DNA from: Armatimonadota bacterium
GTDB taxonomy: Bacteria; Armatimonadota; Zipacnadia; Zipacnadales; UBA5352
Assembly: GCA_034722055.1 (NCBI GenBank)
Contig: JAYENL010000077.1
Coordinates: 1-44,540, forward strand
Length of the DNA: 44,540 bases
Direction: 5' to 3'
In this document: piece by piece, positions 1 through 44,540 of the stretch
Position numbering within the stretch: position 1 is the stretch's first letter
Layout: the number at the start of each line of letters is the position of its first letter
Translations under genes and position numbers: made by a program
Notes under the pieces: model-generated
Database searches by the model: none
Seen by the model: the letters and a program-made list of their open reading frames with translations, nothing else
Told to the model about the DNA's origin: nothing

Positions 1-1088
1 CGCTGGATGTCGGTGTGGCTGAGGATGCCGATGATCTCGCCGGAGTGATCGGTGACCAGGAGGCGTCCGAGGTTATGGCGCGCTATCTGCATAATGGCAT
101 CCACCGCCTCCTCGTCGGAGCGGACGGTCATCGCCTGCTCATCCAGCGCCTGCATGGCCTCCCGGACCGTGGTTGAGGCCCACTGGTCGCGGGGGGTCTG
201 CTGAAGGTCCTTCATGCGGAGCATCCCCACGATGCTTCCGTCCTCCTCCACCCCGAAGGCGTTGAAGCGGCGCTGCATGAAGTAGTCGTCCGCCGCCTCG
301 TCCAGTGTAGCGTCGGCCGGGATCGTCTCCACGGGGCTGCTCATGATATCGTGCACGTATACGTCGCCCAGCGCCCGGCGGATCTGAAGCTGCTGGTAGC
401 TGGAGGCCGCGGCGCTTGACAGCAGCCACCCCAGGGCCACGAACCAGAAACCGCCCAGTGCCCCGAACAGCACCAGGATGAAGCCGCCGCCAATCATGAT
501 GTAGCCGAAGCCGCGCCCCACCGTGGAGGCGAACCTGGTGGCGCGATCCAGGCTCTTCCAGGAGTGCCACAGGATCGAGCGCAGTACCCGCCCGCCGTCA
601 AGGGGGAAACCCGGCAGCATGTTGAAGGCGGCGAGCGCGATGTTGATGCGGGCGACCCACAGGGCCGCCGTCCACCACACCGGTGGCACTCCCAAGGCGG
701 AGAGCGCACGGTACAGGGCGCAGAAGAGTCCGCCGAGGGCGACGCTGGTGAGCGGTCCGACGATGGCGATCTTGAACTCGGCCGGCGGGGTATCGGGCTC
801 CCGCTTCATCTGCGACACGCCGCCGAAGACGAACAGCGTAATGCGCGATACGTCCGCCCCCAGGTGGTTGGCCATCACCGAGTGGGACAGCTCGTGCAGG
901 ATGAGGCAGAGGAAGAACAGGAGGGTGGTGATGAGCGCCGTCACCCACAGGTTGGCCTGGGAGGCCTCTGGCGCCTGGCCACCGATCTCCTCCACCACCC
1001 ACGAGAGGATCAGGCCGAAGATGATCAGCCACGTGAAGTGGATCTCAATGTTGATGCCGAAGAGCCTGCCGATCCGCCAGCCATGCAC
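1..1088 (-). CDS. Site-2 protease (M50 family intramembrane zinc metalloprotease) with C-terminal CBS pair; 3' end runs off the window
   Basis: Absent from the ORF track because there is no stop in the window. Manual translation from GTG at 1088 gives MHGWRIGRLFGINIEIHFTWLIIF...LILHELSHS (HExxH)...FNMLPGFPLDGGR (NxxPxxxxDG). CBS-like segments follow (VHDIMSSPVETIPADATL..., LGRLLVTDHSGEIIGILSHTDI). Confidence 0.9.
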   Translation of the reverse strand, partial: MHGWRIGRLFGINIEIHFTWLIIFGLILSWVVEEIGGQAPEASQANLWVTALITTLLFFLCLILHELSHSVMANHLGADVSRITLFVFGGVSQMKREPDTPPAEFKIAIVGPLTSVALGGLFCALYRALSALGVPPVWWTAALWVARINIALAAFNMLPGFPLDGGRVLRSILWHSWKSLDRATRFASTVGRGFGYIMIGGGFILVLFGALGGFWFVALGWLLSSAAASSYQQLQIRRALGDVYVHDIMSSPVETIPADATLDEAADDYFMQRRFNAFGVEEDGSIVGMLRMKDLQQTPRDQWASTTVREAMQALDEQAMTVRSDEEAVDAIMQIARHNLGRLLVTDHSGEIIGILSHTDIQ

Positions 1089-1115
1089 AGCCCCATCACT
1101 CCGATCCCACAGACG

Positions 1116-3005
1116 TCACTGCGGCAGGCGAACCCAGGTGGGGCTCGACCATGCCACCCCGCCATTGTCCTGGACTACTCGCGCGTAGTAGTAGCCAAGC
1201 CCCGGCGCCCTGGGAAGCTCGGCCATCGGCTCCTGATGCTCAAACTCGATGGCCATCTCCCAGCGGCCCTTGCCGGTCCAGCTCCGCAGCGTGGCGCCGT
1301 TGTGGATGAGGTCCACGCGCTGGATGGGCCCGGTGCCGGCCACTGATATACCGATTCGACGCTCCTCCTCGGAGGCCTGCAGCCGAACCTCGCCGCCCAT
1401 CATCTCGCCGTTGACTGCCGTGTGCAGCAGGATGCGCTCGGCTCGGGTGGCGTAGGTGCGGCGGCTGTAGAGGGCGTCCCAGATGGCGTGGCGCGACAGC
1501 TCCGTGGCCCAGACGGCCGTCAGACCGGGGAGTGTGCCGCGGCCGAATGTGGTCTCCCGGAAGGCCGCGGGGGCGCCCATGTGCGTGTCGGTGCCTCCGG
1601 TGAAGCCTATCATGCACCCGCGGTCGAGCGCTGCCCGGGACGTCCGCTCCTCCACCAGCCGGCCCACCGGGAAGGGCGTATCGATGGCCTCGGAGCCGCC
1701 GAAGAGAGAGTAGACCTCAGCCAGCCGCGTGTGTTCCGGCACGAAGCGGTCCCAGTCGGTCATCATGTGCGAGGTGTGATCCGCGATCATGAACTCTCCG
1801 CCCCAGTCCTCCAGCAGCTCCACCAGCTCCTCGATGTGCACGTAGTGCATGTTCGCCCGCCACTTGCCGTAGGGGCTGGAGCTGAAGAACGGGGGGTCAT
1901 CATCGAGGAAGTAGACGTTCTTGTGGCCGTAGGTCCGCCCCTCGACAAGCCCGGCGTGAGAGACCTCCCAGCCGGGGATGGTTACGAAGCGGCCGGACTC
2001 GTTGAAGTCGCGGGCCGCGTCGAGCATCATCTGCCAGTGCTTCTGTGGGTCGTAGAGGGCGATGCCGAAGTCGTGGTCGGCGATGGCGCAGAAGTCCAGC
2101 AGAGCGGTGTCCCGGCCCCAGCGGTAGAACTGATCGGGCGTCCGCTGGCCTCCGTCGGAGAGGCAGGTGTGCCCGTGGATCTCCCCCCAGAAGAGCCGGT
2201 ACTGGGGCTCCTCGACGATCTCGATGGGGTTTGACTGCCCCGAGAGGCCCACGCGGTCGTCATCGAGTCGCACGCGGTCGAGCATGTGCGAGCCCTCAGG
2301 GCACTCGAACTGTTCGGGCTCGGCCGCCGCGGCGGGGAACTGCACGCGCACTCGGCGCACCGGGTTGCCCAGCGCGTCCAGGGCCACGTGCGCCACCCCC
2401 ACCTCCTCGTCCGGCGTCACGATCGAGGGCGCCACCACGTGCAGGCGCTCGGGCTCTGCGGGATGCACCACCAGCACGTCGCCGCCCAGCAGCTCCAGCG
2501 GCGCATCCGCCTGTCGCTGCACGCAGACCCAGTGGCGCCAGTCGGGCTTGGCCTGACCGGGAACCTGCATCCCCGGCGAGCCCCGGGAGGTGTCGCCGAG
2601 CGTGACATGCAGCACGTCACCGGCCGCCAACCGGCCGCTGAGGACCTCGATCCTGAGAATGTGCAGGTTCAGCGAAGAGTAGATGCCCAGCAGGTCGCGC
2701 CAGAAGTAGGACTCGCTCTCGATCCTCTCCTCCAGCGTGTCGGCGCCGTGCGAGGCGTGCTGGGAGCGGTACCCCTCCAGGCGCAGCTCCACGCCGTCAG
2801 GGCCGGTGCAGGTCGCATAGTTCTCGGCGGCGGGCTGCTCGGCCTGGGGGAAGGCGTTGTAGCCGGACTCCCCGCGCAGGTCGTAGGCGATCTTCACGCA
2901 GCCGCCCTCCTCGATGGGCGCTCCGCGCAGAGCGATCTCGTAGTGCCACGTGCACAGGGAGCCGGCGATAAGCGGCTCGGGAGAGCTGGCGGCGACAGTG
3001 CGCAT
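1116..3005 (-). CDS. DUF3604 / CehA-McbA-like PHP-fold metallohydrolase with an N-terminal extension
   Basis: Motifs FWGEIHGHTCLSDG, FCAIADHD, FVTIPGWEVS, GHKNVYF, GFTGGTDTH, GLTAVWATELSRHAIWDALYSRRTYAT and YYYARVVQDNGGVAWSSP. Start moved from 3191 to ATG 3005, which has a GAGGAGG RBS upstream. Confidence 0.8.
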   Translation of the reverse strand: MRTVAASSPEPLIAGSLCTWHYEIALRGAPIEEGGCVKIAYDLRGESGYNAFPQAEQPAAENYATCTGPDGVELRLEGYRSQHASHGADTLEERIESESYFWRDLLGIYSSLNLHILRIEVLSGRLAAGDVLHVTLGDTSRGSPGMQVPGQAKPDWRHWVCVQRQADAPLELLGGDVLVVHPAEPERLHVVAPSIVTPDEEVGVAHVALDALGNPVRRVRVQFPAAAAEPEQFECPEGSHMLDRVRLDDDRVGLSGQSNPIEIVEEPQYRLFWGEIHGHTCLSDGGQRTPDQFYRWGRDTALLDFCAIADHDFGIALYDPQKHWQMMLDAARDFNESGRFVTIPGWEVSHAGLVEGRTYGHKNVYFLDDDPPFFSSSPYGKWRANMHYVHIEELVELLEDWGGEFMIADHTSHMMTDWDRFVPEHTRLAEVYSLFGGSEAIDTPFPVGRLVEERTSRAALDRGCMIGFTGGTDTHMGAPAAFRETTFGRGTLPGLTAVWATELSRHAIWDALYSRRTYATRAERILLHTAVNGEMMGGEVRLQASEEERRIGISVAGTGPIQRVDLIHNGATLRSWTGKGRWEMAIEFEHQEPMAELPRAPGLGYYYARVVQDNGGVAWSSPTWVRLPQ

Positions 3006-3121
3006 GATGATTCCTCCTCTGTGACTATGCGGACGGAGCCCTTCTTCGCGCCGCGAGCGCCGCGACCTGCGGGCTGTGTGTGAGCGGCGACGCCGGCAAG
3101 TGGGACGTGGCTGCGGGCGTG

Positions 3122-3130
3122 TGCTATAAT
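3122..3130 (+). promoter_or_regulatory. Extended -10 sigma70-type promoter for pyrK-pyrD
   Basis: TGcTATAAT, a perfect TGn plus -10 consensus, 35 nt upstream of the pyrK ATG in a GC-rich background. Confidence 0.7.
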
Positions 3131-3165
3131 GCCGCCGACGGCCACTGGCAGCGGGAGGCGGGAGC

Positions 3166-3963
3166 ATGGCACGAGCGGTAGCAATCCTCAAGCGTCGCGA
3201 GAATGTGGCGCCGGGACACTACCTCCTGGAGCTGAGCTGCCCGGAGATCGCCCGCTCCGCCGAGCCGGGGCAGTTCGTACATCTCCGCGTTGGCGACGGG
3301 ACCGACCCGCTGCTGCGCCGGCCCTTCTCGGTGATGCTCACCCGGCCCTCGGCGGGTGAGGTCCAGGTGCTGGTGCGGACCGTCGGACGGGGCACGGAGC
3401 TGATCGCCGACCACGAGGTGGGGACACGCTACGATCTGCTGGGGCCACTGGGACACGGCTGGCGGCTGCCCGAGGCGACGGAGAACGTCATGCTGGTGGC
3501 GGGCGGGGTGGGCGTGGCGCCGCTGATCTTCCTCGCCGACCACCTGCGCACCGCCGAGCCGAAGCCCTACGTGCGCGCCATCTTCGGCGGGGCCACCGAG
3601 GATGCCCTGGCGTGCTGGACGGAGTTCGCCTCCCGCTGCGAGGAGTTCACCGCCGTCACCGAGGACGGCACCGCCGGCGAGACGGGCATGGCCACCGACG
3701 TGCTGGCCTCGGAGATCGAGCGCGACCGGCCGGATCGCGTCTACGCCTGCGGGCCGGACGCCATGCTGGTGGTGGTGGCCGGAATCTGTCGCCAGGCCGA
3801 GGTCGCCATGCAGGCCTCCATGGAGCAGTGGATGGGCTGCGGCGTGGGCGCGTGCCTGGGCTGCGCCATCCCGGCCGCGGGCGGCGGCTACGTGCGAGTC
3901 TGCACCGAGGGGCCGGTGTTCGCCGCCGAGGAGATCGACTGGGAGAGGATGACCCCGCGATGA
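3166..3963 (+). CDS. pyrK: Dihydroorotate dehydrogenase electron transfer subunit
   Basis: PGQFVHL, LLRRPFS (FAD binding), LVAGGVGVAPL (NAD binding), YACGP and the [2Fe-2S] motif MGCGVGACLGC...RVCTEGPVF; adjacent to pyrD. Confidence 0.95.
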   Translation: MARAVAILKRRENVAPGHYLLELSCPEIARSAEPGQFVHLRVGDGTDPLLRRPFSVMLTRPSAGEVQVLVRTVGRGTELIADHEVGTRYDLLGPLGHGWRLPEATENVMLVAGGVGVAPLIFLADHLRTAEPKPYVRAIFGGATEDALACWTEFASRCEEFTAVTEDGTAGETGMATDVLASEIERDRPDRVYACGPDAMLVVVAGICRQAEVAMQASMEQWMGCGVGACLGCAIPAAGGGYVRVCTEGPVFAAEEIDWERMTPR

Positions 3964-4883
3964 CCGGCAGCAGCCCCGACCTCTCGGTCGAGATCGCCGG
4001 GATCCGCATGAAGAACCCGGTCATGTCCGCCTCCGGGACCTTGGGCTACGGGACAGAGTATGAGCCCTACCTCGACCTCTCGGCTCTCGGCGCGATGGTG
4101 ACCAAGGCCGTGACGCTGGAGCCGCGGGAGGGGAACCGGCCGCCGCGGGTGCGGGAGACGCCGGCCGGGATGCTCAACGCCATCGGCCTGCAGAACCCCG
4201 GCGCGGAGGCCTTCATTGAGGAGAAGCTGCCCGAGATGCGGCGCTTCGGGGTGCCGGTGATCGCCAACATCTCCGGGCGCTCCATCGAGGAGTTCGCGAC
4301 GCTGGCGGAGATGCTGTCCGTCGAGGGCGTGGATGGGCTGGAGGTGAACATCTCCTGCCCCAACGTGGAGGAGGAGGGGATGTACTTCGGCGTGGACTGC
4401 GAGCTGACGGGCGAGCTGACGGCCGCGGTCGTGGCGGCCACCGAGCTGCCCGTCATTGTGAAGCTGTCGCCGAACGTCACTGACATCTGCGCCATCGCCC
4501 GCGCGGCGACGGAGGCCGGCGCGGATGCCCTGTCGCTCGTCAACACGCTGGTGGGCATGAGCATCGACGTGGAGGCCCGCCGCCCGCACCTTGGGAACAT
4601 CACCGGAGGGCTGTCGGGTCCCGCCATCCGGCCGGTGGCCGTGCGCATGGTCTGGGAGGTGGCGCGGGAGGTGGACATTCCGATCATCGGCATGGGGGGC
4701 ATCATGGCCGCCGGCCACGCGCTGGAGTTCATCCTCGCCGGCGCCACGGCCGTGGCCGTGGGGACCGCGAACTTCGTGGAGCCCGCCACCATGCAGCAGG
4801 TCATCGACGGGCTGGCGAGCTACTGCCGCCGGCACGGCGTGTCTCGCATCACGGAGCTGGTGGGAGCGCTGGAGATCGACTGA
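3960..4883 (+). CDS. pyrD: Dihydroorotate dehydrogenase, family 1B catalytic subunit
   Basis: KNPVMSASGT, GNRPPRVRET, MLNAIGLQNPG, EVNISCPNV, VKLSPN and GGLSGPAIRPVA. ATG 3960 overlaps the pyrK stop (ATGA); the track's TTG start at 3612 is an over-extension. Confidence 0.96.
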   Translation: MTGSSPDLSVEIAGIRMKNPVMSASGTLGYGTEYEPYLDLSALGAMVTKAVTLEPREGNRPPRVRETPAGMLNAIGLQNPGAEAFIEEKLPEMRRFGVPVIANISGRSIEEFATLAEMLSVEGVDGLEVNISCPNVEEEGMYFGVDCELTGELTAAVVAATELPVIVKLSPNVTDICAIARAATEAGADALSLVNTLVGMSIDVEARRPHLGNITGGLSGPAIRPVAVRMVWEVAREVDIPIIGMGGIMAAGHALEFILAGATAVAVGTANFVEPATMQQVIDGLASYCRRHGVSRITELVGALEID

Positions 4884-4973
4884 GGCTGGAACCCAGTGGC
4901 CCTGCTATCCGTCAAGCGGGTGGGCGGGGCAGGCAACGCATTACCCCCGCGTCAGGAGAGTGACCGACCGCTG

Positions 4974-6098
4974 ATGAAGCACTTCCTGCGACCGATACCG
5001 ATTGGCAGCGAGCAGGTGGACCGGCTTGAGGACATCGCGCGCAGATGCCTTGAGGCCGCGCGGGTGCAGGCCGATGACGGCACCTGGATCGTCACGCCCG
5101 CGGGCTCGGGCAAGTACTCCGGGATGTACACCCGCGACTTCTGCTACACCGTGGAGGGCTGCGGGCACCTGATGGATCCGGCGGAGACCGCGGCGGCCAT
5201 CGACTACCTCTTCGAGCGCCAGCGCAGGGATGGGCTGATGCCCAATCGTGTGGAGGCCGACGGGCGCGCGATCTACGTGGTCAACGAGAGCACCGAGGCC
5301 CTCAACCACCAGCCCACCGACAACGCGCAGTTCGCGGTCAAGCTCGTGGACGCCTACATCGATCACACCTCCGACTACGAGCTGTTCACCCGCCACAAGA
5401 ACGCCCTGATGGACGCCATGGAGAGGGTGTCGCTGACGGAGGACGGGCTGGTGTGGATCGATCCCGCCCACCCCAGCCCCGCCTACGGCTTCACCGACAC
5501 CGTGGCCAAGACCGGCGAGGTGCTGTTCTCGTCGCTGCTGTACTGGGAGGCCTGCATGCTGCTGGCGAAGATGTGTCAGCGGGTGGAGCACCACGATGGT
5601 GCCCACGTCTGGTTCGAGGCCGCGGAGCACACCAACCGTGTCCTGCGTGAGTTCTACGATGAGCCCTCCGGGATGATGGTGGCCGCGCGGGTGGACTGCG
5701 AGCAGATGGACGTGTGGGGCTCGTGCTACGCCGGCGTCATCCGCGCGCTGAGCAAGAGCGAGACAGCGCGCATCGGCGAGTGGCTCTTCGATCGCTACGA
5801 GGACTGCTTCCTGCGCGGCTGCGTGCGGCACCTGCCGGCGCCTGAGTACTGGCAGAAGATGCTGGTGGAGTACCAGCCGGGCCGCTACCAGAACGGCGGC
5901 TACTGGCCGACGGCCACCGGCTGGGCGGCCATGGTGCTGGATCGCTACGACCGCGACACCGCCGTCATGCTGGTGGAGGACTGCATCGAGCTGATGGCGG
6001 AGGCCGATGCCCCGGAGTGGATCAGCGAGACGGCGTCTGACGGCCTCCTCTACGTCGCCTCCGCCGCGAACGTGCTGGGGGCGGTGAAGCGGCCGTGA
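4974..6098 (+). CDS. Six-hairpin (alpha/alpha)6 glycosidase-like protein, family uncertain
   Basis: YSGMYTRDFCY (resembles the WxRD motif), YGFTDTV and YQNGGYWPTATGW (resembles the YHNG.W motif of debranching/GH63-like enzymes). No signal peptide. Alternative GTG start at 4896. Confidence 0.6.
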   Translation: MKHFLRPIPIGSEQVDRLEDIARRCLEAARVQADDGTWIVTPAGSGKYSGMYTRDFCYTVEGCGHLMDPAETAAAIDYLFERQRRDGLMPNRVEADGRAIYVVNESTEALNHQPTDNAQFAVKLVDAYIDHTSDYELFTRHKNALMDAMERVSLTEDGLVWIDPAHPSPAYGFTDTVAKTGEVLFSSLLYWEACMLLAKMCQRVEHHDGAHVWFEAAEHTNRVLREFYDEPSGMMVAARVDCEQMDVWGSCYAGVIRALSKSETARIGEWLFDRYEDCFLRGCVRHLPAPEYWQKMLVEYQPGRYQNGGYWPTATGWAAMVLDRYDRDTAVMLVEDCIELMAEADAPEWISETASDGLLYVASAANVLGAVKRP

Positions 6099-6247
6099 AG
6101 ACCAAAGTAGCGGCAGTGCCGGGCTCATGGGGGTCCTCGCCCGCGGGCGATTCGCTTGCCGATGCAGGTTCGTGGTCTCGCTGTGCCGCGTCGTAGAGGT
6201 TTGTCGTTGCCTGCCGCTTGCAGCTACCACAGATGGGAGGTCTGGTG

Positions 6248-8302
6248 ATGAGAGCGAGAATGCCGCTTCTGGGTGTGATGATCATGGCGATGGTCGCGGG
6301 AGCCGCCAACGCCGCGGAGCTGCCGTTGCGCAGCGTCGTGCTCTTCTCCAGCGGCGTCGGCTACTTCGAGCACGAGGGCATGGTGCACGGGGATGAGACG
6401 GTCGCGATGTCCTTCCGGGTGGAGCAGATCAACGACATTCTCAAGTCGATGGTGCTGCAGGACATGAGCGGTGGCACCATCGGGCCGGTGACCTACGCGC
6501 CGCAGGACCCGCTGGAGCGCACGCTGCGCTCCTTCGCCGTGGACATCGCCGACGAGCCGCCGCTGGGGCAGTTGCTGTCCCGGCTGCGCGGGGAGGAGGT
6601 GCGCATCACCACCTCTGAGGGGGGCGTCACCGGCACAGTCCTGGGCACCGAGTTCCAGGAGAAGTCCGTGGGCGACGACATCCTGAAGTTCGAGGTCGTG
6701 AACGTGGTCACCGAGGAGGGGATGAAGCAGGTCCCCATCTGGCACATCGACAGCGTGACGCTGGCGGGGGAGGAGCTGTCGAGCGACCTGCGCAAGGCCC
6801 TGGCCGCTATCGCCGCCAACCGTGACGTCTCCAAGCGGCAGGTGGAGCTGCACTTCAAGGGCGAGGGCGCCCGCCAGGTCTCCGTCGGCTACCTCCTGGA
6901 GACCCCGGTCTGGAAGACCAGCTACCGCCTGGTGGCAGACGAGGGCGAGAGCTTCCTGCAGGGCTGGGCGATCGTGGAGAACACCACTGACGAGGACTGG
7001 GAGCAGGTGCGACTGTCGCTGGTCTCCGGCCGGCCGGTGAGCTTCGAGCAGGACCTCTACCAGCCGCTGTACGTGGATCGGCCTGACGTGCCGGTGCAGA
7101 CGCAGGTGGCGGCGCGCCCCAAGCGCTACGGGGCCGCGCTGGAGGAGGCGCGCGAGGTGGAGGAGGCGGAGGTGGCCGCCGAGGAGGCGCCACGCGAGAC
7201 GGCGCGGCGCGCCCCAGCGGGCCCTCAGGGCCCCCAGGGGCCGGTGGCCATGGGCGTTGCGGGCGGCGCGGGCGCGGGTCGCGCGATGCTCGCCGCTGAC
7301 GCCCTGGCCGAGGCCGGCGTGGCCGCCGCCGCGGCCGGCGAGGAGGTCGGGGAGATGTTCCACTACGCCATCAGCCAGCCTGTGACCATCAGCCGCCAGG
7401 GCTCGGCAATGATCCCCATCGTCAACCAGGCGGTGGAGACCGAGAAGCTGTCCATCTACAGCCCCGAGGCCAACGCCAAGCACCCCATGCACGGTCTGCG
7501 GCTGACCAACTCCACTGGCCTGGCGCTGATGGGTGGGGCCATCACGGTCTTCGAGGGCGGGGCGTACGCCGGCGACGCGCTGATTGACGATCTCGGCCGC
7601 GATGACGAGCGGCTGGTCAGCTACGCCGTGGACACTGAGGTGGAGGTGGCGCCGGAGGGCAAGGGCGGCCGGCAGATCCGCGAGAGCGTGAAGATCGTCA
7701 ACGGCGTGCTCCACGCCAAGATGACCGAGACCGATGAGATTGTCTACACCGTCAAGAACCGCGCCGAAGAGGCGCGCACGGTTCTCATTGAGCACCGGCG
7801 CCGCGGCGGCTGGGAGCTGGTGGAGCCTGAGGAGGCGGCGGAGACCACCCGCAACCTCTACCGCCTGGCCGTCGAGGTGGCGCCGGATCAGACGGAGAAG
7901 CTGACGGTGCGCATGGAGCATCCCGTGACCGAGCGGATCGCGCTGACCAGCGAGAGCCTCGACCGCGTCGCCTACTACATGCGGTGGGACGAGACGCCCG
8001 ACGACGTGAAGCAGGCGCTGCAGAAGATCATTGACATGAAGCGCCAGATCGCGGACCTGGACACACAGATCGAGACGAAGCAGGCCCGACTGCAGCAGAT
8101 CGACGACGAGCAGGCCCGCATCCGCCAGAACATGGAGCAGCTCGATCACGACAGCGAGCTGTATCAGAAGTACGTCGCCAAGCTCACCGAGCAGGAGGAC
8201 GAGTTCGACCAGGTGCGCAAGGAGATCGACCAGCTCACGCAGCAGCGCAACTCGCTGCAGAAGGAGCTGGAGGACTACGTCTCGAAGCTGAGTGTGGAGT
8301 GA
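6248..8302 (+). CDS. Secreted DUF4139-domain protein with C-terminal coiled coil
   Basis: Signal peptide (MPLLGVMIMAMVAGAANA). LPLRSVVLFSSGVGYFEH, PVWKTSYRL, LQGWAIVENTTDEDW, LSLVSGRPVSF and a heptad-rich C-terminus. GGGAGG RBS at 6235-6240. Confidence 0.75.
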   Translation: MRARMPLLGVMIMAMVAGAANAAELPLRSVVLFSSGVGYFEHEGMVHGDETVAMSFRVEQINDILKSMVLQDMSGGTIGPVTYAPQDPLERTLRSFAVDIADEPPLGQLLSRLRGEEVRITTSEGGVTGTVLGTEFQEKSVGDDILKFEVVNVVTEEGMKQVPIWHIDSVTLAGEELSSDLRKALAAIAANRDVSKRQVELHFKGEGARQVSVGYLLETPVWKTSYRLVADEGESFLQGWAIVENTTDEDWEQVRLSLVSGRPVSFEQDLYQPLYVDRPDVPVQTQVAARPKRYGAALEEAREVEEAEVAAEEAPRETARRAPAGPQGPQGPVAMGVAGGAGAGRAMLAADALAEAGVAAAAAGEEVGEMFHYAISQPVTISRQGSAMIPIVNQAVETEKLSIYSPEANAKHPMHGLRLTNSTGLALMGGAITVFEGGAYAGDALIDDLGRDDERLVSYAVDTEVEVAPEGKGGRQIRESVKIVNGVLHAKMTETDEIVYTVKNRAEEARTVLIEHRRRGGWELVEPEEAAETTRNLYRLAVEVAPDQTEKLTVRMEHPVTERIALTSESLDRVAYYMRWDETPDDVKQALQKIIDMKRQIADLDTQIETKQARLQQIDDEQARIRQNMEQLDHDSELYQKYVAKLTEQEDEFDQVRKEIDQLTQQRNSLQKELEDYVSKLSVE

Positions 8303-8348
8303 ACCGAGCGACGACGAGGCCGCGCCGCTGCGCGCGGCCAGGACACAG

Positions 8349-8378
8349 GCGGGCCGAGAGCGCGCGCTCTCGGCCCGC
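8349..8378. repeat. Perfect 30-bp palindrome, possible terminator or stabilising hairpin
   Basis: GCGGGCCGAGAGCGC/GCGCTCTCGGCCCGC is its own reverse complement. It is followed by only TT, so terminator function is uncertain. Confidence 0.85.
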
Positions 8379-8395
8379 TTCACGGGAGCGGGACG

Positions 8396-9877
8396 ATGAG
8401 CTACAGCATCTACTGGGGCGACATTCACAACCATAACGCCGTCGGGTACGCGAAGGGCTCGCTGTTGCGATCCTTCGAGATCGCCCGCGAGCACCTGGAC
8501 TTCTTCGCCCACACCGGGCACTCGCAGTGGCCCGACATGCCCATCATGCCCGAGAACGCGCACATGCACTGGGTGGAGGGCTTCGCAGTCATGCGCCGCT
8601 CCTGGCCGACCGTCAAGCGCATGACTCGCACCTGGAATGAGCCGGGCCAGTTCGTGTCTCTCCTGGGCTGGGAGTTCCACTCCAGCTCCTGGGGCGACTA
8701 CCACATCCTCTTTCCCGACGATGAGGGCGAGCTGCGCTACTTCGCGACGCTCGACGTGCTGAAGGCCTACGCCCGGAAGGCTGGCGCCCTGCTGATCCCC
8801 CACCACCCCGGCTACCCGCGGCTGTGGCGAGGGCAGCTCTGGGAGCACGTGGACACGGATATCTCCCCCATCGCCGAGATCATCTCCGAGCACGGCGGGG
8901 CCGAGCGCGACCGCGGGCTTCACGACTACATCCGGCACTCCATGGGCGGGCGCGCCACCGACAGCACCTGGCAGCACGCGCTCGATGAGGGCATGAGGCT
9001 GGGCTGCGTGGGCTCCACCGACGACCACCTGGGCTTCCCGGGCGCGTGGGGGGAGGGCATCGCGGCGGTGCTGGCGGAAGAGCTTACGCGCGAGGCGGTG
9101 TTCGAGGCGCTGAAGAGGCGCCGCTGCTACGCCGTCACCGGCGACCGCATCGAGATCGACTTCACCCTCAACGGCCATCCCATGGGCAGCGAGCTTCCCG
9201 TCACGGACATCCGCGAGATCGGCGTCTCCGTCACCGGATGGGACGAACTCAGCATGGTGGAGCTGATCCGCAACGGTGAGCCCATCGCGCGGACCTTCGG
9301 CCGGCAGAAGCCTCCGCTCGAGCCCTGGCCGGGCCGGGCGCGATGTCACGTGCGCTACGGCTGGGGACCGTGGGCAACGCTGGGCATGCCGCGGACCTGC
9401 GACTGGACCATGCGCTTGAGCGTCGAGGGTGGTACGATCCGCGAGGCACTCCCCGCCTGGCAGTCCGGGCCCTACGACGAGGATCGGCGCGACCGCGTGC
9501 TGGAGCGCACGGACACGATTTGCCGCTGGCAGTCCTTCACCGCCCGCGAGGGGGCCTTCGCCGAGGACCCCACCAAGCGGATGTACTTCGACGTCGAAGG
9601 CCCCGCCGACGCCACTGTGCGCCTGGAGGTGACTGAGCCCTCGCAGCACGTCGTGGAGCGCATGCTGGGCGAGCTGGCGGCACAGTCGGTGACGGAGTTC
9701 ACGGGGCCCTTCACCAGCGAGAACTTCCAGATCGAACGCCTGGTGCTGCCGGTGTCGTACCAGGCGTCGATGGAGGTAGAGGACGAGGGGTCCGGGGACG
9801 GGGCGGATTACTACTACGTGCGCGTGACGCAGGCGAATGGGCAGATGGCGTGGTCGAGTCCCATCTGGGTGGGATGA
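8396..9877 (+). CDS. Second DUF3604 / PHP-like metallohydrolase
   Basis: YWGDIHNHN, LDFFAHTGHS, FVSLLGWEFH, IPHHPGY, GCVGSTDDHLGFPG, AVLAEELTREAVFEALKRRRCYA and YYYVRVTQANGQMAWSSPIWV. Confidence 0.78.
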   Translation: MSYSIYWGDIHNHNAVGYAKGSLLRSFEIAREHLDFFAHTGHSQWPDMPIMPENAHMHWVEGFAVMRRSWPTVKRMTRTWNEPGQFVSLLGWEFHSSSWGDYHILFPDDEGELRYFATLDVLKAYARKAGALLIPHHPGYPRLWRGQLWEHVDTDISPIAEIISEHGGAERDRGLHDYIRHSMGGRATDSTWQHALDEGMRLGCVGSTDDHLGFPGAWGEGIAAVLAEELTREAVFEALKRRRCYAVTGDRIEIDFTLNGHPMGSELPVTDIREIGVSVTGWDELSMVELIRNGEPIARTFGRQKPPLEPWPGRARCHVRYGWGPWATLGMPRTCDWTMRLSVEGGTIREALPAWQSGPYDEDRRDRVLERTDTICRWQSFTAREGAFAEDPTKRMYFDVEGPADATVRLEVTEPSQHVVERMLGELAAQSVTEFTGPFTSENFQIERLVLPVSYQASMEVEDEGSGDGADYYYVRVTQANGQMAWSSPIWVG

Positions 9878-9989
9878 CGGCGGCGCGGGGAGGGCGATGG
9901 CATGCCAATAGGACAAGCAGGATGCGGGCCCTGCTGGCCGGACAGGATATGGCGCTTGGGGGGGGTGTGGGTGGCAGCGGTGTGAACGG

Positions 9990-10030
9990 CAACGGCCGGG
10001 CGAGCAAGGAAGCTCGCCCCTCCTGACGGC
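9990..10030 (-). repeat. REP-like element (CGTnnGGAG-hairpin-GCCGTT family), copy 1
   Basis: Reverse complement reads GCCGTCAGGAG-GGGCGAGC-ttcctt-GCTCGCCC-GGCCGTTG. It matches the copies at 40730 and 40916 with a compensatory stem change. Confidence 0.8.
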
Positions 10031-10100
10031 CCTGCATTACCCGCGTGTTGCGGGAGGTCAGCGACAAAGTTGAGCCCGGGCTCGGGCATGTGTTGTCCTG

Positions 10101-10475
10101 GTGCGGAGGGGCCGCACGACGAGGGGCGCGAAGCGCCCCGAGGAGGTCGGCCCAACACCGCTGGAGCTGATCCGGCCCGAGCGCGAGGGCTCGACGAAGC
10201 TGAGCCTGGCGCAGGCCACGGTCGAACCGGGTGCCAGCACGCATCGTCATATCCACCGCCAGGCCGAGGAGGTCTACTACGTGCTCTCCGGCGAGGGCGC
10301 GGTGGAGGTGGGGGGCGCGGTCGAGCGTGTCGGTCCCGGTGATGCGCGGCTTATCCCGCCTGGGGTGGAGCACCGTGTCACGGCTATCGGGGCAGAGCCG
10401 CTGGTGATCCTCTGCGCGTGCTCGCCGCCTTACCGGCACGAGGACACGGAGCTCACGGAGCCAGTGCGAGTCTGA
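10101..10475 (+). CDS. Cupin domain protein (start uncertain)
   Basis: LSLAQATVEPGASTHRHIHRQAEEVYYVLSGEG...GDARLIPPGVEHRV contains cupin motifs 1 and 2. The first ~20 codons do not look family-like. Confidence 0.8.
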   Translation: MRRGRTTRGAKRPEEVGPTPLELIRPEREGSTKLSLAQATVEPGASTHRHIHRQAEEVYYVLSGEGAVEVGGAVERVGPGDARLIPPGVEHRVTAIGAEPLVILCACSPPYRHEDTELTEPVRV

Positions 10476-10482
10476 GGCTGAC

Positions 10483-10773
10483 ATGGATATCGACGCGCGG
10501 ATCGCGCAAGTGGCGGCGACGACGGGCAAGCGGCTGATCGTGCGGCCGGTGCGCACACCGGAGCGCGACCTCCGCGGCTACGTGGAGGTGCGGCCGGCCT
10601 CGGTGCTGATCGAGTACGTGGAGGAGCTTCCCGGGTTCTTCTGGGGGTACGAGCTGCTGGAGCGGCTGCTGGCGTGGGTGGAGGAGGGCGGCGGCTCAGC
10701 GTGGTTCTACGAGTGCAACGGCAGACTCGTGCACGTGCCCGCTGAGGGCGACCGGAGGCCATGCGAGGGATAG
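10483..10773 (+). CDS. Hypothetical protein (96 aa)
   Basis: GAGG RBS, GC3-rich host-like codon usage, and it fills the gap between the cupin and foldase genes exactly. Confidence 0.7.
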   Translation: MDIDARIAQVAATTGKRLIVRPVRTPERDLRGYVEVRPASVLIEYVEELPGFFWGYELLERLLAWVEEGGGSAWFYECNGRLVHVPAEGDRRPCEG

Positions 10774-10774
10774 C

Positions 10775-11758
10775 ATGTTTGCGACGATGCATCGACGCGT
10801 GCTGTGCCGAATCCGAGCCATCATCATCGCCGCCCTGGCAGCGCTGCTGGTTGGCGCCCTGGGCTCGTGTACGCCCACCGAGCGGCAGGGGGTCGTGGCC
10901 CGGGTCGGCGACGAGGCGATCACCGCGACGCAGCTCATCCGGGAGCTGAGAGCCCGTCGGGGGCCGTCCACGCTGGTGGCGATGATCGACGGTCAGCTTA
11001 TTCGCCAGGCCGCTGCCGAGGCGGGCATTGAGGTCACCCAGGAGGAGATGCGGCTGCGCTGGGAGCGCGCCGTCGCGGAGGCCGGCTCCGAGGCGGACCT
11101 GGACGCCGTGCTGGAGCGGCGGGGGCTCAGCCGCGAGCGGCTGCGGGAGATGCTGCACACCGACCTGCTCCTCGACAAGCTGGCACGAGAGACCATGGCC
11201 ATCGACGAGCAGGAGGTCAAGGACTTCTACCAGGAGCACAGGGAGGACTACGAGCTGGGCGAGCGTGTGAAGGCCCGTATGATCATGCTCAACAGCAAGT
11301 CCGACGCCCAGGCCGTGCTGGAGACGCTGAACGTCGGCGGCGACTTCGCCGGACTTGCCAAGGCGGTCTCCATCGACCCCGCGACGCGCGACCAGAGCGG
11401 GGACATGGGCTGGTTCGAGCGCGAGGACTACGCCACGGCCATCACCGACGCCGCCTTCGCGGCGGAGGCGGGCGAGCTTGTGGGGCCCATCGAGGCCCCC
11501 GACGGCTGGGTCCTGCTGAAGGTGGAGGGCCATAAGCCGCCCGGCCATAAGCCGCTGGAGGAGGTGCGCGACGAGGTGACGGCGCGCATCCGGCGGGCCA
11601 AGCTTCCCTCCGCGCGGGCGGAGTGGATGCGCCGGGCGCGGGAGGAGGCCACCATCGAGATCCGGGACGATGAGCTGCGGGAGGAGACGCGCCGGCTGTT
11701 GGAGCACGCCCCGCCGCCTCAGCCCGTCACGCTGCTGCCCGTGCCCCCGGCGCAGTAG
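10775..11758 (+). CDS. PrsA/SurA-like parvulin peptidyl-prolyl isomerase (foldase), probable lipoprotein
   Basis: Hydrophobic leader ending LGSC, VVARVGDEAIT (SurA-N-like), and rotamase motifs VKARMIM, GGDFAGLAKAVSID, SGDMGWF and GPIEAPDGW. Confidence 0.88.
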   Translation: MFATMHRRVLCRIRAIIIAALAALLVGALGSCTPTERQGVVARVGDEAITATQLIRELRARRGPSTLVAMIDGQLIRQAAAEAGIEVTQEEMRLRWERAVAEAGSEADLDAVLERRGLSRERLREMLHTDLLLDKLARETMAIDEQEVKDFYQEHREDYELGERVKARMIMLNSKSDAQAVLETLNVGGDFAGLAKAVSIDPATRDQSGDMGWFEREDYATAITDAAFAAEAGELVGPIEAPDGWVLLKVEGHKPPGHKPLEEVRDEVTARIRRAKLPSARAEWMRRAREEATIEIRDDELREETRRLLEHAPPPQPVTLLPVPPAQ

Positions 11759-11952
11759 GTGGCAGGGCCTGTGTCTCAGGCGCTTGGGCTTGGGTGCGCA
11801 CCAACGGCAATCGGCCGTTGTGCTTCGGCCTGCTGGAAGCCGGCCCCACTTATCTATCTCTCTGGGGGGCCGCAACCCGGGTGAGTACTGGGGCGCCCTC
11901 GCCCGCGCGCCGTTTGGCTGAGGTAGCCAAGGGTCCAGTGGCGCTTCGCGCC

Positions 11953-12021
11953 ATGAGCCGGCGAGGGCGCCGGCTTCCCAAGGATGGAATGAGCCGGCGA
12001 GGGTGCCGGCTTCCCAGGATG
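11953..12021. repeat. Two tandem ~34-bp palindromic units (period 36)
   Basis: ATGAGCCGGCGAGGG(C/T)GCCGGCTTCCCA(A)GGATG at 11953 and 11989, each folding into an AGCCGGC stem. Confidence 0.85.
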
Positions 12022-12040
12022 ACATAGTCAGTATTGCTGG

Positions 12041-12160
12041 GGCGCGGGGAGAGACGCCGTAGGGTCTCCGTGTGGGTCCGTGGCCGCGGGTAGAGACGGG
12101 CAGGCGCGTCCGGGTGAGGATGCGGCGCGGGGAGAGACGCCGAAGCGTCTCCGGAGACGC
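12041..12160. repeat. Two 30-bp direct repeats plus a degenerate middle copy (GAGACG-hairpin type)
   Basis: GGCGCGGGGAGAGACGCCG(T/A)AG(G/C)GTCTCCG at 12041-12070 and 12124-12153 (28/30 identical). A degenerate GTAGAGACG copy lies near 12083, and there is a 16-bp perfect palindrome at 12145-12160. Confidence 0.8.
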
Positions 12161-12213
12161 TCGTGCGCGAGTTCCGCCGGCACTACGGAGTCGGTCCCTC
12201 GGGCGGAAGCCAG

Positions 12214-12242
12214 TTGCCGGCTGTGGGTCTGTGGGCTATAAT
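12214..12242 (+). promoter_or_regulatory. Sigma70-type promoter for iscU-DUF58
   Basis: TTGCCG (12214-12219), 17-bp spacer, TATAAT (12237-12242). Confidence 0.75.
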
Positions 12243-12308
12243 GCCCGTGACCCGAGAGGAGCCACGCCCTGCACCGACACCACCTGAGTGCAAGTGAGCT
12301 GAGGCTGG

Positions 12309-12770
12309 ATGCAGTACTCCGAGAAGGTGATGGAGCACTTCCAGAATCCCCGGAACGTGGGCGTGCTGGAGGACGCTGACGCCGTGGGAGAGGTCGGGAA
12401 TCCGCGCTGCGGCGACATCATGAAGATCACGATGAAGATCGATGACGAGGGGGAGGTCATCGAGGACATCAACTTCCAGACCTTCGGCTGCGGTGCGGCC
12501 ATCGCCGTGAGCTCCGTGCTCACTGAGATGGTCAAGGGCAAGACCATCGAGGAGGCGCTGCAGGTGGATAACCACGCGGTGGTGGAGGAGCTGGGTGGGC
12601 TGCCTCAGATAAAGGTGCACTGCTCGGTCCTGGGCGAAGAGGGCATCGCTGCGGCCGCAAAGGACTACTACGACAAGCATCCCGAGAAGACGCCGCCCCC
12701 GGTTCTGGCGGAGAAGGTCAAGCGCCTGGCGGCGGTTGAGACACACGAGCACGGAGAGCAGGAGCGGTGA
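12309..12770 (+). CDS. iscU: Fe-S cluster assembly scaffold, IscU/NifU-N type
   Basis: YSEKVMEHFQNPRNVG, GNPRCGDIM, FQTFGCGAAIA and LGGLPQIKVHCS; the three Cys ligands and the conserved Asp are present. Confidence 0.93.
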   Translation: MQYSEKVMEHFQNPRNVGVLEDADAVGEVGNPRCGDIMKITMKIDDEGEVIEDINFQTFGCGAAIAVSSVLTEMVKGKTIEEALQVDNHAVVEELGGLPQIKVHCSVLGEEGIAAAAKDYYDKHPEKTPPPVLAEKVKRLAAVETHEHGEQER

Positions 12771-13672
12771 CTGAGCGCCCCACAGTGGCGGAGGGCGTGG
12801 ACGCCGAGCTGCTGGCCTCGCTGTCATCGATGGAGCTGCGGGCCCGCGCCATCGTGGAGGGCTACTACTCCGGCCAGCATCGCAGCCCCTATCGCGGCGC
12901 CTCCGTGGAGTTCGCCGACCACCGGCAGTACACCCACGGCGACGAGCTGCGGCACCTCGACTGGCGCCTCTACGGCCGCACCGACCGCTTCTTTGTGAAG
13001 CAGTATGAGGCTGAGACGAACCTCACCGTCCACCTGCTGCTCGACGCCAGCGGCTCCATGGGCTATCCCGAGCGCGGCGTCACCAAGCTCACCTGCGCGA
13101 GTTGGCTGGCAGCCGGCCTGGCATATGTCGCCTGGCGGCAGCGCGACGCCATGGGTCTGACGGTCTTCGACTCCGCGGCCCGCACCGAGCTGGCGCCGCG
13201 CACCCGCAGAGGGCACCTGCACCAGGTCTTCGAGGCCCTGGAGGCCGTGGCACCCGGCGGCGAGAGCAGCATCGGAGAGGCGCTGGAGGGCATCGGCGCA
13301 GGGCTGCAGCGGCGCGGCCTGGTGGTGGTACTCTCGGACCTGCTGGGCGAGCCGAGGGGCATCCTGCAGGCTTTGGGGCTGCTTCGCAGCCGCGGTCACG
13401 ATGCCATCGTCATGCAGGTGCTGGCGCGCGGCGAGCTGCATCTGGGCCTGCGCGGGCCGAGCATCGTGGAGGACCTGGAGACCGGCCAGCGACTGATCAC
13501 CGATGCCGACGAGGTGCGCGAGGAGTACGAGGAGGCGATACGCCGGCACGTGGAGCGGCTGCGGGATGGCTGCGCGCGCCACGGCATCGACCACGAGCTG
13601 TTCGTGACCGATCGGCCCTTCGGCCCGGCGCTGGTGGCGTATCTGGCTCGGAGGCGCAGGCGGACCGGGTGA
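12767..13672 (+). CDS. DUF58 family vWA protein (MoxR-associated type)
   Basis: GQHRSPYRGASVEFADHRQYTHGDELRHLDWRLYGRTDRFFVKQYEAETN, MIDAS motif LLDASGSM and VLSDLL. GTGA overlap with iscU. Confidence 0.92.
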   Translation: MTERPTVAEGVDAELLASLSSMELRARAIVEGYYSGQHRSPYRGASVEFADHRQYTHGDELRHLDWRLYGRTDRFFVKQYEAETNLTVHLLLDASGSMGYPERGVTKLTCASWLAAGLAYVAWRQRDAMGLTVFDSAARTELAPRTRRGHLHQVFEALEAVAPGGESSIGEALEGIGAGLQRRGLVVVLSDLLGEPRGILQALGLLRSRGHDAIVMQVLARGELHLGLRGPSIVEDLETGQRLITDADEVREEYEEAIRRHVERLRDGCARHGIDHELFVTDRPFGPALVAYLARRRRRTG

Positions 13673-13815
13673 GTGGTGCCGCATGCAGATGCCCGACGCC
13701 CGCGCCGGGGAGCCAGAGGCTCACGCCCGTGTCCATGTCGCACGGCTGTGATTGCTGTTGAGCGCGCGCTCTGCCCAGGCAACGCACTCGCACGAACTGC
13801 CCCCAAGCCCCCAAG

Positions 13816-13844
13816 TTGACAGGCCACTGTCGGTGGTCTATACT
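13816..13844 (+). promoter_or_regulatory. Near-consensus sigma70 promoter for recJ
   Basis: TTGACA (13816-13821), 17-bp spacer, TATACT (13839-13844). Confidence 0.85.
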
Positions 13845-13884
13845 CGGGCAAACACGGCCCCGGAGGACACGAGCGATTGCGACA

Positions 13885-15597
13885 ATGACCTTCAGCCGCG
13901 GCACCGACTGGATCATCACGCCCCGCGACCGTGACGCAGAACAGCGACTGGCGCGGGAGCTGGCAATCCACCCGATACTGGCCGCGATACTGGTGGGACG
14001 GGGCCGTGGCGAGCCCTCGCAGGCGGAACGTTTTCTGAGGCCGTCGCTGGATGAGCTGCACGATCCCTTCCTTCTGCCGGACATGGAGCCGGCCGTAGAG
14101 CGACTTCTGCGAGCTCTCCAGCAGCGCGAGCCCATCCTGGTCCACGGCGACTACGACGCTGACGGCATCACCTCCGCAGCGCTGCTGGTGCGCTTCCTCA
14201 GCGTGCTGGGCGCCAATGTGCACTACTTCCTGCCCCACCGGTTCGAGGACTCCTACGGGTTGAGCGAACGGGCCGTGCGCGCCTCCGCCGGGCGGGCCGA
14301 GCTGATCATCGCGGTGGACTGCGGGGTGCGGGATCATCAGGCTGTCGGCCGCGCCTGTGCGCAGGGGCAGGACGTCATCGTGGTGGATCATCACGAGCCC
14401 GGCGGGCAGCTCCCCGAGGGCGCCCTGGTGGTGGACCCAAAGCGCCCGGCCTCGGAGTATCCCGAGCGGGAGCTGGCGGCGGTGGGGCTGGCCTTCAAGC
14501 TGGCCTCGGCGGTCTGCCAGCGCCTGGAGATGCCGCAGAAGTCCCTGCAGCGGGCCTTCCTGGACCTGGTGGCCATCGGCACCATCGCGGACGTCTCGCC
14601 GCTGACGGGCGAGAACCGGGTGCTGGTCGGGGCCGGCCTGCAGCTTCTGCCCTACAGCCGGAAGGTCGGCCTGCAGGTGCTGCTGGAGCTGTGCGAGCTG
14701 GGCGAGAGCGTCAGCGCCCGCGACGTGGCCTTCCGCATCGGCCCGCGGCTGAACGCCGTGGGACGGATGGCGGATGCCACCGATGCTCTGGAGCTGCTGC
14801 TCACCGACGACGAGATGGCGGCGCGCAGGAGCGCCCTGCATCTCGACAGCCTCAACCGCCAGCGCCGCAGCGAGCAGGATCAGACCCTCCGCGAGGCGCT
14901 GCAGATGATCGAGCGAGAGGTGGACCTGGAGCGGGATCGGGTGGTGGTGCTGGCGCGGCAGGGCTGGCATCGCGGAGTGGTGGGCATTGTGGCCTCCAAG
15001 GTGCTGGAGACGACGGGCCTGCCGACGCTGCTGATCGCGGTCGAGGGGGATCAGGGCCGGGGCTCGGCGCGCAGCATTGCCGCCTTCAACGTTGCGGAGG
15101 CCCTGGGGGCCTGCGACGACCTCCTGGACCGCTACGGCGGGCACTCGCTGGCCGCCGGCTGCGAGCTGCACGTGGACCGCGTGGCGGAGCTGCGCGAGCG
15201 GCTCAACGGGCTGGGCCGGGAGAGCATCAGCGAGGAGGACCTTCGGCAGCGGGTGCGCGCCGATGCCGAGGTGGCCCTCTCGGAGGTGGATCAGGAGCTG
15301 GCGGTGCAGCTTTCTGCCCTGGAGCCGTGCGGCGAGGGCAACCCGGAGCCGCTGCTGGTGGCGCGCGGGGTGACGGTCAAGCAGGCGCGGACGGTGGGCG
15401 CCGGCGGCAAGCACCTCAAGCTGCTGGTGGAGGGTGGCGGCCGCCACCTTGACTGCATCGGCTTCGGGCTGGCGGATGCCCTCTCCCACACCCGTTCGGG
15501 CAGCCGCGTGGACCTGTGCTTCACGCCGAAGATGGACGACTACACGGGAGTGCCCAGGCTGCAGCTTCAGCTTGAGGACATCCGGCCGGCGACGTAA
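13885..15597 (+). CDS. recJ: Single-stranded DNA-specific exonuclease RecJ
   Basis: HGDYDADGITS, IAVDCG, VVDHH (DHH), LVAIGTIADV, GPRLNAVGR, GRGSARS and RYGGHSLAAG. The track's TTG start at 13816 is actually the -35 box. Confidence 0.96.
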   Translation: MTFSRGTDWIITPRDRDAEQRLARELAIHPILAAILVGRGRGEPSQAERFLRPSLDELHDPFLLPDMEPAVERLLRALQQREPILVHGDYDADGITSAALLVRFLSVLGANVHYFLPHRFEDSYGLSERAVRASAGRAELIIAVDCGVRDHQAVGRACAQGQDVIVVDHHEPGGQLPEGALVVDPKRPASEYPERELAAVGLAFKLASAVCQRLEMPQKSLQRAFLDLVAIGTIADVSPLTGENRVLVGAGLQLLPYSRKVGLQVLLELCELGESVSARDVAFRIGPRLNAVGRMADATDALELLLTDDEMAARRSALHLDSLNRQRRSEQDQTLREALQMIEREVDLERDRVVVLARQGWHRGVVGIVASKVLETTGLPTLLIAVEGDQGRGSARSIAAFNVAEALGACDDLLDRYGGHSLAAGCELHVDRVAELRERLNGLGRESISEEDLRQRVRADAEVALSEVDQELAVQLSALEPCGEGNPEPLLVARGVTVKQARTVGAGGKHLKLLVEGGGRHLDCIGFGLADALSHTRSGSRVDLCFTPKMDDYTGVPRLQLQLEDIRPAT

Positions 15598-15685
15598 CGA
15601 GACCACCGTGACGCTCTACTGACGTGCGGGCTGGACGATGACGGGGCGGCGCATCCCTCGTCGGTGGCAAGGAGATGGTTGATCG

Positions 15686-16084
15686 GTGACAAAGACCTTC
15701 GCACTTCCGACAAGCTCGCGGCGACAGGTGCTTGACATCACAAGCGAGGTCTCGGAGATCATCAGCAACTGGGACGTCTCGTCGGGGCTGTGCACGGTCT
15801 CGGTGCCACACTGCACCTGTGCCGTCTACGTCAACGAGCACGAGGACGGTCTCGTCCGGGACGTGCTGACGCTTCTCGACGGCCTCGTCGCCGGCGAGGA
15901 GTGGCATCACGACCGCATCGACCACAACGCCGACGCCCATCTGAGCGCCACAGTGCTGGGCAACAGCGTCCTGATCCCGGTGGAGGGGGGCAACCTGGTG
16001 CTGGGCACCTGGCAGCGCGTGCTGCTGGTGGAGCTCGACGGACCCAGACACCGGCGTGTAAACGTGACGCTTATCGGCGGCTGA
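15686..16084 (+). CDS. yjbQ: YjbQ / UPF0047 family protein (secondary thiamine-phosphate synthase)
   Basis: VPHCTCAVYVNE, WHHDRIDHNADAHL and LVLGTWQRVLLVELDGPR. Confidence 0.9.
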   Translation: MTKTFALPTSSRRQVLDITSEVSEIISNWDVSSGLCTVSVPHCTCAVYVNEHEDGLVRDVLTLLDGLVAGEEWHHDRIDHNADAHLSATVLGNSVLIPVEGGNLVLGTWQRVLLVELDGPRHRRVNVTLIGG

Positions 16085-16191
16085 GCCCGCCGCGGCCATC
16101 ACATCCGCCCCGCCCGCTTCCCGGCGCCGCGTTCCGGCGCCGGGAGGGCCGTGATGCACCTGCACAGATGACGACGGGAGAGTGCGAGGCG

Positions 16192-17337
16192 ATGCCCGGC
16201 AACGACCCCCTGCTGATGATCCCCGGGCCGACGAACCTGCCCGAGGAGGTGCGGCAGGCCATGGGCGGGCCGGGCTTCTACCACCGGGGGGAGAGGATGG
16301 CCGCGCTGCTGGAGCGCTGCACCGATGGGCTGCGCCGGCTGATGGGCACCGGCGGCGACGTCTTCACACTCACAAGCTCCGGCACCGGCGCTGTGGAGGC
16401 GGCGGTGACCAACTTCCTTTCGGCCGGTGACGAGGCGCTGGCGGTGGGGGGCGGGAAGTTCGGAGAGCGCCTGGGGGAGATCGCCCGGGCCTTCGGCGCC
16501 GAGGTGACCGACCTGCAGGTGGAGCCGGGCTCCCCCGCCGATCCCCAACGGGTTCGCGACGCTCTGGCCGGCGCGCGCTGCCGGGCCGTGCTCTGCGCCT
16601 ACAACGAGACCTCCACCGGCGTGCTGCACCCCATCTCAGAGATCGCCTCCGCCGCGCGCGATGCCGGCGCCCTCATCATCGTGGACACGGTGAGCTGCCT
16701 GGGTGGCACGCCCGTGCTGATGGACGAGTGGGGCCTGGACGTCGTCGCGGCCGGCTCTCAGAAGTGCCTCATGCTGCCGCCGGGGCTGGCCTTCGTGGGC
16801 GTGCGCGACGAGGCCTGGCCGGCGGCGGAACGCTCCACCATGCCGGCCTACTACTTCGACCTCCGCAGGGCCCGCCAGTCCCTGCGCAAGGGGCAGACGC
16901 CCTACACGCCGGCCACCTTGCTGGTGGCAGCGCTGGCCGCCGCCCTGGATCGCATCGAGCGGGAGGGCCTTGAGAACGTCTTTGCGCGCCACGCCTCCAT
17001 GGCGGCGGGCGTGCGCGCCGCCATGGAGGCCGCCGGGCTGAAGCTGCTGGCCGAGCAGGGCTTCCGCTCCCCGACCGTCACCGCCGTGCGCTCGCCCGTG
17101 GACAGCGTGGAGCTGGTGTCGCTGGTGCGCGAGCGTCACGGGGTGCTGATCTCGGGAGGCCAGGGGGCGCTGAAGGGCCGCATCTTCCGCATCGGGCACA
17201 TGGGGATGGTGGACGAGCACATGATCGAGCGCACCCTGCGCGCGGTTGCCGACGGCCTGAACGCCCTCGGCCACGGGTGTGACGCCGACGAGATGATCGC
17301 TGCGGCGCGCGAGGCCGCCGAGGCGGGGGAGAGCTGA
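16192..17337 (+). CDS. Class V PLP aminotransferase (alanine-glyoxylate/serine-pyruvate family); probably the phosphoserine aminotransferase partner of SerA
   Basis: LMIPGPT, TSSGTGAVEAA, NETSTGV, VDTVSCLGG, GSQKCLMLPPGL (PLP lysine), TPYTP and FRIGHMG. It ends 2 nt before serA. Start trimmed from 15790. Confidence 0.9.
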   Translation: MPGNDPLLMIPGPTNLPEEVRQAMGGPGFYHRGERMAALLERCTDGLRRLMGTGGDVFTLTSSGTGAVEAAVTNFLSAGDEALAVGGGKFGERLGEIARAFGAEVTDLQVEPGSPADPQRVRDALAGARCRAVLCAYNETSTGVLHPISEIASAARDAGALIIVDTVSCLGGTPVLMDEWGLDVVAAGSQKCLMLPPGLAFVGVRDEAWPAAERSTMPAYYFDLRRARQSLRKGQTPYTPATLLVAALAAALDRIEREGLENVFARHASMAAGVRAAMEAAGLKLLAEQGFRSPTVTAVRSPVDSVELVSLVRERHGVLISGGQGALKGRIFRIGHMGMVDEHMIERTLRAVADGLNALGHGCDADEMIAAAREAAEAGES

Positions 17338-17339
17338 GC

Positions 17340-18929
17340 ATGCCGACCGTCCTGGTCTGCGATCCCATCGCGGAGGACGGCCTGGCGCTGCTGGAGGGCC
17401 GGGCCGAGGTGGTGGACGCCGCTGGCTTCGACCGGGAGCGGCTGCTCGGCGCGGTCGCGGACGCCGACGCTGTGGTGGTGCGCAGCGCGACGGAGGTTGA
17501 CGGCGAGCTCATCGAGGCCGGCCGGAGGCTGCGGGTCATCGCCCGGGCCGGCGTGGGCGTTGATAACATCGACGTGGACGCCGCCACCCGGCGCGGGATC
17601 GCGGTCGTCAATACGCCGACCGGCAACACCATCGCCGCGGCGGAGCACTCCCTGGGGATGATGCTGGCGCTGGCCCGCCGCATCCCCGCCGCCGCCGCCG
17701 CGCTCAAGCAGGGGCGCTGGGCCAAGAAGCAGGCCACCGGTCGCCAGCTCTACCGCAAGACCCTCGGGATCGTGGGGCTGGGCAAGATCGGCCGGGAGGT
17801 GCTCAGCCGCGCCCGGGCCTTCGAGATGACCATCCTGGCCCATGACCCGTACGTGCCCGATGAGCGCATTCGGGAGCTGGGTGCGGAGCCGGTGGCGCTG
17901 GAGGAGCTGCTGCAGCGCGCCCACGTGGTCAGCCTGCACGCGGCGCTGACCGAGCAGTCCTGGCACCTCATCGGCGCTGAGGAGCTGGCGCTGATGCAGC
18001 CCGGCGCGCTGCTGGTGAACTGCGCCCGCGGGGCGCTGGTGGACGAGGACGCGCTGCTGGCGGCGCTGCGCGAGGGCAGGCTGGCCGGCGCGGCGCTGGA
18101 CGTGTTTGAGAGCGAGCCGGAGCCGAACCGGGAGCTGGTGAGCCTGCCGAACGTGGTCGCCACCCCCCACGTGGCGGCCTCTACGGAGGAGGCCCAGGCG
18201 CTGGTGGCGCGGGAGGCGGTGGAGCAGGTCCTGGAGGTGCTGGCTGGAGGCCGCCCGCGCTGGCCCGTGAACGTTCCGGCGCTCTCGGGCGAGGAGCTGG
18301 ACCGGGTGGGGCCCTTCCTGCCGCTGGCTGAGAGCCTGGGCGTGCTGCAGGCGGCGCTGCTGTCGGGGCCGCCGGAGCGTGCCACGCTGCACGCCCGCGG
18401 CGGCGCTGTGGAGGAGCATCTGGGCATCATCGCCGGCCACTTCCTCGCGGGCCTGGTAGGAGCGATGGCCGACGAGCCGGTCAACTACGTCAACGCGCCC
18501 GTGATCGCCGCCGAGCGGGGCCTGCAGGTTAGCAGTGGCGCGGCCGCGGATGCCCGCGGCTACTCGCGCTTCATGCAGGCCTCCGTGGCCGACCGCCAGG
18601 GAGAGACCACGGCGGCGGGAGCCCTGCTCGACCGCGGGCAGGCGCGCATCGTGGAGATCGCCGGCTTCGGGCTGGACCTGGTTCCCCAGCACACGGTGCT
18701 GCTCGTCTGGAACTCGGAGCCTGACCGTCCGGGGTTCGTGGGGACGCTCGGTGTGATCCTGGGCGATGCGGGTATCAACATACTGGGGATCCAGGTGGCT
18801 CACGAGGTGATCGACGGCGTGGGGCTGATGGCGGTCTCGGTCGCCGAGCCCGTCGGCCACGAGGTGCGGCAGTGGATCGACGGCCTCGGCGGCGTGCAGC
18901 GGCTGGAGATCGTCAGCTTCGACCGCTGA
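17340..18929 (+). CDS. serA: D-3-phosphoglycerate dehydrogenase (long form with ASB and ACT domains)
   Basis: VRSAT, ARAGVGVDNID, NTPTGNTIAAAEH, GIVGLGKIG, NCARG, AALDVF, TPHVAASTEEAQ, VNYVNAP and an ACT-type DRPGFVG...INI segment. Confidence 0.93.
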   Translation: MPTVLVCDPIAEDGLALLEGRAEVVDAAGFDRERLLGAVADADAVVVRSATEVDGELIEAGRRLRVIARAGVGVDNIDVDAATRRGIAVVNTPTGNTIAAAEHSLGMMLALARRIPAAAAALKQGRWAKKQATGRQLYRKTLGIVGLGKIGREVLSRARAFEMTILAHDPYVPDERIRELGAEPVALEELLQRAHVVSLHAALTEQSWHLIGAEELALMQPGALLVNCARGALVDEDALLAALREGRLAGAALDVFESEPEPNRELVSLPNVVATPHVAASTEEAQALVAREAVEQVLEVLAGGRPRWPVNVPALSGEELDRVGPFLPLAESLGVLQAALLSGPPERATLHARGGAVEEHLGIIAGHFLAGLVGAMADEPVNYVNAPVIAAERGLQVSSGAAADARGYSRFMQASVADRQGETTAAGALLDRGQARIVEIAGFGLDLVPQHTVLLVWNSEPDRPGFVGTLGVILGDAGINILGIQVAHEVIDGVGLMAVSVAEPVGHEVRQWIDGLGGVQRLEIVSFDR

Positions 18930-19017
18930 CCGGCTGCACGCAATGCCGCCGGCCCGCACGCCAATCTGTGACCCAGTGGTTTTGCCGTTTGCTCGTCGCT
19001 CGTAGCTGCTCACACCC

Positions 19018-19782
19018 ATGCGAATACTTATCACCAATGACGACGGAATCCACGCCCCCGGCCTGCTGGAGCTGGCCCGGGCGCTGGCGCCCCTGGGCGA
19101 GATCATGGTCATCGCCCCGGAGCGCCAGCAGTCCGCGGCCGGCCACGGCATCACCCTCCACAAGCCGCTGCGGATGACGCCGGTAACCCTGGAGGCGCCG
19201 GTGACAGAGGCCTTCGCCACCAACGGGACGCCCGCCGACTGCACGATCCTGGCGACCGCCGATGATCGCCCCGTCCCCGACCTGGTGGTGGCCGGGATCA
19301 ACGCCGGCGCCAACCTCGGCGAGGAGGTGCTCTACTCGGGGACGGTCTCAGCGGCCATGGAGGCGGCACTCCAGGGCATCAGGGCCTTCGCCATCTCGGT
19401 GACCGCCTATGAGAACTGCATCTTCGGCCCGGCCGCCGACCTCGCCACCCGGCTGGCGTCCCGCGTGGGCGATGCCGACCTGCCGCCGGACATCTTCCTG
19501 AACGTGAACGTGCCCAGCCTCCCCGCCGAGGAGCTCGGGCCGGTGGTGCTCACGCGGCTGGGCCGCCGCCGGTACATCAACGAGCTGGAGCGCCGGGAGG
19601 ACCCCCGCGGGCGCAGCTACTACTGGTTCTCCGGCGAGCCGCTGGAGCACGATTCAGATGAGGGCACCGACATCGGCGCCGTGCGGGCGGGAAACGTCTC
19701 GGTGACGCCCCTGCACTTCGACATGAACTTCCGCGGCGCGCGCAGACAGCTCGAGGACATCCTGCAGAGCCTGGGGGAGTGA
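19018..19782 (+). CDS. surE: 5'/3'-nucleotidase SurE
   Basis: MRILITNDDGIHAPG, NGTPADC, GINAGANLG and YSGTVSAAMEA. Confidence 0.96.
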   Translation: MRILITNDDGIHAPGLLELARALAPLGEIMVIAPERQQSAAGHGITLHKPLRMTPVTLEAPVTEAFATNGTPADCTILATADDRPVPDLVVAGINAGANLGEEVLYSGTVSAAMEAALQGIRAFAISVTAYENCIFGPAADLATRLASRVGDADLPPDIFLNVNVPSLPAEELGPVVLTRLGRRRYINELERREDPRGRSYYWFSGEPLEHDSDEGTDIGAVRAGNVSVTPLHFDMNFRGARRQLEDILQSLGE

Positions 19783-19785
19783 GCC

Positions 19786-20712
19786 ATGGCCGCCGACTGG
19801 CCGGCCTACCTGTCGCTGCACGAGACCGGCGAGCTTCAGCGCCGGGCGGAGACGGCCCGGGAGCTGCTGAGCGAGTGCACCATCTGCCCACGGGAGTGCC
19901 ACGTCGATCGCCGTCGTGACGCCGAGGGCTACTGCGGCGTCCGGGCGCGAGCCCTGGTCTCATCCGCCGCCCCGCACTTCGGTGAGGAGCGGCCACTGGT
20001 GGGCTCGGGCGGCTCGGGGACCATCTTCTTCGCCGGCTGCAGCCTGGGCTGCATCTTCTGCCAGAACTACGAGATCAGCCACGAGCGGCGGGGCCAGGAG
20101 GTGTCCTCCGACGAGCTTGCGAATATCATGGTGGGGCTCCAGGGGCGGGGGTGCCACAACATCAACTTCGTCACACCCACACACGTGGTGCCGCAGATCC
20201 TGGATGCGTTGGGGCCGGCGATCGATCAGGGGCTGAATCTCCCGCTGGTCTACAACTGCGGCGGGTATGAATCGGTTAGCACGCTGCGGCTGCTCGATGG
20301 GGTCGTGGATATCTACATGCCGGACGCCAAGTACGCGGACTCGGAGGTCGCCGATCGCTTCTCGGGCGCGCCGGACTACCCGGACGTGATGCGGGCGGCG
20401 CTGACCGAAATGCACCGGCAGGTGGGGGACCTGCAGATCGACGACAGTGGACTGGCGCGGCGGGGGCTGCTGGTGCGCCACCTGGTGCTGCCGGAGGGGC
20501 TGGCCGGGACCGAGGAGATCACGCAGTTCCTGGCCTCGCTCAGCGAGGACACCTACGTGAACGTGATGGCCCAGTACCGGCCATGCTATCGCGCCGGCGA
20601 GTTCCAGGAGCTGTCGCGGCACATCACGCGGGGGGAGTACCGAGAGGCCGTGCGAGCCGCCTACGACGCCGGCCTGCACCGGCTGGACGAGAGGCCACTG
20701 CGCTTCCTGTAG
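19786..20712 (+). CDS. Radical SAM protein, PflX-like (PFL-activating-enzyme-like)
   Basis: CTICPRECHV, PHFGEE, GSGTIFFAGCSLGCIFCQNYEIS (CxxxCxxC), GCHNINFVTPTH, DIYMPDAKY, GLLVRHLVLP and NVMAQYRP. Confidence 0.9.
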   Translation: MAADWPAYLSLHETGELQRRAETARELLSECTICPRECHVDRRRDAEGYCGVRARALVSSAAPHFGEERPLVGSGGSGTIFFAGCSLGCIFCQNYEISHERRGQEVSSDELANIMVGLQGRGCHNINFVTPTHVVPQILDALGPAIDQGLNLPLVYNCGGYESVSTLRLLDGVVDIYMPDAKYADSEVADRFSGAPDYPDVMRAALTEMHRQVGDLQIDDSGLARRGLLVRHLVLPEGLAGTEEITQFLASLSEDTYVNVMAQYRPCYRAGEFQELSRHITRGEYREAVRAAYDAGLHRLDERPLRFL

Positions 20713-20769
20713 CGCCGGATGCATCATTCTGCACCGAGCTGGTCAGTCGGGCGAGGAGGAGGCAGCATC

Positions 20770-21447
20770 ATGCCCGGTATTGGCGATCAGGTGAAGTCGG
20801 TGAACCGACGCGTGTCGCGCTGGGCGAGGCGCACCGGGACTCTGGTGAGCCAGTGGTGGGAGGAGGTCAGCGCCATCCAGGAGCGCCGCAGCGAGATCCG
20901 CGAGCTGGCGCGCGAGCGCCGCAGGCTCCTGGTGGAGATGGGCACGAAGGTCTACTCGCTGCACCGCAAGGGGAAGGTCCAGAACCGTGACCTGCGGGGC
21001 GACTGCGAGCGCATCGACGACATCGGCGAGAGCATCGACCGGTTGGAGCAGGAGATCGCCGAGCTCAAGCGGACCGCGGCCGCCAGGCCGCCCAAGACCA
21101 TCGAGGTCGAGGATGAGTCCCCGGTGGTCGGCGAGGAGGACATCGAGGAGCCCGCCGCCGAGGAGCCTGAGCCGGAGGCTGCCGAGGAGGGCGCTGAGCC
21201 GTGCGCAGAGCCGGAGGCGCCAGGTGAGGGCGAGGCGGAAGAGGAGCAGGAGACCGAGGCGCCGGCTGAGGGCGCCGACGAGGGCGGGGGCGACCCATCC
21301 GGTGAGTTCTTCGCGCCCCCCGCCGGCACCGCCGACCTCGAGGGGGCTGGCGACATGCCGCAGCAGCCCTACACCGCCCCTGATGATGCGGAGGATCAGG
21401 ACGCTCACGAGGGCCATGAGGGCGGGGCGCCGGGCGGCGACGAGTAG
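20770..21447 (+). CDS. Hypothetical protein: N-terminal coiled coil plus acidic disordered tail
   Basis: Strong GAGGAGGAGG RBS before ATG 20770; helical heptad-like N-terminal half and an E/P/A/G-rich C-terminal half. Confidence 0.75.
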
Positions 21448-21533
21448 GCCCCGAGGACGCCAGCAGATGCCGGCGCGGGGCGGCCGAGGCCGGCCGTCCC
21501 GGCAGCATGCATTACTCTGACGGGGAGCAGACC

Positions 21534-23189
21534 ATGACCAAGTACTGCTTTGTCACCGGTGGCGTGGTATCGGGGATCGGCAAGGGTATCTCATGCGCCT
21601 CCCTGGGGCGGCTCCTGAAGGCCCGGGGCTTCAGGATCACGATCCTCAAGATCGATCCCTACATCAACGTCGATGCCGGGCTCATGAACCCCTTCCAGCA
21701 CGGGGAGGTCTTCGTCACCGACGATGGCGCGGAGACCGACCTGGACCTGGGGCACTACGAGCGCTTCGTCGATGAGCCGCTGTCCCAGCTCTCGAACGTC
21801 ACCACCGGCCAGATCTACGGCTCGGTCATCGCAAAGGAGCGGGATGGCGACTACTACCTGGGGCAGACCGTCCAGGTCATCCCGCACATCACCGACGAGA
21901 TCAAGTCCAGCATCCGCAAGTGTGCCCACGCCTACGACGCTGATGTCCTCATCACCGAGATCGGCGGCACCGTCGGCGACATCGAGGGCCAGCCCTTCTA
22001 CGAGGCCATCCGCCAGATGCGCATCGAGGAGGGCCGGGACAACGTCTGCTACGTCCACGTCACCCTGGTGCCCTATCTGCCCACCGTCGGCGAGCTGAAG
22101 ACCAAGCCCAGCCAGCACTCCGTGCGGGAGCTGCGCAGCATCGGCCTGCAGCCGGACCTGCTGATCGTGCGCACGCCCATGCCGCTGACCAGGGAGGTCC
22201 GCCGCAAGCTCTCCCTGTTCTGCGACGTGCCGGACGAGGCGGTCATTGAGGCCGTGGATGTGGAGGAGTCGCTGTATCATATCCCCCTGGCGCTGGAGGA
22301 GCAGAACATCGCCGACCTGGTCTGCAAGGCCCTGGAGATGCCGCGCCGCACCCCCGACCTTGACGAGTGGCGCCGGATCTGCGACACCTGCGCGGAGCCC
22401 GACCGCGAGGTCACCATCGCCATGGTTGGCAAGTACATGGACCTGCAGGACGCCTACCTGTCGGTGACAGAGGCTCTCATGCACGGCGGCATCGCCAACA
22501 GCGCGCGCGTGAACATCCAGTACGTGGACTCCGAGGAGATCGAGCGCAACGGCGCTGACGCGTTCCTCAGCGACATGCACGGCGTGCTGGTGCCGGGCGG
22601 CTTCGGCGACCGCGGCATTGAGGGCAAGATCGAGGCCATCGGCTACGCCCGCGAGAAGGGCATCCCCTACCTGGGCCTGTGCCTGGGGCTGCAGACGGCG
22701 GTGATCGAGTTCGCGCGCAACGTCTGCGGCCTGGAGGACGCCAACTCCCGCGAGTTCAAGGAGGACGCCGAGCACCCCGTCATCATCTACATGAAGGAGC
22801 AGGAGTACGTCACCGAGCTCGGGGGCACCATGCGCCTGGGGGCTTACCCCTGCGTCCTCAAGCCCGGCTCCCTGGCCGCGAGGCTCTACGAGGCTGAGGA
22901 GATCTCCGAGCGCCACCGCCACCGGCTGGAGGTCAGCAACCAGTATCGCGAGACGCTCGCCGAGCACGGCCTGGTGTTCTCGGGCACCTCGCCGGAGGGC
23001 GACCTGGTGGAGATGATCGAGCTGCCCGACCACCCCTTCTTCATCGCCACGCAGTTCCACCCGGAGTTCAAGTCCCGCCCCAACCGCGCCCACCCGCTCT
23101 TCCGCGGCTTCGTGGAGGCGGCGCTGATCCACGCCGGCCAGCTCGCCGAGCCCCAGCCCCAACCCGCCGAAGCCGAGGCGGAGGCGTAA
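21534..23189 (+). CDS. pyrG: CTP synthase
   Basis: [78 protein letters not shown] and QFHPEF. GGGGAG RBS before ATG 21534. Confidence 0.98.
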
Positions 23190-23225
23190 GACGTCGCCAC
23201 CAATTGGCGCTGTAGGAGGGAAGCT

Positions 23226-24473
23226 ATGTCTGAGGCCACCAGAGCTGCGTGGAGGCGGGCGTTCAACAATCTCGAACTCCCGCTTGACCGTCCCGAGCGA
23301 TTTGACGATTGGCATGTTGCGCGCGACTTGCAGGAAGTTGACAAGCTCATCGAGACCTTCCGGATGAGCGACGAGTGCGTAAGAGCACTCTACACAGGCC
23401 ACAATCGCAGTAGGAAGTCTACGGAACTCTTTCGGGTCATGAGGCAGCTGGATGGGGATTTCACGCCGGTTTACTTCTCGGCCGATGATGCCCTTGACCG
23501 GATGGACCTGTCTCACCTCGATGTTCTTCTCGGCATGTGCGAAGCTTTGCTGGCTCGAGCAACTCAGATAGGAGTGGAACTCGATCCTACTGTCGGAGAG
23601 AGCCTGAATGCCTGGGCTGCTGAGCTGCATGACGACGTCGAACAGATCAGTGCCGAGTCACATACCGATGTTCTTCAGGCAACCGCTGGCGTGCGTGCCT
23701 ACATATTCGACCTCTTCGCGAGACTCAGGACAGAAGGCCAGACGCGCAGGGAGATCCGCCGGAGGCTTGAGCCTGAGGGCGGACAGATCCTGGAGGTGCT
23801 CGAACTCATAGCTGCTGGCTTCCAGAACAGCGACGTGCCCAAGCCTCTGCTCATCGTGGACGACCTTGAGAAGTGCGACCTCGATACAGCCGAAGGCCTG
23901 TTCATCAACCATGCCCCGGAACTCAGTGAGGCGCCCTGTGATGTGATCTATACCGTGCCGATTACACTGCGGGCGAGTCACCGATTCGCCGTTGTTCGCG
24001 GCCGCTACGGCGACGATTTCCTCCTGCCTATGATCTCCGTCCATGATCGGGAGGGGAGTCCTGCTTCGGACCGCGAAGTAATTGCTACCATCATCAGCCG
24101 ACGGATTGAGCAGGGACTGCTCCCGAAAGAAGTGATCGATTCCATTGTGCTTAACAGCGGCGGCATAATCGGGGACGCATTGCGCATGGCCCGGAACGTG
24201 TGCCGTACAGCCTCGATGCAACAGGCGGAGGCCGCGACGCCTTCGATGGCGGAAAACGAGTTCCGCGAACTGGTGAAGGCTTTCGCCATGTCGCTCGATG
24301 AAGACGACTATGGGAGGCTGCGTGAGGTCGCCACCGCACGCCACTCGCCGATCGATGAGGATCACCGGCGCCTCATGCATGCACTCGCGATTCTGCGATA
24401 TGAGGACGATCCGTATTGGTACGACGTACACCCGGCGGTCCGCAGGCTGCTGGAGGCGAGAGGACTGGTGTAG
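23226..24473 (+). CDS. P-loop NTPase-fold protein (AAA/STAND-like) with degenerate Walker A
   Basis: ALYTGHNRSRKSTEL at the Walker A position, LLIVDDLEK (Walker B), VIYTVP, SGGIIGDALRM and a C-terminal WYDVHPAV. AGGAGG RBS and atypical codon usage. Confidence 0.75.
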   Translation: MSEATRAAWRRAFNNLELPLDRPERFDDWHVARDLQEVDKLIETFRMSDECVRALYTGHNRSRKSTELFRVMRQLDGDFTPVYFSADDALDRMDLSHLDVLLGMCEALLARATQIGVELDPTVGESLNAWAAELHDDVEQISAESHTDVLQATAGVRAYIFDLFARLRTEGQTRREIRRRLEPEGGQILEVLELIAAGFQNSDVPKPLLIVDDLEKCDLDTAEGLFINHAPELSEAPCDVIYTVPITLRASHRFAVVRGRYGDDFLLPMISVHDREGSPASDREVIATIISRRIEQGLLPKEVIDSIVLNSGGIIGDALRMARNVCRTASMQQAEAATPSMAENEFRELVKAFAMSLDEDDYGRLREVATARHSPIDEDHRRLMHALAILRYEDDPYWYDVHPAVRRLLEARGLV

Positions 24474-24488
24474 GCAGGTGACACCGGC

Positions 24489-26069
24489 ATGGCCGTGGAG
24501 ATCGAGCAAAGGGAGTTCGACCGTCTCGTCGCGGGTATCGAGCTGACCGATGAGGCGCGGTACATCGCGATCGTGACCTGCAACAGCCCGCCCGGCCGCT
24601 GGGAGCTTATTGGGCGCCTGCAGGAGGCGCTGGAGGAGAAGAACATCGGCCTGGACGTCGTCCAGTTGACCGACCCCCACACGGGCCTGGCCAGCACTAT
24701 CGATGGGCACATACAGCAGCCCGGCTTCCAGTCCCTGGAGGAGAGATACTCGTCTGTCGCCATTGCCGTCAACTGGCACGACAGCGTCATCCCCACGGAC
24801 GAGCTCGAGGACGACAGGCGCACTCCCTCGGCGCTGCAGAAGTTGAACCTCGGTCGCGAGTACTTCATCGAGTTCGGGCATCCGCTGATCCTGCTCGTGC
24901 CAGAGTACGTTCACAAACGTATCGTCCGGCAGGCCCCGGACTTCTACCGGATCCGCACTGACACGGTGGACTTCCAGACCGCGCTCGAGGTCGCGGAGAC
25001 GACTGCGCAGGAGCTGATGAGCGCGGCGGAGTGGCAGGTTCAGTCAGCCGACGAGGCCCGCGCGCGGATTGACCGATATGCCGAGACGCTTGAACGGCTG
25101 GCAGGCCGCGAGGACGGCCGGTCTCGCGAGCTGCGGGCCCGCCTGCTGAACAGACTGGGCGAGGCGGAGTGGCGTCTTGGCCGGCATTCGTCAGCAATGA
25201 GCAGTTACCAGCACGCTCTTGCGATCTTCGGCGACCTTGGCGACCGGCATGGTCAGGCCGAGGCACTTAACGGCATGGGAGATGTACTCCGCCAACAAGG
25301 TGAGTATCGAGAGGCACACGAGCTCTACGCTGAGAGCCTCAACATTAGCCGCGACCTCGGAGACCGACATGCCGAGGGAGAGATCCTGAGCAACATGGCC
25401 ATCGCCTATCGTCGGCAAGGCCACTACGACAGAGCACTAAGGCTATACGAGGCCAGCTTGGACATCAGACGCGAGACTCGCGATCGTCGTGGTGAGGCCC
25501 GCGTGCTGAACAATATGGCACTCGTACACGGCCTGCAAGGGCGGCACGAGTTGGCATTGGACCTTTACGAAGAGAGCCTATCCATCAAGAGAGAGATTGG
25601 CGATCGGCGTGCCGAAGGGGGCACCTTGATGGGCATGGCGAGTGTCCACGAGAGGAAGGGCCGCTATGACGAGGCGCTTGCTCTCTACGCACAGAGCCTC
25701 CGAATCCTCTCAGACTTGGGTGACCGGTACCAACAAGCCGAAGCGCTAATGGGTATGGCGAAGGTCCATGGAGCCCAAGGTCATAATGAACGCGCACTAG
25801 CGTTGTGTGGGCAGAGCCTAGAGCTCAAGCGCGAGGTCGGTGACCGGCATGGTGAAGGACGGGTCCTCATAGACGCGGGTGTGGTCGCAAAGCATATGGG
25901 TACTGACGAGACCGCCCGCGCGTATTGGCAACAGGCTCTGTCCGTGCTAGAGGGCCTTGGCGTGCCGGAGGAGCAGCGGGTGCGGGAGTTGCTGGCGCGG
26001 CTGGATGCCGAGGGCGGCGGGTTCCCCGACCAGGAGTCTGCCGGGGACGACGAGACCGGCGAGATGTGA
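24489..26069 (+). CDS. Tetratricopeptide repeat protein with an uncharacterised N-terminal alpha/beta domain and ~7 x 40-aa TPR units
   Basis: GDR(H/R/Y)xxA/GxxLxxM repeats at 40-aa spacing; N-terminal LNLGREYF...PLILLVPEY...APDFYRIRTDTVDF. Starts 15 nt after the NTPase gene. Confidence 0.88.
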   Translation: MAVEIEQREFDRLVAGIELTDEARYIAIVTCNSPPGRWELIGRLQEALEEKNIGLDVVQLTDPHTGLASTIDGHIQQPGFQSLEERYSSVAIAVNWHDSVIPTDELEDDRRTPSALQKLNLGREYFIEFGHPLILLVPEYVHKRIVRQAPDFYRIRTDTVDFQTALEVAETTAQELMSAAEWQVQSADEARARIDRYAETLERLAGREDGRSRELRARLLNRLGEAEWRLGRHSSAMSSYQHALAIFGDLGDRHGQAEALNGMGDVLRQQGEYREAHELYAESLNISRDLGDRHAEGEILSNMAIAYRRQGHYDRALRLYEASLDIRRETRDRRGEARVLNNMALVHGLQGRHELALDLYEESLSIKREIGDRRAEGGTLMGMASVHERKGRYDEALALYAQSLRILSDLGDRYQQAEALMGMAKVHGAQGHNERALALCGQSLELKREVGDRHGEGRVLIDAGVVAKHMGTDETARAYWQQALSVLEGLGVPEEQRVRELLARLDAEGGGFPDQESAGDDETGEM

Positions 26070-26075
26070 TATACT
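26067..26075 (+). promoter_or_regulatory. Putative extended -10 promoter for pcrA
   Basis: TGaTATACT, in which the TGA is the stop codon of the TPR gene; about 95 nt upstream of pcrA. Confidence 0.45.
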
Positions 26076-26169
26076 GGGGATAGCCGGGAGCTGAGCGGGG
26101 ACCACTGCGCGCCCTCGGGAGATCGGGGGCGCGTGATGTTCGCGCCATCCGCATGGGAGCCTACCATCG

Positions 26170-28482
26170 ATGTCATTGCTGGAGCAGCTCAACGAACAAC
26201 AGCGCGAAGCCGCCCAGTGCATCGAGGGGCCGGTGCTCATCTTCGCCGGCGCCGGCTCGGGCAAGACCCGCGCGCTGACCTACCGCATCGCCCACATGAT
26301 CGAGAATGAGGGCATCGACCCGCGCTCCATCCTCGCGGTGACCTTCACCAACAAGGCAGCCGACGAGATGACCGAGCGCATCGAGCAGCTCGCCGGCGAG
26401 AGCGCCGGCGGCCTGTGGGCGGGGACATTCCACGCCATCTGCGCCCGCATCCTGCGCGTTGACGGTCGGCACGTGGGCGTGCCCCCGGAGTACTCCATCT
26501 TCGACGAGAGCGACCAGTCCTCCATCGTCAAGGACGTGCGCTCGCGGGTGGAGGTCAAGCTCCCCGAGAGCGACCGCTGCCGCGACCGCACCAACGCCGA
26601 GGTCCTCTGGGCCATCAGCAACGCCAAGAACGAGCTGATGACGCCCGACGACTACCGCCGCACGGCCAAGGGTCGCTTCGAGCGGCTGGTCAGCCGCGTC
26701 TACAGGGCATACCAGGAGGAGCTTGAGCGCAACAACGCGCTGGACTTCGACGACCTGATCATGCAGACCGTGGAGCTGCTGGAGGAGCACGAGGAGGTCC
26801 GCCGCAAGTACCAGCAGCGCTTCCGGTACATCCTGGTCGATGAGTACCAGGACATCAACCACGCGCAGTTCAGGTTCGTGCAGCTTCTGGCCGCCGAGCA
26901 TGGCAACCTGTGCGTGGTGGGCGATGACGACCAGTCGATCTACGGCTGGCGCGGCGCGAACGTGGGGATCATCCTGGATTTTCAGGAGCACTTCCCCGAC
27001 GCCACGGTCATCAAGCTGGAGCGCAACTACCGCTCCACGGCCAAGATCATCGAGTGCGCCAACGAGGTCATCCGCCATAATGAGAACCGGGCCGACAAGC
27101 GCCTGTGGACCGCGAATCCGCCAGGCGACAACGTGATCGTTTACGAGGCCATCAACGAGGAGGAGGAGGCGGAGTGGGTCGCCCAGACGATTGAGACGCA
27201 GGTGGGCGACGAGCTGGCGCGCTACGGCGACTACGCGGTGCTCTACCGCGTGAACGCCGCCTCGCGGAACTTCGAGCAGGCGCTGGCGGCGCGGCAGATC
27301 CCCTACGAGATCGTCGGCGGCATGCGGTACTACGACCGTGCGGAGATCAAGGATGCGCTGGCGTATCTTCGGGCGCTGCACAACCCGGCGGACAACCTGT
27401 CGCTGCGGCGGATCATCAACACCCCCACGCGCGGCATCGGCGACACCACGCAGGGGGAGCTGACGCTCATCTCCGAGCAGAACCAGGTGTCGCTGCTGGA
27501 GGCCTGCCGCATCTACGCTGCGGATGAGGACCGGCGACCGCAGTCGCGGGTTGCGGTCAGTGACTTCTACGAGCTGATGCGGTCGCTACGGCAGCGCATC
27601 GACACCGCGCCGCTGCCGGACCTGGTTCGGGCGGTGGTGGAGACCACGGGCCTCATCGACAAGCTCCGGGAGTCCGGCAAGGCCGAGGATGCCATGCGGG
27701 TGGAGAACCTGCAGGAGTTCGTGACGGTGGCGGCGGCCTTCACGCGGCAGAATCCGGACGTGGGCCTGCAGGAGTTCCTGGAGCACATCGCCCTCATCTC
27801 GGACATCGACGAGGCCGAGGAGCTATCGGGCGCGGTGTCGCTGATGACGCTGCACTCGGCCAAGGGCCTGGAGTTCCCCATCGTGTTCATGGCCTCGATG
27901 GAGGAGGGGATCTTCCCCCACGAGCGCTGCATGGGCGACGAGCACGAGCTGGAGGAGGAGCGGCGCCTGGCCTACGTGGGCATGACGCGGGCGCAGAAGC
28001 TGCTGTATCTCAGCCACGCCTTCCATCGAACCATCTACGGTGAGACGCGCCGGCAGCGGCCCTCGCGCTTCCTGGCGGACCTGCCGGAGGAGCTGATCGA
28101 CCGCCGCGAGCGGTACTCGGACGCCTCGCAGCCCCGGATGCTCGACAGCGGCGAGGAGGTGCTGGAGACGCCCTCCGGTGGGCGGAAGATCGACATCGCC
28201 GCCATCCTGGCGCGGGCGGAGGCCAACGCTGAAGAGGCCGACCGCCGGGAGAAGGAGGGCGCGGCCGAGCAGGAGCCCCGCGAGGAGAGGCCCCGTGAGC
28301 CGGCCGAGACGGCGGCTGGCGGCTTCAAGACCGGTCAGAAGGTGCGGCATCCCAAGTTCGGCCACGGCATCGTGGTCGCAGCGGAGGAGGCCAGGGATGA
28401 CTGGAAGGTCACGGTGGCCTTCCGGGATGGCGGGGGCGTGAAGAAGCTGCTCGCGAAGGCCGCCAGGCTCGAGAGGCTCTGA
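26170..28482 (+). CDS. pcrA: PcrA/UvrD superfamily 1 DNA helicase
   Basis: LNEQQREA, AGAGSGKT, AVTFTNKAA, LVDEYQD, VVGDDDQSIYGWRGA, LERNYRST, MTLHSAKGLEF, EEERRLAYVGMTRA and a C-terminal Tudor-like GQKVRHPKFGHG. Confidence 0.95.
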   Translation: MSLLEQLNEQQREAAQCIEGPVLIFAGAGSGKTRALTYRIAHMIENEGIDPRSILAVTFTNKAADEMTERIEQLAGESAGGLWAGTFHAICARILRVDGRHVGVPPEYSIFDESDQSSIVKDVRSRVEVKLPESDRCRDRTNAEVLWAISNAKNELMTPDDYRRTAKGRFERLVSRVYRAYQEELERNNALDFDDLIMQTVELLEEHEEVRRKYQQRFRYILVDEYQDINHAQFRFVQLLAAEHGNLCVVGDDDQSIYGWRGANVGIILDFQEHFPDATVIKLERNYRSTAKIIECANEVIRHNENRADKRLWTANPPGDNVIVYEAINEEEEAEWVAQTIETQVGDELARYGDYAVLYRVNAASRNFEQALAARQIPYEIVGGMRYYDRAEIKDALAYLRALHNPADNLSLRRIINTPTRGIGDTTQGELTLISEQNQVSLLEACRIYAADEDRRPQSRVAVSDFYELMRSLRQRIDTAPLPDLVRAVVETTGLIDKLRESGKAEDAMRVENLQEFVTVAAAFTRQNPDVGLQEFLEHIALISDIDEAEELSGAVSLMTLHSAKGLEFPIVFMASMEEGIFPHERCMGDEHELEEERRLAYVGMTRAQKLLYLSHAFHRTIYGETRRQRPSRFLADLPEELIDRRERYSDASQPRMLDSGEEVLETPSGGRKIDIAAILARAEANAEEADRREKEGAAEQEPREERPREPAETAAGGFKTGQKVRHPKFGHGIVVAAEEARDDWKVTVAFRDGGGVKKLLAKAARLERL

Positions 28483-28498
28483 CCGGGCCGGGCGCCCG

Positions 28499-29557
28499 TC
28501 AGGAGCGGTTCAGCCACAGATCGATGTGCCGCTGTGGCATGTAGGGCTTGCCGACGATGTCGGGGCGGCCGTCGCCGTCGATGTCGGCGACCTTGGCCTC
28601 ATGCGTGGGGATGCCGCGGGAGATGACCTGCTCCTCGAAGCCGCCGTCCCGAAGGTTCCGCAAGATCAGCAGCTCCGGCTGGTGAGGGTTGCGCCCCAGG
28701 CCTATCTCCCCGACGAAGATGTCGAGCGCGCCGTCGCCGTCGAAGTCCGCCAGCGCCAGGCTGTGGGGGTGGAAGAGGCCCTCGCGCAGCAGCTCCGGCT
28801 CGAAGTCGGGCGCATCGCAGAGGGCCAGGCGGCCCTCGTTGCTCTCGCCCTCGCACAGCACGATCTCCAGCGCGCCATCTGCATCGAGGTCGCCGACCGC
28901 CACGCGCGTGGTGACGAAATCCTCCGCGTAGGTGCGCCGGGACCAGGCGTGGTCACCACGGCTGAAGATGTGCGTGCCGGCGATGATCTCGCTGCGGCCA
29001 TCGCCGTCGAGGTCCACGATCACCAGGCCCTCGATGTTCTCCATGTCATCAGCGATGATGGTCAGGCGCTCCTCCGGCCAGGGCTCGATGGTGGGGTCCT
29101 CCGGGATGTCGTAGTGGGCCAGCACCCCGGCGACCTGGGAGAGGAAGACCACCTCCGGCTCACCGTCGCCGTCCACGTCGCCGACGGCCTGGTCGTGATA
29201 CTTGGCGAAGCGGTCGGTGAGCACTCGGACCGGCCACGGCTCACGGGGGTCGGCCGGGCACTCGAACCACCACAGCAGATGGCCGTCCCGTCCCTGCTGG
29301 CCGGCGATGACGTCGGGTCGGCCGTCGCCGTTGACGTCCACGACCACGCCGCCGGCCTCCAGGTTCGGCGCGTCGGCGGCCTCGTGGCGCGCCCAGCCGG
29401 GATTCTCGTACCAGAACAGGTTCGGCGGGCCCTCCTTGCCGCCGATGATGACGTCCGGCAGGCCGTTGCCGGTCAGGTCGTGCAGCAGCGTGATGTCATG
29501 GTGCGACCCCGGCGGGTCGGAGTCGATGAGTGTGTGCTCGAAGCGCAGTTCTGGCAT
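28499..29557 (-). CDS. FG-GAP / VCBS repeat beta-propeller protein
   Basis: About 7 DxDGDG-type repeats (DLTGNGLPDV, DVNGDGRPDV, DVDGDGEPEV, DLDGDGRSEI, DLDADGALEI, DFDGDGALDI, DIDGDGRPDI). AAGGAGG RBS. Confidence 0.88.
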   Translation of the reverse strand: MPELRFEHTLIDSDPPGSHHDITLLHDLTGNGLPDVIIGGKEGPPNLFWYENPGWARHEAADAPNLEAGGVVVDVNGDGRPDVIAGQQGRDGHLLWWFECPADPREPWPVRVLTDRFAKYHDQAVGDVDGDGEPEVVFLSQVAGVLAHYDIPEDPTIEPWPEERLTIIADDMENIEGLVIVDLDGDGRSEIIAGTHIFSRGDHAWSRRTYAEDFVTTRVAVGDLDADGALEIVLCEGESNEGRLALCDAPDFEPELLREGLFHPHSLALADFDGDGALDIFVGEIGLGRNPHQPELLILRNLRDGGFEEQVISRGIPTHEAKVADIDGDGRPDIVGKPYMPQRHIDLWLNRS

Positions 29558-29694
29558 GACGACCCTCCTTCAGCCCGACCGTAGATGCAACGCTACCGTG
29601 TTCGCCGCGCTATCGCAACGGTCCTTGGGGGAGGTCCGCTGCGACCGCGCGGAGAAGCGTCCATCGTCCGGTCATCGATCGGTGGGAGGCTGCC

Positions 29695-30519
29695 ATGGCG
29701 CTGAGGATCGCGATCTGCTCGAAGATTCTGCAGGAGTACGAGATCTCCGAGGCGGTGAGTATCGCCGCCGAGATCGGCTACGAGGGCATGGAGATCTTCG
29801 GCCTGGAGCGCCATCTGCCCCCGGACGTCTCCGATGAGATGGTCTCGGGGCTGGCCGGGCAGCTTAGCAACGTGGGGATGGAGGCCGTGACGCTGTGCAC
29901 CTACGTGGGGCTGTTCTCGCAGAAGAGCGATGACGAGTGCCTGGAGGAGGTCGAGAAGTTCCGGCGCTACCTGGAGATCGCCCAGGAGCTGGAGTGCGAC
30001 CTCATCCGGGTGCAGCCGGGCGGCCCGCCTCAGCCGTCGGCGGCCCGCGAGGACCACTGGGTGCGGGCGGCCCACTACCTGCGGGAGTGCTGCGACCTGG
30101 CACTGAGCCGCGACACCGGCGTGGTGATGGAGAACAACTTCGGGCTCTCCGCCACCTGCGACGCCACCATGGAGATGGTCGCCCGGGTGGACCGGCCGAA
30201 CCTGGGCATCAACTACGATCCGGGGAACCTCTACCGCATGGACCGCTACTACGGCATCGAGGCCCTGGCGCGCTTCGGCGAGCTGGTGTGGAACGTGCAG
30301 GTGAAGGACTGCTACCGCGATGAGCACACCGATGACTACGCGCTGCTGCTGGGCGAGGGTGAGGTGGCCTACGCCCCCATCTTCGCCTGGCTCAAAGAGG
30401 TGGACTACGACGGCCACGTCTCCGCCGAGTCCCACAAGGAGCCCACCGAGGAGCTCACCGCCGTGGACATCGCCCGCCACGAGTACCAGGCCATCCGGGC
30501 GCTGATCGAGAGCGCCTGA
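29695..30519 (+). CDS. Sugar phosphate isomerase/epimerase (xylose isomerase-like TIM barrel)
   Basis: AAEIGYEGMEI, VVMENN, LGINYDPGNL, NVQVKD, LGEGEVAY and YDGHVSAE. GGGAGG RBS. Confidence 0.88.
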   Translation: MALRIAICSKILQEYEISEAVSIAAEIGYEGMEIFGLERHLPPDVSDEMVSGLAGQLSNVGMEAVTLCTYVGLFSQKSDDECLEEVEKFRRYLEIAQELECDLIRVQPGGPPQPSAAREDHWVRAAHYLRECCDLALSRDTGVVMENNFGLSATCDATMEMVARVDRPNLGINYDPGNLYRMDRYYGIEALARFGELVWNVQVKDCYRDEHTDDYALLLGEGEVAYAPIFAWLKEVDYDGHVSAESHKEPTEELTAVDIARHEYQAIRALIESA

Positions 30520-30528
30520 CACGCGAGG

Positions 30529-31749
30529 GTGTCTTCATACATGCACCAGACAACGCGGCTTACACTGCACGAGAACGTCCAGTTCATCTACGAGCTGGTC
30601 CTGGCCCAGATGGAGCTGGAGGCGGCCGGCGTGGACTTCGCGGTCGGCGACAACCTCCGAGGGTTCCGGGCCAACGGCCAGCTCGACCGCGAGCGGCTCA
30701 TCCGCCGCTCCGCCTACATCAGATCACTGCAGCCCCTGCACGCCGAGGAGCTGCTGACCGACTACCACCACATCCAGCAGTACAACCAGACGCAGTCGAT
30801 CAACCAGTACCTCACGCACTGGTTCTACCCCTACAAGGGCAAGTTCCACCCCCAGATGATCCGGGCGCTGCTGGGCATCATCGGGCTGGGGCCCGGTGAC
30901 GTGGTGCTGGACCCCTTCATCGGCTCCGGGACCACGGCGGTGGAGGCGCAGCTTCTGGGCATCGACTGCATCGGCGTGGACATCTCGCCACTGTGCTGCC
31001 TCATCTCACGGGTGAAGACGCAGTCCTGGGAGCGCCTCGATGAGATCGAGGAGGCGTCGGAGTACGTGGCGCCCTGCTCGGACAACGTGCACCAGCAGCG
31101 GCTCTTCCGCTCGGCCGAGGACCGGGAGCTGCCTGAGGGGCCGGTGAGGGACTTCTTCGACCTCGCCGAGATGATCGCCCGCTCCGACACCTCCCGCCGG
31201 CGCCGCGACCCGGTGCAGGCCTTCGTGCACAACCGCGACAAGATGCTCGCCTCGGTCCGCGATCACCTGGAGGTGAAGCGGCGGCTGGAGCTGGACTTCG
31301 GCACGGTGGACATCGTCGAGGGCGATGTCCGGGAGATGGAGCTGGAGGACGCCAGCGTGGACGGCATCGTCACCTCGCCGCCCTACTCCATTGCCCTCAA
31401 CTACATCAAGAACGACGAGCACGCGCTGGAGGCCATGGGCTTCGATCTCGACGAGCTGAGCGAGGAGTTCATCGGCGTGCGCGGCCGCGGCAAGGAGCGC
31501 TTCGAGCTCTACGAGGAGGACATGCGCCAGGCGGCGCGGGAGATGCAGCGCGTGATGCGCCCCGGGGCAGTCGCGGCGGTGGTCATCGGCAATGTCACCT
31601 ACCAGGGCGAGGAGATCGACACCACTGGCATGTTCACCGACGCCTGCGAGGACACCGGGCTGAGCCTGGAGCGCTCCGTAGACAAGATCATCTTCGGGCT
31701 CTATAATGTGATGCAGAAGGAGTACATCCTGCTGTTCCGCAAGCAGTGA
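30529..31749 (+). CDS. Amino (N4-cytosine/N6-adenine) DNA methyltransferase, alpha-type motif order
   Basis: THWFYPYKGKFHPQM (motif X), VLDPFIGSGTT (motif I, SAM binding) and then IVTSPPY (motif IV; SPPY is typical of m4C enzymes). Alternative ATG start at 30541. Confidence 0.85.
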   Translation: MSSYMHQTTRLTLHENVQFIYELVLAQMELEAAGVDFAVGDNLRGFRANGQLDRERLIRRSAYIRSLQPLHAEELLTDYHHIQQYNQTQSINQYLTHWFYPYKGKFHPQMIRALLGIIGLGPGDVVLDPFIGSGTTAVEAQLLGIDCIGVDISPLCCLISRVKTQSWERLDEIEEASEYVAPCSDNVHQQRLFRSAEDRELPEGPVRDFFDLAEMIARSDTSRRRRDPVQAFVHNRDKMLASVRDHLEVKRRLELDFGTVDIVEGDVREMELEDASVDGIVTSPPYSIALNYIKNDEHALEAMGFDLDELSEEFIGVRGRGKERFELYEEDMRQAAREMQRVMRPGAVAAVVIGNVTYQGEEIDTTGMFTDACEDTGLSLERSVDKIIFGLYNVMQKEYILLFRKQ

Positions 31750-31828
31750 GCGCGTTCGGGGCGTGGGCGGATTCCCTCCCAGCGCCCTGGACGATGGTCT
31801 GACAGCCCGCTGACGCAGGGAGAGGGCC

Positions 31829-32521
31829 ATGATGTCGAGCGCCTGCCGCCGGATGGTGGTTGCCGCCGTGTCCCTGATCGCCGCGGCGACGGTCCTTGCC
31901 GACGAGGACGCCGCGGAGCATAAGATCCAGATCAGCGACATCGACGTGCGTCACGGCGAATGGGAGAAGGTCCCGCTTGAGGGCGACAAGGCGATCCGCG
32001 TCGCCGAGGACGATACGCAGCGTACTATCACGGTGTCCCTGCGACGCACCCAGGCCCAGGTGGGCGCGACCCTCTCCCGGGGCGGCGAGGCCACCCGCCG
32101 GCACACCGAGCTGGCGCTGTACGAGCTGGTCGCGACGGAGGAGGGCAGCGACTACCAGTGGGCGGTCTTCACCTGCAAGCCCTACGAGGTTAATCTCTTC
32201 TCCCTCGGCCCCGACCGGAACTACCTGGTGTGGCTGTTCGCCACTCACCTGGTCATCACGGAGGTCTCCAAAGCCAGGACACCGGAGGCGGCCTTCGCCG
32301 AGCGCTACCGCCGACGAGGATGGCCACACGTGGCGGCCGTCTACCTCACCGAGGCGCTGCCGCCGGCCCTCTGGGGGCTGGACGCGGTTCGCATCCTGGC
32401 GGATGTGAAGGGGCTCGAGGTTGACGAGCAGGGGCGCATGACCGTCAGCCTCTCGGTCCCGGATGCCGAGCAGGATGTCAGGCTCGTGTCGGCCGACGGG
32501 AAGGCGTGGCGGCTGCAGTAG
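31829..32521 (+). CDS. Hypothetical secreted protein
   Basis: Signal-peptide-like N-terminus (RRMVVAAVSLIAAATVLA-DED), GGAGAGG RBS and host-like codon usage; no recognisable motifs. Confidence 0.65.
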   Translation: MMSSACRRMVVAAVSLIAAATVLADEDAAEHKIQISDIDVRHGEWEKVPLEGDKAIRVAEDDTQRTITVSLRRTQAQVGATLSRGGEATRRHTELALYELVATEEGSDYQWAVFTCKPYEVNLFSLGPDRNYLVWLFATHLVITEVSKARTPEAAFAERYRRRGWPHVAAVYLTEALPPALWGLDAVRILADVKGLEVDEQGRMTVSLSVPDAEQDVRLVSADGKAWRLQ

Positions 32522-32595
32522 GGCGACGGACGCCGGCGCGATACAGGGGGGTGGCGCGCGGGCCGATGACTCATGGGGAGGTTTTGGGGAGCCAC

Positions 32596-34122
32596 ATGGG
32601 ACGCCAGGAGACGGTGACCGCTGACCTTGACCGCTTCCTCGAAGTGCTGCCTGATCGGGTGCGCCAGTGGCTGGAGGCTCACCCGGACCTCGGCGACCTC
32701 AAGGAGGTCGTCATTGACCTCGGGCGCCCCATCGGCGCCCGCTTCGGCCAGACCTACGAGCTCATCGGGGACAGTTCGGCTCTGCGCGCGGACATTGACT
32801 ACGTGACCTCGCACGTGGGGGAGTTCGACCGCGACAACCGGGCGGGGATCGAGGAGACGCTGCATCGCATCGGCGGGATCCGCAACCGGCACGGGGAGAT
32901 CGTGGGCCTGACCTGCCGCGTGGGCCGGGCGGTCTACGGAACGCTGGAGATCATCCGCGACGTCATCGAGAGTGGCTTCAACATCCTCCTGCTGGGCAAG
33001 CCGGGGGTGGGGAAGACCACGAAGCTGCGCGAGGTGGCCCGGGTGCTGGCCGACGAGTTCGACAAGCGCGTCGTGGTGGTGGACACCAACAACGAGATCG
33101 GCGGTGGCGGAGACGTCCCTCACCCCGCCATCGGTGGCGCCCGGCGGATGCAGGTGCCCCATGACCGGCTGCAGGCTGAGCTGATGATCGAGGCGGTTGA
33201 GAACCACATGCCGGAGGTCGTGGTGGTGGACGAGATCGGCACCGAGCAGGAGGCCGAGGCGGCCCGGACCATCGCCGAGCGCGGCGTGCAGCTCATCGCC
33301 ACCGCCCACGGCAACGATCTCGAGAACCTGATGGCCAATCCCACTCTCTCGGACCTGATCGGTGGCATCCAGGCCGTGGTGCTCAGCGACGAGGAGGCCA
33401 AGCGGCGCGGCACTCAGAAGACCGTCCTGGAGCGCCAGTCCCCGCCCACCTTCGACATCGTCATCGAGATCCAGGCCATCAACCAGCTCGCCATCCACCA
33501 CGACGTGGCTGAGACCGTGGACAGCATCCTCCGCGGCGAGCCCATCACCGCTGAGCTGCGGGAGTTCGGCGACCGCGGCGAGATCGTAGCCGTGGAGCGC
33601 TCCGTCACCCCCGGCGCCGAGGTCGCCGTCGGCGAGGAGACCGATCCCCTGGAGGCGGAGTTGCAGCGCGCCGAGAGGCGCTCGCGCGTCATGCGCGTGC
33701 TCCCCGTGGGCGTCAGCCGCGAGCTGCTCGAGCGTGCCCTGCGCGAGCGGCGAGTGCCTGCCACCGTGAGCCGAGAGCCCGAGGGCGCCGACGTGGCGGT
33801 GGCCCTGGAGCGCGCCGCCGAGCTGGGCCGCGTCCCCGACGAGATCGCCGCAACGGTGACCGTGCGCAGCAACACCTACTCGCAGATCGAGGAGGCGGTG
33901 GAGGAGATCGCCGCGGAGCAGGGCACCGCCCGCGAGGACTTCGCGCTCAAGGAGGCGGCGGAGGCCATCGAGAAGGTGCTGGCCGAGAACGTGCCCGTGG
34001 AGCTCCTGCCCCAGAGCGCCTACGTGCGGCGGCTGCAGCGGGAGCTGATCGCCAAGCGCAACCTCGAGTCCAAGACGGTGGGCGAGGAGCCGCGGCGGCG
34101 CGTGCGGCTGCTCCCGCCCTGA
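32596..34122 (+). CDS. Ycf45 / SpoIIIAA-like AAA ATPase with C-terminal R3H-like domain
   Basis: EVVIDLGR, DNRAGIEETLHRI, GLTCRVGRAV, GKPGVGKTT (Walker A), MIEAVENHMPEVVVVDEIG (Walker B), GVQLIATAHG and VELLPQSAYVRRLQ...GEEPRRRVRL. Start trimmed to ATG 32596. Confidence 0.9.
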   Translation: MGRQETVTADLDRFLEVLPDRVRQWLEAHPDLGDLKEVVIDLGRPIGARFGQTYELIGDSSALRADIDYVTSHVGEFDRDNRAGIEETLHRIGGIRNRHGEIVGLTCRVGRAVYGTLEIIRDVIESGFNILLLGKPGVGKTTKLREVARVLADEFDKRVVVVDTNNEIGGGGDVPHPAIGGARRMQVPHDRLQAELMIEAVENHMPEVVVVDEIGTEQEAEAARTIAERGVQLIATAHGNDLENLMANPTLSDLIGGIQAVVLSDEEAKRRGTQKTVLERQSPPTFDIVIEIQAINQLAIHHDVAETVDSILRGEPITAELREFGDRGEIVAVERSVTPGAEVAVGEETDPLEAELQRAERRSRVMRVLPVGVSRELLERALRERRVPATVSREPEGADVAVALERAAELGRVPDEIAATVTVRSNTYSQIEEAVEEIAAEQGTAREDFALKEAAEAIEKVLAENVPVELLPQSAYVRRLQRELIAKRNLESKTVGEEPRRRVRLLPP

Positions 34123-34135
34123 CCGGAGGCGCCCG

Positions 34136-34777
34136 GTGAGCTGCCCCTACCGCTTCATCGTCCTCGACGGCGTGGAGGGCGCCGGCAAGTCCACGCAGAT
34201 CGAGCGCCTCGCCGAGGCCCTGCGCGCGGGCGGCGAGGACGTGCTTGTCACCATCGAGCCCGGCGGCAGCCCCATCGGCGAGGCCGTCCGCGACCTGCTG
34301 CTGTCCCCGGATTACCCTGAGATGACTCCGCTGACCGAGCTCTTCCTCTTCTGCGCCTCCCGCGCCCAGCACTGCGACGAGGTCGTCCGCCCCGCGCTGG
34401 AGGCAGGGAAGGTCGTCGTGTGCGATCGCTTTACGGCCGCCACCTTCGCCTACCAGGGATACGCTGGCGAGGCCGGGGAGGAGCTGGTGGTGCGCCTCGA
34501 CGCGGAGGCCACGCGCGGCCTCGTCCCCGACATGACCATCATCCTCGACCTGCCGCCGGAGGAGGGGCTGGCGCGCAAGTTCGGCGCCGAGGCCGTGAGC
34601 ACAGCCAACGCGGACCGCATCGAGCGGAATGAGCTGCGGTTCCACCTCCGCGTGCGCCAGGGCTTCCAGGAGTACGCCCGGCGCTACCCCGACCGCACCG
34701 CCATCGTGGACGCCTCGCAGACCGAGGACGAGGTGTTCGCGGAGGTGTGCAGGGCGTTGGCGATCGAGACGGCCTGA
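34136..34777 (+). CDS. tmk: Thymidylate (dTMP) kinase
   Basis: FIVLDGVEGAGKSTQ, EPGG, ELFLFCASRAQH, VVCDRFTAATFAYQG, PDMTIILD and DRIE. Confidence 0.95.
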   Translation: MSCPYRFIVLDGVEGAGKSTQIERLAEALRAGGEDVLVTIEPGGSPIGEAVRDLLLSPDYPEMTPLTELFLFCASRAQHCDEVVRPALEAGKVVVCDRFTAATFAYQGYAGEAGEELVVRLDAEATRGLVPDMTIILDLPPEEGLARKFGAEAVSTANADRIERNELRFHLRVRQGFQEYARRYPDRTAIVDASQTEDEVFAEVCRALAIETA

Positions 34778-34847
34778 CCGACGTGTAGATCGGCCATCGT
34801 GCCCGACCCGTAAGGGAATGCTGCGAGCGGGAGGCTGGAGGCTGACG

Positions 34848-34957
34848 GCGATGCCTCTAATGTCGTACGGAGGGGCGGCGTGCCGACGCTGCCTGCCGTT
34901 GTGGGTGGCTGTTTCCGTGCCGTACGGAGGGGCCGGACCACTGTCCGGCCCGCCGTT
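34848..34957 (+). repeat. REP-like doublet (copies 2 and 3); left arm of an ~110-bp inverted repeat
   Basis: CGTACGGAG-gGGCGGCGT-gccg-ACGCTGCCt-GCCGTTG (34864-34901) and CGTACGGAG-GGGCCGGAC-cact-GTCCGGCCC-GCCGTT (34921-34957). Confidence 0.85.
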
Positions 34958-35057
34958 ATCTTCCAGCCTGCTGCCGTTGGTGTGAGAGCAGCACTGCACA
35001 AGCTCGGTCCCGCTTGGTCGAGGCCGGGCTCTGTTGGGTACTGTGCCGACGCCGAGC

Positions 35058-35972
35058 CTATGATGCGGTGAACTCCAGCTCCACCGGCTCGCCACCGGCC
35101 TGCGCGGACTGCAGCGCGGCGCTCATGAAGGCCGCGATCTCGATGGTCTCGTCGATGTCCAGTGGCGCCTCGCCGGTCTCGAACATCCCCACGATGCGCT
35201 TCAGCAGCTCGCGGTAGATGTAGGCGGTGCTGATCCGCTCCATGCGCACGCCCTCGTCGCCCCAGACGGTGAAGCCGTAGGCGTGCGCGCCCTCCCGGGT
35301 GCCGCGCATGGAGGCCACGCGACCGTCCCGCCACCGGCCCACGTTCACCTCGCCGGTCTGGTCGAAGTAGCACGAGACCCTCTCGCAGCCGGGGCCCATG
35401 AGGGCGTAGAGGGTCTCGACGCCATGGATGCCGTAGTGCAGCAGGCCGGGGTTCGCCTCATGCAGGCTGGCGGGGCTGTAGGCGTTGGCGCCGATGACCT
35501 CGCCGACGCCCTCCTCGTCCTGCGCGGCGTCCACCACCTCCGGGGCGTAGCGCAGTGACGATGACGAGAACACCGGCACGCCGTTCTCCTCCGCCAGGCG
35601 CTTGATCTCCAGGCCGTCCTCGACGCTGGCCACGAAGGGCTTGTCGATGTAGGTGGGGAGCCCGGCCTCGATGAACGGTCGGGCCTTCTCCAGGTGCTGA
35701 CTGCCGGCCTGCGACTCCACGAGCACCGCGTCCACCATCCCGACCAGCTCCTCGAGGCTGTCCACCGTCTCGACGCCCCAGCCGGTGAGCTGCTGCTCGT
35801 ACTCCGCCATGCGCTCGGGATCGGTGATCTCGCTCTGGCCCACGAAGCCGGCGACCACGCGATACTCGCTGTCGATGTACTGCTCCTCGTCCAGCTCCCC
35901 AACGTGATTGAGGCGCATGGTGAACTGCACCACGTGCGACGTATCCCAGTCAACGATACCAACGCGCTTCAT
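35058..35972 (-). CDS. Gfo/Idh/MocA family oxidoreductase
   Basis: MKRVGIVDWDTSH, VDAVLVES, HLEKARPFIEAGLPTYIDKPF, VFSSSSLRY and HYGIHGVETL. AGGAGG RBS before ATG 35972; the track start at 36383 is an over-extension. Confidence 0.9.
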   Translation of the reverse strand: MKRVGIVDWDTSHVVQFTMRLNHVGELDEEQYIDSEYRVVAGFVGQSEITDPERMAEYEQQLTGWGVETVDSLEELVGMVDAVLVESQAGSQHLEKARPFIEAGLPTYIDKPFVASVEDGLEIKRLAEENGVPVFSSSSLRYAPEVVDAAQDEEGVGEVIGANAYSPASLHEANPGLLHYGIHGVETLYALMGPGCERVSCYFDQTGEVNVGRWRDGRVASMRGTREGAHAYGFTVWGDEGVRMERISTAYIYRELLKRIVGMFETGEAPLDIDETIEIAAFMSAALQSAQAGGEPVELEFTAS

Positions 35973-36157
35973 CGGTAGCCTCCTGCGGCAGTGTGACGTA
36001 AGGTTGGCGCGTCTCCAGCGCCAGCCCATGCTGGCGCCACGAGAGAGTTCGCGACCGCTGCGTGGGTTCCTTCGTGGGACGACAACGGCGCCTTCCCCGA
36101 CCCGAGCTACGCTCGGCCCACCCGCCCCTGGCGCCACACACGACGTGGCGCAAGAAG

Positions 36158-36271
36158 CGGCGGGCCGGACAGTAGTCCGGCCCCTCCATACAGCGCGACA
36201 ACGACCACGGACAACGGCCTCAACGGCCGGCGGCGTGGGCACGCCGCCGCTCCGTACGACAAAGGCATCGC
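36158..36271 (-). repeat. REP-like doublet (copies 4 and 5); right arm of the inverted repeat
   Basis: Reverse complement reads GCGATGCCT..TGTCGTACGGAG-CGGCGGCGT-gccc-ACGCCGCCG-GCCGTTG...GTATGGAG-GGGCCGGAC-tact-GTCCGGCCC-GCCG, collinear with 34848-34955. Confidence 0.85.
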
Positions 36272-36420
36272 GCTTGCCAAAGGGCGCGTATCCATGGCGC
36301 GCCTGTCGTTGCCCTTCGCCGTTCTCCCCCTCTCCCGCCCGCCGGCGATGCCCGCCAGGGAGAGGGGGAACGCAGTTCGCCACGCGAACTGCAAGGGGGT
36401 GAGGCTGCCGTCAGCGCTCG

Positions 36421-38283
36421 TCACTCTTCCGCTGGCCTGATGCCGAAGACATGTTCCGGACTCAACGACACCACCGGCGGCAGCGGGTCCGGCAGCGTCA
36501 GGTAGAGATCCTCCAGGATGCCCACATCCGCGCGCGTCAGCGCCAGAGACCACGTCTCGCCGTGGTGGCCGAGCGCCTGCACCTCCACCGGGGCCTCCGT
36601 GTCCTCTGCGTTGCTTTCGGCTGCCGCGGCCAGCTCGCCGTCGGCCGCGTAGACCTCCACGCGCACCGTCTCATGCCCGCTGGAGCCCTCAGCGAGAATC
36701 GTGAACTCCTCCACCCCCTCGGGCACGCGGAAGTAAAGGCGTTCAGCGCCGCTCATAATGTGCAGGCGGGCCGCGTAGAGCCCCAGCGGCGCGGTGCTCC
36801 GCAGCGGCGCGTACCTGGAGGAGCTGGCCGACGCCAGCAGGTAGTGGATGCCGTCCTGCTCAGGTGTGAAGCGGACCGTTACATCCTCCCCGGCGCCGCC
36901 TTTCTCGCTCGCGACGAGCGTCCCGTCCCGGGTGGTGGCCTCCCAGGTGATGCGATCGCTGCCCTCGCCGATCTGCCCGAGCCTCAGCTCGATCTCAACG
37001 GGTCTTCCGGCCTCGCACGCCACCACCATCAGGTTCGGCCCTCGCAGCCACACGATGGGATACTCGGCGGGCTCTCCGGTTACCCCCGGCGGCACGAGGC
37101 GCTCCACCCGCCGCCGCATCTCGGGCTTCGCCAGCGGATGGTAGATGATGGGCTCGATGCCGATCTCCAACTCGGTCTCGTGGCGCGGATCCGCGGCCAG
37201 CCGATCCAGCTCCTCATTGCCGCGCTCCATGGCCTGCCAGTACTGCTCGGCGGTGCCGGCGGCGAGGTAGTAGTCTCCGGAGCGCTCCTCGGGCGGCGTC
37301 CAGAGCGTGTATGCCGTGAACAGCCAGTAGCCGTCACACTCCGCGGAGGTGTGATAGATGTAGGCCGCCAGGTTCTTCGCCGAGTAGCGACGCAGCAGCA
37401 TCCCGGCGCAGTAGCGCGCGTTGACGCCCAGCTCTTCGTAGTGCTCGCGCCAGTCGTCCGGGACGCGATCCGGCCCGCCTCCGCCGTAGGTGTCGGTCGC
37501 CCACAGGATGATGGGCAGGCGCTGTGTCGAGAACGCCCGCGCCACGGCCTCCAGCGACCAGTTGTGCGGCGTCGGATAGAAGCCCAGCAGCAGGTTCGGT
37601 GCCATCTCATGCACCTGCTCGCGGACCTCGCGCGCCAGCCCCTCCACCCGCGTGCCCAGGAAGGGCTGATACTCCTCCGTGTAGCCCTGCTCCTCCAGCC
37701 ACGGACGGCGGTGGGCGTAGTCGAGATCCGGCATCTCGATGCCCTTGGAGCGACAGAACTCGCCGAAACAGTGGTCGCAGTAGCAGGCGTTGGTGTAGTA
37801 GCGCTGGCCGGTGATCGTGGAGTAGAGCTCGAAGTCGATCCAGAGGCCATCCACCTGCAGCTCCGGGTCGGCAGCCAGCTCCGCGCGCTCCAGCATTCCC
37901 GGCAGCAGGTGCTCGCGCCAGAAGCGCTCTTCGAGCGGGCAGGCGTAGCGCTCCACCGTGCCGTCGGCGAGCACCGCCCGCCGGAGGCCCTCCTCCTCGG
38001 CGTTGACGTTGAAGTTCAGCGCCAGGAATGTGTGCATGCCCTGATGCCTCCTCGCCTCCCGGAGGTAGGGCATGGCCCTCTCGATGCCGGCCTTGAGGAT
38101 CATGGCGTTCATGCCCACGTCCACGAGCTGCTGCGTCTTCTCCTCAGCCGGCGGCCGGGCGTAGAAGTAGGCGGCGCGGATCCTCTCGCTGTCGATCCAG
38201 GCCAGCGGATCATCCTCCTGGGCGTGAAGCAATCGGCCGGAGAGGACTATCAGGGCCACGAGGACAACTATGAGAGTGCGCAC
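36421..38283 (-). CDS. Secreted hypothetical protein, putative glycoside-hydrolase-like TIM barrel plus beta-sandwich domains
   Basis: Signal peptide; VGMNAMILK, YACPLEERFW, VDGLWIDFELY, CYCDHCFGEF, PNLLLGFY and DGYWLF; beta-rich C-terminal region. GAGGTG RBS before the GTG. Confidence 0.6.
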   Translation of the reverse strand: MRTLIVVLVALIVLSGRLLHAQEDDPLAWIDSERIRAAYFYARPPAEEKTQQLVDVGMNAMILKAGIERAMPYLREARRHQGMHTFLALNFNVNAEEEGLRRAVLADGTVERYACPLEERFWREHLLPGMLERAELAADPELQVDGLWIDFELYSTITGQRYYTNACYCDHCFGEFCRSKGIEMPDLDYAHRRPWLEEQGYTEEYQPFLGTRVEGLAREVREQVHEMAPNLLLGFYPTPHNWSLEAVARAFSTQRLPIILWATDTYGGGGPDRVPDDWREHYEELGVNARYCAGMLLRRYSAKNLAAYIYHTSAECDGYWLFTAYTLWTPPEERSGDYYLAAGTAEQYWQAMERGNEELDRLAADPRHETELEIGIEPIIYHPLAKPEMRRRVERLVPPGVTGEPAEYPIVWLRGPNLMVVACEAGRPVEIELRLGQIGEGSDRITWEATTRDGTLVASEKGGAGEDVTVRFTPEQDGIHYLLASASSSRYAPLRSTAPLGLYAARLHIMSGAERLYFRVPEGVEEFTILAEGSSGHETVRVEVYAADGELAAAAESNAEDTEAPVEVQALGHHGETWSLALTRADVGILEDLYLTLPDPLPPVVSLSPEHVFGIRPAEE

Positions 38284-38383
38284 CAGGTCTCACCTCGATC
38301 GCCGGAGCTTTACACGCGGAGCCTTTCGAGGCGGCCGGGGCGGAGGCCTGCTTCTCAGATGCACAGTGCGAAGGAGGAGACTC

Positions 38384-40657
38384 ATGCGCCTGATCGGTCT
38401 GCTGACGGTCATCATGCTGGTCATCGCTGCCACCTGCGTGGCGCAGGACGAGGAGCGACACCCCGGCTGGGAGCCGGAGCCGGGCGACCTGGACCCGGAG
38501 CGCAACATCGCGCTGGGCAAGACCGTGACCTATGCGCCGCTGCCCAACTACAGGCTGACGAGGGAGGGCGACACGGACCCCACGGACCTCACCGACGGGG
38601 AGCTCTCGGACCATCATCGCGGCCACCTTTGGTTCCAGAGCAAGTGTGTGGGCTGGAGCTACGGCGGGCGCGCGAACCTGGCGGTGGACCTCGGCGCCGT
38701 GGAGCCCATCGACGAGATCGCCATCCGCATCCAGGGCGGCTCGCCGCAGGCGGGCATCTGCACGCCGGTGTGGATGGAGGCGCTGGTGAGCGACGACGGG
38801 GAGGTCTACCGGCGCGTGGGGGAGTTCTCCACCTTCCGCCGCGGTGACCTGGAGCGCTTCGGAGTCCCCCCGCACGCCGGCGAGGCCTGGGTCCATCGCT
38901 TCCGGTTCAGCGACCTGGCTACGCGCGGGCGATACGTGGGACTGCGCCTGTATGGCGCGGGGCTGACCGTGGCGGATGAGATGTACGTCTTCCGAGGCGA
39001 GCACGATCCGGGGGCGTGCGACATGGCGGCGCTGCCGGTGACGGACTTCTCCGTGAAGCGCCCGCAGATGTACCTGCACAAGCCCTACCTGTGCTTCCTC
39101 ACCAACCTCGCCGCGCCGAATCCGGTGGGGATGGTCGTGCCGCCGGGGTTCGAGGAGCAGGGGGTAGTCGTCACGCTGGAGCTGCCGCCGGGCGTTGAGC
39201 TGGTTGGGGGTGGCGGCTTCGGGATGGCGGAGGACGCGACTCCGCTGAGTGAGATCGGCGGCAGGCAGATCGCGGATGACTGGACGCGGTACGAGTGGCA
39301 GGGCAGCGCGGCCGCCTCCACCAAGACCTGGGGGCGGCTGTTCATCACTGGCGACTGGGAGGATGGCCGGGAGGGCGAGCTGCGCTATCGGCTGACCTAC
39401 GCCGACGGCTCCCAGGGCCCGCTGGTGTCCGTGCCGCTGCGGGCCATGGAGGTCCCGCCAACGCCGCAGCCCGAACGGCTGGTGACGGGCCTGAGCTGGT
39501 ACAACTTCACGAGCATCATGCAGTGGCCGGGCGGCCTGGACGACTTCGCGGCGCTGGGCATGAATACCATCACGGGCTTTATCCACTGGCTCCGCGATGT
39601 GGAGGAGCACCAGGAGGCGTGGGACTTCTGGGAGCGGGCCCGCGATCGCGGCTTCAAGCTCCTGAACATCGACTCCACCTTCCACCGCATGCACAGGGAT
39701 GACGAGATCTACTGCCAGCTCGAGGATGGGGAGGTCTCCAGCCGCATCTGCCCCAGCTACCGCGGGCAGTACTACCAGCAGGAGATCGAGCGCGTGGCGC
39801 GGCAGTGCGCCATGGCCAGGCCGCACTACCTGTTCTGCGACATCGAGATCTGGAACTGGCAGGGCCCGACCGACGCCGAGAAGTGCACCCGCTGCCAGGC
39901 GGACTTCGCCCAAAGCGGGCTGGATACATGGGAGGAGTGGAAGCTGCAGAAGGGCTACGAGATGTGGACGGACGTGGTTCAGGCGGTGCGGGCGGCGGTC
40001 GAGGAGGCTGGTGGGCCGGAGATGGAGTTCGGCGTGTACGACTGGCGCGCCGGCCACAACTACCAGTTCACCTGGCCCTTCGACCGCCTCTACCCGGAGT
40101 ACCTGCAGAGCTCCCAGCCGTCCACCTACACCCCGCTCTACTGGAGCCACCTGATGCTGGTGGGCGATGAAGCCCGTGTAGACCGGGAGCAGCTTCCCGG
40201 GCCGGACGTGATGCCGTGGATCAGCCCCGGCGATGCGGGGACCTTCGACGGCGAGCGCTTCCGTTACGCGCTGCTGGAGTGCTTCTGCAACGGCTCGCGG
40301 GGGATGAACTTCTGGTCGGGGCGCGTCTGGGACGCGGAGACCCTGGCCGCCTACGCGCGGGTCATCCGCAACCTCGCGCCGGTCGAGGACCTGCTGCTGG
40401 ACGGCGAGCTTCTCGAGGGCGCGCAGGTGCACGGCCCGGGGCGCATCAGCGGCGTGGTCTCGGGCGACGAGATGGTGATCCTGGTCGCCGACTATCTCCG
40501 CGAGGGCGACGGCTCAGTCACGGTCACGCTCCCCGTGAACGCCGCCATGACGGCCACCGATCTCGACACCGGGGAGGCGCTGCAGGTGTCAGCCGACGGG
40601 AGGCTGACGGTGCCGCTTGGCGATGAGCGGGCGCGCATCTTGCACGTCACGCCGTGA
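38384..40657 (+). CDS. Secreted hypothetical protein: galactose-binding/discoidin-like N-terminal domain plus putative GH-like catalytic barrel
   Basis: Signal peptide; NIALGKTVTY...DLTDG...AVDLGAVEPIDEI...SDDG...RGRYVGLRL...DEMYVF (F5/8C-like); then LGMNTI, ICPSYRG, FCDIEIW, KCTRC and GSRGMNFW. AAGGAGG RBS before ATG 38384. Confidence 0.65.
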   Translation: MRLIGLLTVIMLVIAATCVAQDEERHPGWEPEPGDLDPERNIALGKTVTYAPLPNYRLTREGDTDPTDLTDGELSDHHRGHLWFQSKCVGWSYGGRANLAVDLGAVEPIDEIAIRIQGGSPQAGICTPVWMEALVSDDGEVYRRVGEFSTFRRGDLERFGVPPHAGEAWVHRFRFSDLATRGRYVGLRLYGAGLTVADEMYVFRGEHDPGACDMAALPVTDFSVKRPQMYLHKPYLCFLTNLAAPNPVGMVVPPGFEEQGVVVTLELPPGVELVGGGGFGMAEDATPLSEIGGRQIADDWTRYEWQGSAAASTKTWGRLFITGDWEDGREGELRYRLTYADGSQGPLVSVPLRAMEVPPTPQPERLVTGLSWYNFTSIMQWPGGLDDFAALGMNTITGFIHWLRDVEEHQEAWDFWERARDRGFKLLNIDSTFHRMHRDDEIYCQLEDGEVSSRICPSYRGQYYQQEIERVARQCAMARPHYLFCDIEIWNWQGPTDAEKCTRCQADFAQSGLDTWEEWKLQKGYEMWTDVVQAVRAAVEEAGGPEMEFGVYDWRAGHNYQFTWPFDRLYPEYLQSSQPSTYTPLYWSHLMLVGDEARVDREQLPGPDVMPWISPGDAGTFDGERFRYALLECFCNGSRGMNFWSGRVWDAETLAAYARVIRNLAPVEDLLLDGELLEGAQVHGPGRISGVVSGDEMVILVADYLREGDGSVTVTLPVNAAMTATDLDTGEALQVSADGRLTVPLGDERARILHVTP

Positions 40658-40729
40658 CGGGCCCTGCTCTCGCCGCCGCCTCGCCCTGTCGTCGGGACGC
40701 ACCCGGTTGCTGGGAGCGTGGTAGGTGGT

Positions 40730-40962
40730 GCCGTCAGGAGGGGCGGGCTTCCCTGCCCGCCCGGCCATTGTCGCCGAGCGTTCGGCGGACGACAAAGGGC
40801 GCACGCACATGAGTGTGCGTGCCACGGAACGGCGGGAGGGGAGGACGGCACGACAAACGGCGGACGGGGGCGTCCGCACCACGGACGACAGACCGCAACG
40901 GCCCGGGCGCCTTTAGCCGTACGGAGGGGCGGGCTTCCCTGCCCGCCCGGCCGTTGTCGCCG
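40730..40962 (+). repeat. REP-like direct repeats (copies 6 and 7) enclosing two further hairpins
   Basis: 46-bp units at 40731-40776 and 40917-40962 (43/46 identical, stem GGGCGGGC/GCCCGCCC). Internal hairpins GCACGCACA/TGTGCGTGC (40801-40822) and GCGGACG/CGTCCGC (40860-40877). Located between convergent genes. Confidence 0.85.
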
Positions 40963-40985
40963 CGGTGACCGGGCGTTGCGACGCG

Positions 40986-43900
40986 CTACGGCACCAGTGT
41001 CACGCCCAGCAGCACCGGCTGCACCTCGGCCTCGGCGGAGGTCATGCTGATGCTGGCGATCTCCAGGTCAGGCTTGGGGTTCTCCCATTCCCACACCGCC
41101 AGGGTCGCCAGCGCCCCGGCCTGAGTGTGGCCCTGCCACAGATCGACCGCCCGCACCGGCCCGCGCTGGGAATTCCAGTCGCTGATGTTCGCCTCGAACC
41201 TCAACTCCGCCGTCACCTCGCTGCCGTCGGCGTAGCAGATGGTGTAGTGCCCGACCCGGCCCGGCCGGTTGCGCTGCCGGTCGTAGATGTGGCTCACGCG
41301 CTGGTCGGGCACGCTGGTCGTGTGCAGGAACCGCACCCCCCGCGCTCTCGTGCCCACCGGGATCTCCCATACACTTACCGGATAGGCGTCGGTGGGCGTC
41401 TCGGCGTCCGCGAGCATCACACACGAGCGGCCCTCGTTGGCCGCCGGATCGACAAGCTGGAAGGGCGTATCGCCGATCCACGTGCGGCCGGTGGGCAGGG
41501 CCCGGAGATCGTACTCCGGCCCCAGCCGCATCCAGCCGGGCTTGCGCTGGGTGTCGATGGTGCTCTCATTGCAGAACGGAGCGATGTCCACCAGCATGAA
41601 GCGCCGGGGCTGAGGGTGCTGGTTGAGCCGCCACAGGCGGTTGAAGGCGGGAATCGGATGGTAGCCGAGCCGGTCGATCTCCGGCGCGCCCACCGACCAG
41701 CAGTTCTCCGCGCCCAGCACCCAACCCACCGGCACATGCGGAAGCCCGTGGACGTCAGTGCCGACCGCGGACCACGTGGTGCCCAGCATCCCCACTGCCT
41801 CGTGCTCGTGCACCGCCCGGGCGAACCCCCATACGTTCAGCGGATGATACCACGGGCAGCCCAGGGCCTCGAAGCCGTGCTCCTCCCAGTAGCTGAGCGT
41901 CTCGTCGAAGTCGTGCGTGGGCGAGTAGTGCCAGTCACAGATGAGGATGTCCTGAGACCGCGCAGCGGTCTCCCGCAGCTCGTCGGTCACCGCTGCCGTG
42001 CCGTACTTCATCCCGTTGTGCGAGGGCAGGAACATGTCGCCCCACATCAGAGTCCTGATGCCCCGCTCGGCCAGGTGGTCGTGGAGCTTCACGATATCGC
42101 CCACGAACAGCTCCGCGGGATCCTGGTCGCGGCAGCGGGGGCAGGTGCCGATATCGTCGAAGGTGGCCTCATCGTGACCGATATGGAAGTAGTCCGAGCC
42201 GAACACATCGATCAGCTCGTCCATGAGGTCGAACACCAGCGGATAGGTCTCCGGATGCGAGGGGCAGTAGTTGAACAGACTCCGGTGGCCCAGCGTGGTC
42301 TCCTGCGCCTCCGCCAGGTGCCGCCACTCCTCGTGGCGGAGCACGTAGCCGAAGTGGGCGAAGGTGGCGAGCTGGGGGAAGATGCGGAAGTGCCGCTCCC
42401 GGGCGTACTCCACCAGCTCCCTGAGTTGCTGCTTGCTGGGCGCGTCATCTCGGGCGATCTCCGGGTGACTCTCGTACTGCAGCTTGTCGTTGACCTCCAG
42501 GCAGATGGTGTTGTACTTCAGCAGCGCCAGAAAGTCGATGAACTCCCGGTAGATATCCAGCTCCGGAGCGCGCGGGCCGGCCACATGCCACGCCCGCCAG
42601 CCCGTGTCCGGCCAGTCGCGGACCTCGCAGGCGTAGACCATCGGCCCGCGAGCGTCGCGGGTGAGCATCTGCCGCAGCGTCTGCACCCCGTGGAAGGCCC
42701 CGCGCACATCCGCGCCCGCCACGTCGATGCCCTGCCCTGTGACCGTGAGCCGGTAGCCCTCGGGCGGGAGGTCGCCGCCCTTGGCCACGCGGATGGCGAT
42801 GGTGTTCGGACCGGGCCTGCCGCCGGCCTCAATCGCGAGTGGCAGCAGAAAGCGCTCGTGGACGTCCGCCTGCAGCATCCGCGCCGCCATCTCGTGCTCC
42901 TCGCTCACCGGCGCAATGACGGTATCGGTGTCGGGCCTGAAGGCCCCCTCCCGCCAGGTGAGCGACTGCGGCTGCGGGATGACCGTGGGCTTCGGCGGCC
43001 GGTAGTCGCGGTGGCGCGAAACCTCGACCGGCGCCTTGGCGCGACCGCCGGCGAAGGCCAGCGTCCCGAAGCGCTCCGGGACGGCGTAGAACTCGCCGGG
43101 GGTGTACGACCACGTGGAGTTCTGCTCCTCCCCGGTGGCCCGCCGCGTGCGGCAGAAGCTCGCGCCCCAGGTCACGCCCGGCGATGGCCGCCCGCCCACC
43201 TCGCTGAAGGGCAGGCGCAGCTCCGCGAACCAGGCGCCGTCGTCCACCCGCGCGGCAGCCGTCCACTGCGGCATGGGCACCTCCCCGCCCGTCCCGGTGC
43301 CGTACCAGGTAGTGTAGAAGCGCGCCTCCATCCGCCGCTCCTGCCACTTGGCGCCGCTGGCGCTCACGCCCAGGTGCACGTAGCCGGAGCGCTCGTGCTC
43401 GGTGTCGAGGAAGGCCTCCACGCAGTCATCGCCCCAGACCGCGCTGCTGTCCTCCTGCGCGTCGGTCACGAGAGCCTCGATGTTGGGCTCCTGGCACTCG
43501 AACGCGATATAGACGGCCTCGGCGTCGAAGCACACCAGCGCGCGGGTGCCCACCTCGGCCCGCTCTCCCTCGCCTCCGAGCACCATGAAGTCGCCGGCCA
43601 CCCCCGCGCTCTCCCAGGCGGCGTCAGCGAGGTCGCCGTCGATTCTGGGCGCGGCATCCACCATTGGCACGCGCAGGCTCGGCCGCTCGGCAATCATCAC
43701 CAGCGCGGCGTCATCGAACCACACTGTGCCGGGACCGTTCGAGATCAACGAGAGCTTGAGCGCGTTGGTGGTCTGCTGCGTCGTCACGGTGCCCGACACC
43801 CGCTGCCAGCCATCGGTGGCGGCGCCCTGGCCGACGGTGTTCGTGATGTACTCCTCGCCCTCGCCGGCGAACTCGTAGAGGATGACCGTCCATGCCCCCG

Positions 43901-44234
43901 TGGCCCTGACCCAGGCCTCCACGCGGTATGTCGCCTCGGGCCGGGCCTTGAGGCCGTCCTGGCTGATGCGGATCCAGGCGGCATTGTCGCTGGTATGCTC
44001 GATGCGCTGGCTGGTGCCGCCGGAGCGCGCGATCTCGGTGTCGATCGCCAGCTCGCCCTCCGCTCCGTCAGCCTCGTGGATGTTGGGGTCCCACTCATCT
44101 GCGACTCCGTCGCCGTCGGCGTCTCCCATGGACGGATTGGGCAGCAGGTTCGTCAGCGACCACGCCGGCAGCGCAAACGCCACCAGCAGGATCGCGATGA
44201 TCATCGCGGCTCTCCAGTGACAGGGCGCGGACAT
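40986..44234 (-). CDS. Secreted multi-domain GH20 family beta-N-acetylhexosaminidase (CBM4/9-like, CBM9/DOMON-like, GH20 domain 2, catalytic barrel, C-terminal beta-sandwich)
   Basis: Signal peptide; NLLPNPSM...VWFDDAAL; APRIDGDLADAAW...DDCVEAFLD...WFAELRLPF; VIPQPQSL...EGYRL...GAFHGVQTLRQ...VRDWPD; LKYNTICLE; catalytic FHIGHDEA; MWGDM and DWHY. AGGAG RBS before ATG 44234. Confidence 0.88.
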   Translation of the reverse strand: MSAPCHWRAAMIIAILLVAFALPAWSLTNLLPNPSMGDADGDGVADEWDPNIHEADGAEGELAIDTEIARSGGTSQRIEHTSDNAAWIRISQDGLKARPEATYRVEAWVRATGAWTVILYEFAGEGEEYITNTVGQGAATDGWQRVSGTVTTQQTTNALKLSLISNGPGTVWFDDAALVMIAERPSLRVPMVDAAPRIDGDLADAAWESAGVAGDFMVLGGEGERAEVGTRALVCFDAEAVYIAFECQEPNIEALVTDAQEDSSAVWGDDCVEAFLDTEHERSGYVHLGVSASGAKWQERRMEARFYTTWYGTGTGGEVPMPQWTAAARVDDGAWFAELRLPFSEVGGRPSPGVTWGASFCRTRRATGEEQNSTWSYTPGEFYAVPERFGTLAFAGGRAKAPVEVSRHRDYRPPKPTVIPQPQSLTWREGAFRPDTDTVIAPVSEEHEMAARMLQADVHERFLLPLAIEAGGRPGPNTIAIRVAKGGDLPPEGYRLTVTGQGIDVAGADVRGAFHGVQTLRQMLTRDARGPMVYACEVRDWPDTGWRAWHVAGPRAPELDIYREFIDFLALLKYNTICLEVNDKLQYESHPEIARDDAPSKQQLRELVEYARERHFRIFPQLATFAHFGYVLRHEEWRHLAEAQETTLGHRSLFNYCPSHPETYPLVFDLMDELIDVFGSDYFHIGHDEATFDDIGTCPRCRDQDPAELFVGDIVKLHDHLAERGIRTLMWGDMFLPSHNGMKYGTAAVTDELRETAARSQDILICDWHYSPTHDFDETLSYWEEHGFEALGCPWYHPLNVWGFARAVHEHEAVGMLGTTWSAVGTDVHGLPHVPVGWVLGAENCWSVGAPEIDRLGYHPIPAFNRLWRLNQHPQPRRFMLVDIAPFCNESTIDTQRKPGWMRLGPEYDLRALPTGRTWIGDTPFQLVDPAANEGRSCVMLADAETPTDAYPVSVWEIPVGTRARGVRFLHTTSVPDQRVSHIYDRQRNRPGRVGHYTICYADGSEVTAELRFEANISDWNSQRGPVRAVDLWQGHTQAGALATLAVWEWENPKPDLEIASISMTSAEAEVQPVLLGVTLVP

Positions 44235-44451
44235 GCCATCCATCTCCTGACAGGTCGATACTCGAAGCCATGATCTGACACGTGCGCAAGCCAACCACAA
44301 TGGCTCCCCCCGCCCCCCGCTATTCGCCTCTTGGCGGAGACCTTCCTTGTAGCATCCGGGGAGGAGAGCGTGGCAGCCCGCGCGAATACCCTCCCGTTAC
44401 CCCAACCACCTCCCGGCGGCCTATCGGCCGCCTGAGCTGGAGACGATAGCC

Positions 44452-44540
44452 ATGTCCGAGAGTAAGGTCGCTCTTGCAGTCGGCGCTCACCCCGATGATG
44501 TGGAGTTCCTGATGGCCGGGACCCTGGCGCTGCTGGGCGA
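44452..44540 (+). CDS. PIG-L/LmbE family deacetylase (N-terminal fragment; runs off the window)
   Basis: Absent from the ORF track. Manual translation gives MSESKVALAVGAHPDDVEFLMAGTLALLG with the HPDD motif; GGAG RBS upstream. Confidence 0.85.
   Translation, partial: MSESKVALAVGAHPDDVEFLMAGTLALLG

Follow-up and report, generated by a model that had tools for sequence, protein, structure and literature searches.

A widespread, apparently unnamed pairing of a STAND-like ATPase with a predicted inactive AAA+ domain, carried as an optional cassette at the pyrG-pcrA junction of an Armatimonadota bacterium

Between the core genes pyrG and pcrA of this Armatimonadota bacterium, the window (the whole stretch of 44,540 nt that was analysed) contains two genes which a sequence-only reading had taken for a foreign NTPase-TPR module and a candidate split sensor or conflict system. 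The locus raises the questions of whether these genes form a genuine pair, how their products might act together, and whether that action is immune.

The pyrG-pcrA junction and its cargo

The ORF coordinates agree with the initial description of two co-oriented genes 15 nt apart between the two core genes. On the forward strand, the CTP synthase gene pyrG (21507..23189; NCBIfam PRK05380, 835 bits against a cut-off of 308) is followed after 36 nt by gene 1 (23226..24473; 415 aa) and, 15 nt further on, by gene 2 (24489..26069; 526 aa), which lies 100 nt upstream of a pcrA/uvrD helicase gene (26170..28482; TIGR01073, 856 bits, slightly below the cut-off of 911). No second copy of the pair was found in the genome. 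The pair locus revealed no promoter-like site, no terminator above chance, nothing convincing in the way of a target duplication or end repeats, and no transposase or integrase nearby, and no RNA dataset is listed as containing the stretch. The hand-made GC counts from which a foreign origin had been argued (31/60 and 33/60 in the pair, 43/60 in pyrG) are all exact, and GC3 is lower in gene 1 (0.68) and gene 2 (0.76) than in the eight other window genes used for comparison (0.87-0.95; methylase excluded). Deviant composition thus holds within the window, but genome-wide the contrast is only moderate: of the 2568 long ORFs that a rough caller delimited, 12% have GC3 values no higher than gene 1 and 30% no higher than gene 2, and the N-terminal domain of gene 2 taken alone is host-like (GC3 0.86).

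The two core genes are adjacent in 24 of the 30 relatives in which both were seen on one stretch, which bears out the idea of an insertion at a site that most relatives leave empty. Inserts were seen in the six remaining relatives: in G011 a 972-aa protein, likely a fusion of restriction enzyme and methylase, with a weak IIG match; in G026 AbiEi-AbiEii; in G040 RHH-ParE; and, in three genomes of one family, one uncharacterised gene. With pcrA out of view, a defence-type gene also stands right after pyrG in G010 (a single-chain STAND-TPR protein), G014 (a methylase fusion) and G053 (an AbiEi-like gene, recognised by eye), and in ten other relatives pyrG is followed by unrelated genes. The term hotspot is a moderate claim for this junction; no description of the junction as an insertion site was found in the literature.

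The full-length pair occurs in 7 of 60 relatives and in 1 of 17 within the same family, most relatives having pyrG and pcrA side by side, and is therefore not fixed at this locus across the lineage. In a quick tree of the ATPase, the pairs of the relatives occupy at least three branches, and in the closest homologue (L017) pcrA is not a neighbour. The pair is an optional cassette, patchy and multiply acquired in this order.

A predicted ATPase with a changed Walker A and a putative dead AAA+ domain ahead of TPRs

The structural model of gene 1 (pLDDT 93.8) consists of a P-loop core with a helical insert, a lid and a predicted winged helix, in that order. Its fold matches include Cdc6, TnsC and PAB2304 (VIA Z 16.6, 16.3 and 15.8, respectively, the last over 305 residues), and those to Cdc6, TnsC, PAB2304 and SSO1545 span 244-306 residues; PAB2304 is an archaeal ATPase with a winged helix. 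Gene 1 is accordingly predicted from its model to be an Orc/Cdc6- or MNS-STAND-like AAA+ ATPase. It has no meaningful score with any Pfam, NCBIfam or PADLOC family: the PADLOC matches to HmaC (E 0.045), mad8 and PDC-S20 are short and weak, and an assignment to the KAP NTPases was rejected, weak matches being present in some homologues and none in gene 1. The family itself is large, with 6609 clusters (50% identity) at E <= 0.001 and 2604 at E <= 1e-30.

Across 150 ATPase rows K64, R293 and G313 are invariant; the Walker B acid D212 is D or E in 149/149 homologues, the polar sensor-1 residue T243 is kept in 144/149, and gene 1 retains 22 of the 24 near-invariant columns. A sensor-2-type arginine, Arg316, follows the SGG turn in 116/149 homologues and is missing here and in all ten nearest rows, which form a subclade. 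At positions taken from predicted secondary structure, not from superposition, no conserved arginine finger was found in the ATPase family: arginine exceeds 20/142 at no position before strand 5 and 34/149 at none in the helix after Walker B.

The P-loop layout noticed in gene 1 is present, but an arginine within it had been overlooked. The Walker A position (G58-T66; 23397..23423, forward strand) reads G-H-N-R-S-R-K-S-T, with Arg at residue 63, which is Gly in 149/149 homologues collected by word and profile searches rather than by motif, and gene 1 consequently lacks an intact GxxxxGK[ST]. The codon, AGG (23412-23414), is a single base away from a Gly codon. It reads AGG in the contigs of four runs, all brine metagenomes of one study, two of which may be the source of the assembly, and an assembly error was rejected, no other letter occurring in the four runs (in one of them the codon lies close to the edge of a contig). 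ORC4 tolerates a P-loop arginine, at a different position, according to the part of PMC5291709 covered here. Judging by its sequence, this copy is likely to be weakened or inactive owing to G63R, which makes it a poor choice for an assay, and an intact homologue such as that in L017 a better one. In run X2 the contig depth of the cassette is 24.8, about half that of the flanks (46-53), contig depth not being equal to the share of cells, and in run X3 the contigs branch at the pyrG stop; both hint that some members of the population, or a near relative, may do without the cassette.

The N-terminal domain of gene 2 (residues 1-165; 24489..24983, forward strand) is modelled (pLDDT 89.6) as five strands in AAA+ order, without lid or winged helix, with helices 139-153 coming after strand 4. 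Fold matches were obtained to TnsC (VIA Z 12.2, rmsd 3.7, 153 residues), Orc3 (Z 11.2), Pex1/Pex6, RFC and Cdc6; BrxB is not among the matches listed. Walker A is absent from 72/72 N-domain rows, and since the model nevertheless has an AAA+ core, the earlier suggestion of a dead P-loop is supported, at the level of a predicted fold. The alpha/beta character assigned to about 200 residues also stands, but the core comprises about 165, the rest being helical linker. Residues N120, R123 (71/71) and D151 are invariant in the N-domain rows; W155, found in 70/71 other rows, is Ile in gene 2, and R156 is present in 47/71. Placed by secondary structure, R123 belongs to the helix that follows the Walker B strand, and R156 immediately precedes strand 5. 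The N-domain has no Pfam family, and nSTAND2, for which Pfam contains a model, is not among the families listed for 72 N-domains at E 0.05. Searched by sequence against the PDB, the N-domain alignment gave no match. In the ESM Atlas the domain is common, mostly upstream of TPRs and sometimes standalone. When the profiles of dead domain and ATPase were compared, the GLE motif of the former fell on Walker B, a match not counted as evidence (E 0.029, probability 1.7).

The estimate of about seven TPRs was accurate: residues 212-491 (25122..25961, forward strand) form seven 40-residue units (repeat register; Pfam TPR_12, E 8e-62), the DNA of which shows a 120-nt period, followed on the same strand by an acidic tail from the end of the array to 26069. 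The array is likely the sensor. Every motif quoted in the sequence-only reading was found in the two proteins.

Pairing, partners and relation to known systems

To follow the pair beyond this genome, 88 ATPase loci were examined, 8 from relatives and the best 80 of at least 571 genome-scan matches, the latter chosen for an intact Walker A; four loci end at a contig edge, and L018 and L111 are one contig counted twice. The dead domain lies within 1 kb downstream of the ATPase in 81 of the 84 evaluable loci, with the exceptions of L084, L115 (broken ATPase) and L118. In the reciprocal direction, an N-domain search of 61 genomes found 10 places, nine adjoining an ATPase and one at a contig end, so that co-occurrence is conserved both ways. 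The ATPase loci come from, among others, Cyanobacteriota, Acidobacteriota, Chloroflexota, Planctomycetota, Pseudomonadota, Thermodesulfobacteriota and methanogenic archaea. Four proteins of one clade (P0123, P0178-P0180) are natural fusions of dead domain and ATPase, and these fusions, together with residue complementarity, suggest that the two chains may pair physically. A correlation of pairwise identities between partners (rho 0.51, 21 loci) was not taken as co-evolution, because linkage alone predicts it, and with 79 pairs the set was too small for contact prediction.

The partners themselves are diverse. Among 30 scanned of 87 (E 1e-12), 25 contain TPRs, one of these additionally NACHT and HEAT; three contain nSTAND1 and WD40, one (L109) a sigma-70 region 4 DNA-binding domain, and one nothing further. 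The 69 complete partners range from 165 to 1825 aa. Across 73 locus pairs, not independent of one another, whose ATPases are at least 0.8 identical, median identity is 0.64 in the 250 residues after the N-domain against 0.87 in the ATPase and 0.86 in the N-domain, in accordance with the expectation of variable C-termini. The proposal that NTPase and sensor are divided between two chains is right in that the chains are separate, but too simple, some partners holding a full nSTAND1 or NACHT NTPase. In the nSTAND1-WD40 and NACHT-HEAT proteins the dead domain sits N-terminally, in adaptor position; because such partners already contain an NTPase of their own, it resembles a unit on which a separate ATPase docks rather than one half of a split NLR. 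The observation that no effector is visible holds: neither ORF contains an effector family, and in the loci scanned the pair was found to travel with neither an effector domain nor a third gene that is conserved.

Some ATPases are themselves fused. P0089 has a HipA kinase domain upstream of the ATPase, and L151, P0131 and P0161 a vWA-type protein, the fusion gene of L151 coming after a MoxR gene and being matched end to end by P0131 and P0161. In the parts covered of Kaur et al. (2020, 2021), the place behind vWA/MoxR is where effectors stand in ternary systems. No dead domain was seen in the L151 locus, which suggests that the ATPase may in some cases do without one.

The neighbourhoods give little indication of defence islands. 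Twelve of 127 nearest neighbours in 32 loci match PADLOC at 1e-15 as a raw count, and most of these matches are generic (sigma-54 activators, RecD, GlgB, ABC ATPases); the pair mostly stands alone among housekeeping genes. In 24 of the 80 collection loci, all cyanobacterial, the neighbours are fixed (a cofG-like radical-SAM gene in 14, an ftsQ-like gene in 10), as for core genes. The ATPase has no record in the phage collection and is present in 10 of 72,556 plasmids. Pointers to a conflict role are the MoxR-vWA fusions, the HipA fusion and locus L020, where the pair lies inside a run of ubiquitin-like, E1 and JAB genes.

No characterised system was matched, there being no library family for the pair and the nearest systems having defining features that it lacks. 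The pair was not found described in open-licence papers, or in the portions covered of Lee et al. (2026) and of the DGR preprint 10.1101/2023.09.22.558884, and neither family motif is present in 12 supplements of PMC8195603, one of them searched in part. The ATPase may be among the 589 STAND clades of Lee et al. (2026; bioRxiv 10.64898/2026.01.04.697583).

The closest known concept is the nSTAND2 operon. In the part covered of Kaur et al. (2021, PMC8195603), this is a mobile two-gene operon in which an active MNS-like STAND with a winged helix lies upstream of an inactive STAND carrying TPRs, and a hetero-multimer was proposed. The pair shares the operon of active-type and inactive STAND-like NTPases and the TPRs on the inactive chain. 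However, the inactive nSTAND2 module is described there as keeping its winged helix and ending in a HEPN or GT4 effector, whereas the dead domain here is a bare 165-residue core followed by helices and TPRs, and no HEPN or GT4 family was found in gene 2 or in the 30 of 87 partners scanned (E 1e-12). Both nSTAND2 proteins, by the same account, have an arginine finger, unlike the ATPase here, which has no conserved one. BrxB/BrxC of BREX and the iSTAND of MoxR-vWA systems, as described in the portions covered of PMC12839542, PMC13326643 and PMC7159879, likewise belong to defence systems in which an Orc/Cdc6-type ATPase is partnered by a compact inactive core of STAND/ORC type that has neither Walker motifs nor a helical bundle, but no methylase, PglX, PglZ, MoxR or vWA genes lie beside the pair, which is flanked by pyrG and pcrA. 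Unlike BrxB as presented in those portions, the N-domain model has no three-stranded beta-sheet cap after strand 4, and the dead domain, joined here to a repeat sensor, retains residues that never vary, in contrast to the barely conserved BrxB of those descriptions. With Avs and bacterial NLR-like STAND receptors, as presented in the portion covered of Lee et al. (2026), the pair has in common a STAND-like ATPase and a variable-length TPR sensor; in those receptors effector, NTPase and sensor are joined in one chain, whereas here two ORFs encode an ATPase without sensor and a dead domain-TPR chain without working NTPase or effector. Finally, ORC is of the same fold class and, in the part covered of PMC5291709, shows as a precedent that two unlike subunits can jointly make up an active site, Orc1 being activated by the Orc4 arginine finger and Orc2/Orc3 being inactive; the equivalents in ORC of the R123 and R156 places face the neighbour's nucleotide site. 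It differs as a eukaryotic six-subunit replication initiator without a repeat sensor, and is not mobile.

A possible two-chain switch and its alternatives

The reading to which we give an even chance is that this widespread, unnamed family, an optional cassette here, is a switch of immune type, made of two chains and driven by ATP. A foreign protein would be recognised by the TPR array, and ligand binding would gate the switch by freeing the dead domain, which would then dock on the ATPase in the head-to-tail packing of AAA+ subunits and lend it R123 and/or R156, completing the ATP site as the Orc4 finger does for Orc1. The completed site would drive an ATPase oligomer, proposed to be itself the output because no separate effector travels with the pair; the output might be growth arrest through the winged helix or ATP turnover, which is the least-supported step of the scheme. 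An ATPase without a conserved arginine finger beside a partner in which R123 is invariant and R156 frequent suggests that the partner may activate it in trans by a lent arginine. The absence of R156 from 24/71 rows counts against a lent arginine, and the absence of a dead domain from the loci L151, L084, L115 and L118 against a two-chain switch. Further points against this reading are the largely housekeeping neighbourhoods, the fixed cyanobacterial neighbours, the lack of an effector, the rarity on plasmids and absence from the phage collection, the single uncharacterised gene that makes up three of the six inserts between pyrG and pcrA, and, in this copy, G63R and the missing Arg316. A more far-reaching version is put forward tentatively, as the less probable of the two: a constant ATPase, unable to complete its own active site, would be licensed by an arginine from a dead AAA+ adaptor that plugs into interchangeable sensors (TPR, nSTAND1-WD40, NACHT-HEAT), the ATPase being the executioner. 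If so, the pair would correspond in prokaryotes to the sensor-helper pairs of NLRs and would explain the many cyanobacterial NLR-like proteins seemingly without an effector.

The same two-chain switch might serve ordinary signalling or protein remodelling, in the manner of MalT or AfsR, with the variable junction being incidental. The mostly housekeeping neighbours, the fixed cyanobacterial ones in 24/80 loci, the sigma-70 region 4 on the dead-domain protein of L109 and the lack of an effector all speak for such a role, which we nevertheless regard as rather unlikely, given that the pair is patchy and multiply acquired in this order, that its junction also houses restriction, AbiE and toxin-antitoxin genes, and that its repeats change fast while the ATPase is fused into MoxR-vWA conflict systems.

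For the present copy, a recently disabled passenger also has to be weighed, in which the Walker A change would block nucleotide binding and the cassette would be drifting out of the population. This is what an arginine one base from the codon of an otherwise universal glycine (149/149), the reduced depth in run X2 (24.8 against 46-53) and the contigs of run X3 that diverge where pyrG stops would lead one to expect, but both frames are intact with 22/24 near-invariant columns retained, the Arg allele is found in all four runs, and ORC4 tolerates a P-loop arginine, at another position (PMC5291709, in the part covered). Such an account, which we hold to be improbable, would moreover deal with this copy and not with the family. 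Least probable of all, and doubtful on balance, is an ORC- or TnsC-like DNA loader whose active and dead subunits would ring DNA while the TPRs bring in an enzyme of the host or of a mobile element for the cassette's own spread or for DNA transactions: both chains have their best fold matches in Cdc6, ORC subunits and TnsC, but these folds are common to all STAND-like ATPases, and, against the predicted winged helix and the adjoining helicase gene, there is no transposase, integrase or convincing end repeat, and pcrA is not beside the closest homologue L017.

Apart from the choice between these readings, the pair is a real and widespread, apparently unnamed variation on the active-plus-inactive STAND theme, lying at a junction common to defence genes. 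Its ATPase family is large (2604 clusters at E <= 1e-30) while the partner domain has no Pfam family, and the residue pattern predicts an ATPase activity that would depend on the partner's arginine. The contribution of this locus is evidence of site, the pair alternating here with restriction, abortive-infection and toxin-antitoxin genes. Should the two-chain immune switch be correct, a common system has been missed by the defence catalogues, and the pair would name the output of NLR-like proteins that have no apparent effector.

Genes around pyrG in the window and in relatives

Upstream of pyrG, the window encodes a coiled-coil protein with an acidic tail (20719-21447), and the place of this gene 5' of pyrG is kept in 20 of 29 relatives' loci; a family search with it returned no match at a useful score. 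A lone N4/N6 DNA methylase gene (30529-31749, forward strand) lies approximately 4.5 kb from the ATPase-partner pair. In relatives, various defence-type genes occupy the position 3' of pyrG (loci L137:1762-4677, L138:9642-12617, L144:1832-3321, L145:8909-9402, L134:1-2292 and L171:2-526). One family of relatives harbours at the pyrG-pcrA junction a 306-aa gene with paired CxxC motifs (L146:8617-9537, L147:1819-2736 and L149:1612-2529), for which no Pfam match was found.

Fusions and additional copies of the dead domain

The dead domain, a predicted AAA+ core without Walker A at the N-terminus of the partner, is fused N-terminal to the ATPase in a single clade of homologues (P0123, P0178, P0179 and P0180), one member of which is labelled Aminicenantes; a canonical Walker A is absent from P0180. 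In three Nostocales loci (L073, L079 and L092), a dead-domain-TPR gene lies 5' of the ATPase and a dead-domain-only gene, which could be a decoy or regulator, lies 3' of it. Locus L109 encodes an additional dead-domain protein with a C-terminal sigma-70 region 4 domain (L109:5364-6494), with a normal pair downstream.

Altered ATPases and a ubiquitin-type context

Within the window's order, the Walker A loop is also altered in another copy of the ATPase, that of locus L018 (G023:C182), and the ATPase frames are broken in L023, L057 and L115; together, these cases indicate that decay of the cassette is recurrent. At L020:5437-10744 (G019:C110), one co-oriented run comprises a YukD ubiquitin-like gene, a ThiF E1 gene, the ATPase, the partner and a JAB protease. 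The run may represent a bacterial locus for defence by ubiquitination, in which the ATPase-partner pair would be cargo or sensor.
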